Shown: positions 1-64,000 of the stretch, in pieces | Layout of the letters: every line of letters starts with the position of its first letter | How positions within the stretch are numbered: position 1 is the first letter of the stretch | Assembly (NCBI GenBank): GCA_016748015.1 | Contig: JAAOMT010000294.1 | Coordinates: 226,541 to 290,540 of the forward strand | From: Geosiphon pyriformis uo1 | Taxonomy: Eukaryota; Fungi; Glomeromycota | Direction: 5' to 3' | Length of the DNA: 64,000 bases | The notes under the pieces: generated by a model | The model's database searches: none | What the model was told of the DNA's origin: nothing | What the model saw: the letters and a program-made list of their open reading frames with translations, nothing else | Program-made: the position numbers and the translations under genes

Positions 1-3000
1 ATTTTCTTTTTTTTCTTTTCTTTTGTTATCTCAAAAAAGTATTGATGGTAGTTTATTGTGCTTGTTTTCAGTCTATAAGACTTAATAAGCTTCCCAAATA
101 AGTTTTTTTTTCTTTGAACTTGATTAGTAGTAATTGAATAGTGGTACTTATTTTGAAATGGCTGTAAATAGCAGATACCTGAGTTTGCAAACTATCTTGA
201 TTGAACTGTAGCTCTTGGGTATTCTAGTTAAGCATAACATTGATTTTGAACAGTCAGTTATTATTAATTAGTATTTTGTACTGTATGGCTTTTATTACCA
301 ACACTTTGATTGGTGCTATAATACTATTAATTTTAAACAAAAAATTGTCAATCTCACTAATAGGCATTTTTGTCATTCTATTGACAGTAATAATCCTAAT
401 ACTAACAGTATAATTAACTTGGCAACCTAATTGGTTCATAAAATATCATATAATAATGCTGCTTACTAAACTACTATTAAGAATTAGCTTAATAGAATAG
501 CTATTAACTTTAGTATTAGTATATATAATGGTGGCTAATTTGGTATTAAGAGCAGTTCTACTAAATAATGATATTTCTAATGGGATCTCTAATTTAAAGG
601 AAAATATAATTACAAGTGATTTGTCTTCTGTGATAATTGCTAGTAGAATGTTGTTGGTAAGTATTTGGTTTTGGTTGGTTTTTTGTTGGTTGAATTGGGC
701 ATTTTTTGGAGTAACTAGAAGACTTAAATAGTTTTGGAAATTCAGGTTCTGGGTGTATTCACTTCTTGAATTTCTGAGACATAATCTTGATGGTTAGTTT
801 GGTAAATTAGAGATTGGCTGGTATATAATCATTGTTAATCTTCAATATTATTGAGTGTAGATAATCTTTGGTCTTTGGTTTTCAGTTGGTACTATATTTT
901 GAGACAATGCTAAAATTTGTTGGAATTAATAGATTACTTGTAACTATAGAGTTTAATAAATTACTAGTATTGAAGTTTGATAGATTAAAGATAAATATAT
1001 TGGTTGTTGTATTATTGTTACATAAGATAAAAAACATTGTTCTAATAACAAAGTGTTGGTAGAGTTCAGAGTTTAAAACTTGCAATTAAGATTTTAATAT
1101 TGATTTCCCAATCATTAATTATTTTTTCTTAAGCAACAATCTATTTTTAAGTAGCTTTGTTTACCACAATAATAGCAATTATGCATTTTCTGTTGTTATA
1201 GTTGATTTAATAATGATAATAGACATAACTGTTGTTGAAAACAGTTGAAATTTTCTGAATTTTTATGATGTTGTGAAGGTTGATAAATTGCCTAATTGTT
1301 AGCTAAATATTTTTCTAACTTTTGATTAATTAAATCACTGAATTGTTTTAATTTGGTATTCAATTCAAATGATCTGTTTATTACTAAATTTATGGTTTGA
1401 GCATAGTTAGTTTTGAGCTCAGCCAATTCAAAATCTTTGGTATGAGTGACTGCATTTTGAAAAATATTTGAGTGTATTAGATATACTCATTGCAAAAGCT
1501 ACTGTATAATCTGTAAATAAATTGATTCAAGATTTGTAATACTGTGAAATAGTCAACTTTAATTGCCTGAATTTAACACAGATTTTAATAGAAATATCTT
1601 GAATATGTAATGACTGCTTCTGTATTCTCTTGTTTAATTGTAGTAAAACTAGTTAATAGGCAGTTGATGCTATTGTTGTTACTAAAATATTGCAAAAATG
1701 TGGTTTTGAATATGACAAAATCTTATGGTTTGTTTACAAGATTCTGATATCATGAATTGATAGTATTCTATAGAAAATATGAGATGGCTTGAAGTGCTTT
1801 GGCATTGTTTCATCTATTGGCTACAATGGCTTTTCTTATATTATTGAATTATGCTTGGGCATTGTCTTCTTTACTAATAAACTTTTCAAGTTTGGCAATT
1901 GGTATATATACTATTTGTATAAGATATTGCTATTGTTGTAGTTGTTGTAATATGACAATTAATGCAATTGGTAGTTGATTGATCAAATTTACCAGAGGTA
2001 AATTTTGTGAGATAATCAGAGTTGAGTTTAGATTGTATGGGTTTTGCTAGATTAAAACAATCAAAGTTTGAATTTTAGGTTTTCTGAAATCAGGTTTTGA
2101 TTATAAATTTCTTGATTATTGTTTTTTTTTTCTTTTAAGTTGGTTCTTTTTCAAAAACTATTGGCTCTGAAATCTGGTTAAGGTGGTAGTAATTAAAGTT
2201 TTAATGGGATTGTTGGTTGTAATTTAAATTTTTTAAAGAAATTGTTATAGATTCCTAATAATCTGGCTTTTTTTTGATTGTTTTGAAATAATATTCTAAA
2301 TAATAATGTTTTTAATATTAATGGTAATATAGATTCTAATAATATGTGTATGATACTTTCTGGTGTATAATAGTATGATGAGTAAATAAATAAAACAACT
2401 CTTGGTTTTTTTCAAGTGAGTGGTTGTATTTGTCTTACAATTTTTGCTGGAGTTTGTAATTTTTTTTTGTCTATAAAAATAATAAAAAATCTCTGTTGTG
2501 TGTAATTTCTAATTTTTTTATTTATTTCTGTGATTATTGGTACAAACAGATGGTTTTTTGAAATAGTTTACTGTAAAAATTGTTAAGAGCAGCTCCTAGA
2601 TTTTTTTGGTCTTCTAAGTAGAATTTAATTTTTTTGTTAATGTAGAAATTTAAAATTAATTCTGTTGGCCAATTGTTACTTGTTAATCCAAGATGACTTT
2701 AATAATGTTAAAATAAAGATTTCGTGAATTCTAAATAATTTTTTTTATAATTTCTTGGTCTGTCACTTTTTTGAATAGTTGCTGTTGATATTGGTTCTCT
2801 GTTAGATTATATCTTATAGGAAGCACCAAATATTACAGATAATTATTTGAAGTGTTAATACAAATAATAAATCTGTAACTTGGTGCTCAATAGCTTAATA
2901 ATTTTAGTAATATCTGAAGGTTTTGGTTGAGTTTTTTGTATAATAAACAAAGATTCAATAGTTGTTTCAGTACTCTCCTAAAAGCTTATTCTATGAATTT

Positions 3001-3677
3001 TTTTTTCAGCTTAATGGCCAGTTTCTTTTGGTAAGCTATCTTTAATTTTTGAGTATTTATTCTTGTTTCATAAGTTTTTTACCAGTCCTTCCTTAACATC
3101 AATAATTCAGTGCTTAATTTTTTTAATCAGTTAGTAAAACAACAAAACAAAACAAAAAAAATAAAAAAAAATAAAAAAAATAAAAAAAAATAAAAAAAAA
3201 ATAAAAAATTAGTATTTTATTAATAGCTGTGATTAAAAACTATTGTTCTAGTATAATTAAGTATTAGATTTTATCAACATAAAGTGTTAATCGTAGTAAA
3301 AATGATTACTATTCTTAATCAAGTGATAATAATATAGATTTGATAATAATAAATAATTTTATTAATATAAAAATGATTTTACTTTAAGTTATAAAAAACT
3401 ATTTTTTAAAAGAAAGATATTGTTCTAAATTAATTTGGAACTTTTATTGAATTTTTCTAAAATTGCTTTTTCTGCTTTTAACACTTTCACTAAATATATA
3501 TAATTTATATTATATGAGATTTCTTGAATTCCTTTAATTTCTTTAGCCAGGAATCTTAGAATTTTTGGAATCTTGTAATTTTTTAAGAAAAATCCTAAAA
3601 TTTTTTTTTTATTATGCCTATTTTTAATTGGTTATTTTATATTCTTATTAAGAATTCTTAAATTTCTATAAGTAATA
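1..3677 (-). mobile_element. Degenerate Ty3/Gypsy LTR retrotransposon copy 1 (5' LTR, PBS, gag, protease; runs off the left edge)
   Basis: 1-2830 is colinear with ~9680-12545 (copy 2). The decayed aspartic-protease motif reads LILNSSLVSS on the minus strand at ~457-490 (LILDSGSARS in the younger element at ~50390). PBS/LTR junction gcaccaaa|tattac at 2830/2831. Many stops. Confidence 0.85.
2831..3677 (-). repeat. 5' LTR of Gypsy copy 1
   Basis: Starts tattac (decayed TGTTAC) beside the PBS and ends agtaata (decayed GTAACA). The left and middle parts align with 12546 onward; the right (U3) part is diverged. Confidence 0.75.
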
Positions 3678-4384
3678 CTGGTTTAATCTGACAGTTGTGC
3701 TCTTTTGATAAGCTATTCTTAAATTTCTATTCTTATTTTTGGGTCTTTTACCAAGTTATTTTTGATATCAAATACTCAGTGCTTAATTTTTTTAATCAAT
3801 TAGTAAACAACAAAGAAAATAAAATAAAAAAAATAAAAAAAAAATAAAAAATTAGTATTCTGTTAATAGCCATAATTAAGAGTTATTAATTCAATATAGA
3901 TAGAATAGAAGTAATTAATATGGTCTTAATTAAGTAATGGTAACATAAATTCAGATAATAATTGATATTTTATTAATATGTAATTTAATTCTGTATTAAG
4001 TTGTAAAAAACTATCTTTTTAAAAAAAAAGTTTTATATAATTAATAGTTTTAACTAATTTGTTTGTATTAATTCTGTTTTTTCTGTTTTTAATACTTTTA
4101 CTATATATACATAATTTTTGTTATATAAGATTTCATATTTTTTTGAATCATGTGCCTTATTTTCTTTAATAATATGCTTATTGCTAAGCAATATGCCATA
4201 ATTTTCTAATAATATGTTTATTGTTGAGCAGTGTGCTTTAATTTACTAACAATATACATATTACTAAACAATATATTGTAATTTTTTAATATTGTGTTTA
4301 TTCACTAAGTATTATTCTCTTATTGGTCTATTTTTTTATCTGTTTTTTCTATTTTTCTTTTTTGTACTTTTTCTATAAGTAATA
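3678..4384 (-). repeat. 3' LTR of Gypsy copy 2 (its left ~185 bp are missing here)
   Basis: Aligns with ~12731-13467 (ctggtttaatctgacagttgtgc vs ccagtttaatttaacagtcatgc) and shares the 40 bp repeat array. Ends agtaata, followed by the PPT complement. Confidence 0.8.
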
Positions 4385-7300
4385 TTATCTTTTTTTTTAA
4401 TATTAAGTTCCATTAAAATCTTTATTTTAAATTAAGCCCATTACTTTTTTTTAATATTGTTTGTTTAATTCTGTTCCTTATTTTTTCATATTGAAAGTTA
4501 TTTATTTTTCTTTACTGATTAACAGTTATCATTTTTATTTCTTAGTATAGTAGTATTTCTAAATAATTTTGAAATATGGTGTGTAATTAGTAAATTGTTT
4601 TGATGTATAATATAGAATTTGTCTTTTTTTTAATAAAATTTTCAATCTGTTGTACTATTTTTTAATTGAATATTTTTTTGGATTTATTGATATATAATTC
4701 TTAAATATTCAGTTTTGTTTCAACTAATAATAACAGTATGATACTAGAAGTTGTTCTATTTATAGTTTTTAGTTTTTTTTAGTTAACTTTTTTGTTAAGA
4801 TCATCAGTAGTATTTTTCCAAAAGTGTTCTTTACTTTTTTTATAACTTTATCTGACTATTGCTTTGTTTGGTTTTATAGTTACTAATATGAAATAATTCT
4901 TGTTTTTTTTTCTCTTTAATGTTTCAATAGCAAATTTTTTGGTAATTGATAATAATTTCTATGTCTAATTGTTATTAATTTATGGCCTGAAATAATTGTT
5001 AAATTATTGTGTGGATGTGGTCTGGGATTTTCATTTTTTATTGTTGCTTTTGCCACATATTTTGTGTTTTTATATATCATTTTTGTAGATCAATTTGACA
5101 TGTTTGTGTTAATAATTATTATTGGTTCTAAATTTTGTGGAATCTTATCTGGTTGGATTAATATTTGTTGTACTTTTAGTTGTAAAATATTATTGATAGA
5201 TGATAATACTATATTGTAATATAATTTTAGTCGATTTCCATATGCTGCTTTAACTAAAATTTTGTTATCTTATCTTAATTTATAAGCTTTATTTCCTATA
5301 ATTTTTTCAATATAAAATAGTCCATCCTATTTGGGGTCAAATTTTTCACTCCATTGTTTTTCCACTTTGGTATAATATAAAAGTACTTTGTTTTTAATCT
5401 TGAATTCAACTGGTTTATTTGGTAATTAATTATTATGTTATTTTTTTTGTTTTATTTGTGACTTTTAAATATTATTAGCTGTTTTTCATCTTTTGTTTTT
5501 TAATATTTTTATTAAGTCATATGTTTTTTTTAACAATGTTCTTTGAAAGTTGGCTTCTGTTATTGGTTTTGTTGAATATGTATTGATAACTATCTTAATT
5601 AGTAATATTGCTGTTTTACTGTAAACAAGTTTAAATGGTGTTGTTTGTATAATATTTTGTTTCATTGTTTAATAAGCAAATAATACTGATGATATAAACA
5701 AATTCCATTCATTCTGGTTTTTTTGGCTAATCTTGGCTATTGCTTTACACAATATTCTGTTGAATTTTTTGATTAAGCCATTTGTTTATAGATAATATAA
5801 TGATGATAATGGTTTTTTGATTTTAAATCTTTGACTTGGTTCTGTTAATGTTCTGTTCACAAAGTAAGTTTTTTGATCTGATAACAATTTTTTTGAGCAT
5901 TCATATTAACAAATTAAATCTTGGTGTACAAATTTGGCTACAAATTTTGCATCTGCTCTTTAAATTGTTTTTGCTTCTGGTTATTTTGTAAAATAATCTA
6001 TAGTTATTGCTATATATTTGTTGTTTCTGTTAGTTATTGTTAATGGTCTAACTAAGTTAATTTCAATTCAATTAAATAGTTGTTTCACTTTGATTGGTTT
6101 TAGTGATTTATTGGGTCTTGTTCTTCCTTTTTTCTGACAAACATTACAATTTTAAACATATTAAATAATGTCTGAATACATAAATAGCCAATAATATCTT
6201 TTTCTGGTTCTTTTTACAGTTGTTTTTTTATGAAAATGTCTTGCTATTAAATTTAAATACATGTTAAACAGTATTGTTTTTTCCTCTGGTTCTGTGATTA
6301 TTCTGAATAGTTGATTTGGATATTTTCTGTTTTTCTAATATAGTATATTTTAGTAAGTGATAAAATATTTTAATTGTTGTTTTATGTTGTTTTGTTCTTT
6401 TTGAGATAATTTTTTCTTAAATTGTTAAGTATTAATATAATGTTGAAGTTGTTGATATTTTTGTGTATTTATTTTTTGTTATATTTTTGGGTTGAAATAT
6501 TCTTAGATTTGTCTTATTTATAACAAACTATTAGCATTTCTATTTTTTTTTCTTTTTTTATAATATATATTATAATTAAATAGTGATAACTCTATTTTTT
6601 ATCTTGTATAATGATTGTTTTCAAATTTTTGTTTCTGTATTGATGTTAATCCCTTGTAATCAGTATATATATTACACTTTTGACTTAAGTATTTTTTTTA
6701 TTTAATAACAGTCCAATAGATAGCTAAGTGTTCTAATGCTGGAGTTTTATAGTTTTTTTCAGCTGGACTTAAATTTTGGCTGACATATGCCACTAAATAT
6801 TTTTGTTTATTCATTCCTTTTTGTGACAATACAACTTTTAATACTTGACCAAATATATTAGTAGTAATAATAAATGGCTTGTTGTGATCTGAATAAATTA
6901 ATACTAGAGCTTAAATAAGCTTTCTTTTTAAGATATTAAAAGCTTCTTATTGGGTTTTAGTTCATTCATATTTAATATTTTTTGCTTAGAACTGGTAAAA
7001 TAGTTAAGCCAATTTAGAAAAGTTTTGAATAAAGCAGCAATAATATTCAGCAAATTCTAAAAATGTTCTTAATTTTGTCAAGTTTGTTAATACTAAAAAG
7101 TTCTTAATTATTTTAATTTTGTTTGGGTTTGTTTTAATGCTGTTTTTGCTTATAACATATTCCAAAAACTTGAGTTCAGTTTTGTCAAAAAAGTATTTAA
7201 TTGCATTTAACTTTTAAATACTTGTTAAAGATAGTAAAAATAGTTATTGAATATTTTAAAAAACACATTATTGTTATTCAAGTAAACTACTACTAATTTC

Positions 7301-8269
7301 TATAATAATTTAGTATAAACAATTTTTATAAACTATTGGAAGATAATTGAAGTATTGGTTAAGCCAAAAAACATAATATTAAATTCAAAATTTTTTTCTC
7401 TGGTAGTGAATGCTGTCTTCTCTATGTTGGTTAAATTTATGGCTACTTGCCAATAATTACTATTTAAGTCTAATATTGAAAACCATTTTTTTCCTTTAAA
7501 AGCATCAAATAACTCTTGGATTTGTAAAGTTAAATAGCTATCTTTATAAGTAATACTGTTAAGTTTTCTGTAATCTACACAAAAGTGAATTTTTCTATTT
7601 TTTTTATGAATAAATACTACTGATAATAACCATAGGCTCATTAATGATTAAATTAATCTGTTGTTCAATATTTGGTTGATTTTTTATCAGATGATCTCAT
7701 GACTGACAGATGGTATTTTGTATGCTCTTTGTTTAATTAATATTATATTTCCAGTTTTAATCTGGTATTGAATAATGTCAGTTCTGCCAAATTTATTTTT
7801 ATTAACAAAAATGTTCATGAAGTTGTTAAGTAATATTTTGAGTTGCATTAATTAAAATGAGTCTAAATTTCTCAAGTTTATTTGTTTTAATTGTTTTGAC
7901 TACAACAAATAACACTTTTTTTGTTTATATATAATTTGCAATATGATGTCCACATATTTGCAAAGCTGTAAAAAGTCTAAAATAGTGGTAGATACTTGAT
8001 TTTTAATTTTAGTACTTAAGTATTTGATAGTGGTTCTACTTGGTATTTTTATAGAATCTTTAATTGTGTTGTATATTGGAATTTTGATGTGTTTGTTGTT
8101 CTTGGCTAGTATATAGAGATTGGTAATGACAATCTTTCCTGATTTACAAATGTTTGTTTTAGCTTTAAAAATTTGAATTTGGTCTTTTATCTTTTTTTCT
8201 ATAATTATCATATACTGGTTATATAGTAAAATAAAAATTGATTAATAAGTAGACATAATTTCTTTCTTA

Positions 8270-8620
8270 TTAATTGTTTTTTTTTGTCATATTAACTGGT
8301 ATATTTATTTTATCTATTGATTTGAATCTTTTTATCTTTTTTGCTGTAATCTCTAACTTTTCTCTTGTTTTTACTGATATTAACTGAGCTATTTTAACCA
8401 AAAACAGAAATATTGTCTGTGTTATTTTTTTATTTAGTTTAATTATATATTCTTTTTCTAAGTTATTTTGTAGTATTGCAATTATATTTTTTACATATTC
8501 TGTATTAATTATTTCTCTTCTGATATTAATTTCTTTTTTTGTTAAACTAGATTTAAAGACTAGTTGAACTATTGTCATTGCTAGAATTTTCAGTACTATT
8601 TTTAATATTAATATGTGAAT
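8270..8620 (-). pseudogene. Degenerate retroelement dUTPase (copy 2)
   Basis: INIRREIINTEYVKNIIAILQN...ITQTIFLFL...REKLEITAKKIKRFKS aligns residue by residue with INVRGGIIDAGYTGDITVMLQN...IAQAIYLPL...REQLGKSDRRTQGFGS of the younger element. Most differences are explained by G>A/C>T. Confidence 0.8.
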
Positions 8621-11600
8621 GAAGTTCCAATCTGATGGCAGCTTTTTTTAAATACCTAAAATCAAACCTTATATTAGTATTATACATGCATTCTAACATA
8701 ATATTTTCATTATTATTGTTAAACTATTTTAATTCCTGCTCTATTGACAAATCTGAAAATACAATATATTATTTGGAGTTGGAATTAGAGTTTGAATTAT
8801 TATTATTACTATTGTTATTGTAAATGAAATTAGACTTATTGTTGTTATTATTATTATCAAAATCTGAATTATAATTGATTTTCAATTCTGATTTTAATGC
8901 ACATTTACTGATTAATTTTTCTTTTTTAAAGATTAAATAAATTATATATAGTAGTAAATTGTAAATAAGGTCACAATTATTACAATATTTGAAGTTACTA
9001 AGAATTAGACAATATTTACAAAGTCTAGTATTTAATTATTCTAAACACTGTTTTTTTTTTTTTAGTAAATACTAAGTCTTGGTAGTGTTTGTAGAATTGT
9101 TTTGAACTGTTTAGAATATTAAAAAATGCATCTGGATTGGGAATAAGAATAGTTTTAATAGGTTTTGGTAGATTGTTCTTAATTGTGATTATTTTACTGG
9201 GCAAAGTGCTTTTAACTTTAACACTTGTCATTTGCCAAATTTTGTCTTTATTATGTGAGTAATTATTTAAGCATGAAAGTACTTAGTTTTATGTAATATT
9301 AAAAAAAATTTTTTGACTTACCTAGTTACTAATAAAAATTGTGTATTAACATAATGCATTGTATGTTTTTTTTTGACCAGGAATGTTATTTTACATTCCT
9401 TTATTGAGTAACATTTCTCCACAAATGAGACATGGTTTATTGTTCCACTTTTTTTGTCATTTAGGATAACCAAAATATTCTTTGTAATACAGTTTGCAGT
9501 AGTAATAAGTGTGTGTTTAGTAGTTTTTTTCTGGCAAGATCTAAGCTTTTATAAAGAAAAACTTTTACTTGTAATCTATATACTTAAAGAAAATATATGT
9601 CAGTTCTTTTTTTGTATTTATAGAGTATGATCTATTCTATACACTGGTTATTTTTTTGGTAGTTGTGGTAGTTTTTGGCTTATCTTCTTCTTTTTTTTTT
9701 CTTTATTATCACAAGAAAGTATTAGTGGTAATTTGTTGTATTTATCTTCAGTCTACAAAACTTGATAGACTTTTCAGATAGGTTTTTTTTTCTCTTTCTT
9801 CAACTTAATCAATGGTTGTTTTCTTAAAGAAGCTTTAAAATGCTCACAAGTAGCTGATATTTAAGTTTGAGTTGTAGCTTTTATATAATTCAATTAAGTA
9901 CAGTGTTGGTTTTGGATAGCCAGTTATTATTAACAAAAACTTGATATTACATGGCTTCTATTATGAAAACTTTGATAGATACTATAATACCATTGACTTT
10001 AAACAAAAAGTCATTGATTTTGCCAATAAGAGTTTTGGTGGCCTCATTAGCAGTAATAATTCTGGCACTAGTAGCACAATCAACTTGGCAATTTAATTGG
10101 TTCATGAATTGTTGTGTAATAATATTGTTTGCTAAACCACTATTAAGAATTAATTTGATAAGATAGCCATTGATTTTAACATTAGTATATATAGCAGTAA
10201 TTGGTTTGGTGTTGAGAGCAGCTTTACTAAATAATGGTGTTTTTGATTAAGTTTTTAATTTAAAGAGAAAAATAGTGGCAAGTAATTTGTCTTTGGTAAC
10301 AGTTGTTAGTGAAATATTGTTAGTAAGTGGTTGTTAATTGGTTTTCAAATTGTTAGATGAGTTGGTTTCTGGGATGACTAAAAGACTTAAATAGTTTTGG
10401 AAATTCAGGTTTTAAGTGTATTTACTTTCTGAACTCCACTGACATGATCTTGATAGTTGATTTAATAAACTGAAGATTGGTTGGTATATTACCATTACTG
10501 ATTTTTAATTTTGTTGTATATGAATAATTCTTGGCTTTTAGTTGCTGGTTGACATTTGAACTAGGTTTTGTGGCAGTGCTTAAATTGGTTGTGATTAATA
10601 GATAACTTGTGGCTGTGGCTAATAGATGACTGGTGCTGAAGTTTGATATACTAAAGATAAGTATATTGGTTGTTGTGTCATTAGAATATAATAAGATTAA
10701 TATTGTTTCTAATTCAGAATATAATTCAGAATTTAGAACCAATAATCAGAATTTTAATATTGATTTCCTGATTATTGGTTATTTAACTTTGTATTACAAT
10801 CTAATTTTAAGTGTCTTTATTTACCACAATAATAACAGATACACATTTTTTGTTACCATAATTGATTGGTTAATGAGAATAATGAATGTGATTGATTTTA
10901 GAAACAATTGGAGTTTTCTTAATTGTTATAATGTTGTAGATACTAATAAATTGCTTGATTGTTAGCTAAATATCTCTCAATTTTTTGATTGATAATTTTA
11001 CCAAATTGTTTCAATTTGGTATTTAATTCAGATAATTTGTTCATTACTAGGTTTATGGCTTAGATATGGTTGGCTTTAAATTTGGCTAATTCAAAATTTC
11101 TGGCATGTATAACTGTGTCTTGAAAAATGTTTGAGTGTATTAGACATATTTGTTGTAATAAACTACTGTATAATTTATGGATAAACTGGTTCAAGATTTG
11201 TGTTTTGGTAAAATAGTTAGCTTAAATTGCCTGTATTTGGTGCAAATTTCTATAGAAATATCCCAAGTAAATGGTAATTGCTTCAGTATCATCTTGTTTA
11301 ATTGTAATAAAACTAATTAATAACCAATTAATGCTATTGTAATTACTAAAGTATTGTAGAAACACAGTTTTAAACATGTTAAAGATTTGTGGCTTGTTGA
11401 TAAAATTTTAATACTATAAATCAGCAGTATTTTGTAAGAAGTACAGAATGACTTAAAGAGCTCTAACATTATCCCAGTTAATGACTGTAATTGCTTTGGT
11501 TATGTTATTTAACTATGTTTGGATATTGTCCTCTTTGTTAGTAAATTTTTCAAGTTTGGTAATGAGTGCATATGCCATTGGTACTAGTTATTGTTGTTGT

Positions 11601-12545
11601 GATAGTTGTTGTTATTGTTGTGATAATTGTTGTTAAGATTGTTGTTGTAGTGGAATAATTAATGTAACTGGTAGATTAATTACAATAACTGAAAATAAGT
11701 TTTGTTGAATAATAAGAGTGAGATTTAAATTGTTCAGGTTTAACAGAATTAAAACAATCAAAGTTTATATTTTCAGGTTATTTGAGATCAGGTTTTGGTT
11801 ATTATTTTTCTAATTGCTGTCTTCTTTTTCTTCCAGATCAGTATCTTTCTAATAACTGGTAGATCTGAAATCTGGTTGAAATAATAGTAATCAGAGTTCT
11901 GATAGTGTTGTTGGTCATAATTTAAATTCTTTAAAAAAATTGCTATAGATTCCTAATAATTTGGCTTTTTTTTAATTATTTTAGAATGAAATTTGAGGTA
12001 ATAGTGTTTTTTTTAGTTAATGATGATATAAATCCTGATGATATATGTATAGTACTTTCTGGTGTATGATAGTATGATGGATAAATGAGTAAAACAACTC
12101 TTGGTTTTTTTTAAGTAGGTGGTTGTATTTTTTTTGGTGTTTCTGTTGATGTTTATAATTTTTTTATGTTCATAAAAGTAAAAAAGAATTTTTGTTAAGT
12201 GTATTTTTCAATTTCTCTGTTTATTTTCGTGATTAGTAATGTAAACAAATGGTTTGGTAAAAGTGTGGTGCTTTGGAATAATTCATTGTAGAAATTGTTA
12301 AAGACAGCTTCTGGATTTTTTTAATTTTTAAATGGAATTTAATTTTTTTGTTAACATAAAAATTAAAAGCTAATTCTGCTAACCAATAGTTATTTGTTAA
12401 TTCAAAGTAAATTTAATAGTGTTAAAATAAGAATTTCGTGAATTTTAAATGATTTTCTTCTATGATTTCTTGGTCTGTCACTTTTCTGAATGGTTAATGT
12501 TAGTGCTGGTTTTCTGTTAAATTATATCTCACAGAGAGCACCAAA

Positions 12546-13467
12546 TATTACAAATAATTATTTGGAGTGTTGAAACAAATAACAAACTCATAACTTAGTG
12601 CTTAATAGTTAATAATGTTAGTAATATTTAAAGGTTTTTGGAGTCTAAAGATTTTGGTTAAGTTTTTTATATAATAAACAGAAATTCAATTAATAGTTTT
12701 TTCCATGAATTTCTTTTTTTAATGTAATGGCCAGTTTAATTTAACAGTCATGCTTTTTTGGTAAGTTATTCTTAAATTTCTATTCTTATTTCTAGGTTTT
12801 TTATCAAACTATTTTTAACATTAAATACTTAGCACTTAATTTTTTTAATCAATTAATAAACAACAAAAAAAATAAAATAAAAATAAAGTAAAAAAAATAA
12901 GAAATTAATATCTCATCAATAGCCATAATTAAAAACTATTGGTTTAATGTGATTAAGTTTTGAATTTTATCAACATAGAATATTGATAAAGTAGAAGTAA
13001 TTAATATGGCCTTAATTAAATAATAGTAACATGAATTTAGATAATAATTAATATTTTATTAATATGTGGTTTGATTCTGTTTTAAGTTATAGAAAACTAT
13101 CTTTTGAAGAGAAAGATATTGTATAATTAATAATTCTAACTGATTTGTTTATATCAATTCTGTTTTTTCTGCTTTTAACACTCTTATTATATATATATAA
13201 TTTTTGTTATATAAGATTTTATATTTTTTTGAGCAATGTGCCTTATTTTTTCTAACAATATGCTTATTGCTAAGCAATATGTTATGATTTTCTAACAATG
13301 TGCTCATTGTTGAGCAATGTACCTTAATTCACTAACAATGTGCATATTGCTAAACAATGTGTTGTAATTTTCTGATATTGTGCTCATTTGCTAAGTACTA
13401 TTCTCTTATTGGTCTATTTTTTTATCTGTTTTTTCTACTTTTTTTTGTACTTTTTCTATAAGTAACA
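12546..13467 (-). repeat. 5' LTR of Gypsy copy 2 (~920 bp)
   Basis: Begins tattac directly after gagcaccaaa (PBS complement) and ends agtaaca. Contains a 40 bp-period repeat at 13252/13292/13332/13372. Confidence 0.85.
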
Positions 13468-16400
13468 TTAAGCAATATAGATCTAGTGTTCTTAGTGCCT
13501 ATTTTTCAATCTTTTATCTTAGCTGTTTTAGTGTTTTTAAACTCAGAATTGAATTTGGACATAATCTTGGATAACTTTTCAGTTTTGTTTTTTTTCTTAT
13601 TTTTAGTTGTAAAGAACAAGTCTTTCAATTTAGGTTTGAGTAACATAAAGATTCTAACTACCAAGATTAGTGGCTTAAAATTAAAAATGGTTGTTTTTGA
13701 GATTTCTATTAATTTAGTTTTAAAAAAATTAGATTAATTATGTGCTGGTTTAAGTTTCTTAACACATTTTTTATTTTAATAAGTAATTTTATCTAAAAAG
13801 TAGCTATGTGTAATATTTGAGACATAGACAATATGTTTAAATAAGAAAATATAATCAGGTGGCACAATAAATCTGACAATTGGGTTTTTATTATTACTAA
13901 AATTAAGTTAAAAGAACAGATTAAATCTTAGATAAAAAATAGATTTTAAAGTATAAAAGTTTTTGTTTCTGTTTAAATACTAGTTATGTGAATGCTAAAA
14001 TAGTAATAATAATGAATAATGCTTTAGTTTAACATATATGCAAAGTCTCTAAGATTTCTGGTCATTTTATTTCAATTAATTTGTTGTTTAGCAAAAAAAT
14101 TTTAGTAATAATTTTGGGTTTGTATACTGGTGCTTTGGCTAATATGTGATTTAATCAAACTTATGAGATAAATTTAATTATTGCTAGGATAATTAATTCA
14201 AGTTTTTATGTTGTGTTAATTTCAATAAAAATAGTATAACATAATACAAACTTCAAGAAATGTTTTGATTTGGGTTTGTACAATTTTCTAATGGATAATT
14301 CAGTTGCTAAAATTTTAACATAAAGTAATTCAAAAAACATAAAAAAATTATTGACTATATGTTAGTTAGTAAACATTTTTTGATAACAATAGTTGAATGT
14401 AAAATCAATAGTGTTTCTAATTTTTTTAATATTAATTATTTAGCTGTTGTGATTTTGATTAATTTGGATGGTTTTTTAAATAAATGTCTAAATACAATCT
14501 ATAAATAAGCTAATAAGAATTAATAGAAATTTAACATTAAAAATGCTAATAATTCAAAGTAAACTCAATTCAAAAAATACTTATTAGAACAAATGTCTAG
14601 TGTGCTTGACAAGTTTTATATTGCAAAAAAACAAAGTAATTTAAATGCTATATAAAAGCTTTTAAGATTAATAATAGTTAAATTAGCAAACAAAGTTTTT
14701 TACAAGATTTGATTTAAAAACTTCAGCAATTTCAAGAACAAGCAATTCTTAAAATTTCACAAATTAAAAATTTTGGTTTCAAAGATTGTCAAGGCTTTTT
14801 CTTTAGAAAATATTATTAAGTCTAATTGTCTTAAAAAAACTTAGTTAAGATTAAATGTTGACAATTTACTTGAGCTGTTATTTTTAGTCAAAAGTAGAAT
14901 AAAAAGTAAAAAAATACTTTTTTTTTATTAAAGATCAAAAAAAATATTGCACATCCAAATATTGAAAATCTAAGACTATAAAAACAACTATAATTAGAAA
15001 TGCAATTAGTAGAAAAATGGAAACTTCTGTACAAATAAAGATTATATAATAAGAGGTGTATTAAAAAGATTTTTTTAAAAGATGGTTTTAAATTATTTAA
15101 TAGTTAGTAAAAATTTGATTTTGGAATTTAAAATAATAAAAAACAAGGTAGATAAAATAATAAAGAGCTGAACTAAAAAAAAACTGGTGTCTAAAGTAAT
15201 GTTAGATTTTTAGTTTCAGCAATATATGCTTTTGAATTATGTTAAGAATAAAATATTTTCTAAGATTATGAAACAAATCAGTTTAAATGAATTGATTTTA
15301 GCTGTAAGAGATTTATCTAATAGCAAAACTATTGGCTTATCTGGTATTTCAAATAAGTTATAAAAGTATTATGGTTTTAAAGTTATAATATGTTTCTTGG
15401 TTTTGTTAAATTGTTGTTTAGATATTAATATACTTTCTATTTTATGAAAAAAAGCTTGAATTTTTATAATTTCAAAGCTCTATAATTAAAATAGTGTATT
15501 AACTAATACTAAACTAATAATACTAATTGAAATAGCCAGAAAAATTTTGTTAAAGATACTTTTAGACCAAATCTCCCTTGTGTGCAATAAATTTAATACT
15601 CTTTTTGAAGATAATTTCTTAGTATTAAAAAGTACATTAACTCAGTTTCTAATATTTGCAATTGCTTAATTGTAAAAAATGTTTTGGAAAAAAATAGAAA
15701 GCTGTGGTTAGTTCTACAAAACATGTGTAAAGCATATAATTTGGTTGGCTAATATTATTTAAGAAACAGCCAGAGATGTATTAAAATATGTAAACAATTT
15801 ATCAATTTTTTTGGCAGTATACACTAGGATAGAATTCATAAAATTATAATTAATTTCAACTTGTTAAATGGTTATTGTGTACATAATAAATTAGATTAAG
15901 ATGAATTTTTTTCATCTTTTCTTTGAAAAATTTTTTACAATCCCCTTTTGTATAAAATTAAGAAACATGAACATTTATGTAGTTACTATATTAACACGAA
16001 ATTTGTAACCAAAACAGACAGACTGAAAAACACAGAAAAAAAAACTTTTTTTCTTATAGCTAATATTTTTTTTGATAACACAATTTAGATAAAAAATGAC
16101 CAGACTTCAACTTAATATATTTTAAATATTGTTAATGAATTTTTTGATATTAACAATATTTCAATTAATAATAACAAGACAGTAGTCATTTTATCAATCA
16201 AAAAATTAAGAATGCTTTTTTAACTATTAATAGAAATTCAATATTAATTACAAAAAAGAGTAAGTCATATTATTATTTGGGAATTTTTTTTTACTAATAG
16301 TTTATTTAAACTTAGTTTGATTAAGACTTATTCAGATATAAAGCTTTTTGCAAACATAGTTTTGAAAAATGTAATTTTAAATAAGCAATTCTGTTACTTG

Positions 16401-17360
16401 GTTCTTGCTATCTTATAACAAATTATATGTTACTGTACACAGTTTAATTTTATTTCAGTTAATGTTTGCTGCAAATGAAATTTTTTGATTAAAAAAAGTT
16501 TAAGATTGAAAGCTGAATTGTTTAGAAATTTTTTTAATAAAACATTGTATCATTTAATACTATATAATCTAAAGTCTTTTGAATAATTGTTAAAGATAAA
16601 GTGGCTTTAACAGTTTTGTTTGCTAATTCTAAGAGAATACTTGACAAACTCTTTAATTATCAGTTTTTGGATTTGCAGGCTTTAGACTAGACTCTAGCTA
16701 ATTCTTTGCAGTATCTTTTTAAGTTAAAGGTTAGTTCTGTAAACAGTTTTCTTACTAGGGTAATATAAGTGTTTTTAAATAATAAAATCTTATTAATGAA
16801 CAACTTGCCATAAGTTTTTTGCAATTTGGGCAAGTTTTTAATATTTAATATCTTGGAAAAGAAGATCTACTACAGAACAGTGATTTTTTTGAGACATTAT
16901 GGTGTTTTTTTTGGTAACAAACTTTTGGATAAACATGATATTTTAATAACTTAGAAGATCTTTTGTCACTAAAAAAAACTGGATCTAAGAGATCTTGTTC
17001 TATTTTGGTTTGCTATAATATCTGGTTTTTTGGATGGTTTAAAATTTAATATTAGAGATAGAGTAAACATTTCAAATTCGGTTTTTTATAATGTTTTGAA
17101 TTTGGACAATTTTGGATCAATTAGAAACTTTTTGCATAAAGTTTGGACCAATACTTTTGATGTTTATACTAATGGCTTACTCAAAAAATTGGGTGCACCA
17201 GAAATGGCAGATGGGGCAGCTATCTACTTTTCAAATATGAATATAAGTATTGATATTAGGGTTTTCAGTATAGTGTTTTCTATAATGACTAAACCACAGC
17301 TATTACTTTAACTTTGGAATACATGTTTTCTTCTTATACTGTAGTTTTATATTTAAACAA
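13468..17360 (+). mobile_element. Degenerate non-LTR retrotransposon (LINE): ORF1 tail, APE, RT, RNase H
   Basis: APE N-terminus (KVAMCNI...IIRWH) at ~13800-13865. RT block LTNTKLIILIEIARKIL...LWLVLQNMCKAYNLVG at ~15500-15750. RNase H start DVYTNGLLKKLGAPEMADGAAIYF (ORF 17030-17311). Cut at both ends by LTR elements. Confidence 0.85.
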
Positions 17361-18800
17361 TATTACTGAAGATTTTTGGTTTCTTTTTTTAAATGTTGTT
17401 AATGTCTGTTTGCTGTAAATTTACATTTTCTGAAAGTAGTTGAATCTCTGATAACTGAATTTATTTTCAAATTATCTCTTATAATTTGAACCACTGGATT
17501 TATAAGTAGAATAACCAATTCTGTATCAGTTACTTTATATAGTTACATTGTAATAAAAGTCAACTTTTTTTTAAGAATTGTTTATCTAAAAACTTACTAA
17601 AATATGTAATTATTTTGTAATAAAAGTCAACTTTTTTCCAGAAATTGCTTGTCTAAAAGCTTACTAAAATATGTATAATTACTTTATAGTAAAATTCAAC
17701 TTTTCTACAGAAATTTTATTTGTAGACTATCCAAATAATTATAATAAAAAATAAATAAATAAATATAAAAAATATAAAAAAATTGGAATTCATTAAAAGA
17801 ATTGTTTTTTATTCAGATCTGGAGTTACTAACAAATTACTGAAATTGATAATTAATTAATTTTAAAATATTAATTGTGTTTTAGACAATATTAAGTATAA
17901 ATATTTTAAGAATTGGTTTTTAAAGTATTTTAATTTTAATTTTAAATTGTACTACTGAGAATAAATATAAAGTAAGATATCTATAATAAGATAATTTTAA
18001 AGGAAGATATATTTTTTTAAAGAAAAAAGCTCTTCTTTTATATAATTTGTTATAGTACTAGTTTATAAACTAGAACTTTTTTCTTTGTTATGATTTAGAC
18101 AAACTAAAGATACATTTTAATAAACTACAAATTATTTTGATAAACTATTAATTATTTAGTATATTATCTATTATTTTGGCAAATTTTTTACAAATTTCAG
18201 TGAATTTTTAAATATTATATAGTTTAAAATATTGTGTAATTTGATTATTCTAATTTTTATTGCACAAATTAGGATATTAATTAAATAATAATATTTAATA
18301 ATTTAATTAAGTAATAAGTAATAATTAAAATAATATTAATATATACTAATTAATAATAAAAATTATAAGAGTAATTTCATGCTAATTAATAGTTAAAATT
18401 CTACTAATAACATAATTTTTTTCTTAAGACTGAGCTTTATTGAAGTTCAAGTACTATTTATAATATCAAGATAGTAGTCCAAAATAATTAAAATAATTTG
18501 GTCTGAAAATTGTTAAAATTTCAGTTCTGTAAGTTTGTTAATATATTAAATTTTCATTGATTAAAATATTGAATTTTGTAAGACATTTTCACAAGTATTA
18601 AATAGATTATAGAGTTTAAAAGCTGCTCTAAGTTTGTAATAAATGTTTGTTAATCTAGTTGTTGTTTTGAATTTGTTGTAAATTTAAATTAATTTAACTT
18701 TAATAAGTTTTTTATTTTTTATATTAATGCTTTTAATGTCTCTTTTAATATTATTTTGTTTTAAAAAAAACATATTATAGTTTATAATAATAGAATTTTA
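17361..18800 (-). mobile_element. Truncated Gypsy copy of the 43659-53506 family: 3' LTR (17361-18412) plus adjacent internal end
   Basis: 17361 tattactgaagatttttggttt matches tgttaccgaaggtttttggtct. LTR end taataaca at 18412 is followed by sequence matching 44641 onward (cttaagactgagctttattgaagttcaagtact). The right boundary is approximate. Confidence 0.8.
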
Positions 18801-18949
18801 TAATAAATTAAAAAAACTATATAATTACCAAAAAAATATTTTACAGTAATAATTTATTACTTATTAGAATAAATATTTTATAAAAAAAGATTTAATATTT
18901 ACATTAATTATTAAGCTTTAATTTAGTTAAAAAATAAAAAAAAGCTGGA

Positions 18950-19979
18950 CCACAAAAAAAATTTTCTATTAAATAATATATCTAAATAAATATAACTATA
19001 ATATTAAATATTACAAAAAAACAAACAATTAAAACACAAATATTTTATTTTAATTAATTATTTAATAAAATAAACAGATTAACAATATTAATTAATTTAA
19101 TTATTAATAAAACTATTTTAAATTAAATACAATGATAAACTTAAAAAACTATTTAATATTTATCAAATTTTTAGATAAAAAACAATATTTGTTAAAATAC
19201 AATTAACAGCAAAGAAAACATTTGTAAAAACAATCAAATTTTTATTTAATTTAACAAAATTAATTATTTTAAAGAAATTAAAAAAATCTTGATTAATCAC
19301 AAAAAATTATTTTATCTTTAATTTGTTAAAATATTAAAAAAAAGTGTTAAATCTTAAAATAATATTACAGAAAATTGTATAAAAAAAGAGTTTTTTTTTC
19401 AAAAAAATATATTTTAATTTAAAATTAAATTTTTATTAAATATTTTATCTTAGAATTAACAATTAATTATTACAAATCAATTTAATAAAATTATTTTAAA
19501 AACTTAAATCCTTAATTATTATTGTTTTAAAATTACTTATTCCAAATTAATATTTTAAAATTAATTAATTACCAATTTTGGTAATTATTAATATCTTTAG
19601 ACTTAGATTTATAATAACTTTTTTAAACTTATTTTATTATTATTTTTTTAATTATTTTAATTATTTTTTATTTTTTTTATATTATTAAATAGCTTATAGT
19701 TAAAATTTCTTATAGGAAAGTTGACTTTTATAGCAAAGTAACTATATATTATTTAAAAAACTTACAAATAAAATTTTTTTGTAAAAAAATTGATTTTTAT
19801 TACAAATAACCATATAAAATAATTGGTACAGAATTGGCTATTTTATTATAAGTCTAACAATATATATAGTTTAAAATCTAGAAAAATATTTTTAAAAAAA
19901 AATTGATTTATTAAAACAAAATTAACAGCAAAATAACATTAACAACAACAAAAAAAAAGTAGAAAAATCTTTAATAACA
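18950..19979 (+). repeat. Highly degraded LTR of the same family in the opposite orientation
   Basis: The reverse complement of ~19963-19979 (tgttattaaagattttt) matches the LTR start. ~19370-19430 and ~19700-19810 reverse-complement to internal LTR blocks (aagtcaac units). The left edge is approximate. Confidence 0.65.
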
Positions 19980-20099
19980 ATAGTTTTTATTACTATAGTG
20001 TTTACAATTTATGCAATTTTTTTTAATTGAAAAATATTTAGTAAAACCAAATTTGAATATAATTAATATTTTTATAAATAATTTCCTAATAAATTTAGA

Positions 20100-21250
20100 T
20101 TTATTTAATATTATTAATAAAACTTTTGTCTTTTTTAACAAGTTAAATTTGGATGTAAATATTTAAATTTATGATTTAATATTATTAATATTAATTAAAT
20201 TACAAGTTATTGTTTTGGCTTTTAAGTATGTTTTAATATTAAATATAATTGTAATTTATTTTAATAATTAAACAGTCTTATATATATATGTTTTTAAGTT
20301 TAAGTTAATTTTGCCAAATTTTTACAATTATTATTAAATAAAAAAACATCAGATTATAAACATTATTTTTAATAAAAATATTTTTGTTATCTGATTTAAA
20401 ATTAAAAAATACTTAAATATTATAAATAATAAAATAATTAATATTTTAATTAATATAACAGTTTATTTCAATTTAAAAATTTTTTTTTAGCAAATATATT
20501 TTTATATTTAAGAATATTTAATACTTTGTTTATAATATATATAAAACTGTATATTATGTTTAATAAAAAACTAAGTTTAATACTAATATAATTAATAATT
20601 TTATAATTAAGAATATTAATTAAAAATATAGTCTTTTGGTATAATATTTTAATTTATATATGCTGTTTAAATTCATGAATAAGCTTTTAGTTAATTAATA
20701 TATTTATATAATAAAAATAGTTTATAATCAATTATTTATAACAATTAAAAAATATTTTTATAATAAAGTTTATTTTAAAGTTTTTATGTATATTATAACA
20801 AAAAAAAGTTTTTAAATTAAAGTTTACTTACAAAATAAATATAAAAAATTATTATTAGTTTTTAATAATTATTAAAATTTCTTGACTAAAATACAGTTAT
20901 TGTTTTTGTTAATTTTACAAATTTTGTTTTTTACATATTTAATAATAGATTATATACTATTTTTTGTAAAGACTTTGTTTTTAAAAATTGGTATTATAAA
21001 ACTTTTTTAGTTTTTAATAATATTAAAGTTAATTTTTTGAAATTAATAATATTTATACAATAGTTAATTATTAATTAGAAAAACCAAAAAAACAATAATA
21101 AATAACTTTGTTATTATATATATTTTTTTAAAATAAAAACTAATATAATACATATTAACAATATTATCTTTTCAAATACAGTTTTTATAATATATATATA
21201 TATTCTTTTACATAGTATAATTTGTTTTTAAATTGTAAACTTAAAATTAA
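20100..21250 (+). mobile_element. Extremely AT-eroded LINE 3' fragment (RNase H region)
   Basis: aaattacaagttattgttttggct...gtaatttattttaataattaaacagtctta at ~20198-20280 is a transition-decayed ELQAIxLAL...YSDSQAAL block. ~20401-20435 resembles VKGHSGxxGNE. Confidence 0.5.
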
Positions 21251-21425
21251 GTACATATTTTTTATATATAAATAATTTTAAGTTTTAAATATATTAATAA
21301 TATAATAATAACTAATTAAAAATTTTTAAAATGATAAAAGCGAAAGATTGAGAAAAAGTATTTTTTTTCATCTCAACTATCTCAACATTATATAATAAAA
21401 AGTTGCCTCATAGACATCGTTAGTA

Positions 21426-21499
21426 GCTCGCATAGCTCAGTTGGTTAGAGCGTGGTGCTAATAACGCCAAGGTCGCAGGTTCGACCCCTGCTGTGAGCA
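21426..21499 (+). tRNA. tRNA-Ile, anticodon AAT (IAU), intronless, 74 nt
   Basis: Cloverleaf: acceptor GCTCGCA/TGTGAGC, D arm GCTC/GAGC, anticodon arm TGGTG/CGCCA with loop CT-AAT-AA, T arm GCAGG-TTCGACC-CCTGC, discriminator A. T run at 21510-21513. Confidence 0.97.
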
Positions 21500-21913
21500 A
21501 ACAATAAAATTTTCACATCAGAGCTGTTATTTTGGATATTTGTTTACATATCCTAAAGGTTAAAACTTCTTAGTTTTTGTTAAGTACTTCTAATAAATTT
21601 TAAATCGAACACGGTTTTTTAATGAGATAATCTAAAAGTTTGGAATTGAATGTTTACTATAATGTACAGAATGAATATATGATAAAGAGAAAGTGTAGAA
21701 AAGATACTCTTAAGTAATAATCGTCATAGTTTCCTCGAAAGGGAAAAAAGAGGAATCTAACGTGATTTAAATAATTTGAGTATTCCCAAAGTTAAATTAA
21801 TAGCTCTCTGTCAAACAAGTCGCGAAAAAAATAGATGCTGTGACCGTAGATCTTTTAGATAGTTTATTTTAGCCCCTCCATGAAATTTAAATTAATTCCA
21901 GAAACTGCGAAAT

Positions 21914-24214
21914 TTATGAAAGAGGTTGGTGATTGTGAGTCGGTCTTGTCCATATTTTAATATGACCTCTACGACAAGTTGTTATAATAGCATCTTCCCG
22001 AAATGTAATCGAGCATAAGGGATCAGAGGCGATTGATTTTATCTATTGGGACAAAAACCAATTATATATATATTTCTTTACAATTAATAAAAAAATCCAA
22101 TGTGCAAATTACCATGACAGGTTGCAAAATTGCCACCTCGGATCTTGGTAGACAAGGGTGAATCGTGGTTTTAAAAGGTTCGACCAGGTTTCGTCTCATA
22201 CCAGCAGTTGTCGCCGCAGATTGTGAAGCGAGACTGGATCTTCGATGGCTGCTAGCCTATGGTAAATATTTATGATGAAAAAGGCAAGTTAGCTAAATTA
22301 ATGTTTTTTAACCCTTCAAAAAATCTTTTCAATATTAAATCATCAATCAAACATACATTTTTGGGCTTATGAAGAGCGCTAACGCTAAAGTCCCACAATA
22401 ATAATTTCGTATCCTCACCAACTGATCCAAAACGATAATTTTTTTCGTCACATAACCATGGATCGAATGCTAGACCGGTGACCCAAGATTGATGTCCTTG
22501 GCATCGGGCAATAATGCGTTTTTCCCGAAATGCCCAAATTGTGACTAGATCATCTTGTCCACCTGTGAGAACATATTTTCCATCGGGACTCCAACAAACG
22601 CAAGAAAATCCGCCAAAATAACTTGTATAAGAATCATATAATCTGAATTTTTAAAAAAATAATTGAGAAGTTGTTCTCTCTACCAATAAAATCTTGTTTT
22701 TAGGGAAACATACTTCTCATTCGTATGGTCTACAATTCGTAGGCAGCCATCATCAGACACAATCGCTACGTGCTGAAGATCAGGCGAAAACGCAAAGGCT
22801 AAAAAAATCATTATTATATAAAAAGGATTAAATAAAAACCAATATTGTATTGGAAGGAATGTTTTGGTAAATTTTGATACCTGTGATACTTTTTTTGGAA
22901 ACTTGCCAATGGGATACAGGATTATGTTTGGTGGGTTTAGATGAACGAGTAACTCGAAATCTTTTACCAAAATTAGGCAATTCTGATTAATGAAGGAGGG
23001 AAACCCATTTCATCAAAAATCTTACATTGTCAATTTCTTTAATTACCGACTCACCCATCGTCTTCCTGGCCAGTAATTGGTGTAAAAGCTTGATCGTCTT
23101 TTTCTTTATCATAAAGAATAACAGAACCATCTTGATATGATGCCATAAAAACATTCTCCGATCCTGGCCTCCATTTCACCATTGTGACCGGCGAATTGTT
23201 GATGATGCCCTTAAAATAGAAAAAACTAAAGATGGTTAACAAATATGGGTTACTCTTTTTTAGGACAAGAAAACATTAAATTTTACCTGCTTATTTATCC
23301 GATCATATTTATTACATATGGGGTCATACCAAAACATGTCCCCGGTTGAAAATCCAATAATAACATCTAAATGATCACATGAACGCGTAAGCAAATTGAC
23401 ATCATGGCAAGTTGGAAAAGCCTTTGTAAAGATAACGCGAGTCAATGGTTCCTGTCAGATTTAAGTGCCCTTTAGATGATGATTATCCAATAGGATATAG
23501 ACCCCGCCGAAAAATCTTGCTAAAAATCAACTCTCACCTGATCCCTACCTTTGGCTTGTTGGACAGATCGGTCCAGTAAAATGTCCGGCCAATGTTAAAA
23601 AACAAATAAGTATCCTCATTTTGACGATTCGCAAGAATTTTCGTCAAATTGTCATTTGTGATGATCTTTGCAACAAAAGAAGAATTGGTTTTTGTAATGT
23701 TATTCCTCTTTTTTTTGCTCTTGACCGGGTTAAAAAAAGAAGTGAGTGGACCGTCGTCCTCACGTTTCCCCTCTATAGAAGTAGGAACAGTTGCTCCACT
23801 ATTATTTGGGGGGGCTCTCAGTGAAATCTGTATTGGTGAGACGACCACAGACAGGCCACCGTCAGGTGTTAAAGTTTCCTTGCGCAAGGTTGGGGAAGGT
23901 GGCGGTTCCTGGATTTGTTGCTGTATCTGGAGTTTTTCGTGATCAGTACTATCATCTATCAGATCAACACTTAAAGTGTTTTCTAAGGAAGAGGGGGGGA
24001 GTTGTTCCCCGGTACGATCACTCGCCGATGCACTTTCTCCACTCGATGAAGTTTGATGTGAACTGTATTCCTTATATTTGACAGACACGAGCGAGATCGA
24101 AGTTCCATTAGTGTAATTAGGCTGACCAGCATCTAGTAAAATATCCTCTTTTAGATTATATTGTCCTTCAGCGGCTATAAAGTCTTTGACGATTTCACTT
24201 GTAGAACTTGCCAT
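21914..24214 (-). CDS. creC: WD40-repeat protein, CreC / WDR20 family (deubiquitinase cofactor), multi-exon
   Basis: Spliced translation contains [90 protein letters not shown] and [12 protein letters not shown] at 24214, TAA at 21914-21916, GT-AG introns. Confidence 0.88.
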
Positions 24215-25030
24215 TGAACTGGAACCAAAAAATATAATCGAAATATCAAAGGCACCAGAATTCTTTTAAAGTATAATGGTAAACAATTGTTTCAAACCTG
24301 TATTTCTATCAAGCTAGGATTTTAGTGGTGGGATTAATGGTAAGACAGAATGTAAATCTTTTATTAAAATTTCAAAATTCAAATTATTTTTTAATGTTAA
24401 TATTTTGTATTTAATATTCTTTTATTTTGAAAATTAAAAACTTTAAAATTTTTGTTTCTTATTATAAAATACTTAAATATATATTTTATTTTAATATTTA
24501 TATTTTACAATAAAAATTATTGGCAAAATTTTTAATTACTTTTATTTTTTAATTATATAACAATTATTTTGTTTAATTTAATTAATTATTTTTCAATTAT
24601 AAAACTCTTATTTGTATTTTTATTTATTGAAATATAAAATTAAATAAAAAAACAATCATTGTAGTTGTTAAATGCTAAAAATTAATTTAAATTTTGTATT
24701 AGCAAAATTTTTTTTTAAAATAGAAACCTTTTTACCAGCCAACAAACATTATAATTTAAGTGACCCAAGAATCTGCGAAACCACCTTAAATATTTGGGAA
24801 AAATATCAATCAAAAACCCAACGAATCAGTTACTTAGGCCTGTTGAGCTAGTTATTTTGCTGCAGGGTTATTTCTTTTTTTGTCGTTTTGTGTTTCTTTT
24901 TATGCAACACAAACAGCAAAATTATTAGCATAAAAATTCAAGCTCTTGTCTTTTCATACTACTTTTTTAGCCTTTTTTTTCACTTTACAAAACACCCCTA
25001 TCACCAAGTTAGTAGTAACAATCTATCAAG

Positions 25031-27391
25031 ATGTCTTCAGATCCACAGAACGACGACCTCATTGACTACGAAGAAGAGGAAGAAGCAGTCCAACTAGAAG
25101 CCGGATCAGGACAGACCACAGGCAACGGTGAAGCTGGAGGTGAAGAGCAAAAAGATAAAAAAGGAAGTTATGTTGGTATTCATTCAACAGGCTTCATGGA
25201 CTTTTTGCTCAAACCTGAATTACTGCGAGCAATTGTAGATTGTGGTTTTGAACATCCTAGTGAAGGTGTGTATAACTTGCTTTTAACTTTCGACAAAACA
25301 ATAGAATTGCTTTTCTCTATTTTGCTGCGCCACACAACATCCTTTTACTCCACGGCACACATGAAAATATTAAAAGGGCACGTTTGATAAAACCAAAATT
25401 TTCAAAAATATTTCCCTCAATATGTAATCAACATTATTTAAATTTTGGCTTGATTAGCCTTGTCTATTCAAATTTTCAGATGAATTCTTGTATCCACAAA
25501 TAATGTATATCTACTCATATCAGATCAACCTCAGATAGCAAAGTTCTGATTATATCGTTATACAATCTTAATTTTGCTCAGGTGTGCCAAACTGCCCTTT
25601 TCTTATTTTCCTGCCCGTTCAATAATTCGCATGTGATACCTCCTATCCGTCCGAAAAAAAAAACTGAAACATGCCGGTTCAGCAAAATTTGAATGTTAAC
25701 CACCCACGGACGTATTTCATCAAGATGGTTTTGCTGACTTTTATCCATATCAGTACAACAGGAATGTATACCCCAATCTATCCTAGGAATGGACGTACTC
25801 TGCCAAGCAAAGTCTGGGATGGGAAAAACCGCCGTATTTGTGCTTGCGACCTTACAGCAAGTTGAACCTTCTCCTGGCGAAGTCTCCGTTATCGTGCTCT
25901 GTCATACGAGAGAACTTGCTTTCCAGATTCGAAATGAATATTCAAGATTTAGCAAATATACCCCCGAAATCAAGATCGATGTCTTCTATGGTGGTATCCC
26001 TATCAGAACTGACTATGAGAAGTTTCGAAACAAAGAAACCACCCCTCACATCGTTGTTGGCACACCCGGTCGAGTTCTTGCTCTTGTGAAAGAGGGCCAT
26101 CTTAAAGTTGGCGGTGTAAAACATTTCGTCTTGGATGAGTGTGATAAGATGCTGGATCAGCTTGGTGAGTCTTCTTTGGACTATATAATTTGATTCTTAA
26201 TAAAAAAATGATGAGAATTTTCAGCTCTTTAACCCAGCTCGTCTAAGGTTGCATAAATTATGTTATCCTTGTGAGAAAAATAATTTCTTCTGAAACAGAA
26301 AAATCGTGCCTCAAAAAACTATGGATGAAAATTTTCTAAATTCAACATTTATTCATTATATAATAGACATGCGGCGCGATGTGCAGGAAATTTTCCGTAA
26401 GACTCCTCATAGTAAACAAGTAATGATGTTCAGCGCCACGCTCAGCAAAGACATCCGCCCAATATGCAAAAAGTTCATGCAAAATGTAAGGATTCTCGGC
26501 TCTATCTCATGGGCTGTCGATTCCCTAATATTACATCATAATCGAAGTCCCCAACTCAACTGGCCAATCTCCTACTTTACTTCACACAGCCACTTGAAAT
26601 TTATGTTGATGATGAAGCCAAGTTAACATTGCATGGTCTGCAACAACACTATGTCAACTTGCAAGAGTCCGCGAAAAATCGCAAGCTGAATGACCTATTG
26701 GACTCGCTAGAATTTAACCAAGTGTGCATTTTCGTCAAATCGGTCCAACGTGCTGACCAATTGAACAAGCTTTTGTGCGAATGCAACTTTCCCAGTATTT
26801 GTATTCATGGTAAAATGACTCAAGAAGACCGGTATATATTTTTCATTTTATTCGTTGAGTTTTTTGGTAAATACATCAGAATATAAATTATAGTCTCCCT
26901 TTGAACACAGAATCCACAAGTACAAGTTGTTTAAGGAATTCTCCAAACGAATAATGGTCGCTACCGATATCTTTGGTCGAGGTATCGATATTGAGCGTGT
27001 GAATATTGTAATCAATTACGATATGCCAGACGGCCCTGACACATATTTGCATAGAGTCAGTGTCTTTTCACAGGAGCTTTTCGTGTCCTTTCGTGTTCGC
27101 ATCTCCGGATAACTTTGTCATTATTCTTATTTATCAATACATAGGTTGGTCGTGCTGGTCGTTTTGGTACTAAAGGTCTTGCCGTGACTTTCGTGGCTAA
27201 TGAGGAAGATGCCGAGATACTCCAGAAAGTCCAGGAACGCTTCGAGGTCAACATTACGGAGCTCCCTGCTGACATTGAGATTAACAACTACAGTAAGTCG
27301 ATTTCCTGGTCTCCAATTAATTTTTCACCAGGAATCCAACTAATATTCCATAAAAATGAAAATGATTTCTTTTTTCTCAGTGGCTTCTTAA
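25031..27391 (+). CDS. SUB2: DECD-box RNA helicase Sub2/UAP56 (DDX39), 7 exons
   Basis: [52 protein letters not shown]. Exons 25031-25265, 25754-26164, 26367-26485, 26590-26831, 26911-27055, 27145-27292 and 27381-27391, all GT-AG and phase-consistent. Confidence 0.97.
25323..25753 (+). promoter_or_regulatory. Structured cis-regulatory RNA element in SUB2 intron 1 (putative)
   Basis: 488 nt intron. Complementary arms 25352-25400 / 25570-25618. Hairpins 25629-25674 and 25679-25737 with complementary loop hexamers. Candidate PTC-containing cassette exon 25480-25581. Confidence 0.6.
26205..26296 (+). ncRNA. Intronic box C/D snoRNA candidate targeting LSU rRNA GAGCUGGGUU (snR69/snR71-type target region)
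   Basis: Box C ATGATGA 26208-26214, box D CTGA 26290-26293. Guide AACCCAGCTC(G) at 26231-26241 is complementary to the conserved LSU rRNA sequence UGAGCUGGGUU. Lies in the 202 nt SUB2 intron 2. Confidence 0.75.
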
Positions 27392-27910
27392 TTAAATTTA
27401 ATTTATGTTCCAAAGTAACAAATCATCTTGTTCCTCGAGATATATAATTTGTTCTGGTTCCATACCATCACCTTTGTTATTTGTAATGCCTATCATTGTA
27501 TCTTGCTGCATCGCAGGAAGGTTATAAAATAAATCCTTTCGCTTCTTTTACTTATCCGCATATCAACACTCAAGATTTCGTTACAAAAACTGTTTTCATT
27601 TGTTTCAAAAAAAAAAAGATTCCGAGGATATTTTCAAATAAAGAAATGCTTTGTCCTTAAAATTAGACGGATCTTTCAATATATGACGATTTAAAACGTT
27701 AAATAATCTTATGGGATAACACTCGAATTCGATTTCTGGAATTTTGGCGTTTCTCAAAATCCATTATATTATTACAGTCAAGCAATACTACCATAATCTT
27801 AACCCAAAAGAATGTTTTTTTGATTTTGTTGGCGTTTCTTTGCTACGAAATAACGCCTAAGCTCCTTTGACAAACCCCACATCGACATCAAAAGTATAAT
27901 ATAAATATGA

Positions 27911-30900
27911 TCATTCTTCGTCATCAATACCATCATCGGAATGTATAACTCGTTTTTTTCGATTGACTCCATTGTTATTAGTGGCCGTCGTCACACTACT
28001 GCTTCCAACCGCAGAATGATTACGACGAGATGATGTTGCAGTAGCAGCAGCTGTCGTTGAACGTGTGGTTTTTTTGCTTCGTTGTGGTGGCGCGGGTTTT
28101 TTACCACGACGAATATTTTTTTCTTTCTTGATAGTAGGCTCTTCAGAAGAAGAATCCTGGGAATCTTCAGAAGAATCCAATTCTTGTTCTGATTTTTCAT
28201 CCGACGAGATTATGATTTTTTTTGATCGTGTGGCCGGTCTTTTTGGTAATTCTTTTTTTGCTTGAGATCTGGTGTTACGTTTTCTCGGAATAATTTCTTC
28301 TTGTTCGTCTTCTCCCTCTTGCTCCTCATCTGATTTATCTTCCATTTCTTCATCTTCATCTTCAGATTTAGAATCAACCAGTTTTTTCCAATTATTTTTC
28401 TCAACTGAGAACTGCTTTTTCGTTGTATCTACCGTGCGTTTTGTGGAGGAGCGTGTTGTGCGCCTATTAATATTTGGCTTTCGGTTTTTTATTTCAGCTT
28501 GGTTATCGTCTTCACTTTGAACCTCGTCAAGCTGAACGACCTGTTTTCCCCCCTTCTGAGGTTGAGAATTAAGCGAAATATGAGAATCCTTATTGGTCGT
28601 CCCATTTGCAGATTCTGAAATATGGTCTATAAAAAGATGAATTTTGATTAGGCCCAATATCATAATCACATATAGCATTACGATTATTATGTCAAGGATT
28701 TACTGAGCTTACCATTAGTTATCTCTTTGGATTCCAAATCTTCATAGGGTTGTGAGCTCCACCAATTTTGTGGACAATAGTCTCCAAAACCAAGTTTATT
28801 TGTGAGCATCTTTAATTGCGCAAATATTCGTCTATTCAATATAAAGCGAACTTTGATTGATAAAATGTGAACGAAATTTAGGTTTTGATGTTATTGAAAT
28901 TCAAAGATCCAACCCAAGAAACTGAAAAATTCTTACTAATATCTGACTGGTTCTGGTTCTCTGCAAATTCCCACCATTCTTTCATCATAAAATAGAGCCC
29001 ATTTGCTTCTGTTTTTATCTCATCCACGATATAATTTTCTTTCTTTGCCTTTTCATACGTTTCTTCTAATCTTATTAACACCCATTCTAAGTAACCCACC
29101 AAAATATTAAAGAATTCATGGGTGGCACGCCGCCGCCATAGATCACACACTGAAATGACGAAATCAACATTTTCCTTAACACTGTCACTTCTTTTTTGAT
29201 CATAAATCAGGAAAGAAAGCACCGAGAGAAATGAAGCAGTTGGGGGTACAGTCCCAAGTAGAGTTGAAAGACCGTTAAATGCTTCGGGGTTATCTATGAA
29301 TATAATAATTCGGCAACCATTAGCAAGGCTCCTGGAAAGAGCGTTTTCCCAAGTTCCCTATTGAACTGTACCTAATCCATTTAAACCTCTTAGAATCATG
29401 GAGGTCCGGAAAAATCTTTCAACTTGATCTAATCGTCCACCCATCTCGGCATTTAGTAGAATAAAGAAAGTTATTTGCTCAAATTCTGTCCATCCTAATG
29501 CGAACACTTGCAATATAATAAAACGTTGTGAGAAAAGCAAATTAAAAGTGAACTTTTTATTGCAAGCAGAAAATAAGCCTACCCAAGATCTCGTCAAAAT
29601 TGCAGTCACCAAATAGATGAACAGTTTTCAATGAAAGATTGGTTTTTAGGATAAATGCCTGATTGAATTAATTTTTGCAAAGGAAAATTTATTTTGAGGC
29701 AATAAAGCACGGGTAAAAACAATTAGCACTCACCAAAGAAGAACTTATCCTGGAAATAGTCAAATATATGAATTCAACATTTCCAACACAAAATTCGCGT
29801 AAATCCCTCAGTATCGATAGTAAGGCGGTATGAAAAAGAGGGAGCTCTTGCTTTTGCAATAGCTGTTTGACCAAATTCACGTTAAGGAATATCAATTTTT
29901 ATGTAATATACTTGCTTTTGAAAAATATAACATACCGCCATGTCTCGTAATATCCTAGTTTTTATCTCCGAGAAAACATTTTCATATTCAATTTTTCCCT
30001 TTTCTACCTGATCTTTTACAAATTGTTTGTAAATATTTATTTGTTCAGAAGCAAACATGGTCTTATCCGAGTTTAATTCTTCACTTCCACTTAAGAAACA
30101 ATAAAGAATCTGTGAATATGAAACTCCGGTAAAAATTAAAATTCTAAAAATTTATGAATGACATACCGCAAACCCAATAATAGTATGCGAGTTCGGACGA
30201 AGTCTTGAGCTGAATCAACCTCCCCAATTTCGATCATTAATTCAGCTATCTTGATTTTGTTCACTTCATTGCCTTTTTCGCTATACCACTTCCAAAAACA
30301 TTCCAAGACAATATCAAACAAACTATCAGTGCCATTCTGTGTAGGAAATAGTTCTTTTTCAGATCCTGAGGTTTCAAAAGACTTTCGTATTATAGGGGCA
30401 ATGACACGAGCCACTTCTCGAGGTCCATTTCCCTGAGGAAAAAGACATGAAGGTTTTAGAGGTGAGATCAGAAATTGCAACTAGCAAGAATAAAATATAT
30501 TGATCGAGAAAATCCTACATACTCCACCCTGTTTACGAAACACATCCAGAATCTCTCCTAACAAACGCTTCAATTCACCTTGGTCTGTGGTGGTTTTGAA
30601 ATCTTCAAGCCTGTTGCCGTAGAGCCAAAAAACGTTGGTTTTTTTTGTTTGAGAAGAGCCGATACCATTTTTTGGTTTAAAGCTATTAACCAGTGCAGAA
30701 CTTTGTTGGTCTTTAGACATTAATAAATCCGTGACGTCGGGAAGATTTTGAGGGACCTTTTCTTTCGGAGCAGGTAATCCAAACTCGACGAAAGGAATCG
30801 ACATATCTGAATGAATTTTGAGGATTTTACCAAATATCTATTTAATAAAAAATTTTCTTGTAACACACCTGTTATATTATGACCATTGATTTTGGGTTCG

Positions 30901-33608
30901 GTTCGCTTATTTGGTTCGAAGGATGATTCTGTCATTGAAATATCATCCTTCACATTTCGGGAAATGTCATCTTGAATAATTTCCTTATCTGTTTCAGGAA
31001 GTGATGAAAAATTTTCTGAAGTTCTCGAAACGGTAGGAGTTGATTCCAATTTGACAGTGGCAGTTGGAATTTGAGGAATTACCGGAGGTAAGGACATTAT
31101 CGTTGGTGTCGTCGCTATAGGCGAATCTGGCATAATGTTAGTAGATCGAAGTACAGATATTGCGGGTCTTGCGGGCTGTATTGCTGTTGTTTGACTTGAA
31201 TTTGTGGTAGAAATATCTACAGTTTGAACACGTTGATGCCACATTTCTTTGATGTATTCACGAGTATCCTCATGAATTTTGTCCGTCTTGATAAAATCAC
31301 TAAGGGCTGTAGGGCTTGAATTAGAAAGTTTAATTAATTTTTCAAGTTTACATTAAATATCCGTTAACACTTGATTTAAATCTACTTACTAGAGAACACC
31401 ACGATCTAATATAGCATCCATTGCTAATTGCACACTTTTTCTTATCTTTTCAGAAATGGGTTTGCAAAAAACCGATATTTGATAACGTAAAAATTCAACT
31501 AGGCTAGCACTTAAGATGGAACCAGCTGGATCAGTGGTAGATTCAACTATAACCAGAATAGCAGGTTCAATTTTCATAATGTTGTCATTTGGTTGCCAGA
31601 ATAACCAATCATAAAACAAAGCCAGCTTCGCCTGAGATGCCGTCAAGGGATCTTGGATCCATTGTAATAATTTTATAAGAACGACATATCTTTTCACCAG
31701 AGTGGATTTTAATACTTCATTGGTGGGATGAATGTTGCAACATATGTATCGAATAACATCAACGACGAGATATTCTGATTCTTTCGGTAGATATTCAGAC
31801 AAAAGCCAATTAAGCCGCGCACTATAACCTTGTGCGGTGTCCTATTATAAGAAATCGAATACATTCAGGATAATTAGTGGAGTATATGATCAAAAAGTCC
31901 GGAATAAAGACAGAACATATGAAATTACATTATTAAACATGAAATTCAAAATAAAATCCATGTCAAAGGTGAGACGGGATTGTGTGAGAAATTGGGGGGT
32001 TGGAGTTCTTACAAGTGAAACTAGACCTAGGAGTCAAAAAAGTTATCAGCCTTCATATTGAATAACAATCTCAATTCAAAATTAAGGCACCTTAGTCACA
32101 TCAAACCTGGACAAGTGGGCGAAATTTTGATAGGATCATGAATAAAGTCTTTAAGAAACCGAGAAATTTTTGGATGGCGTGCCACATCAATCAATAACCG
32201 AAGTAAGTCCCGGCCGACAATTTGACATACAGAATACTGAAATAAAGAAAATAAAATTGAGTTGTTTATAAATTAGTTCTTATGTTAATTAAAATAGATT
32301 GCATACCTGTTCTGTCAAGAGCTTGAGACAGAAATTACTTTCAAGATCTGCCAATCGTTGATAGTTGGGAGAAAAGTGGTCTCGTAATGTACGTAAAAAT
32401 GTGTAAAGTGCCATCTGAGTCAAACGGCTGTTTCTGAGCAGAAAAGAACTTTGAAAAAAAAAGATAAAAACTAATCAAACTAATGAAAAAAAAATTAATA
32501 TTTTGAAATCAACAAAACTAAATAACATGGAAAACCATTTACCTGTGTGCTGGATTTGATAAGATTTGGACCATTGTTTCACATAACAATAGATTTAGTA
32601 GCGAATAATGACTCCCTAATAGTTTAATTGATAATGAGATATGAAGCTTAAAAAAAGAATACCTAAAACGTAGGCGACTATAAGTGTTTACCTCGTATCT
32701 GTTTTAAGAGATTTTCACATACTGTTGCAACTTCATTCACATCTAGTTCGATCAATTTCTCCACAATCCAAAGAAACTGATAATAGAATCATGTGTGTTA
32801 GATATAAGTTGGTTTTCTCATTAATCAAAAAAATTATATAGCTCACTTACTCGTTTTAAAGAATATAATGTGTAAGATTTAAATATCCTGGTTCGAGATA
32901 ATAAATTTAATCGACCAATCGCGTAGGAAAATGTACCACGAACGCAAACAACTAGGTTATTAAAGTGCTTAATTAAAAGAAACAGTCAGTCACGTGATAA
33001 AGCTTATTTCAGTTATTATCTCATTAAAACGAATATTATTCAATTACCGCGTCGTCATTTTCGACGAAGAGAGCATAAAGTATTCCTAGAATTATCTTTT
33101 GGTGCTCTTCAGAATTTGGTTGCTTTTAGTGATGATAATCACAAGAGATTGTATAAAAAGTGAAAGATAAACTTTATTATTAATAAAGGAAGAAAATCGA
33201 TCAGAATGGATACTTACAACAACGTTCAAGGCAGTCTGTGTTTGTATTTCACTCCTTCCTTCGAAGATGTTTCGATATGCTTCATATCCAGTTTGCATTT
33301 CCTGTATTGATCAGTGCATTAAATGAAGGAATTAGATTAGATCGTCATGCATGTGGCGTTCAATTACATATATGGTGAGGAAAAATTTTCGATGTGTATT
33401 ACAAAATAATAATAATAATATGATTTTTTTTGGATTTTATTGTTTGGTCACAGGAACATCTTTTCTACCATTAAAAATTCCGATGATTATTAACATTAAA
33501 AATGTGGCGCAGCATCCAGACCCAACATGACCCCAAGAGGCTTCTCATTACCTCTTCCTCCTCTCGTAACTCATCTAGAGCAGCAAACTCAAAGAGCCTT
33601 GACCCCAT
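27911..33608 (-). CDS. INTS3: Integrator complex subunit 3 / SOSS-A homologue, multi-exon, with a long charged low-complexity C-terminus
   Basis: DVIRYICCNIHPTNEVL...AKLALFYDWLFW...IMKIEPAILV matches the INTS3 N-terminal domain signature. First exon MGSRLFEFAALDELREEEE from ATG 33608. A chain of short introns links it to the Asp/Glu/Lys/Arg-rich last exon. The exon structure of the 3' half was not fully resolved. Confidence 0.82.
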
Positions 33609-34834
33609 TTTCCCCTATTCACGTCTAGAACCTCGCTTTCTCGTTATCTGGGTAACGTGAGCTTTTTTACTTTCTAGCGCCCTATTTACGCGCTGAACAA
33701 AAAACGAATACTATGAGACACGCTGAAAATTGGGTAATTTGGTGAAGATGGGGTCTATTTATAAAACTTTGGGAATCACAAATGACAAAAGGAAATTGGC
33801 AGATTGGTGCAACAATGCATAAAATTTGTGCATTTGTGTCACTAGACCCGCGGAAAGTTTAATGATCAGGTTTGATCACCAGCAATATAACTCAGAATAG
33901 CCATAATAATCATTTGATTCACCAATCAGAATGGTTAACGCTATCTTTTATCTAATAGACTAATAATTATAATTATGATATAGTTGATAATTTCATTTTC
34001 CATCTAAAATTCTGGAGGTAAAAATTTTCTTTGAAGATCGCCGAGCAACAAATTTTGTCCGAGTAATATTTAAGCTTAATATATATATTGAGGAAACCAC
34101 ATAATTAGGACTATAGCGGGTGAGAAAAAAGAATTTCGCATTTTCCATAAGACGCATTTTATTATAATCCAAAATCAACGAGATGAGAGAACATTTGGAA
34201 TTTTTGAGTTTTAGCAAAGTGGATTCCTCTAAAAAATCAAACACTTGGGCTCTATTATTTAAATGGAATAATAATATCCAGATCAAAATTCACTATCCTC
34301 ATCAATTTGTTTCGAGAAGACGCCCAAAAGCAAGATAATCGAATTAAACTCGAGCAGAGCCACTTTGACCCCATCAAGACCAAATATTTAAATAATTTGG
34401 TAAACTGATTTTCTGATAATCTATTCTCGTTGCTACCACGGAACACGAAATTTAAACTTAAAACTAATTGTATTATTGTAATTTAAATTTTATAAGTTAA
34501 ATACTCTGGAATTATATTTTTAACTATCAAAAGCTCAAACTCAATATGTATTTTGCACAAAATTCCAACTTGTGGTTAAAAACTTGGAAAAATCCTGCTT
34601 CTTAGTTTATTTATACAAATATTAATGATAACTTAAAATAATATTGCAATAAATTATATAAATATTTAGAATTTATTATTTTAACAATTTTTAAAAAATA
34701 CAAATTAATTGTTGTAGTTTTTAAATTTAAATTATTTAACAAATTTTACATTAATATTAAAAAATAAATTTTATTTTTAATTGTTATTATTATTATTGCT
34801 TCTTTTTGTATATAAACGCCGCATTCGTTATTGC

Positions 34835-34835
<1 letters not shown>

Positions 34836-34886
<51 letters not shown>
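34836..34886. repeat. (TAA)n microsatellite, ~17 units
   Basis: Uninterrupted taa repeats read directly. Confidence 0.95.
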
Positions 34887-34888
<2 letters not shown>

Positions 34889-35395
34889 TAAAAGCGCACT
34901 TTTTACACGTGACTAACCAGTTTTTAATATTATGTAATTCAAATAAATTTTGTTTAAGTAAATAAAATATTTTAATCAAGTTATAAAAAATTAAGAATTC
35001 ATTATTAAACATAAAAATACATTGATTTAACATATACAATATATTAATTATTTATTATATTATAATTAAAATTATTTTTTGCCTTAAATTAATTAATAAT
35101 ATTTAGTTTATTATAATAAATTTTTTTGGTATTAATTAATTATTTTAATAAATCTAAATCTAAATTATTATTATTATTATTATTACAATATTAATTTTAA
35201 ATATATAGTTTTTATTACTTTAAATTTGTTGATTATTAAAGATTTTATATTAGTTTTACATATAAAGATTTTTTGTTTTTGTCTTTCTAACAAAGGACCA
35301 ATAACCTGTAACCACGCCAATATTTATTATTTACAAATGTTCTATGCCTCGCAGTTATTCCGTTCGCTCTTGTTCACCTATTATCAAGAGTCCTA

Positions 35396-36638
35396 ATGGC
35401 TCCTCATAAGCACATAATTTCTGCGACTTATTTATTAGCGCTATCATTTTGCCTACTCGTAGGTTCTATATTTTCTTCGAACCTGGTTAACGCAGCGAAA
35501 GGCCCAGCTATTACTCATAAAGGTATGTCCTTCAATTTGGCTTCCGGCGGTTATGTTACATGAAATTATGTTCAACATAAGGTGCTTTTTGTTGAAAAAT
35601 CCCTGAAATACCAGGGGTTTTTTGGGCAATCTTAAAGCGTGTATAAGCATATAGCATACATACTCAAAAGTTTCATAAGCAAATCGAGTTATTTTTAATG
35701 ATAATATCAAGAATTTGCCCTATATTATTGAGATTTTATTTTTAACAATTCTCACTCTAAAATCTTCAATCCTAAAGTATTTTTCGATATTAAACATGGA
35801 GACGAAAATCTTGGTCGTATAGTTATTGGCTTATATGGAAAAGTATATTGTTTTAATTCGAAATATCTTAAATCTTCAATTGATTTCATATCACATGGTT
35901 TTCTAATACAAGTTTTTTCTTCTCGTATCAAATTGAACACGATTAATAGACTGTGGAAAATACAGTCAATAATTTTCGCGCATTAGCTACTGGAGAAAAG
36001 AGCACGGATGAAGAAGTTTTATGGTATAAAGGCTCAAAATTTCATCGTGTGATTAAGGTATCTGTCCTAGTTACTATTTTAATAATTATAATTCCAGAAA
36101 ACTAATTCATTATCAAAATTTCAAAAACGTAGAACTTTATGATTCAAGGTGGAGACTTCACTAGAGGCGATGGTACCGGTGGTAAATCTATCTATGGGGA
36201 AAAATTTCCGGATGAGAATTTCAAACTTCGTCATACTGGACCTGGTATTTTGAGTATGGCAAACGCTGGAAAGGATACCAATGGATCACAGGTAAAATGT
36301 CATTACCATCAATATCCTATCTCGTTAAGAGCTTTTTTCTAATTTATTGCTTAATATGATTTCTAATCTCCAAATTTGCGTGAATATTGATTGCAATCAA
36401 CAAACACTTCACAAAACCCACGATATGAATTCAGTTCTTTATATGTACTGTTAAGACTGCTTGGCTTGATAAAAAACACGTCGTTTTTGGGACTGTTCTC
36501 GAAGGTTTGGACATTGTACACAAGATAGAAAATGTAGATACCGATTCTCAGGATCGTCCTCTAGTGGACGTCGTAATCGCCGACAGCGGTGAAATTCCAA
36601 TCAAGGAAAGTGAAGAATCTTTACATAATGAATTATAG
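35396..36638 (+). CDS. ER-luminal cyclophilin (cyclophilin B / Cpr5-like peptidyl-prolyl isomerase), multi-exon
   Basis: Signal-peptide-like [34 protein letters not shown], then [58 protein letters not shown] and [11 protein letters not shown]-terminal HNEL before TAG 36636-36638. Confidence 0.95.
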
Positions 36639-36820
36639 AGAATTCAATCAGAATATTGAAATATGACCGAGGAAAATTCTTATTTATGATCCTTTGGATC
36701 ATACATCGAGTATTTAATTATTTAAATTCCTGGGAATTACTCGTTTCATCTATTACCTGTTTCAAACTTGGTCTCCGATACCCTTTCACTTCCACTTTCC
36801 TTTCATTGACCTGATAATAG

Positions 36821-37042
36821 GAATCTCAAGATGACCTTCCTTTGTTCCACGATGAAGCCATTTCATCTGTAGATTCCTCTTTAAATTGGTATATCGTCGG
36901 TGTTATGATATTCCTGCTTTTAATCATTGCCGGTCCTGTGCGCAAGCATAAGCAAGGTATACTGGAGATGTTTGGTTTAGATATGAATAAGACTTTGGTG
37001 ATAAATGAGAAAAAAAACTTGAATTTTTCCCAAAAGGTGTGA
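36821..37042 (+). other. Candidate alternative terminal exon of the cyclophilin encoding a transmembrane anchor
   Basis: Open frame ESQDDLPLFHDEA...WYIVGVMIFLLLIIAGPVRKHK directly after a pyrimidine tract and TAG (36818-36820). The hydrophobic stretch is followed by basic residues. Confidence 0.5.
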
Positions 37043-37432
37043 ACAAGATATTAATGCCACCAAGTCAGATAAATACTTTAAGATATAAGTCGAAGGATCT
37101 AAATTGAAGGCTAATCTCTTATTTTATGTTGACCATCACTTCATTATTTAACATTTTTGTTCGTTCAGTCGTAAACAGCAAAATAAATTGAATAATACCG
37201 TTTTCAGTTTTCGTCACATTATTTAAAAATGAAGTTAATTTAAACTAGATTGTACTTTCGGGGCTAAAATTATGGATAAATGAGTAGCCTCTGCTTCCAA
37301 CGTTATACTTGAAGATTTTCCAGCCCGAGAATATATCAGAAACATTGTCCAAATTTCATAAGATATATTTAAATATGAAAATACTCTAATAAAATAATAA
37401 TTTACCGCATAAGATCCTTATAAATCAGATTA

Positions 37433-40400
37433 CTAAATATTTTTGTCTTTCAAAGTTAGCGGTGGGGGAGTATCTCCAAGTATCGTATCCACCCTTTCAC
37501 CTAAAGCTTTATGGCCACTCACCTCGAAACCTTGTTTGACTGATTCGCGTGCAACTTTAAAGGCAGCTGTCAGAATCATTCGAGCAAAATTTTCGATAGG
37601 CCCGCTGAGATTAAGTAACCAAACTATGTATCCAATGAAACCAAAGAAAGAAAATGCCACCAAATAAAGTGGTGATGTAATAATTGACAAAAATTCATTC
37701 CAGCCCAGAATGACTAATTAGGAAGGCAAAGATTGTCAAAATATTAATCATTTAAGACGATTCATGGATTATTAATGGTTGAATGTTTCACATAAACTTA
37801 CCAAGTAGTAGATAAACATAGAACGGGATACGAGCAGTTGTAGATACTACAGAGCGTTTCGCTTCCAGATAGAATGCATCCGATTCACGCTTAAAACGGA
37901 CTGTTAATTCATGTTGCCGTGTCTCAGAAAGTATTGATAATGACTCGGAGAAATCAACTTCCTGTAATTTTTTAATAGATTTTAATACAACAGCCTTATA
38001 ACTATTAACAATTAAGAAGCTTACGTCATCAGAAGGAATTCCCAGTTCAATATCTTCCGGTATCTGAATTGCAGCAAATAATGGAATCATTTTTAAGGCC
38101 TGTTTATATCCATATATAATTGGTTAGTTAAAGAAACGTTGAAATGAGTGGACATTTAAAAGAACCATATAGTGTAAGATGATGTGTTACCTCTTCTCTG
38201 GCATTTCTGAAGTGAGCATCAATGTCATCCTCTGGTTTCCAAACCTTTGGAACGCCTTGGTCGTCATACCGAAACCTCTCTTCAAATCTAGGATAGCCAA
38301 CCTCTAAACGTGATTTCAAAAAATTTTGAATGCATCTCCATTTACTGTTGAAAGTTAAAAACTCACCGCTCACGCAACTTCAGCAAGAACATATTATCCG
38401 CAACTTCCTCGTCAATTTTTTTTTTCAATATTAGCCAAGCACGTTTCCGCAAATTTTCTACTGAAGCTTTATTTTCTTCCTCGGACGAATTAAAGCCTGA
38501 ATGAAAAACGGAACTTATTAGTCTGTCAGATCCAAAAAATAAAGGTCAAATCTATTGACTTTAGCAAAGCTTACTCTTGGCCCGTTTCAATAATTGGTTT
38601 TCAGTGCTATCCAAAACGGCTTTAAACTTTTTCATTACTTTCACCCACATGTCCGAGCCAGGGTTCTTAAGATAATGTCCCACATGTTCATTTATTTGCT
38701 GCTGTAATGATTTCTTTAAAGAAAAGAGAGGTCTAAAGGTTAAATTTTGTTTCAAATAAAAGCGAGATACCTATTAATAAATACCTCCAAGGCCTTGGTC
38801 ATCTTCTTTGTCTCCTCGACACGTGATCTCGAAGAAATTTCATTAATCTCTTCAACAAGTTGCAAACGCTCTTCCTCATAGTTCCAGTCAGTTTCAGTTA
38901 ATACAATGGCTTTATTTAAAATAGGTAAAAATATTAGTTGTTTTGGAATAAATAGACAAATCAAACATAAGCTTAGGAGGCATAATGATAACCTTGAGCT
39001 CCTTGAAGAAATAGCCCTTCTGCTTGATCACGAGCATTTTCAACAACTTTAGCAAAATCATATCCCTCTCCTTTTAAGTTCTCCTACATAAATAAAAAAG
39101 TTTATGTAGTTTGGCCTCGATCAATATTGTAATAAAGAGGAATATATTCGTACTTGGACTTGAGATTTAAAAATAGCTATAGCTTTTTTGGAAAGGTTTT
39201 TGAGTTGTCCAAGGTAAAATACATGAAGTTGAGCATTCGCCTTATGAAATATATCATTTCGTTTGCGTTTATAAACTTCCGAGTGGTAACGAGAAGCTTC
39301 CCTATCGAATTGCTCTAAAAAAGCGTGATGTAAAATGAAGATATTGTTTACACTTGACCATTATTAAGAAACATATTCTTGATACTTACTGATAGTCGCG
39401 TTCCTTATTTCTTCCATTTGTGGCCCTAAATCTTCAATAACTTTTCCCGTTTCTATGGGTTGCCTGAATCCTCTGATTTGCTCCTGGAATTGCTCAAAGG
39501 CTATCTGTGAATTGCGAAAAATTGATTAAGTATTAAAGCTCCAACTTTGACTTTTGAGCCAAGACAAAGTTACTAGCCGTTGCAATTTCGTCACAGCGAT
39601 ATTGAGCGAGCAATTCTTGTTGGGTTGGCAAATCCAAATCTTTATTAGACATGATTTGATTCTATTAAATCATGAGCAAGATTTTGTTTAATTAGATCAA
39701 TTTTTTTGGATAATAGTTGTAATTACTGATCATTACCCATATTCCTTCAGCATAAACGTGAAATCCATCGGCTGGAACACGTTTTTTGTAATTTGGGTTG
39801 AACACATAATCCTTATCATTTGGATTCACAAATCTATAATTTGGGAGAGGCATTAATATTTAAAATATAGAGGTTATATTGCCTTTTAGCATGAAGATTA
39901 AATAAAAAAATTACCTATTTCTAAGTTTAACTACTTCTTCCTCGAACTTCTCTGGAAGCAGGATTTTGTGAGGCAAAGCGGTAAACATAAAATCAAAATA
40001 ATCGGAAATTGAGCAATTCTCTAATCCTTCAGGCTATAGGCATAAATTAAAGTGCAAGCCATTATTCAAGAGAAATAAACTATGGAAATATTTTTGTGTT
40101 TGATCAGTAATAAATACTTTAGAGACGCTTTGCCATATTTTTCCAAGATCAGCTTTAAGCGTATTGGCTAAATCAGATAGAGGGGTCTGTCCGACGTGAT
40201 CTCGAATAACAACCAACATCAAGGTCTTCTCTTTACTTTAATAAGATAGTAAGAACAAAAATTTTAAGCATCTGATAAAATAGCAATTCAGATAAAATAT
40301 ATAATTTTTTCGCTAGACAAAACATACCCTCTTGCTGCTTGGAATAACTGAAGATTTACCTCAAATACCGTTTTAAGGAGACCCATGTTTGCGCCATTAT

Positions 40401-41183
40401 AGAGCCCAACTTGATGTTCCCATAAATTTACTATAATTACATTGGAAGTAGCCATAGAAAATAGTGCACTTTTGCGCTCAAAATCCTACGCATCAAAACC
40501 AATTAATTAATCTCAAGATATATTATGCAGATTGGCCTATAGCCATGCGTTGAATAGGCAAAAATGAGAGCTCATCGTTGAATAATAACCTGATCCTCCC
40601 CGCGCTCCCGCCCATCAGTTCCTTCAACATCCATAATAAGTACATTCATATCTTTCCCACGGCTCATCCAAATACCTAAATAAGTTATTAGTTATATGCA
40701 AGATAAAGGTCTCAATAAATATATAAGATTACCTTTCGTGGTTTGCCTGCGTGCTGATTCAATCATCACATCAAACCTTGTTCCAAAAAGGCGATTGAGC
40801 AAGGTACCTAAGCATGATATTCGCATATTACAGCCAAATTAATTATGAAAGGGTATAGTGATCAAGCTCGATATAATTATAACAAAAAAACTACTTTTCC
40901 CGGTGCTCTGGGAACCAAAGACAGCCACCAAATTATAATCAAACCCAGAATCCGCCAATTTCCATTCATTCTTCATATATGCGGAAAGCTCTTGTCTACA
41001 CATGTAGAAAGTATTGAGACGTTGGCTTTCAATTATTTATAAATTCGCCAAAAAGGCCCCACAAGCAAATAATGATTACGTGAAAGTTTGGTTTTCATCA
41101 ACAATTTGAAGTCGAGGCAAAGGTTTTAGAACACCATTAGCGTGAACTAGGCCGTTTGCTCCACCACTTTCAGGATAGGTCAT
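37433..41183 (-). CDS. SEY1: Sey1/RHD3 atlastin-like ER-fusion GTPase, many exons
   Basis: [16 protein letters not shown] (P-loop), [72 protein letters not shown] and C-terminal hydrophobic segments. ATG at 41183 with an in-frame stop upstream. Confidence 0.96.
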
Positions 41184-43099
41184 TTCGAGAACAGAGATTC
41201 TATTGGGTAGCCGCTCGAGTTTTTCTCTCCAATAAAGCAAATGGGTTCAACCTCGAAGAGTACTGGAAAAATATTTATACACAATATAAGAACAGCGACG
41301 AAAAAACTGCAGAGAAAGTGAAATTAGAACTTAAAGGTCAATGCCATCATTACTATCTCACTTTCTTGAGTTAGAAAATAGTTCATTTTGCACGTGAAAA
41401 ACATGTGAGTCAAAAAGGCCTAGTCTATAATTTTCAAGATAATAAAAATATTATTAATCAATCTTTCCAAATTATTTTGATTTTTGATTTTATTATAGTA
41501 AATATAATTCATAATAAACGATATAAAAAATATTTATAAGTTTTTTACATTAAACTATGAAAACGTTCAATGTTAGATAAAAATATTTGTATTATTTGGT
41601 TTATTTATTTTAATTATAAATAAATAAAGTTTATAAACTTATTTTAATTTTAAATATTCTATATTTAATATAATAATTTTTGTTTTATATTTGTCTTTTA
41701 TACTTTTATTATTATAATAATAAATATATTTTGTTAATAATTTTATAATAATTAATTTTTATACTATTAAATTTTTTATATAAATTAAAATATTAATTTA
41801 ATATTTTTAAAAAATAAGTATAATTATTTTATTTATTTATTTAATAAGTAAGATTTAAACATAATTTAGTATAATACATCAAACTAAATAATTTAAACTA
41901 AACATAAATTATGTATTTTTATATGTAACTAATTATTTAGACTGATTAAAACAATATTATATATCTATTTTAATAAAAACCAAATTGTTAATACTAAAAA
42001 TAAATAAATATAATCTATATATATTAAAATTAATATCAAATATCTTAACAATTCTAAGCAATTTTATAATATTACCAAAAAACAAAAAACTGAAAACTAT
42101 TAATAATAGACAATATTAAACTATTTTAAAATATTACATCACTTTTTTTACAATTACTCTATATTTAAAATAAATTAATTAAATTTTATTTTAATATATT
42201 GTTCTAAGATTATATACAAATTTTATAATTTTACTAATTATAATTTTAATATTTTTAATATTATTTTCTAAAAACAAAATCTTTATTTAAAGTTATATAT
42301 ATTATATTATTAAATACATATAAAAAAACAATTATAATATACATAATAATAATCTGTAAAAACCAAATATTAACTTTTATAAAACAATATATAAATTTAA
42401 CAACTACTTATAAGTATTAAAATTTATTTTATAAGAGAAAAAATAATTAAAAAATACAATTTTATTATAATAAAAACATAAAATACTATAATAAATATTT
42501 ATTATATAATTATTTTTATATAGCTATAGACAAATAGCAATTATATAAAAGTTAAAATGCCAAATTAAAAATAATCAAATTTAATTAATATTATTTAATA
42601 AATCATTACTTAAAATTTTAATATTAGATTTAACTTTTTAATAAGCATAATTGACTGTTTAAAAATATTATAAATAAAATATTATATGGTTTTTAAAACA
42701 GTTATGTATTTATTCTTAATAAATTTTTAATAAATATAAATTAATAATACCAAATCTAAAAAAATAGCTCTAATTAATATATTAATTTTATTATTACTCA
42801 AAATATTTGAATAGTTTTTAATTTTTAATAAAACAATATAAAGCTTTTTATTTTTAATAATATTTAAAATATAATATTATTTTAGCTAATAATAATTATA
42901 AAAATCAAATAAAATCAAATTTAATTTAAATAAATATGTATTTAAAATAATATAGTTGTTTAAATATATTATAATAATATTGAAAAAAAATATATTTTAA
43001 TACTAATACAATAATTTGTAATTTAACTATTGTAAAAAAAACCAAATCAAATATTTTAATACTAATAATCAAATTTAATTTCTTAAAAAATACAATAAT

Positions 43100-43658
43100 A
43101 TTACTTTTTTTTTATTGAAGTTTTATAAGTGCAGTCCAATCACTACCTAAGTACATAAAATCAAAAAAAATCTTAAATTAAATGTGGTTTATGCTTTTTC
43201 TATATATAACTAGCCATTCAGACCAATTAAGATGATATTATATATTTAAAACACTCATTACAAGAAAATTATACAAAAAACCAAAATATATGCTTGCTAA
43301 ACCAGGATGTAAACCAAAACAAACATAAATGTTTAGCTTAAAACCAAACTTATAAATTATCTTATGAGATTACATAGATGCTAAATCAGAAACAACTGAA
43401 ATTATAAATATATTTCTTAACAAAAAATTATGCTTCTTATAATGTACTTTTAATTTAGTAGTTAGCATCCAGATGACAAATCTATAACCTTTGATAAAGT
43501 CTCAGACCAAATTAATAAGCATTAAACTGCTATTGGATCCAGAGTTCAATAAACTTATCATATTAGTTATCTATTCTTTTATTACAAAACCTTTGGCCAA
43601 AGTTATATACAGATGATCAGAAGACTTAGCCTTATACAATAACTGAATTGCTATACAG
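43100..43658 (-). mobile_element. 3' part of the LINE interrupted by the Gypsy insertion
   Basis: The minus strand reads LYITLAKGFVIKE at ~43575-43615 and plausibly continues the ORF2 C-terminus that breaks at 53507. A shared ACAG duplication joins the two halves. The left edge is approximate. Confidence 0.65.
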
Positions 43659-44640
43659 TGTTATCAGAGGTTTTTGGTCTCTTTACTTAAATGTTGTTAA
43701 TGTTGATTTGTTGTGAATTCACGTTTCCAGGAAGTAGTTGGACCTCCAGTAACTGAATTTATCTTCAAATTATCTCCTATAATTTGAACTTGTTGGGCTT
43801 ATGAGTGGAATGGCCAATTCCGTGCCAGTTGCTTTATGTAGTTATATTATAGTAAACGTCAACTTTTTCTTAGGAATTGCTCGTCTGGAAGCTTACAAAA
43901 AAATGTGTAGTTACTTTGCTGTAAAAGTCAACTCTTCTACAGGAATCTCATCTGTAGGCTACCTTAATGATTATAATAAAAAAAGAAAAGAAAAATAAAA
44001 GAAATGTAAAAGAAATAGGATTTTATCAAGGGAAACGTTTTTCTATCCAGGTCTGGAGTCACTAACAGTTTACTGAAATTGGTAGCTAATCAATTTCAAA
44101 ACATTAGTTGGGTTTTGGGAATTTTCCAAGTGCAATAATTAAAGAATTTGGTTTTTTGAATTATTTGATATTTATTTCTTTTTGTGTACGTAAGAATGGT
44201 TTTAAGTAATAAATCTAAAGTAAGATACATTTTCTTGAAAAGAGATGCTCTTCTTTTATACAACTTGTTGTAACACTATTCTATGAACTTGAACTTTGCT
44301 ATTTTCTACAATTTTGCTGAACTAAAAATATTTTTCAGCAAACTACAAGTTATTTCAGCAAACTATTAGATATTTTGGTAAACTATCAATTATTTCGGTG
44401 AATTTCTACAAATTTTGGCAAACTTTTGAATGTTACATAGTTCGGGGTATTGTATAATTTGATCATTGCAATTAGGTTACATTTGTGTTGTGTACAAATT
44501 GGGTTATTAATTAAATAATAATTTTGGACATTTTGCTAATATAATAAGTAATAATTTGAAACGATAATATATGCTAATTAATGATAGGATTTATAAGATA
44601 ATTTCATGCTAAATAATATTTCTAATTTCGTCTGGTAACA
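43659..44640 (-). repeat. 3' LTR (982 bp)
   Basis: Same-length direct repeat of 52525-53506. The adjacent 44641-44653 (taacctcctcctc) is the PPT complement. Confidence 0.97.
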
Positions 44641-45317
44641 TAACCTCCTCCTCAAGACTGAGTTCCATCGAAGTCCAAGTACTGTCTGTAATTTCCAGAT
44701 AGTAATCCAAAATTATTGAAGAAAATTGGTCTAAAAATTGTTGAAATTTCAGTTCTGTGAGCTTTCCAATGTATTGAATCTTCAAAGGTTATAAAATTGG
44801 GTTTTGTAGGACATTTTTACAGGTGTGAAATAGGTCATAAAGTCTAAAAGCAGCTCTGAGCTTGTAGCGACTGTTTGTTGGTCCAGTTGTTGTCATGAAG
44901 TTGTTTCTGAATAGCTTCTTTTGTGAGGTTTGCTGTTGTAAGTTCCAGTTTCTGTTCGTAGAGTGTTTTTCCAATGTGGAAATATCTATAGATTGGAGGA
45001 TATTCAGTGTTTTCCTCATTGAGACACAGTTGAAGTCTTTGTTGAATTGTAGCATTTGGTGGAATACTAATCGGAGTAAGCATTAGATTTTTTCTTAAAG
45101 CAAGCTTTAAAAGTTCTGGCAGGTGAATTCCAGAATAACTTCTTGTGTTTTTCTTATATGGGTAATATTTTCGTGAATTTGGGGCTAAATTTGTAACTAC
45201 TTCTGTTTGGGTATAATTAATGTGGTTTTCAGTAACAGTAATGGATAATTCGGGTATTGTTTTTAAAGCTAACATTAGTTTTTGGGATAATTGTTGAATG
45301 TTTTGAGGAATAGTCAT
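44641..45317 (-). pseudogene. Extra ORF of unknown function between integrase and the 3' LTR (~225 codons, frameshifted)
   Basis: ORF 44844-45317 continues in another frame (RYKLRAAFRLYDLF...WTSMELSLEEEV) to the LTR edge. It has its own ATG after an AT-rich spacer. Confidence 0.6.
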
Positions 45318-45423
45318 TATAAGAGATTTGAAATAAAAGAAAATTATTTTTGGTGTATGGATTTTTATGTTATTTTTGTTTTGATTGTTTCTAAATTATA
45401 AGAGAATAACTAGTAAAATTAAA

Positions 45424-46808
45424 TTAAGTGTTCAGGTTGGAAGGTTGTTCAATGACAACTATTGGTTCTAAGTTTTGGGGAATATCTTCAGAATTGACTA
45501 AAGGAGAATGTGTACCAATTTGTGGAATTAATGGTTCAGGATTGTTTCTGGAATAATAGTGTTTCAAATGATCTCCATGTGCAATTTTTGTTAGGATTTT
45601 GTCATCAAGTCTTAGCTTGTATAATCCATTGCCTAGAACTTCATGGATAAAAAATGGTCCATCCCATTTATTTTCAAATTTTCCACTCCATTGTTTTTTA
45701 GTTTTAGTTCTGTGTAAGAGAACTTTGTTTCTGATTTTAAATTCATTGGTGACTGAAAGCAATTTGTTATTATGCTGTTCTTTTTGTCGAGCTTGGAAGT
45801 GTTCAATATAGGTGGCTGCTATTTGTCGTTTTCCTTCCAATGTGCTAAGCAGAGTGTAGGCTCTTCACTGAAGCATTTCTTGGAAATTGTTTTCATCGAT
45901 TGGTTGTGCTGGGTATGTTTCCACTGTGAAACTAATTGGTAATGTTGCTGTCCTTCTGTAAGTTAAATCAAATGGTATGTGTTTTGTGGTATCTTGTTTT
46001 AGTGTTCTGTATGCTAGCAACACTGATGGAATAAAAATATCCCATTCTTGCTCAAAATTGGTTGAAACTTGGCTAATGACTCACACAATGTTCTGTTAAA
46101 ACGTTCCACAAGTCCATTTGTTTGTGGATGGTAGGGTGAAAACAGAGGTCTTTTGACATTGAATCATTCGCAAATTTCTTGTATCAGGTTGTTCACAAAG
46201 TGTGTCCCCTGATTGGATAAAAGTTCAATTGAACATCTGTGTCTACAAATGATGTCTTTGTAGATGAAATTTCCTACTGATTTCACATCTGCTCATTGAA
46301 TGGCTCTGGCTTCAGGCCATTTAGTAAGATAGTCTATAGCTACTGCAATATAATGGTTTCCTTGAGTGGTAATAGATAGTGGTTTGACTAAATCAATACC
46401 AACTCGGTCAAAGGGTTGTCCAACTTTGATTAGATTTAATGATTCAGTAGGGTGTGTTCCTCTTCTTCTTTGACAACTATCACAAGATTTGACATATTCG
46501 TAAATGTCTTTTCTCATTCGAGGTCAAAAGTAGTATTCTAGTGTTCTTTGGGTGGTGCTATCTTTTCCAAAGTGTGCTAATAAAAGATCTGAGTGCATGT
46601 TGTATAATATGGTCTCTTTTTCTTGTTCTTGTATTAATCTGAGTGGTTTGTTTGGGTTTTTGAAATTTTGATGATAAATAATGTTGTTGTGTAAAAAATA
46701 TTGTTTGGCTTGTTGTTGTAGTTGATGTTTTTCATCTGGAGACCAATCTGTTGGGATTGTTAATGTTTCCAAATATTGTTTAAGATTGTTGTAGTTTTCT
46801 GAATTCAT
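45424..46808 (-). pseudogene. Gypsy integrase (HHCC, DDE core, C-terminal WSGKF..KWDGPF region)
   Basis: MHSDLLLAHFG, YVKSCDSCQRR, PFDRVGIDLV, AVAIDYLTKWPEARA, KWDGPFFIHEVLGNGLYKL. No recognisable chromodomain. Confidence 0.9.
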
Positions 46809-46829
46809 TTTTTGTTGGCTCTTTTGGTT

Positions 46830-48200
46830 GGTTAAGTTGAGTGTTGGTTTTTTGTGTTTTTCTAATCTTGTCTTATTCTGGAGAGACAGTCAACATTGGT
46901 GTGGAGTTTTCCTGGTTTGTGATGTACTATGTATCAATAGTTTGCTAGAAATTCTGTTCATTGGGTTTGTTTTGCATTCAGCTGAGTATTTTTGTTCTGA
47001 AGCCATTTGAGTCCAATATTATCAATGATAATATCGAATTTTTTAGGCCTGAGATAAAGGTTGAAGTGGTATAGGGTCCAAATTATGGCTGTTGTTTCTA
47101 GTTCTGTGGCAGAATAATTTTTTTCAGCTGGTTTTAATGTTCTGCTGGCATAGGCAATTACTCGCTCATTTCCATTGTCATTCAATTATGATAGGATAGC
47201 ACCAAAGGCAGTATAAAAGGCATCTGTTGCTAATCAGAATCGGTTGCTGAAATCCAGATAGGCGAAGATTGGAGCTGTTGTCAGTTTTTCCTTGAGAATT
47301 TCAAAAGCTTTTTGGTGTTCGGTAGTCCATTTGTATTTAATGTTTTTGGTGGTGAGCTGATTAAAGGGTTTTGTAATTTCCGAGAATCCTTTGATAAACT
47401 TCCGATAGTAGAATGCTAATTCTATGAATCCTCTTAGTTCTGTAGTATTTCGAGGAGTTTGAAGTTTTTAACAATGCTGATTTTTCCAGAGTCCGGTTTG
47501 ATTCCATCTTTACTAACGATATGCTCAAGGAAGGCCAAGCTTGTTTTTCCAAAATAGCATTTTTCGATGTTGAGTTTTAGTCCTGCTTTTTGTAATCGTT
47601 AAAAAACTTCTCGCAGGTGTTTTAAGTGTAATTTAAATGATGGAAAATAAACATCAGTATCGTCAAGATAAACAACTACTGACTTCCAAAGAAATCCTTG
47701 GTACACAACATCCATTAATCTCTGAAATGTTGCTGGTACATTGCATAATCCGAAAGGCATTACATTGAACTCATAATTTCCGCCTTGGGTGGTGAATGCT
47801 GTCTTGGGACAATTTTTGGGATCCATAGCAACTTGCCAATAACCGCTTTCTAAATCTAGTGTTGAAAAGTATTTGGATTTTTCAAGGGCATCTAACATGT
47901 TATTAATCTGGAGAAGGGGGTAGGCATCTCCAATTGTAATACTGTTGAGTTGTCAATAGTCAACACAAAATTGGATCTTTCCATTTTTTTTTTAACTAGC
48001 ACTACAGATGAAGCCCAAGAACTCATGAAGAGTTGGATGAGCCCATTGTTAAGCATTCATTGTACTTCTTCTCGGATGAATTGGTGGCTTTTTAGAGCAA
48101 CTTGATATGCTTGTTGTCTTCTTGGTTTGGCATCTCCTGTATAAATTTGGTGTTGGACCAAATTGGTTCTTCCTAAGTCATTGTTGTTTTCAGCAAAAAT
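46830..48200 (-). pseudogene. Gypsy reverse transcriptase and RNase H
   Basis: DLGRTNLVQHQIYTGDAKP, YFSTLDLESGYWQV, KTAFTT, MPFGLCNVPATFQRLMD, VVVYLDD, VIAYASRTLKPAEKNY. Confidence 0.93.
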
Positions 48201-48698
48201 ATCAGCAAATTCTACAATTAGCTCTTTGAGCTGGGTCTGTTGTTGTGGTTCAAGTTGTCCCATGTTGATTTGAGATAGTTTTTCCATGACAACATAGTAG
48301 TTTTTGGAGCTGGAGTTTGGGTTGATTTTTGGTAGTGAATGTCCAATAATTTCAGAGAAATCGGGAACTGTTTGAGATAATTCTTGTTGAAATATATTAC
48401 TGTAAATAACTCCAATTTCTAAATTATTTAATAAAATTATGAGGTAATTATTGGGGTTGCAAAAAGTAACTCGGACTTTTTTTGTTCCTTCTGGAATATA
48501 AATGTTTGGGATCAAAATATTATGTTCCAAGCAGACTTGTTTATTGGATTCAAAAATTTGTTGTGTGGTTGTTGGCTTTGGGCAGATGTAGATTTCTGGA
48601 TGTTCTCCAAAGGGTGAGATGGTAATTGGTTGTGAAAGTCTGAGAATCTGGTGAGATTCATTCTGTGTGTTAAGAGCTATATTAACTGGAACTGTGAA

Positions 48699-49130
48699 TC
48701 ATTCAGTTGAACCAAAACCTTGGGTTCTTCTATCGCTTTTTCCTAATTGTTCTCTTTGATTGACTAATTGCAAACCTGAAATGTTAATTAGGGGTAGGTA
48801 AATAGCTTGGGCAATTTTTTCAGCATGTTCGATCTTGAATGATTTGTCAGTTTTATTTTGAAGCATCACTGTAATGTCTCCAGTATATCCAGCATCAATT
48901 ATTCCTCCTCTAACATTGATTCTTTTGCTTGCCAGAAAGGGCCGGGAGGTGATTTGAACCATTGCTCCTGGCAGGATTTTGAGTGCAATTTTGAGGTTGA
49001 TTTTTGTGAGAGATTTGGGTTTGAGAACAAGAATATCCTTGCCTGAATATCTTAGGTCATATCCAGCATCAATTTCATGTGCTTTTTCAGGTTTTATTCC
49101 TTGTCCATTGTTGTTGAAGTATTTAAGTTG
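48699..49130 (-). pseudogene. Retroelement-encoded trimeric dUTPase domain
   Basis: Motifs I-V are visible: DAGYDL, (T)SRP/LA, GGIIDAGYTGDI, IAQAI and RRTQGFGST. Confidence 0.92.
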
Positions 49131-50079
49131 TAAGGCAGGCTGATTTTTGATAAGGTAGATGGGTGTTGTTTCAATTTTTTTCGTTGCTTCAGGTTCTCCA
49201 AATTCAATTTTGTTCTTATCATTTTTGCTGGGCAAGAGGATACTAAGAGCATAGCATTCAGAACACCATTGTTCATCACAAGACATAATGCTTTTTTCAC
49301 ATAGCCTAATGTTCATTTGCTCTAATTGTTGAATTTGAGCTTCTTGAGTTGGATAGGTGTGACTTGCAATTTGGTGGTAGACTTTTACTTCGTCTTCATA
49401 ATCAAATCCAGCTAATTCTATGGTGTATTCAATGTATTCTGCTTCCTTTATTTGACAAACATCTTTTTTGGTAGCTCCATTAATTAATGCTATTGCTAGG
49501 TCGAAAATCATCTCGGCATTATGGGGGTAGTGATAAAGTTTGTTGAGAGCACTGTTGTATGCCGCATTAAAAGGTGTTCTTCTTTTTACTTTTTCTGAAA
49601 TTGATAAAGCATATTGGCAGGTCTGATCGCAGACTCCTCCTCTCATGGCTACATCAATTCAATTGCATTCTTCCAGTAGCATATCTCCACAAGTCAAACA
49701 AGGGGTGTTGTCTTATTTTCTGCTTCTTTTTATTAAATGGCCCCATCATTCTCTGTGGCAAGCCTTGCAGTAATAACAAGTATGATTTTCATATTCTTCT
49801 TCAGGTAAAATGCAGGCTCCCATTGATGATAGTTTCTTGTGACAGTCCTTACATTTAAGGGGAATATAGGGGTGTTGTTTCCTTGGTTTGGATTTTGAGT
49901 AAGGTATATTCTATCCAGAGATTTCAGGTTCACAGTGTGGGGTAAAATGTTCTTGTTCTGTTTCATTGGCCCAGTTGGACGTTGATCCAAGAGCCATAAA
50001 TGTTTCAATGAGGGGTTTTTCCTCTTCCAGTTCGAATTCAAAAGCTGGGGCTTTTTCAGAGTGTTTGTTGAATGTACCA

Positions 50080-52523
50080 CAAGTAGCAGATACCTGGGCG
50101 TGTTGTCCTTGGTAGAAGATTGTTAACTCTTGTGTTTCCCAATTCAGATTACTATTGGCTTTTTGAAGCCAATCATTTCCGACGAGAGCTTGGTACTGGA
50201 GTGCATCCATTACAAGAACTTTGACTGGAATGGTGATTCCATCAAAAGTGAACAGAAAATTGTCAATTTCTCTTACTGGGGTTTTTTTCATGCCATCAGC
50301 AGTGACAATTACTGTTTGAGCTGGTCAGTTGACATTTCTCTTCAATTGTTGTATTAACTGGTAGGTGATAATGCTTCTGGCAGATCCACTGTCTAGAATC
50401 AAGCAAATTGTCTTTCCTTCAACTTCTGTTTCAGTGTATATAACCATAATTGTTTTTTGTTTATTGGTGGCTGCATTGCTAAACAGGAATGGTGACTTAT
50501 TTGCTTCAAACTCAAAAGGGAATATATCTGAAAAATTGGCATTTTCAGCAATTCTGCCTGGTGGGATTGTGGTGGAAGTATAGGAAGGGTTTTGTTGTTG
50601 TGCTGCAGTGCTACCTTCCGAGGGTGCAGTATAGTAAAAATTCTGTTCTTCTGGCATTGTTAAATAACTGGGTTGAGTGTGGTAGTGATTAGGTCTTGGT
50701 TGAGTGGAATTTTGGGAAACCAATTGGTTGTTCGAACTGATTCTATTGTTGTTTACTTGGTATCGGTTTTGTGGTGTGAATTGATTTTGTGTAATCAGTC
50801 TTCGAGCAGGTACTTGATAATGTTGTGTGGGTGGTTGTTGGTATTGCTGTTGAATTGGCTGTGGAGCAGACTGATAATAGTTATTTTGGTATTGGGGTTT
50901 TGGTGGATAATAAGCTGGTGGTGGTGGTTGATAATAAAATTGCTGTGGTAGAGGGTAACATTAATTACTCCTATTTTGTTGGTCTTATTATAGCTTTCTG
51001 CAATCTCTTTTCCAGTGGCCAGAGATTCCACAATAATGGCAATTCTGAGACTGGTTATTGGAAAGTGGTGCAAAGTTATTTTGATTTCGTCTTTGGAGTA
51101 GTTGATATCTTTGGGATTGCTGTTGTTGTTGATTGGTAAAATAGTTTTCAACTTTCTTTGTGAGTTGGTCAATTTTTTTCTCAGCTGTTGAGCTGGTTTC
51201 TCCAATTGCCAAATTTACAAGTTTTGTGCAATTGGCCTCTTCTATGACCATTTTGTATCTTTTCGCATGCTGTATAGCAGAGTTTAAATCTTCTGGCGCA
51301 TGTGGGCAAACCTTTTTAATTAGTTTATCTTTTAGACCAGCAATAAATTGATCCAAAATTTGAGCATCGGAATAATAATTGTTTGTTTTGAGTTGGCGAA
51401 TTCGTCTGAGAAGTTTGTTGAATTTTCCAATATAAGTCATAACAAATTCAGAGGGTTCTTGTTTGATATTTTGAAAATAATTGCAAAGGATAATGGAGGT
51501 ATTATTGTCAGTGAACTGTTCAAGGAAGGCTGCTTTGAAAGCGTTTCAATCATTGAATGGGGCAGCCAAGTTTTCAAACCATTCTCCTGCTGTTCTTTTG
51601 AGAAAGTAAGGAACTGTTCTTAACATTCTGGCAGCATTTCATCCATTTGCATCTCCAGCTTTAGTAACTTGGTCGAGCCATTTTTGGAGACTGGTCTCAA
51701 TGTCTTCTCCATTAAATTCAAGAATTTTTGCAATGTATGTTGTCATTTCATCTTTTTCGTTTTTACTGTCTATTAATTCTTTTTCAAATATTTCAGGTTC
51801 GTTTTCTTTGTTTGCTGCTGTCTCAGAGTGTTCATTTTGATTTTCAGCTAGAAAGTCAAGGAAATTGGAACTAGTTTGAAGGGGTTCTTGTTGTCTGATG
51901 AGACTTCTGAGTGATGTAAAATCTTCTGGTCTTGTAAATTGATTCAAGTGTGAATTAGGCGTTTGTGCTTGTGCAAGTGAAGCTGAAAAAGGTGTGATAA
52001 TAAGTGGAAGTTTTGAACTGGTTCCTTGTTCAGGTGTTTGTAAATGTTTGGCAGTTGTTTTTGGTAGTGTTGGAGTATTTGGGGTGGTTTTTGAGTATTG
52101 CTTTAATTTGTTTTTGCCTTTGTTGCTTGTTTCTGTTTCTAATTCAAAATCAATAGAGTATTGAAACTGCACTGGATATGTTTCTTCACAGTATTTGATA
52201 ATATTAAAATTAAGTTTGTGAAAGTAAGTGGCAAGTGTTTTGCTGTTAAGGTTTTCAGTTCCCAACTGTGAATAGTGTGCTAAATTATTGTAAAAGTTGC
52301 TTCTAACTTTTGAGATATTGTAATTTCCAAAAAGATAATTGTTGATGCAGTTTTCAATGTATTGGTATACTGATTTTTTGACAACTTCAATTCCGTCTGG
52401 AATGTTGAATCTTTGCTTGCAGTGGGTATAAATTGATTGGTAATACTCTAGAGTTGTTGTGTCTGGTGTGGTCGCCACTTTGAATTTTGTTGTTGCTGTG
52501 TTATTTCTGTGAAAGAGCACCAA
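50080..52523 (-). pseudogene. Gypsy gag and aspartic protease
   Basis: KWLDQVTKAGDANG, QILDQFIAGL, CX2CX4HX4C knuckle, Gln/Asn/Pro-rich linker, ICLILDSGSARSII, ALVGNDWL. Confidence 0.9.
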
Positions 52524-52524
52524 A

Positions 52525-53506
52525 TGTTACCGAAGGTTTTTGGTCTCTTTTCTTAAATGTTGTTAATGTTGATTTGTTGTGAATTCACGTTTCCAGGAAG
52601 TAGTTGGACCTCCAGTAATTGAATTTATCTTCAAATTATCTCCTATAATTTGAACTTGCTGAGCTTATGAGTGAAATGGCCAATTCCATGCCAGTTGCTT
52701 TATGTAGTTATGTTGTAGTAAACTTCAACTCTTTCCCAGGAATTGCTTGTTTGGAAGCTCACAAAAAAATGTGTAGTTACTTTGCTGTAAAAGTCAACTC
52801 TTCTACAGGAATCTTGTCTGTAGGCTACCCTAATGATTGTAATAAGAAAAAAAAAGAAAAATAAAAGAAATGTAAAAGAAATAGGATTTTATCAAGGGAA
52901 ACGTTTTTCTATCCAGGCCTGGAGTCACTAACAGTTTACTGAAATTGGTAGCTAATCAATTTTAAAACATTAGTTGGGTTTTGGGGATTTTCCAAGTACA
53001 ATAATTAAAGAATTTGGTTTTTCGAATTATTTGATATTTATTTCTTTTTGTGTATGTAAGAATGGTTTTAAGTAATAAATCTAAAGTAAGATACATTTTC
53101 TTGAAGAGAGATGCTCTTCTTTTATACAACTTGTTGTAACACTATTCTATGAACTTGAACTTTGCTATTTTCTACAATTTCGCTGAACTAAAGATATCTT
53201 TCGGTAAACTACAAGTTATTTCTGTGAACTATTAAATATTTCAATGAACTATCAATTATTTCGGTGAATTTCTACAAATTTCGGTGAACTTTTGAATGTT
53301 AGATAGTTTGGGGTATTGCATGATTTGATCATCGCAATTAGGTTACATTTGTGTTGTGTACAAATTGGATTATTAATTAAATGATAATTTCGGACATTTT
53401 GCTAATGTAATAAGTGATAATTTGAAACAATAATATATGCTAATTAATGATAGAATTTATAAGATAATTTCATGCTAAATAATATCTCTAATTTTGTCTG
53501 GTAACA
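52525..53506 (-). repeat. 5' LTR (982 bp)
   Basis: TGTTACC...GGTAACA 7 bp inverted termini. The PBS complement gagcacca lies at 52515-52522. Confidence 0.97.
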
Positions 53507-56500
53507 ACAGTCAATATTACTGATGCTTAGTAAGTTAGTTTAAGTCTTAATCATAACAGAAATCAACTTCTTTTTGACATTAGTGTTATGTATACACAAA
53601 AACATGTAATCAGAATTTTTAATTAAACTACATTAAATGAACAACACACTAAAATAGGTCAAATTATAAAGTTTCTTCCTTTTGATTATAGGCAATTAAT
53701 AATATAAGAGCTTTATAAAATAAGATCTCAATACTGCAGATATAGAGCTCAAAAAACCAAAGTAAATTTTACCATCAAGGTGTTAAATATGAAAAGACCA
53801 ATACATATTTAACAGTTTACCAAAATTCACATCCACAGTGCTATTTGTATATTTAAATTCCCAGCCAACAAAACCAATAGCCTTAAACTAATACCTAACA
53901 AAGCAATAAGTATTTCCAGAAACAGATCTGCCTTTGATAACAAGAAAGCAATATGAAATTTCAACAGACAGCACAAACTTAGACTTGATAATGGCACCAG
54001 TAAAAAAGTTAGCATGTTTATTATCAACAACTCCAGAATGTTCCTTGACCTTTTTTCAACAAATTGACAGATTTTTAGAAGTAATAGTAGAATAAATGTG
54101 TCCTTTTTCAATTCAGCATTTTCTGCAAAAGTAAGAAATAACACAATTACCAACTAAAACACACATATTCAAAAAAGCTTGACTATCTAAGAACAGTATT
54201 ACTGAACTTAAAGCTGGAATACAGTCTAAAGTAAAAACAATGGCCTACAGTTTTACTAGAGTTAAAAAAAACAAATCATAAACTCTAACTGCAATACTCA
54301 AATTAATGTCTGAAAAGTAAGCAGCAGTATTACCACAAATACTTACAGATCTCAAACTCTTAACCAATCTATCCATGTAAACACTTATTACATCAGACTC
54401 AACCTCTATCAAACACTCATTAAAAAATTACAAATTGCAAGAGTACTCATTGAGAATAAAACAATAAGCCAGAGTACCAACATTAATCAAGCCACCACTT
54501 TTAATAAATGAAACCAATAAAATAAACCAACTAGGAATACAGTTTTTAGGATTTAGTCTCTTCTATTTGTAAAACATTTTTCATGTGAAGCACATGCTAT
54601 GATGGTCTAAAAGTTGATTTGCAGAAACAATGCCAAATTTTTTCAGCAAATCTATTACATCTAGATATCAATCCACACCCAGAATATTTATAACAAAAAC
54701 ACTATTATCAGCTTGAAAAACATTAGATATATTATTGATTAAAAATAAACCATACAACACCAATATGGTATTTATGTTGGCTAGAAAATAATTAATAGGA
54801 TCAATTGACAACTTGACCAAAAAGCTTAGGAACTGCTGGGGCATTTAGCTAATAGTCTGTAAATACATGGTCTTGTGTTTAAATAAATCACCAAGAATGT
54901 CTCTCAAAATAACAAAAATAACCAAACTAACCAGTAAACATTTAGCTTGCATCTGTCCAAAAGATTTGAAACTATACAACTTAGAATAAGAGATAACTTA
55001 ATTAAAAAATTTCTTGAACAAGTTGGCCTTGAGCTTCAGCCCTTTTCTAAGCAGCTTGTTTTATTTTTTGTATACATTAACTAAAATATAACTAAACTGT
55101 ATTCTATAATTGATAATAGGTTGAAGCACTGTAAACACCAGATACAAAAATTGCTTATCTAATACAGCCTTTTTCAAAACCAGATTCATAAAAAACTTAA
55201 TGTCCAAATGAGCTTTGGCAATACTAGGTTTGAAGAGACTATTTATAGACAAAAAAATGCTCAAGTATTTGTAAGATTTATTCTTCTTTGCTATTGAAAT
55301 ACTGGAACTACTAACTAGCAATTAAGGGTTTTTTACTTTCTAATTAATAGGTATAGCAACTGTTTTGTTTATGTTAATCAAAATATTATTGATCTGAAAA
55401 AATTTACTCACTATGTTTAAAATATTTTGAATAATAGACATGCCATTTTCAATTCAAATTGTGTTGTTTACAAAAACTCCAGCAGTCATAAAAGATGTCT
55501 TGTTATCTTTGGGATTCTGCCTACCAGAACTTATAAAAAACTTTGAATCCAATTGATATTTATATAACTTATTATGCTTCTTGACTTCACAGAGTAACAA
55601 ATTATAAAAAATTTTTTACAACAGTGGCAAAAACACCTCCTCCTAATTCAAATTATCATAAACAGAATAATCATTTATAAACCCAAAATCTATCATTATC
55701 TAATTGATTCAATTGTTGTGTATTCTTCCAAAAAACTCAATAAAACAGAAACACATTTTGATCTTGGTCAAACAGTTTTGCAAATAAAACCATTCAACAG
55801 AATTATATGTTTTTTTTATGTCCTAAAGAACCAGTCACAATTTCCTATTCTTTTCTAATGCATTTTTAATAATTGAACCAATAGCAAAAATAGAAGTTTG
55901 CATAGATGTGCCTTTCAAAACCAAGAAATTATTACTGTACAAAACATTAAACTTACTATAAGCCAAAGAAATCTTGTTTGATAAAATCTTAGATAAAATT
56001 TTCCAGACTGTTTTAATTAATACTATTAATTTGGTATTAGTAAGAACCTTCTTCTAATCATATGGTTTTGGTATTATAGAAACTCAAATACACTTTTAAT
56101 GTATGAGCACTATACTTTTCACTAAGCATATATTAAGAATATCTAATAAACCACCCAGAACTTGCACATTATCATGCTTCCAAAGCTCATTAAGAATACC
56201 AAACAAGCCAGTAGTCTTCTTATCAAGCAACTCCTTGATCACCTAAAAAACTCATCAGACTTAATATTATACATAATGTCTGAAAATACACTATTATTAA
56301 CATAATTTAAAAGTGCATATTGATTGGATCATTTAGTAGGCATAACATTAAAAATTACACACTTTCTGGTCCATCATTCTATAATAATATTAATTATGAA
56401 CTTAATCTTATTAGACACCAAAATCAATTCATTATTTACTATCAAATAGTCAAAAACTATTTTTCAAAACAGCTATTTCAAAACACTTTTAATTATTCAG

Positions 56501-59500
56501 CTTTTATTAAAACAGAAATTTTCTATGTATTTGTTAATTGTTTTTCTAATTAGAACATCTTTGACAACCCTAAATTTATAGTATTTAGACCTATAGTACT
56601 TTTTTCAGATTCTTGACAAGTGACATTAAATTAACCTCAAACTTTTTCTATTATCAATTATAATATACAACTTAGAAGCCTTTTCACTATCAATAATAGA
56701 CCATGTATTAATTAAACAGTTAGTTTTAGAATCTTGAATTAAACTTAAACTCTTTGCCAACTTGACTATTAATAACTCAAGCTTAAAGAATTTTGATGAC
56801 TGCTTATTTTTTAAACACTCAAACTCACTAAACCAGAACTTAGAAAAAACTTCATCAGCAGAATTAATTATCACATCCTTCAAAATATTTCACATAGTGT
56901 CTAAATCTTCATTATCTTTTACATTATTGAAATCAACCAGTTTCTCCAAAAATTTGCCTAATGAACACTCTCTAAAATATGATCATTTGTTATTATCAGC
57001 ATCCTTAATCTTAAACTTCCATTTATCTCTATTAATTTGTTTATAATTGCTGTTGAAACAAGCATCCAAAAGACTATTCAAACTAACTGAGACCAAAATA
57101 GCATTGTAATCTATATCAAAAAATTTAAAAACAGAAACAATCTTATAATTAATTACTGCAAACATCAAACTTTTACTTATAAAGATGTAATCAATAAACT
57201 TCTTAACACCCCTTGAATTGCTCCAAGTAAAAGCTTTAATCAGCAAATATTCATTAAAAGAATTAATCAAGCCTAAATTCAAGCAGAACTTAAAATTCAC
57301 ACTTTTTTTAGATCTATTTTCATTGAAATTTCCACTTAAAACTGTAAACATGGAAGAATTAATAGTCTTAGCAATAAAAAAGTTGATTTTTGAAGCCTAA
57401 CTGAACTTGACTTCAGTAAAAGCACAAGCATATAAACCTAAAACCATAACTGACAGCTTGTCTCTAAAAAGAAGCTGAACTAAAACAAGACAACTAGAAA
57501 CTTTTTTAATCTTAAAAACATGATATACAAGAAAACTATTCATAATAATTGCCATTCTAGCACCAAGAAACTCTTTGTCCAAGCCAGACAAAAATATTCT
57601 CATTTCATCAAATTTGTTTATAATCTATGGCCTGATACCAGATTTTAACTTTGTTTCTGTAATAATAAAAACCATATTTTTTAATTCTTTATGCCAATAA
57701 ACAATATCTTCTTGTTTGGCAAAAACATTGAAACTTTGAACATTACATGTAACAAACTTCCATACCAGATTTATTATTGGGAAGAATAAGCAATAGGAAC
57801 CAAATCAGCATTGTCTACTTTGGCTAATAGACCTATAATTGTGACTAAAAGTGTCTTTCAATTTAGAGATAACCAATAAATCAAAAACCACCACTCCTAC
57901 AATAGTCTTACCACAAATGACCACACCTGAATCTTCACTTATTACTATATCTGCCTTTTGATTCTGTGATCAAAAGATTACCAATAGTTGATGTTCAAAA
58001 CTAGATTAAGAAATCAATAATCCAGATGTGTTTAATCTTTTAGCCAATTTATTAATGTGTTTTGCAAGATTGATAAGACTACACTTAAAAGTGAGAAATT
58101 TATCATTTAATTCTATAGACACCAGTAGAATAAATTTTATTTTCAAAAAGATACCAAAATCAACCAAGTTATTTTATACAAAAAGAGGAGAGAAAGAAGA
58201 TTTACCAATAATTTTGGCCCAAGAGACATCACTAAAAGAAACAGGATAGGCAATTGGCACTAAACATTTAGCATAAATAGATACCAGTCTGCTTTTATTA
58301 TTCTTTAACAGCACTCTATGAAATAGACTACTAGAAAAAGTTTTTCCATTTATAGAACAATTCAGTAAAGTATGACTCAATTTTTTATACTTAGCATACT
58401 TTGCTGAACTCAGATAAGCTCAGTGCAAATTGGCACTTTTCAAAACTGGCATGGTTCTTATGACAGCATCCAATAACTCAACAAAATCAAAGCAAATAGT
58501 AGTACATCTGGCTTGGGTATATAAAATTAGATAATGATCAATAACACATGTTTTCTTATCTACAGAGCCAATTAAGTTCCAAATATTATGAGCATTAGTT
58601 TTTATTGGCAGTGTATAGAGCAGTGCTCTATAATAATTTCTTGTATTTTATGTTAACTTGTTTTAATCTGCTCTAGCAATATACATAGCATCTTTTCTGA
58701 TTAAGATAGACCAGTTTGCTGCGACCAAATCAGTCTGGTCTGATTGATTAAACTCCATTACAGCTTTTTGCTACAGTTTCACCAACTGCATTTTGATCGA
58801 CTTAATCAACTCATATTCAGAAAATACAGCATAATTAGTCTTAACTAATGTACCAATTGAGATTTTTTTTAATACTACAGTTTAATTTGAACATACAACA
58901 GATTTTTTAAGATCAGCATTTACTGTGATCTTTACAACTATTGCCATATTGGATGTTTGGGCCAAGCTTAATTTAGAAATGAACATTACTTTGATAATTC
59001 TAGCAAATTTTGAAGAAGTAAAGACCCTTCCAAAATCATTAATTTTTGAAAACAGTCTTTTCATCACCACAAGCTTTTCCTGAGAAGATTTTCCAACCAT
59101 TTTATTCAAACCAATATTTAAAGCAAATAATTTTTTAACTGGAATATTAACCAAAACTTTTAAGAAAGAAAAAAGAGTTAGATAAACATCTAAAAGAACA
59201 TTATTATTATCATTACTTAAGAAATTAATCTTTCTCAATGGTTTTTTCAAAGTCTGCTTGGTCTTTAATCATGAACTTTTGGGTGTTTAATTAGGATTTT
59301 CTACAGCAAAAATACTTTTATTACTATAGTTAAAGCTAGTTTTTTTGACCAAACACTTCTCTTCTATGTTTACACTATCAGATTTGGTGGGGTCACTAGC
59401 TTTCAAGCCCTATAAACAACCACTTAGCACCTTAGCAGAATTTTCTTTGTTGTTAATATTATCTTCTAAAATATTACTTCTTCTTTTTTTCCTTGACAAA

Positions 59501-59600
59501 ACAGTTTTGAAACCATCATTAAAGTCAGAACTTTCAATAGTCTTCTTTATGACAACAATATTAAGGCCAACAATGGTCTCATAATTAAGTAAAAACGGTT
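53507..59600 (-). mobile_element. Degenerate LINE (ORF1 with zinc knuckle; ORF2 APE-RT-RNase H-Cys/His motif)
   Basis: ORF1 remnants 57780-59590, including a decayed CxxCxxxxHxxxxC at ~58350-58405. APE start LVWKFVTCNVQ...KQEDIVYWH at ~57690-57772. TWSNSRGVKKFIDYIF (ORF 56983-57351). RT block at ~55450-56050. RNase H LFLDSQA at ~54180-54195. Same organisation as 13468-17360. Confidence 0.88.
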
Positions 59601-59799
59601 TAGATTTACTGTACTGAATAATAAAAACTTCTTTTCAAAAAAAAAACTTTTTAGACTCTTTTTTGAGAATTTAGAATAAAAAAGAGAAAAAAAAATTTTT
59701 ATTTGTTGCCTATTTTTTATATTAATTATATTTAAATTTTTAAAAAAATTATTAATGTAAATATTAATAATATTCAAATTATACCAAATAAACTGCCTC

Positions 59800-62700
59800 T
59801 TATTAATAAAAATTTATTTAAATAAAGCATATTAAATGATTAAAAATTTACAACTATATGTAAAGCAATATGTTAAAAGCTATATTATTCAAATAAGCAA
59901 TTGCTAATTTAAATTAATTGAAAATTAAATCTTAAAAATCTAATTTTTTTCAATAATAAAAATTTTTTTGATTAAAAATATATTTTTTTAATATCTAATT
60001 GTTTTATAAAAATAATATTAAATCTTTTAAATAAATAGAAAACAAAAAAAATAAAATTATCTAAAACTAAAAACAAATTATTTACAAAAAATATATTATA
60101 TTTTCAAAAAATTATTTATTAAACTGGTTTTTAGCCAAATAAAAAATTATAAAAGATAATTAAGAAACCAATTTAAAATTTGCAAATTTAATAATTTATA
60201 ATTAAATAAATAATCAAAAATATTATTAGTATTTAATAAATTAATTATTAATGCTATTTTATTTTTAGCTTGTATTATAATTATATTTTTATATAAATAT
60301 TTAACAAATATAATTCAACCACTATTTAGAAGTTAGAAACAAATTAAGTATTCTAGTGTTAAATATAATTCACATATTTTTATATGTAATTAGCTATTTG
60401 AACTAGTTTAAACTATATTATACTAATACAATAGAAAAAAATTTACCCAAAAAAGACATTTTTTAAACTATTTTAAATAAAATAACATTACAAAAAACCA
60501 ATCTAATTAGTTATTTAGCTGTTTTCAAGAAATTAGTTTTAACTTTAACAGATTTATAAATTCAAAGTAATATTAAATTAAAAAATATTTTATTATTAAT
60601 AACAACTTAATCTACAGAACTATCAAACATATCAACATTATTCATGAAATATTTTTTCTTTAATAATATTACTTTTTTTTCAACTTATCAATAATTTTAT
60701 TAAAAACATTCAGATATATTATAAGTTTATTAATCTTAAAACTAAAAACATTACTCAAAACATAATTACTCTTAATAAATTATTCAAATATAATTATTAA
60801 AAAACTAACAGATTTAGCAATAAATTTAACCAAAGTAGTTAACTTGACCAAATCAGATTCCAAAAAAAGCCAATCAAAAAAAAATCAAAGAATTATCAAT
60901 AATTACAGAAAAAAAAAAAAAACTGTTAAAAAAAAATTTAGAAGTGTTCACAAAAACAGAAGTCTTAACATAAAACTTAGCACTTATAAATAAAATACAA
61001 ATATCTTGAAAAAAAAGATGAAGACATTTTATAATTCATAATTAGATAATCTATTTTTTAATATCTAAAATAGTATTAATAACCAAGAGTTTTCTACTAG
61101 ATATAATATTTTCTTAGTGTATTAGTTTTTAATTATTGTAATATTCAAGTTTACTTAAGAATTAAATATAATCAGTACAAACTGAAAATAACAACCAAAT
61201 TTAGATAAATAGAAAATAAAACAAGATTAATTACCAATTTAAAAAATAATATTACTAATTTCAAAAACAATACAATTAAAAAGAAGATTAAATAACTTGG
61301 TTTTAAATCTGTTTTAGACAAAATAGTTTTATTTTAATTTACCAAAAAAAAATTTTAGCACTATTTTTGTTTACAAAAACAAATTAATGACCAAAAGCAG
61401 ATATAGCAGTATTTAATTTCTTAAAATATTCAATCACATATTGTTAAATATCAGTAAACTTTAATATAATATAAGCAAATTTACTAAAAACATTAAATAT
61501 TGTCTTAATATTAACAGCAAATATACTCAAAGACATATAATACAGTATAATAACAACAAAAAAAAATCAAATTCAGAAACTACCAAAAATTTGGCAATTT
61601 TAAAAATAATTAAGTATATAAAGCTTGTAAACTCAACCAGAAATACATTTTTTAGAAACTTTTAAAAAGCAAATTCTATATAAAACAGTTTTATATTGTT
61701 TTTTAATACTGATTTCGCACTTAAAAAACCATGTACAAATTAAAAAACAGTCTTAATATAAGCCAGTTTAATCTTAAAAATAGCACTAAGCACTAAAATA
61801 GAAGCCACTTATTTAGCAAATTTTTGATAACTAAAAATAGTTTCTTAAGTATTATTAATAACAATATTAAATACTAATAAAAAAAATATTTTAGTTTTTA
61901 TCTAATCAGTTCAGTTTTTAAGAACAGATAATTCAATAAGAGATTGTTGTTTTGCTTCTAAAATCAACAATAATCTGTCAAAAAACATTATATTGACAAC
62001 ACAGTCAGTAGTTAATTTTAGCCTATTTTAAATAACAAACTAAATAATATAATAGAAATCTTATCTAAAATTTTATTAAAAACCATAAAAGAGTTCAGTA
62101 TAATAATAATAATAAAAACAAATAACTGTTTCTATTTTTTTAAATCTTTGGTTTTTTTGATTATTATTTTTGAAAAAATAGTACTAAAAGCATTAAATAT
62201 AAAAACTATAATAGAAAAGATTAGCTTATTGACTAATCTGTTATTGAACACTTTTGGACTTTTAAAAAAAATAAAGGCAATACTAAAATTGATCCAAGTA
62301 TATTTTTTTGAAAAAATTTCAATTAACAAAAAACCAGTTAAAAAAAAATGATATAATAACTTTTAAAAGCAGTTTTTTATTATCATTAACTAAATAGAAA
62401 ACTTTTACAATGTTTTGTTTAGCTGTTTTTACAATAAAAAAAACTTTTTTAATTGAAACTTTATAAAATACTATTACAGATTAAAGTAACAAGCTAACAA
62501 ATAGCAAGAAAAAATAGGATTGTAGAGTAATAAAATTAATTAAAAAAGATTTAATTTTAAGAAGTGAATTGAATAAATATATATTTAATATGTAAAATTA
62601 GTTTTATAAAATATATTAATTTTATAAAATATCTTAATCACTATTTTTTCAAAAGATAACTGAAAATTTTGAAGGTAGAAAAATAATTTGTACTGTCAAT

Positions 62701-64000
62701 AAATAATAATACACTAGTATAATTCTATGTCTTATATTAATATTTTTAGAATTTAATATTAAATATTAGATATACTTTTCAGTTATGTTTTATTTAATAA
62801 TCTTCAAATACTATAATTATATAAATCAGAAAAAAGATAAGTAAATGTCAACAAGTAATTTTTTATTTTAAAATATTTAGATGCTTAAAGATAAAAAAAA
62901 GAAATAAGTGATATAAAAAAAATTAATATAATAGTTATTATTTTATTTATTTTTAATTATTTGTTATATTGATATTTTCTACAGCTAAAAAACTTATTAC
63001 TTATATAATTATTAAAAGTGGTCAATAATCAAGTTAATAATCAAGTCATTAATCAGGTTAATAATTACTATCTAAAAATAAGATGGCTAATTATATAATA
63101 TTAGTAACTAATACATATAATAACTAATAAAAACTAGAGTTTCAACCATAACATTATTTTTTTTAAAAAGATTGAGCTCTGACAAAATCAAGCTATTTAT
63201 AGAATAATTTATTTAAAAGGTTTTGTCTAACTCAAAACTAACTAGTTTATTGAAGTTTTTTGTAGATAAAGTATATAATAATTAAGATAAAATAAGTTTT
63301 ATATCCAAAAAACCAAATTTTTATATAAGAGTTTTGGTTCTTTTAGCAATGATTAAAATTCTTGAGATATCTAATCATATAATATTCAAAATTTCTATCT
63401 GTATTTTTAAAGTTTTTTTTTCAAAAGCTTTATGTTTTTTATATTTTTACTAGGATAACCATAAAGCTTTAATTGTTTTCTATATGACAAGTTTTTGTCT
63501 ATAGACAAAATTTCTAAGATTGTTTTTCCAATTGTGATAGAAAATAAAAATATTGCTGCTATTATGCTTTCTAGCAGATATTTATCCATTTTGCTATTAA
63601 TTTTTTTTCTTTTGGTAGTTGTTTTCTTTGGTCTAATAACAGTATATATTCTATTGTTATTAGTTATAATAATCTATTTTCTAATAGTTAAAGTAATATT
63701 TGGATAATTTTTAATCTAATACTCATAGAAAATATAAAAAGCATTTTAAATGTTTTGATCCAAAAAATAATTGTCTATATCAATTAAAGATATTTTTGTT
63801 TTAAAAATGGTGCATTTATTTATATCTAATTTTTGTTGATTATTTAGATCAGTATTATTACAACAAATTACCAATTAAGTTATTTGTGATATTTTTTGAG
63901 TTGTATACCATAAATAGAGCAATTATTAAAAATTGTTTTATATTAATCTTGTAAAATATATAAAATATTATTCAAAACTTTGTTGATTATAAAGAGTTTT
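59800..64000. mobile_element. Strongly eroded repeat-derived DNA, probably further LINE fragments
   Basis: Nearly CpG-free, very AT-rich and strand-skewed like the neighbouring LINE relics. No intact motif could be read with confidence. Confidence 0.35.

Follow-up and report, generated by a model that had tools for sequence, protein, structure and literature searches.

The SUB2 locus and its first intron

The window, namely the 64,000-nucleotide stretch of Geosiphon pyriformis DNA analysed here, carries on its plus strand a SUB2/UAP56 gene with its ATG at position 25031, which is present in the genome as a single copy. A comparison with paralogues was ruled out for this reason; since the gene is single-copy and must function, intron 1 must be spliced. 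Exon 1 (25031–25265) translates into 78 codons plus 1 nt, ending ...GFEHPSE, and its end point is identical in all homologues compared. Intron 1 (25266–25753) occupies a position common to all genomic homologues compared and conserved across fungi. On direct reading, and with the frame of exon 2 taken into account, it has a GTGTGT donor, a CTGAC branch site and a CAG acceptor. The probable branch site (25734–25738), with its A at 25737, 16 nt 5' of the 3' splice site, was called by direct reading from the fungal CTRAY consensus. Frame tracking places the start of exon 2, V-QQECIPQ, at 25754, and this exon gives a PF00270 match. The remainder of the gene (25754–27391, plus strand), obtained by reading and frame tracking, consists of exons 2 to 7, at 25754–26164, 26367–26485, 26590–26831, 26911–27055, 27145–27292 and 27381–27391.

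Intron 1 is 488 nt long, whereas the other five introns of SUB2 measure 202, 104, 79, 89 and 88 nt. An exon-by-exon search with PF00270 found that interrupted DEAD domains elsewhere in the genome have gaps of about 40–80 nt, the exceptions being two ambiguous ones near 190 and 310 nt, and no control set of long introns could be obtained from it. The length of SUB2 intron 1 is thus an outlier. This agrees with a reading made from the nucleotide sequence before our analysis (the sequence-only reading), which had singled out this intron as unusually long, and all of whose coordinates proved correct on direct reading. Direct repeats that look like the genuine splice junctions are, by a rough count, as frequent as chance predicts.

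A long-range duplex within intron 1

An inverted-repeat search identified two arms on the plus strand, at 25352–25386 (intron positions 87–121) and 25588–25618 (intron positions 323–353), which are paired in both the minimum free energy (MFE) and the centroid folds, in accordance with the reverse complementarity that the sequence-only reading had noticed. The predicted duplex is imperfect, with bulges and indels in its arms, and has a core of about 27 bp, which outer extensions lengthen to 38 bp (dG −30.4 kcal/mol). In a joint fold of exon 1, intron 1 and exon 2 (1134 nt), 21 arm-to-arm pairs reach a probability of at least 0.97, and pair probabilities are 0.97–1.0 across 25363–25386, bulged positions excepted. 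An outer helix between TTTTGCTG (25320–25327) and CAGCAAAA (25680–25687), both on the plus strand, is predicted only in the MFE fold of the isolated intron.

The repeat scores 41, as compared with 24.9 ± 3.2 in dinucleotide shuffles of intron 1, none of which (0 of 200) reaches this score (z about 5); when the intron was shuffled in 40-nt blocks, one shuffle in 100 did so (z 4.9). The folding energy, which the sequence-only reading had proposed to compare with shuffled controls, was better than all 200 shuffles for 25340–25630 (z −4.27), but only weakly so for the whole intron (z −2.0). How striking these values are depends on how the repeat was chosen. Whole-window shuffles of DNA with a GC content of at least 0.30 give a chance expectation of about 0.4 repeats of such strength per 26.5 kb, and of about 0.01 per intron. 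Accordingly, the strength of the duplex is unremarkable if it is picked as the best repeat in 64 kb, which is how it had been picked originally. Overall, we consider the duplex in SUB2 intron 1 to be a real and robustly predicted feature.

The additional pairings proposed around this core fared less well. The complementarity between CAAAATT and AATTTTG is present in the sequence, but the corresponding helix is absent from the MFE and the centroid alike. That between GGCACAC (25354–25360) and GTGTGCC, at the donor of the cassette described below, was recovered by the inverted-repeat search. However, the complementarities invoked for mutually exclusive folds are 5–11 nt long, which is chance level in an AT-rich intron of 488 nt; a stretch of 600 nt contained 16 inverted pairs measuring 10 nt or more.

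The possibility that the arms are the termini of a mobile element was also considered. A BLAST search of 25340–25630 against the 128-Mb genome of the organism returned the self match only, and a search of the same genome with the arm pattern returned the two arms as the only exact matches, with one-mismatch matches at the control rate. Direct reading of the flanks (...TACTCC before the 5' arm and TCAATA... after the 3' arm) revealed no target-site duplication. With neither a further copy nor such a duplication, a MITE or foldback transposon family was rejected. A known RNA family or a snoRNA host was likewise rejected, since a covariance-model scan with Rfam 15 assigned no family to intron 1 (best matches with E of 4–6, far under the gathering scores), nor to six further long UAP56/SUB2 first-intron loci, four from Pezizomycotina and two from another eukaryote.

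A candidate cassette in the enclosed domain

The duplex encloses the sole internal pair of acceptor-like and donor-like signals in intron 1. By simple splice-site rules these delimit a candidate 102-nt cassette, or pseudo-exon (25480–25581, plus strand); the intron has no other such candidate, and between 5 and 8% of shuffles have at least one. Were it included, exon 1, which ends in phase 1, would read through 19 extra codons to an in-frame TAG, a translation made by reference on the separate segments. The proposal that this cassette leads to a stop was thus upheld by translation. Its pseudo-5' splice site, GTGTGC (25582–25587, plus strand), directly adjoins the 3' arm on its inner side. In a consensus scan it is the only donor-like site in intron 1 with at least seven of nine matches to the donor consensus, as compared with eight of nine for the real exon-1 donor. 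In the fold its probability of being unpaired is 0.26, and its predicted partner is 25505–25512, outside the main duplex; it is also complementary to 25354–25360.

SUB2 first introns in other fungi

The nearest available relatives are distant, with an exon 1 identity of at most 78% (best values of 77% in a word search and 78% in a metagenome scan), and their introns at the intron-1 site are short, 73–160 nt. This suggests that the extra 300–400 nt of the Geosiphon intron are derived.

A long intron at the same site is found in Pezizomycotina: in all SUB2 loci fetched it measures 495–646 nt and contains a long-range duplex that is similarly arranged. Each of nine distinct loci has an imperfect duplex of 32–52 bp enclosing 232–354 nt, which starts 14–119 nt from the 5' splice site (67–119 nt in eight of the nine) and ends 34–136 nt from the 3' splice site (71–136 nt in eight of the nine). 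The repeats of the long introns have a mean z of 5.1, as opposed to 0.39 in 52 flanking control windows (Mann-Whitney p about 1e-6), the Pezizomycotina sequences being phylogenetically non-independent. In block shuffles z drops to 1.8–2.8 for most Pezizomycotina introns, because part of the signal is regional composition, CT-rich against GA-rich.

The arm sequences, CT-rich and GA-rich respectively, vary between subclades, and Pezizomycotina show no conservation of the sequence between them. Alignment of 11 whole Pezizomycotina introns with MAFFT, followed by RNAalifold, yielded no consensus structure and no formal covariation, since the interiors could not be aligned and the arms, rich in CT or GA, slipped against one another; RNAduplex applied to the two intron halves chains helices over their full length and was uninformative as a statistic. 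Two fungal structured-RNA surveys do not include the structured SUB2 intron 1 of Pezizomycotina. No sequence similarity was found between the Pezizomycotina introns and Geosiphon SUB2 intron 1. The Pezizomycotina duplexes are not demonstrably homologous to that of Geosiphon, and the similar layout may reflect either homology or convergence. The same splice-site rules yielded no cassette candidate in the long Pezizomycotina SUB2 introns or in the two introns of the other eukaryote, so that the feature which recurs in Pezizomycotina is the putative stem and not a poison exon.

Functional interpretation

The most likely job of the duplex, in our view, although we put it somewhat short of an even chance, is that of a stem that loops out the middle of the intron and thereby supports or tunes SUB2 splicing. 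Once the 3' arm has been transcribed, the duplex would set the central 201 nt apart as a domain of its own, which holds the only internal acceptor-like and donor-like pair. With this domain closed, about 204 nt of single strand would separate the 5' splice site from the branch point, as against 471 nt otherwise. Such a looping-out, or zipper-like, stem could let a spliceosome tuned to introns of 40–110 nt remove one of 488 nt, and could prevent use of the decoy splice sites inside it; the duplex would thus set the efficiency with which the SUB2 pre-mRNA is spliced. This reading is supported by the strength of the repeat, the fold, the uniqueness of the arms in the genome, the odd length of the intron, the recurrence in Pezizomycotina and the precedent in yeast. 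It is weakened by the number of such repeats that chance provides over 64 kb, by the modest z of the whole-intron fold, by a linker beyond the yeast range (see below) and by the compositional signal and uncertain homology of the Pezizomycotina duplexes. We infer that the duplex may form in vivo, promote correct splicing and be under selection in the Geosiphon lineage.

The same features could instead be neutral, the intron having grown by a lineage-specific insertion or expansion, and the repeat being a chance occurrence or a decaying relic, for instance of an old foldback or MITE-like insert, that is merely tolerated. The short introns of the nearest relatives agree with such growth, as do the bulges and indels of the arms and the dimensions of the element, a span of 267 bp with terminal inverted repeats of about 31–35 bp being MITE-like; chance, moreover, can provide repeats of this strength at the scale of tens of kilobases. 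At the scale of a single intron, however, it rarely does so, neither arms nor interior have a second copy in the genome, no target-site duplication is visible, and a comparable arrangement has arisen again, independently, in further long first introns of SUB2. We hold neutrality to be rather unlikely, albeit a serious competitor. Far less probable, indeed hardly credible, is that the closed 200-nt domain is an intron-hosted processed ncRNA, either snoRNA-like or a substrate of Dicer or RNase III, with the duplex as its processing stem. Long duplexes are RNase III substrates, and human DDX39B hosts intronic snoRNAs; against this stand the negative Rfam scans of intron 1 and of the six other loci, the lack of evident C/D or H/ACA boxes on reading and the lack of conservation of the enclosed sequence among Pezizomycotina.

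More elaborate is the proposal of the sequence-only reading, in which intron 1 is a switch that senses helicase level, Sub2 regulating its own expression through the candidate cassette, or through intron retention, and nonsense-mediated decay (NMD). At low Sub2, the duplex and basal helices would hide the splice sites of the pseudo-exon and the intron would be spliced out in one piece; at high Sub2, remodelling of the structure would lead either to inclusion of the 102-nt cassette or to retention of the intron. The premature stop would then lead to NMD and close a negative feedback, the sensing of Sub2 level being pure conjecture. Several observations fit this scheme: the cassette is the sole candidate in the intron, its near-consensus donor, which adjoins the 3' arm, has a predicted pairing partner, and its inclusion brings in a stop. 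Besides, a long structured intron 1 has been kept across Pezizomycotina, where short introns are normal, which suggests a regulatory role; a mechanistically identical device has been reported for plant DRH1/RH46 (bioRxiv 10.64898/2026.01.23.701338); and the TREX partners Yra1 and Chtop autoregulate via their own introns (PMC2864733, PMC5175361). The switch idea gains indirect support from the similar layout in Pezizomycotina and from this plant DEAD-box helicase hairpin, which hides an alternative splice site. Conversely, the core duplex, with about 24 roughly continuous bp, exceeds the 10–15 bp that DEAD-box proteins unwind efficiently (bioRxiv 10.64898/2026.01.23.701338), the alternative pairings are at chance level, the other long introns have no cassette candidate, and a literature search found no report of Sub2/UAP56 autoregulation through its own intron. 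Of the original proposal, the exceptional length of the intron and the duplex, which is no repeat-family artefact, stand, whereas the alternative folds are not supported, and we regard the switch as unlikely. Helicase sensing is best seen as a possible extension of the structural-stem reading. In its broadest form, the long first-intron duplex of SUB2/UAP56 in Pezizomycotina and, independently or anciently, in Geosiphon would be of a conserved type and act as an autoregulatory sensor, Sub2 remodelling the stem of its own pre-mRNA to give unproductive products, either a retained intron or, in Geosiphon, the 25480–25581 cassette; this generalization we find equally doubtful.

Sub2/UAP56 is essential and dosage-sensitive, and stands where splicing meets mRNA export. 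To our knowledge, the mechanism that sets its level is not known. A structured SUB2 first intron recurring in distant fungal lineages whose introns are otherwise short would offer a concrete and mutable handle on Sub2 level, and would carry two recent themes, the yeast zipper stems and the helicase-sensing hairpin of plant DRH1, over to early-diverging fungi and a new helicase family. If the sensor reading were true, the intron would correspond, in fungi and in another family of helicases, to the 'DEAD' element of plant DRH1. Even the modest reading, in which the stem is needed to splice an over-long intron, informs how intron-definition spliceosomes handle long introns outside Saccharomyces.

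Comparison with known systems

One parallel lies in the same gene. SUB2 intron 1 of Pezizomycotina shares with that of Geosiphon its site, a similar length, an imperfect duplex and similar distances to the splice sites, but differs in the absence of sequence similarity, in its CT-rich and GA-rich arms and in having no cassette candidate.

Other mRNA-export and helicase genes control their own expression through introns. Yeast DBP2 is reportedly subject to intron-mediated autoregulation (Barta and Iggo 1995). For yeast YRA1 (PMC2864733) and human CHTOP (PMC5175361), autoregulation via an intron is experimentally based. These genes resemble SUB2 in that a dosage-sensitive mRNP or TREX factor, with an atypically long intron, is concerned; they differ in the experimental basis of their regulation, which does not depend on a single long-range duplex. 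Our literature search found nothing comparable for SUB2.

As for the plant DEAD RNA element in DRH1/RH46, Burgardt et al. (bioRxiv 10.64898/2026.01.23.701338) propose or show that its stem senses the activity of the helicase itself. Both cases involve a stem of at least about 20 bp within a long intron of a gene for a DEAD-box helicase. The plant stem has an alternative splice site at the base, and the alternative products, a cassette exon or a retained intron, carry premature stops; the putative pseudo-5' splice site and the predicted products of Geosiphon would correspond to these. However, DRH1/RH46 is a helicase of the DDX5 type, whereas the Geosiphon gene is of the UAP56/Sub2 type; the plant element is a local hairpin that hides a 3' splice site, whereas that of Geosiphon is a duplex across 201 nt, next to which lies a pseudo-5' splice site; and the two have no sequence relationship.

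Zipper stems and structural splicing enhancers are known from long introns of S. cerevisiae, such as those of RPS17B and RPL7B (PMC12350175, PMC12311795). A zipper stem is defined there by at least 6 bp at high confidence from in vivo probing and by a total linker of 42–85 nt, the sum of the distances that separate the stem from the 5' splice site and from the branch point (PMC12350175). The Geosiphon linker is longer, 86 + 118 or about 204 nt, and would come to about 103 nt with the predicted outer helix. The Geosiphon duplex, at about 27–38 bp, is also much longer than the yeast stems, belongs to a non-Dikarya host and is a thermodynamic prediction. Its arms, at intron positions 87–121 and 323–353 with the branch A at 472, are nonetheless placed as the yeast definition has it (PMC12350175), and, like the yeast stems, it would shorten the effective distance across the intron and loop out the sequence that it encloses.

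The SUB2 gene has an over-long first intron

By exon translation and frame tracking, the SUB2/UAP56 DEAD-box helicase gene comprises seven exons on the plus strand (25031-27391); exons were translated and searched singly. Exon 1 (25031-25265) ends in ...GFEHPSE, and exon 2, in which the PF00270 DEAD domain is present, starts at 25754. Direct reading of the intervening intron 1 (25266-25753, 488 nt) gives a GTGTGT donor, a CAG acceptor and a likely CTGAC branch site at 25734-25738. Its length had been singled out from the sequence, and it is indeed an outlier: the remaining introns of the gene measure 202, 104, 79, 89 and 88 nt, and gaps splitting DEAD domains at other genomic sites are of ~40-80 nt. 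Intron 2 (26165-26366), at 202 nt, is about twice the usual length within the gene.

SUB2 has one copy in the 128-Mb assembly, where the runner-up exon-2 matches (37-40% identity) are other DEAD-box genes, and intron 1 must therefore undergo productive splicing. This sole copy encodes Met at 25196-25198 (FMDFLL), a position occupied by Arg in 45/45 homologues inspected and belonging to an otherwise invariant motif; the remaining protein seems intact. The intron position, after EHPSE in phase 1, is common to all genomic homologues seen. The closest comparison sequences share only 77-78% identity in exon 1, and in these nearest relatives the intron at this site spans 73-160 nt, so that the extra 300-400 nt are derived in the Geosiphon lineage.

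A long-range duplex within intron 1

The sequence-only reading had described a long-range duplex in this intron, an observation that both repeat search and folding confirmed, with all of its coordinates correct upon direct checking. Inverted-repeat search recovered the arms (25352-25386 and 25588-25618) with a 21-nt core that is 86% complementary, and the arms are mutually paired in the MFE and centroid structures of both the isolated intron and the segment 25340-25630. Local duplex calculation gave a core of ~27 bp, or 38 bp including outer extensions (dG −30.4 kcal/mol), and folding the intron together with both neighbouring exons (1134 nt) yielded 21 arm-to-arm pairs with a probability of at least 0.97. 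The duplex starts 86 nt from the 5' splice site, ends 135 nt before the 3' splice site and encloses 201 nt. Two additional pairings fared less well: the complementary sequence for an extra helix (25394-25400/25570-25576) is present but unused in the predicted folds, and the alternative GGCACAC/GTGTGCC pairing is real but at chance level, since 600 nt here contain 16 inverted pairs that are 10 nt or longer, this one included.

Using as statistic the best gapped inverted repeat with an arm spacing of 60-900 nt, intron 1 scores 41 versus 24.9 ± 3.2 in dinucleotide shuffles (0/200 reach 41); with 40-nt block shuffles, which keep regional composition, z is 4.9 and 1/100 reach the observed score. 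Folding energy is better than that of shuffled sequence for 25340-25630 (z −4.27), but for the entire intron z is only −2.0.

Membership of a repeat family was rejected, as a genome-wide BLAST search with 25340-25630 returned the self match only, the exact arm pattern occurs only as the two arms, and one-mismatch matches occur at the control rate. No target-site duplication was found beside the arms. Blocks of ~10-20% GC (18000-21300, 24400-24630, 34500-35200, 41500-43050 and 59400-63000) are dense in strong inverted repeats and palindromes; their repeats score up to 78 on the scale that gives the SUB2 duplex 41, and these blocks are not comparable. Window DNA with local GC of at least 0.30 amounts to only ~26.5 kb of 64 kb, and the sole other comparable long-range inverted repeat there scores 40 (innermost pair 21812/22021).

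The candidate cassette

Candidate cassettes were sought with simple splice-site rules, namely, a YAG acceptor with at least 60% pyrimidines and a YTRAY upstream, and a donor with at least 7/9 matches to MAG/GTRAGT. The proposed poison exon, 25480-25581, is the sole candidate in intron 1; among shuffled sequences, just 5-8% have one or more. Intron 1 has a single internal donor-like site, at 25582. This pseudo-donor, which had been called nearly identical to the exon-1 donor, scores 7/9 against 8/9 for the latter. It sits against the inner edge of the 3' arm and is predicted to pair with 25505-25512 in a helix that stacks on the main duplex (P(unpaired) 0.26 in the 1134-nt fold). Read in the phase of exon 1, the cassette gives 19 residues and then a stop, as had been anticipated, and unspliced retention of intron 1 leads to a stop at TGA 25387-25389. 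The cassette is thus mildly unusual and well placed for masking.

Long SUB2 first introns in other lineages

The most interesting outcome is that a long, duplex-closed SUB2 first intron recurs across lineages. A metagenome scan revealed several far longer introns at this site, and an ascomycete exon-1 query with contig retrieval provided a Pezizomycotina set, the group being assigned from the source names Podospora and Aspergillus. These loci (L025, L026, L058, L100-L109 and L091/L094) represent nine distinct sequences with exon-1 identities of 65-93%. Introns in Pezizomycotina are normally short, whereas intron 1 is 495-646 nt in every fetched genomic SUB2 locus of this group (L025:2730-3362, L058:2739-3340, L100:2245-2777, L102:1069-1663, L104:2245-2848, L105:2254-2762, L106:2266-2769, L108:2245-2748 and L026:2745-3390).

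In all nine distinct introns, a CT-rich segment (5') pairs imperfectly and over long range with a GA-rich segment (3'), forming a duplex of 32-52 bp. Its distance is 14-119 nt to the 5' splice site (67-119 nt for 8/9) and 34-136 nt to the 3' splice site (71-136 nt for 8/9), and it encloses 232-354 nt, a layout that resembles that of Geosiphon. The 5' start GTCAGTTATnTnTCCTCCCTAC and the branch region GTTAACAT are conserved; arm sequences are common within the nearest subclade and different in L102, L105, L108/L109 and L026, and the interiors are unalignable. Mean repeat z is 5.1 in these introns (8/9 at least 3) versus 0.39 in 52 flanking windows of equal length from the same loci (1/52 at least 3; Mann-Whitney p ~1e-6, for phylogenetically related sequences). 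CT-rich/GA-rich regional composition accounts for part of this signal: under block shuffling most of these introns drop to a z of 1.8-2.8, while L058 remains at 7.3 and L026 at 4.8. The alignment yielded no formal covariation value among the Pezizomycotina introns.

L083 and L087, two metagenome contigs from a eukaryote, have a UAP56 intron at this position too, of 452 nt and 429 nt, respectively (approximately L083:2627-3079 and L087:1559-1988; exon 2 reads VQHECIPQAILGMDI...). Their inverted repeats are likewise significant, with 0/200 shuffles as strong for L083 and 2/200 for L087. The ~900-nt introns of L045 and L054 showed no significant inverted repeat by shuffle test, and intron 1 of Geosiphon has no sequence similarity to the comparison long introns. 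Under the same rules, cassette candidates number 0/9 in Pezizomycotina and 0/2 in L083 and L087; the recurring element is thus the stem, not the cassette.

Possible roles of the duplex

We tentatively favour, at somewhat short of an even chance, a real long-range stem that would loop out the middle of the over-long intron, shorten the path from the 5' splice site to the branch point and mask internal decoy splice sites, and which may thereby support or set splicing of the SUB2 pre-mRNA. A neutral repeat, whether chance or relic, is somewhat unlikely; both the look-elsewhere effect and the absence of close relatives keep it a serious rival. In block shuffles of the whole window, DNA at or above 0.30 GC yields ~0.4 repeats this strong per 26.5 kb, hence ~0.01 expected per intron; a best repeat chosen from 64 kb would often reach the strength of the SUB2 duplex by chance. 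The helicase-sensing poison-exon switch of the sequence-only reading is compatible with all observations and has good precedent; we consider it doubtful. That the intron hosts a processed RNA is very improbable; all Rfam models fell well short of threshold.

Relation to known systems

SUB2 goes without mention in the two fungal structured-RNA surveys checked, and no report of SUB2/UAP56 autoregulation via its own intron was found in the literature searched; the TREX partners Yra1 and Chtop autoregulate through introns (PMC2864733, PMC5175361). A stem that supports splicing would follow the same logic as yeast zipper stems, such as that of RPL7B, a structural splicing enhancer that can be switched off by an alternative fold (PMC12311795). 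However, the Geosiphon linkers total ~204 nt, or ~103 nt if an outer helix in the MFE structure (25320-25327/25680-25687) forms, and thus lie outside the strict yeast range of 42-85 nt (PMC12350175). For the helicase-sensing switch, the closest mechanistic precedent comes from plants, where a long intron of the DDX5-type DRH1/RH46 contains the DEAD element, a hairpin of 20 bp concealing an alternative 3' splice site. When helicase activity opens this hairpin, splicing shifts towards cassette inclusion, alternative 3' splice-site use and intron retention, giving products that carry premature stops (bioRxiv 10.64898/2026.01.23.701338).
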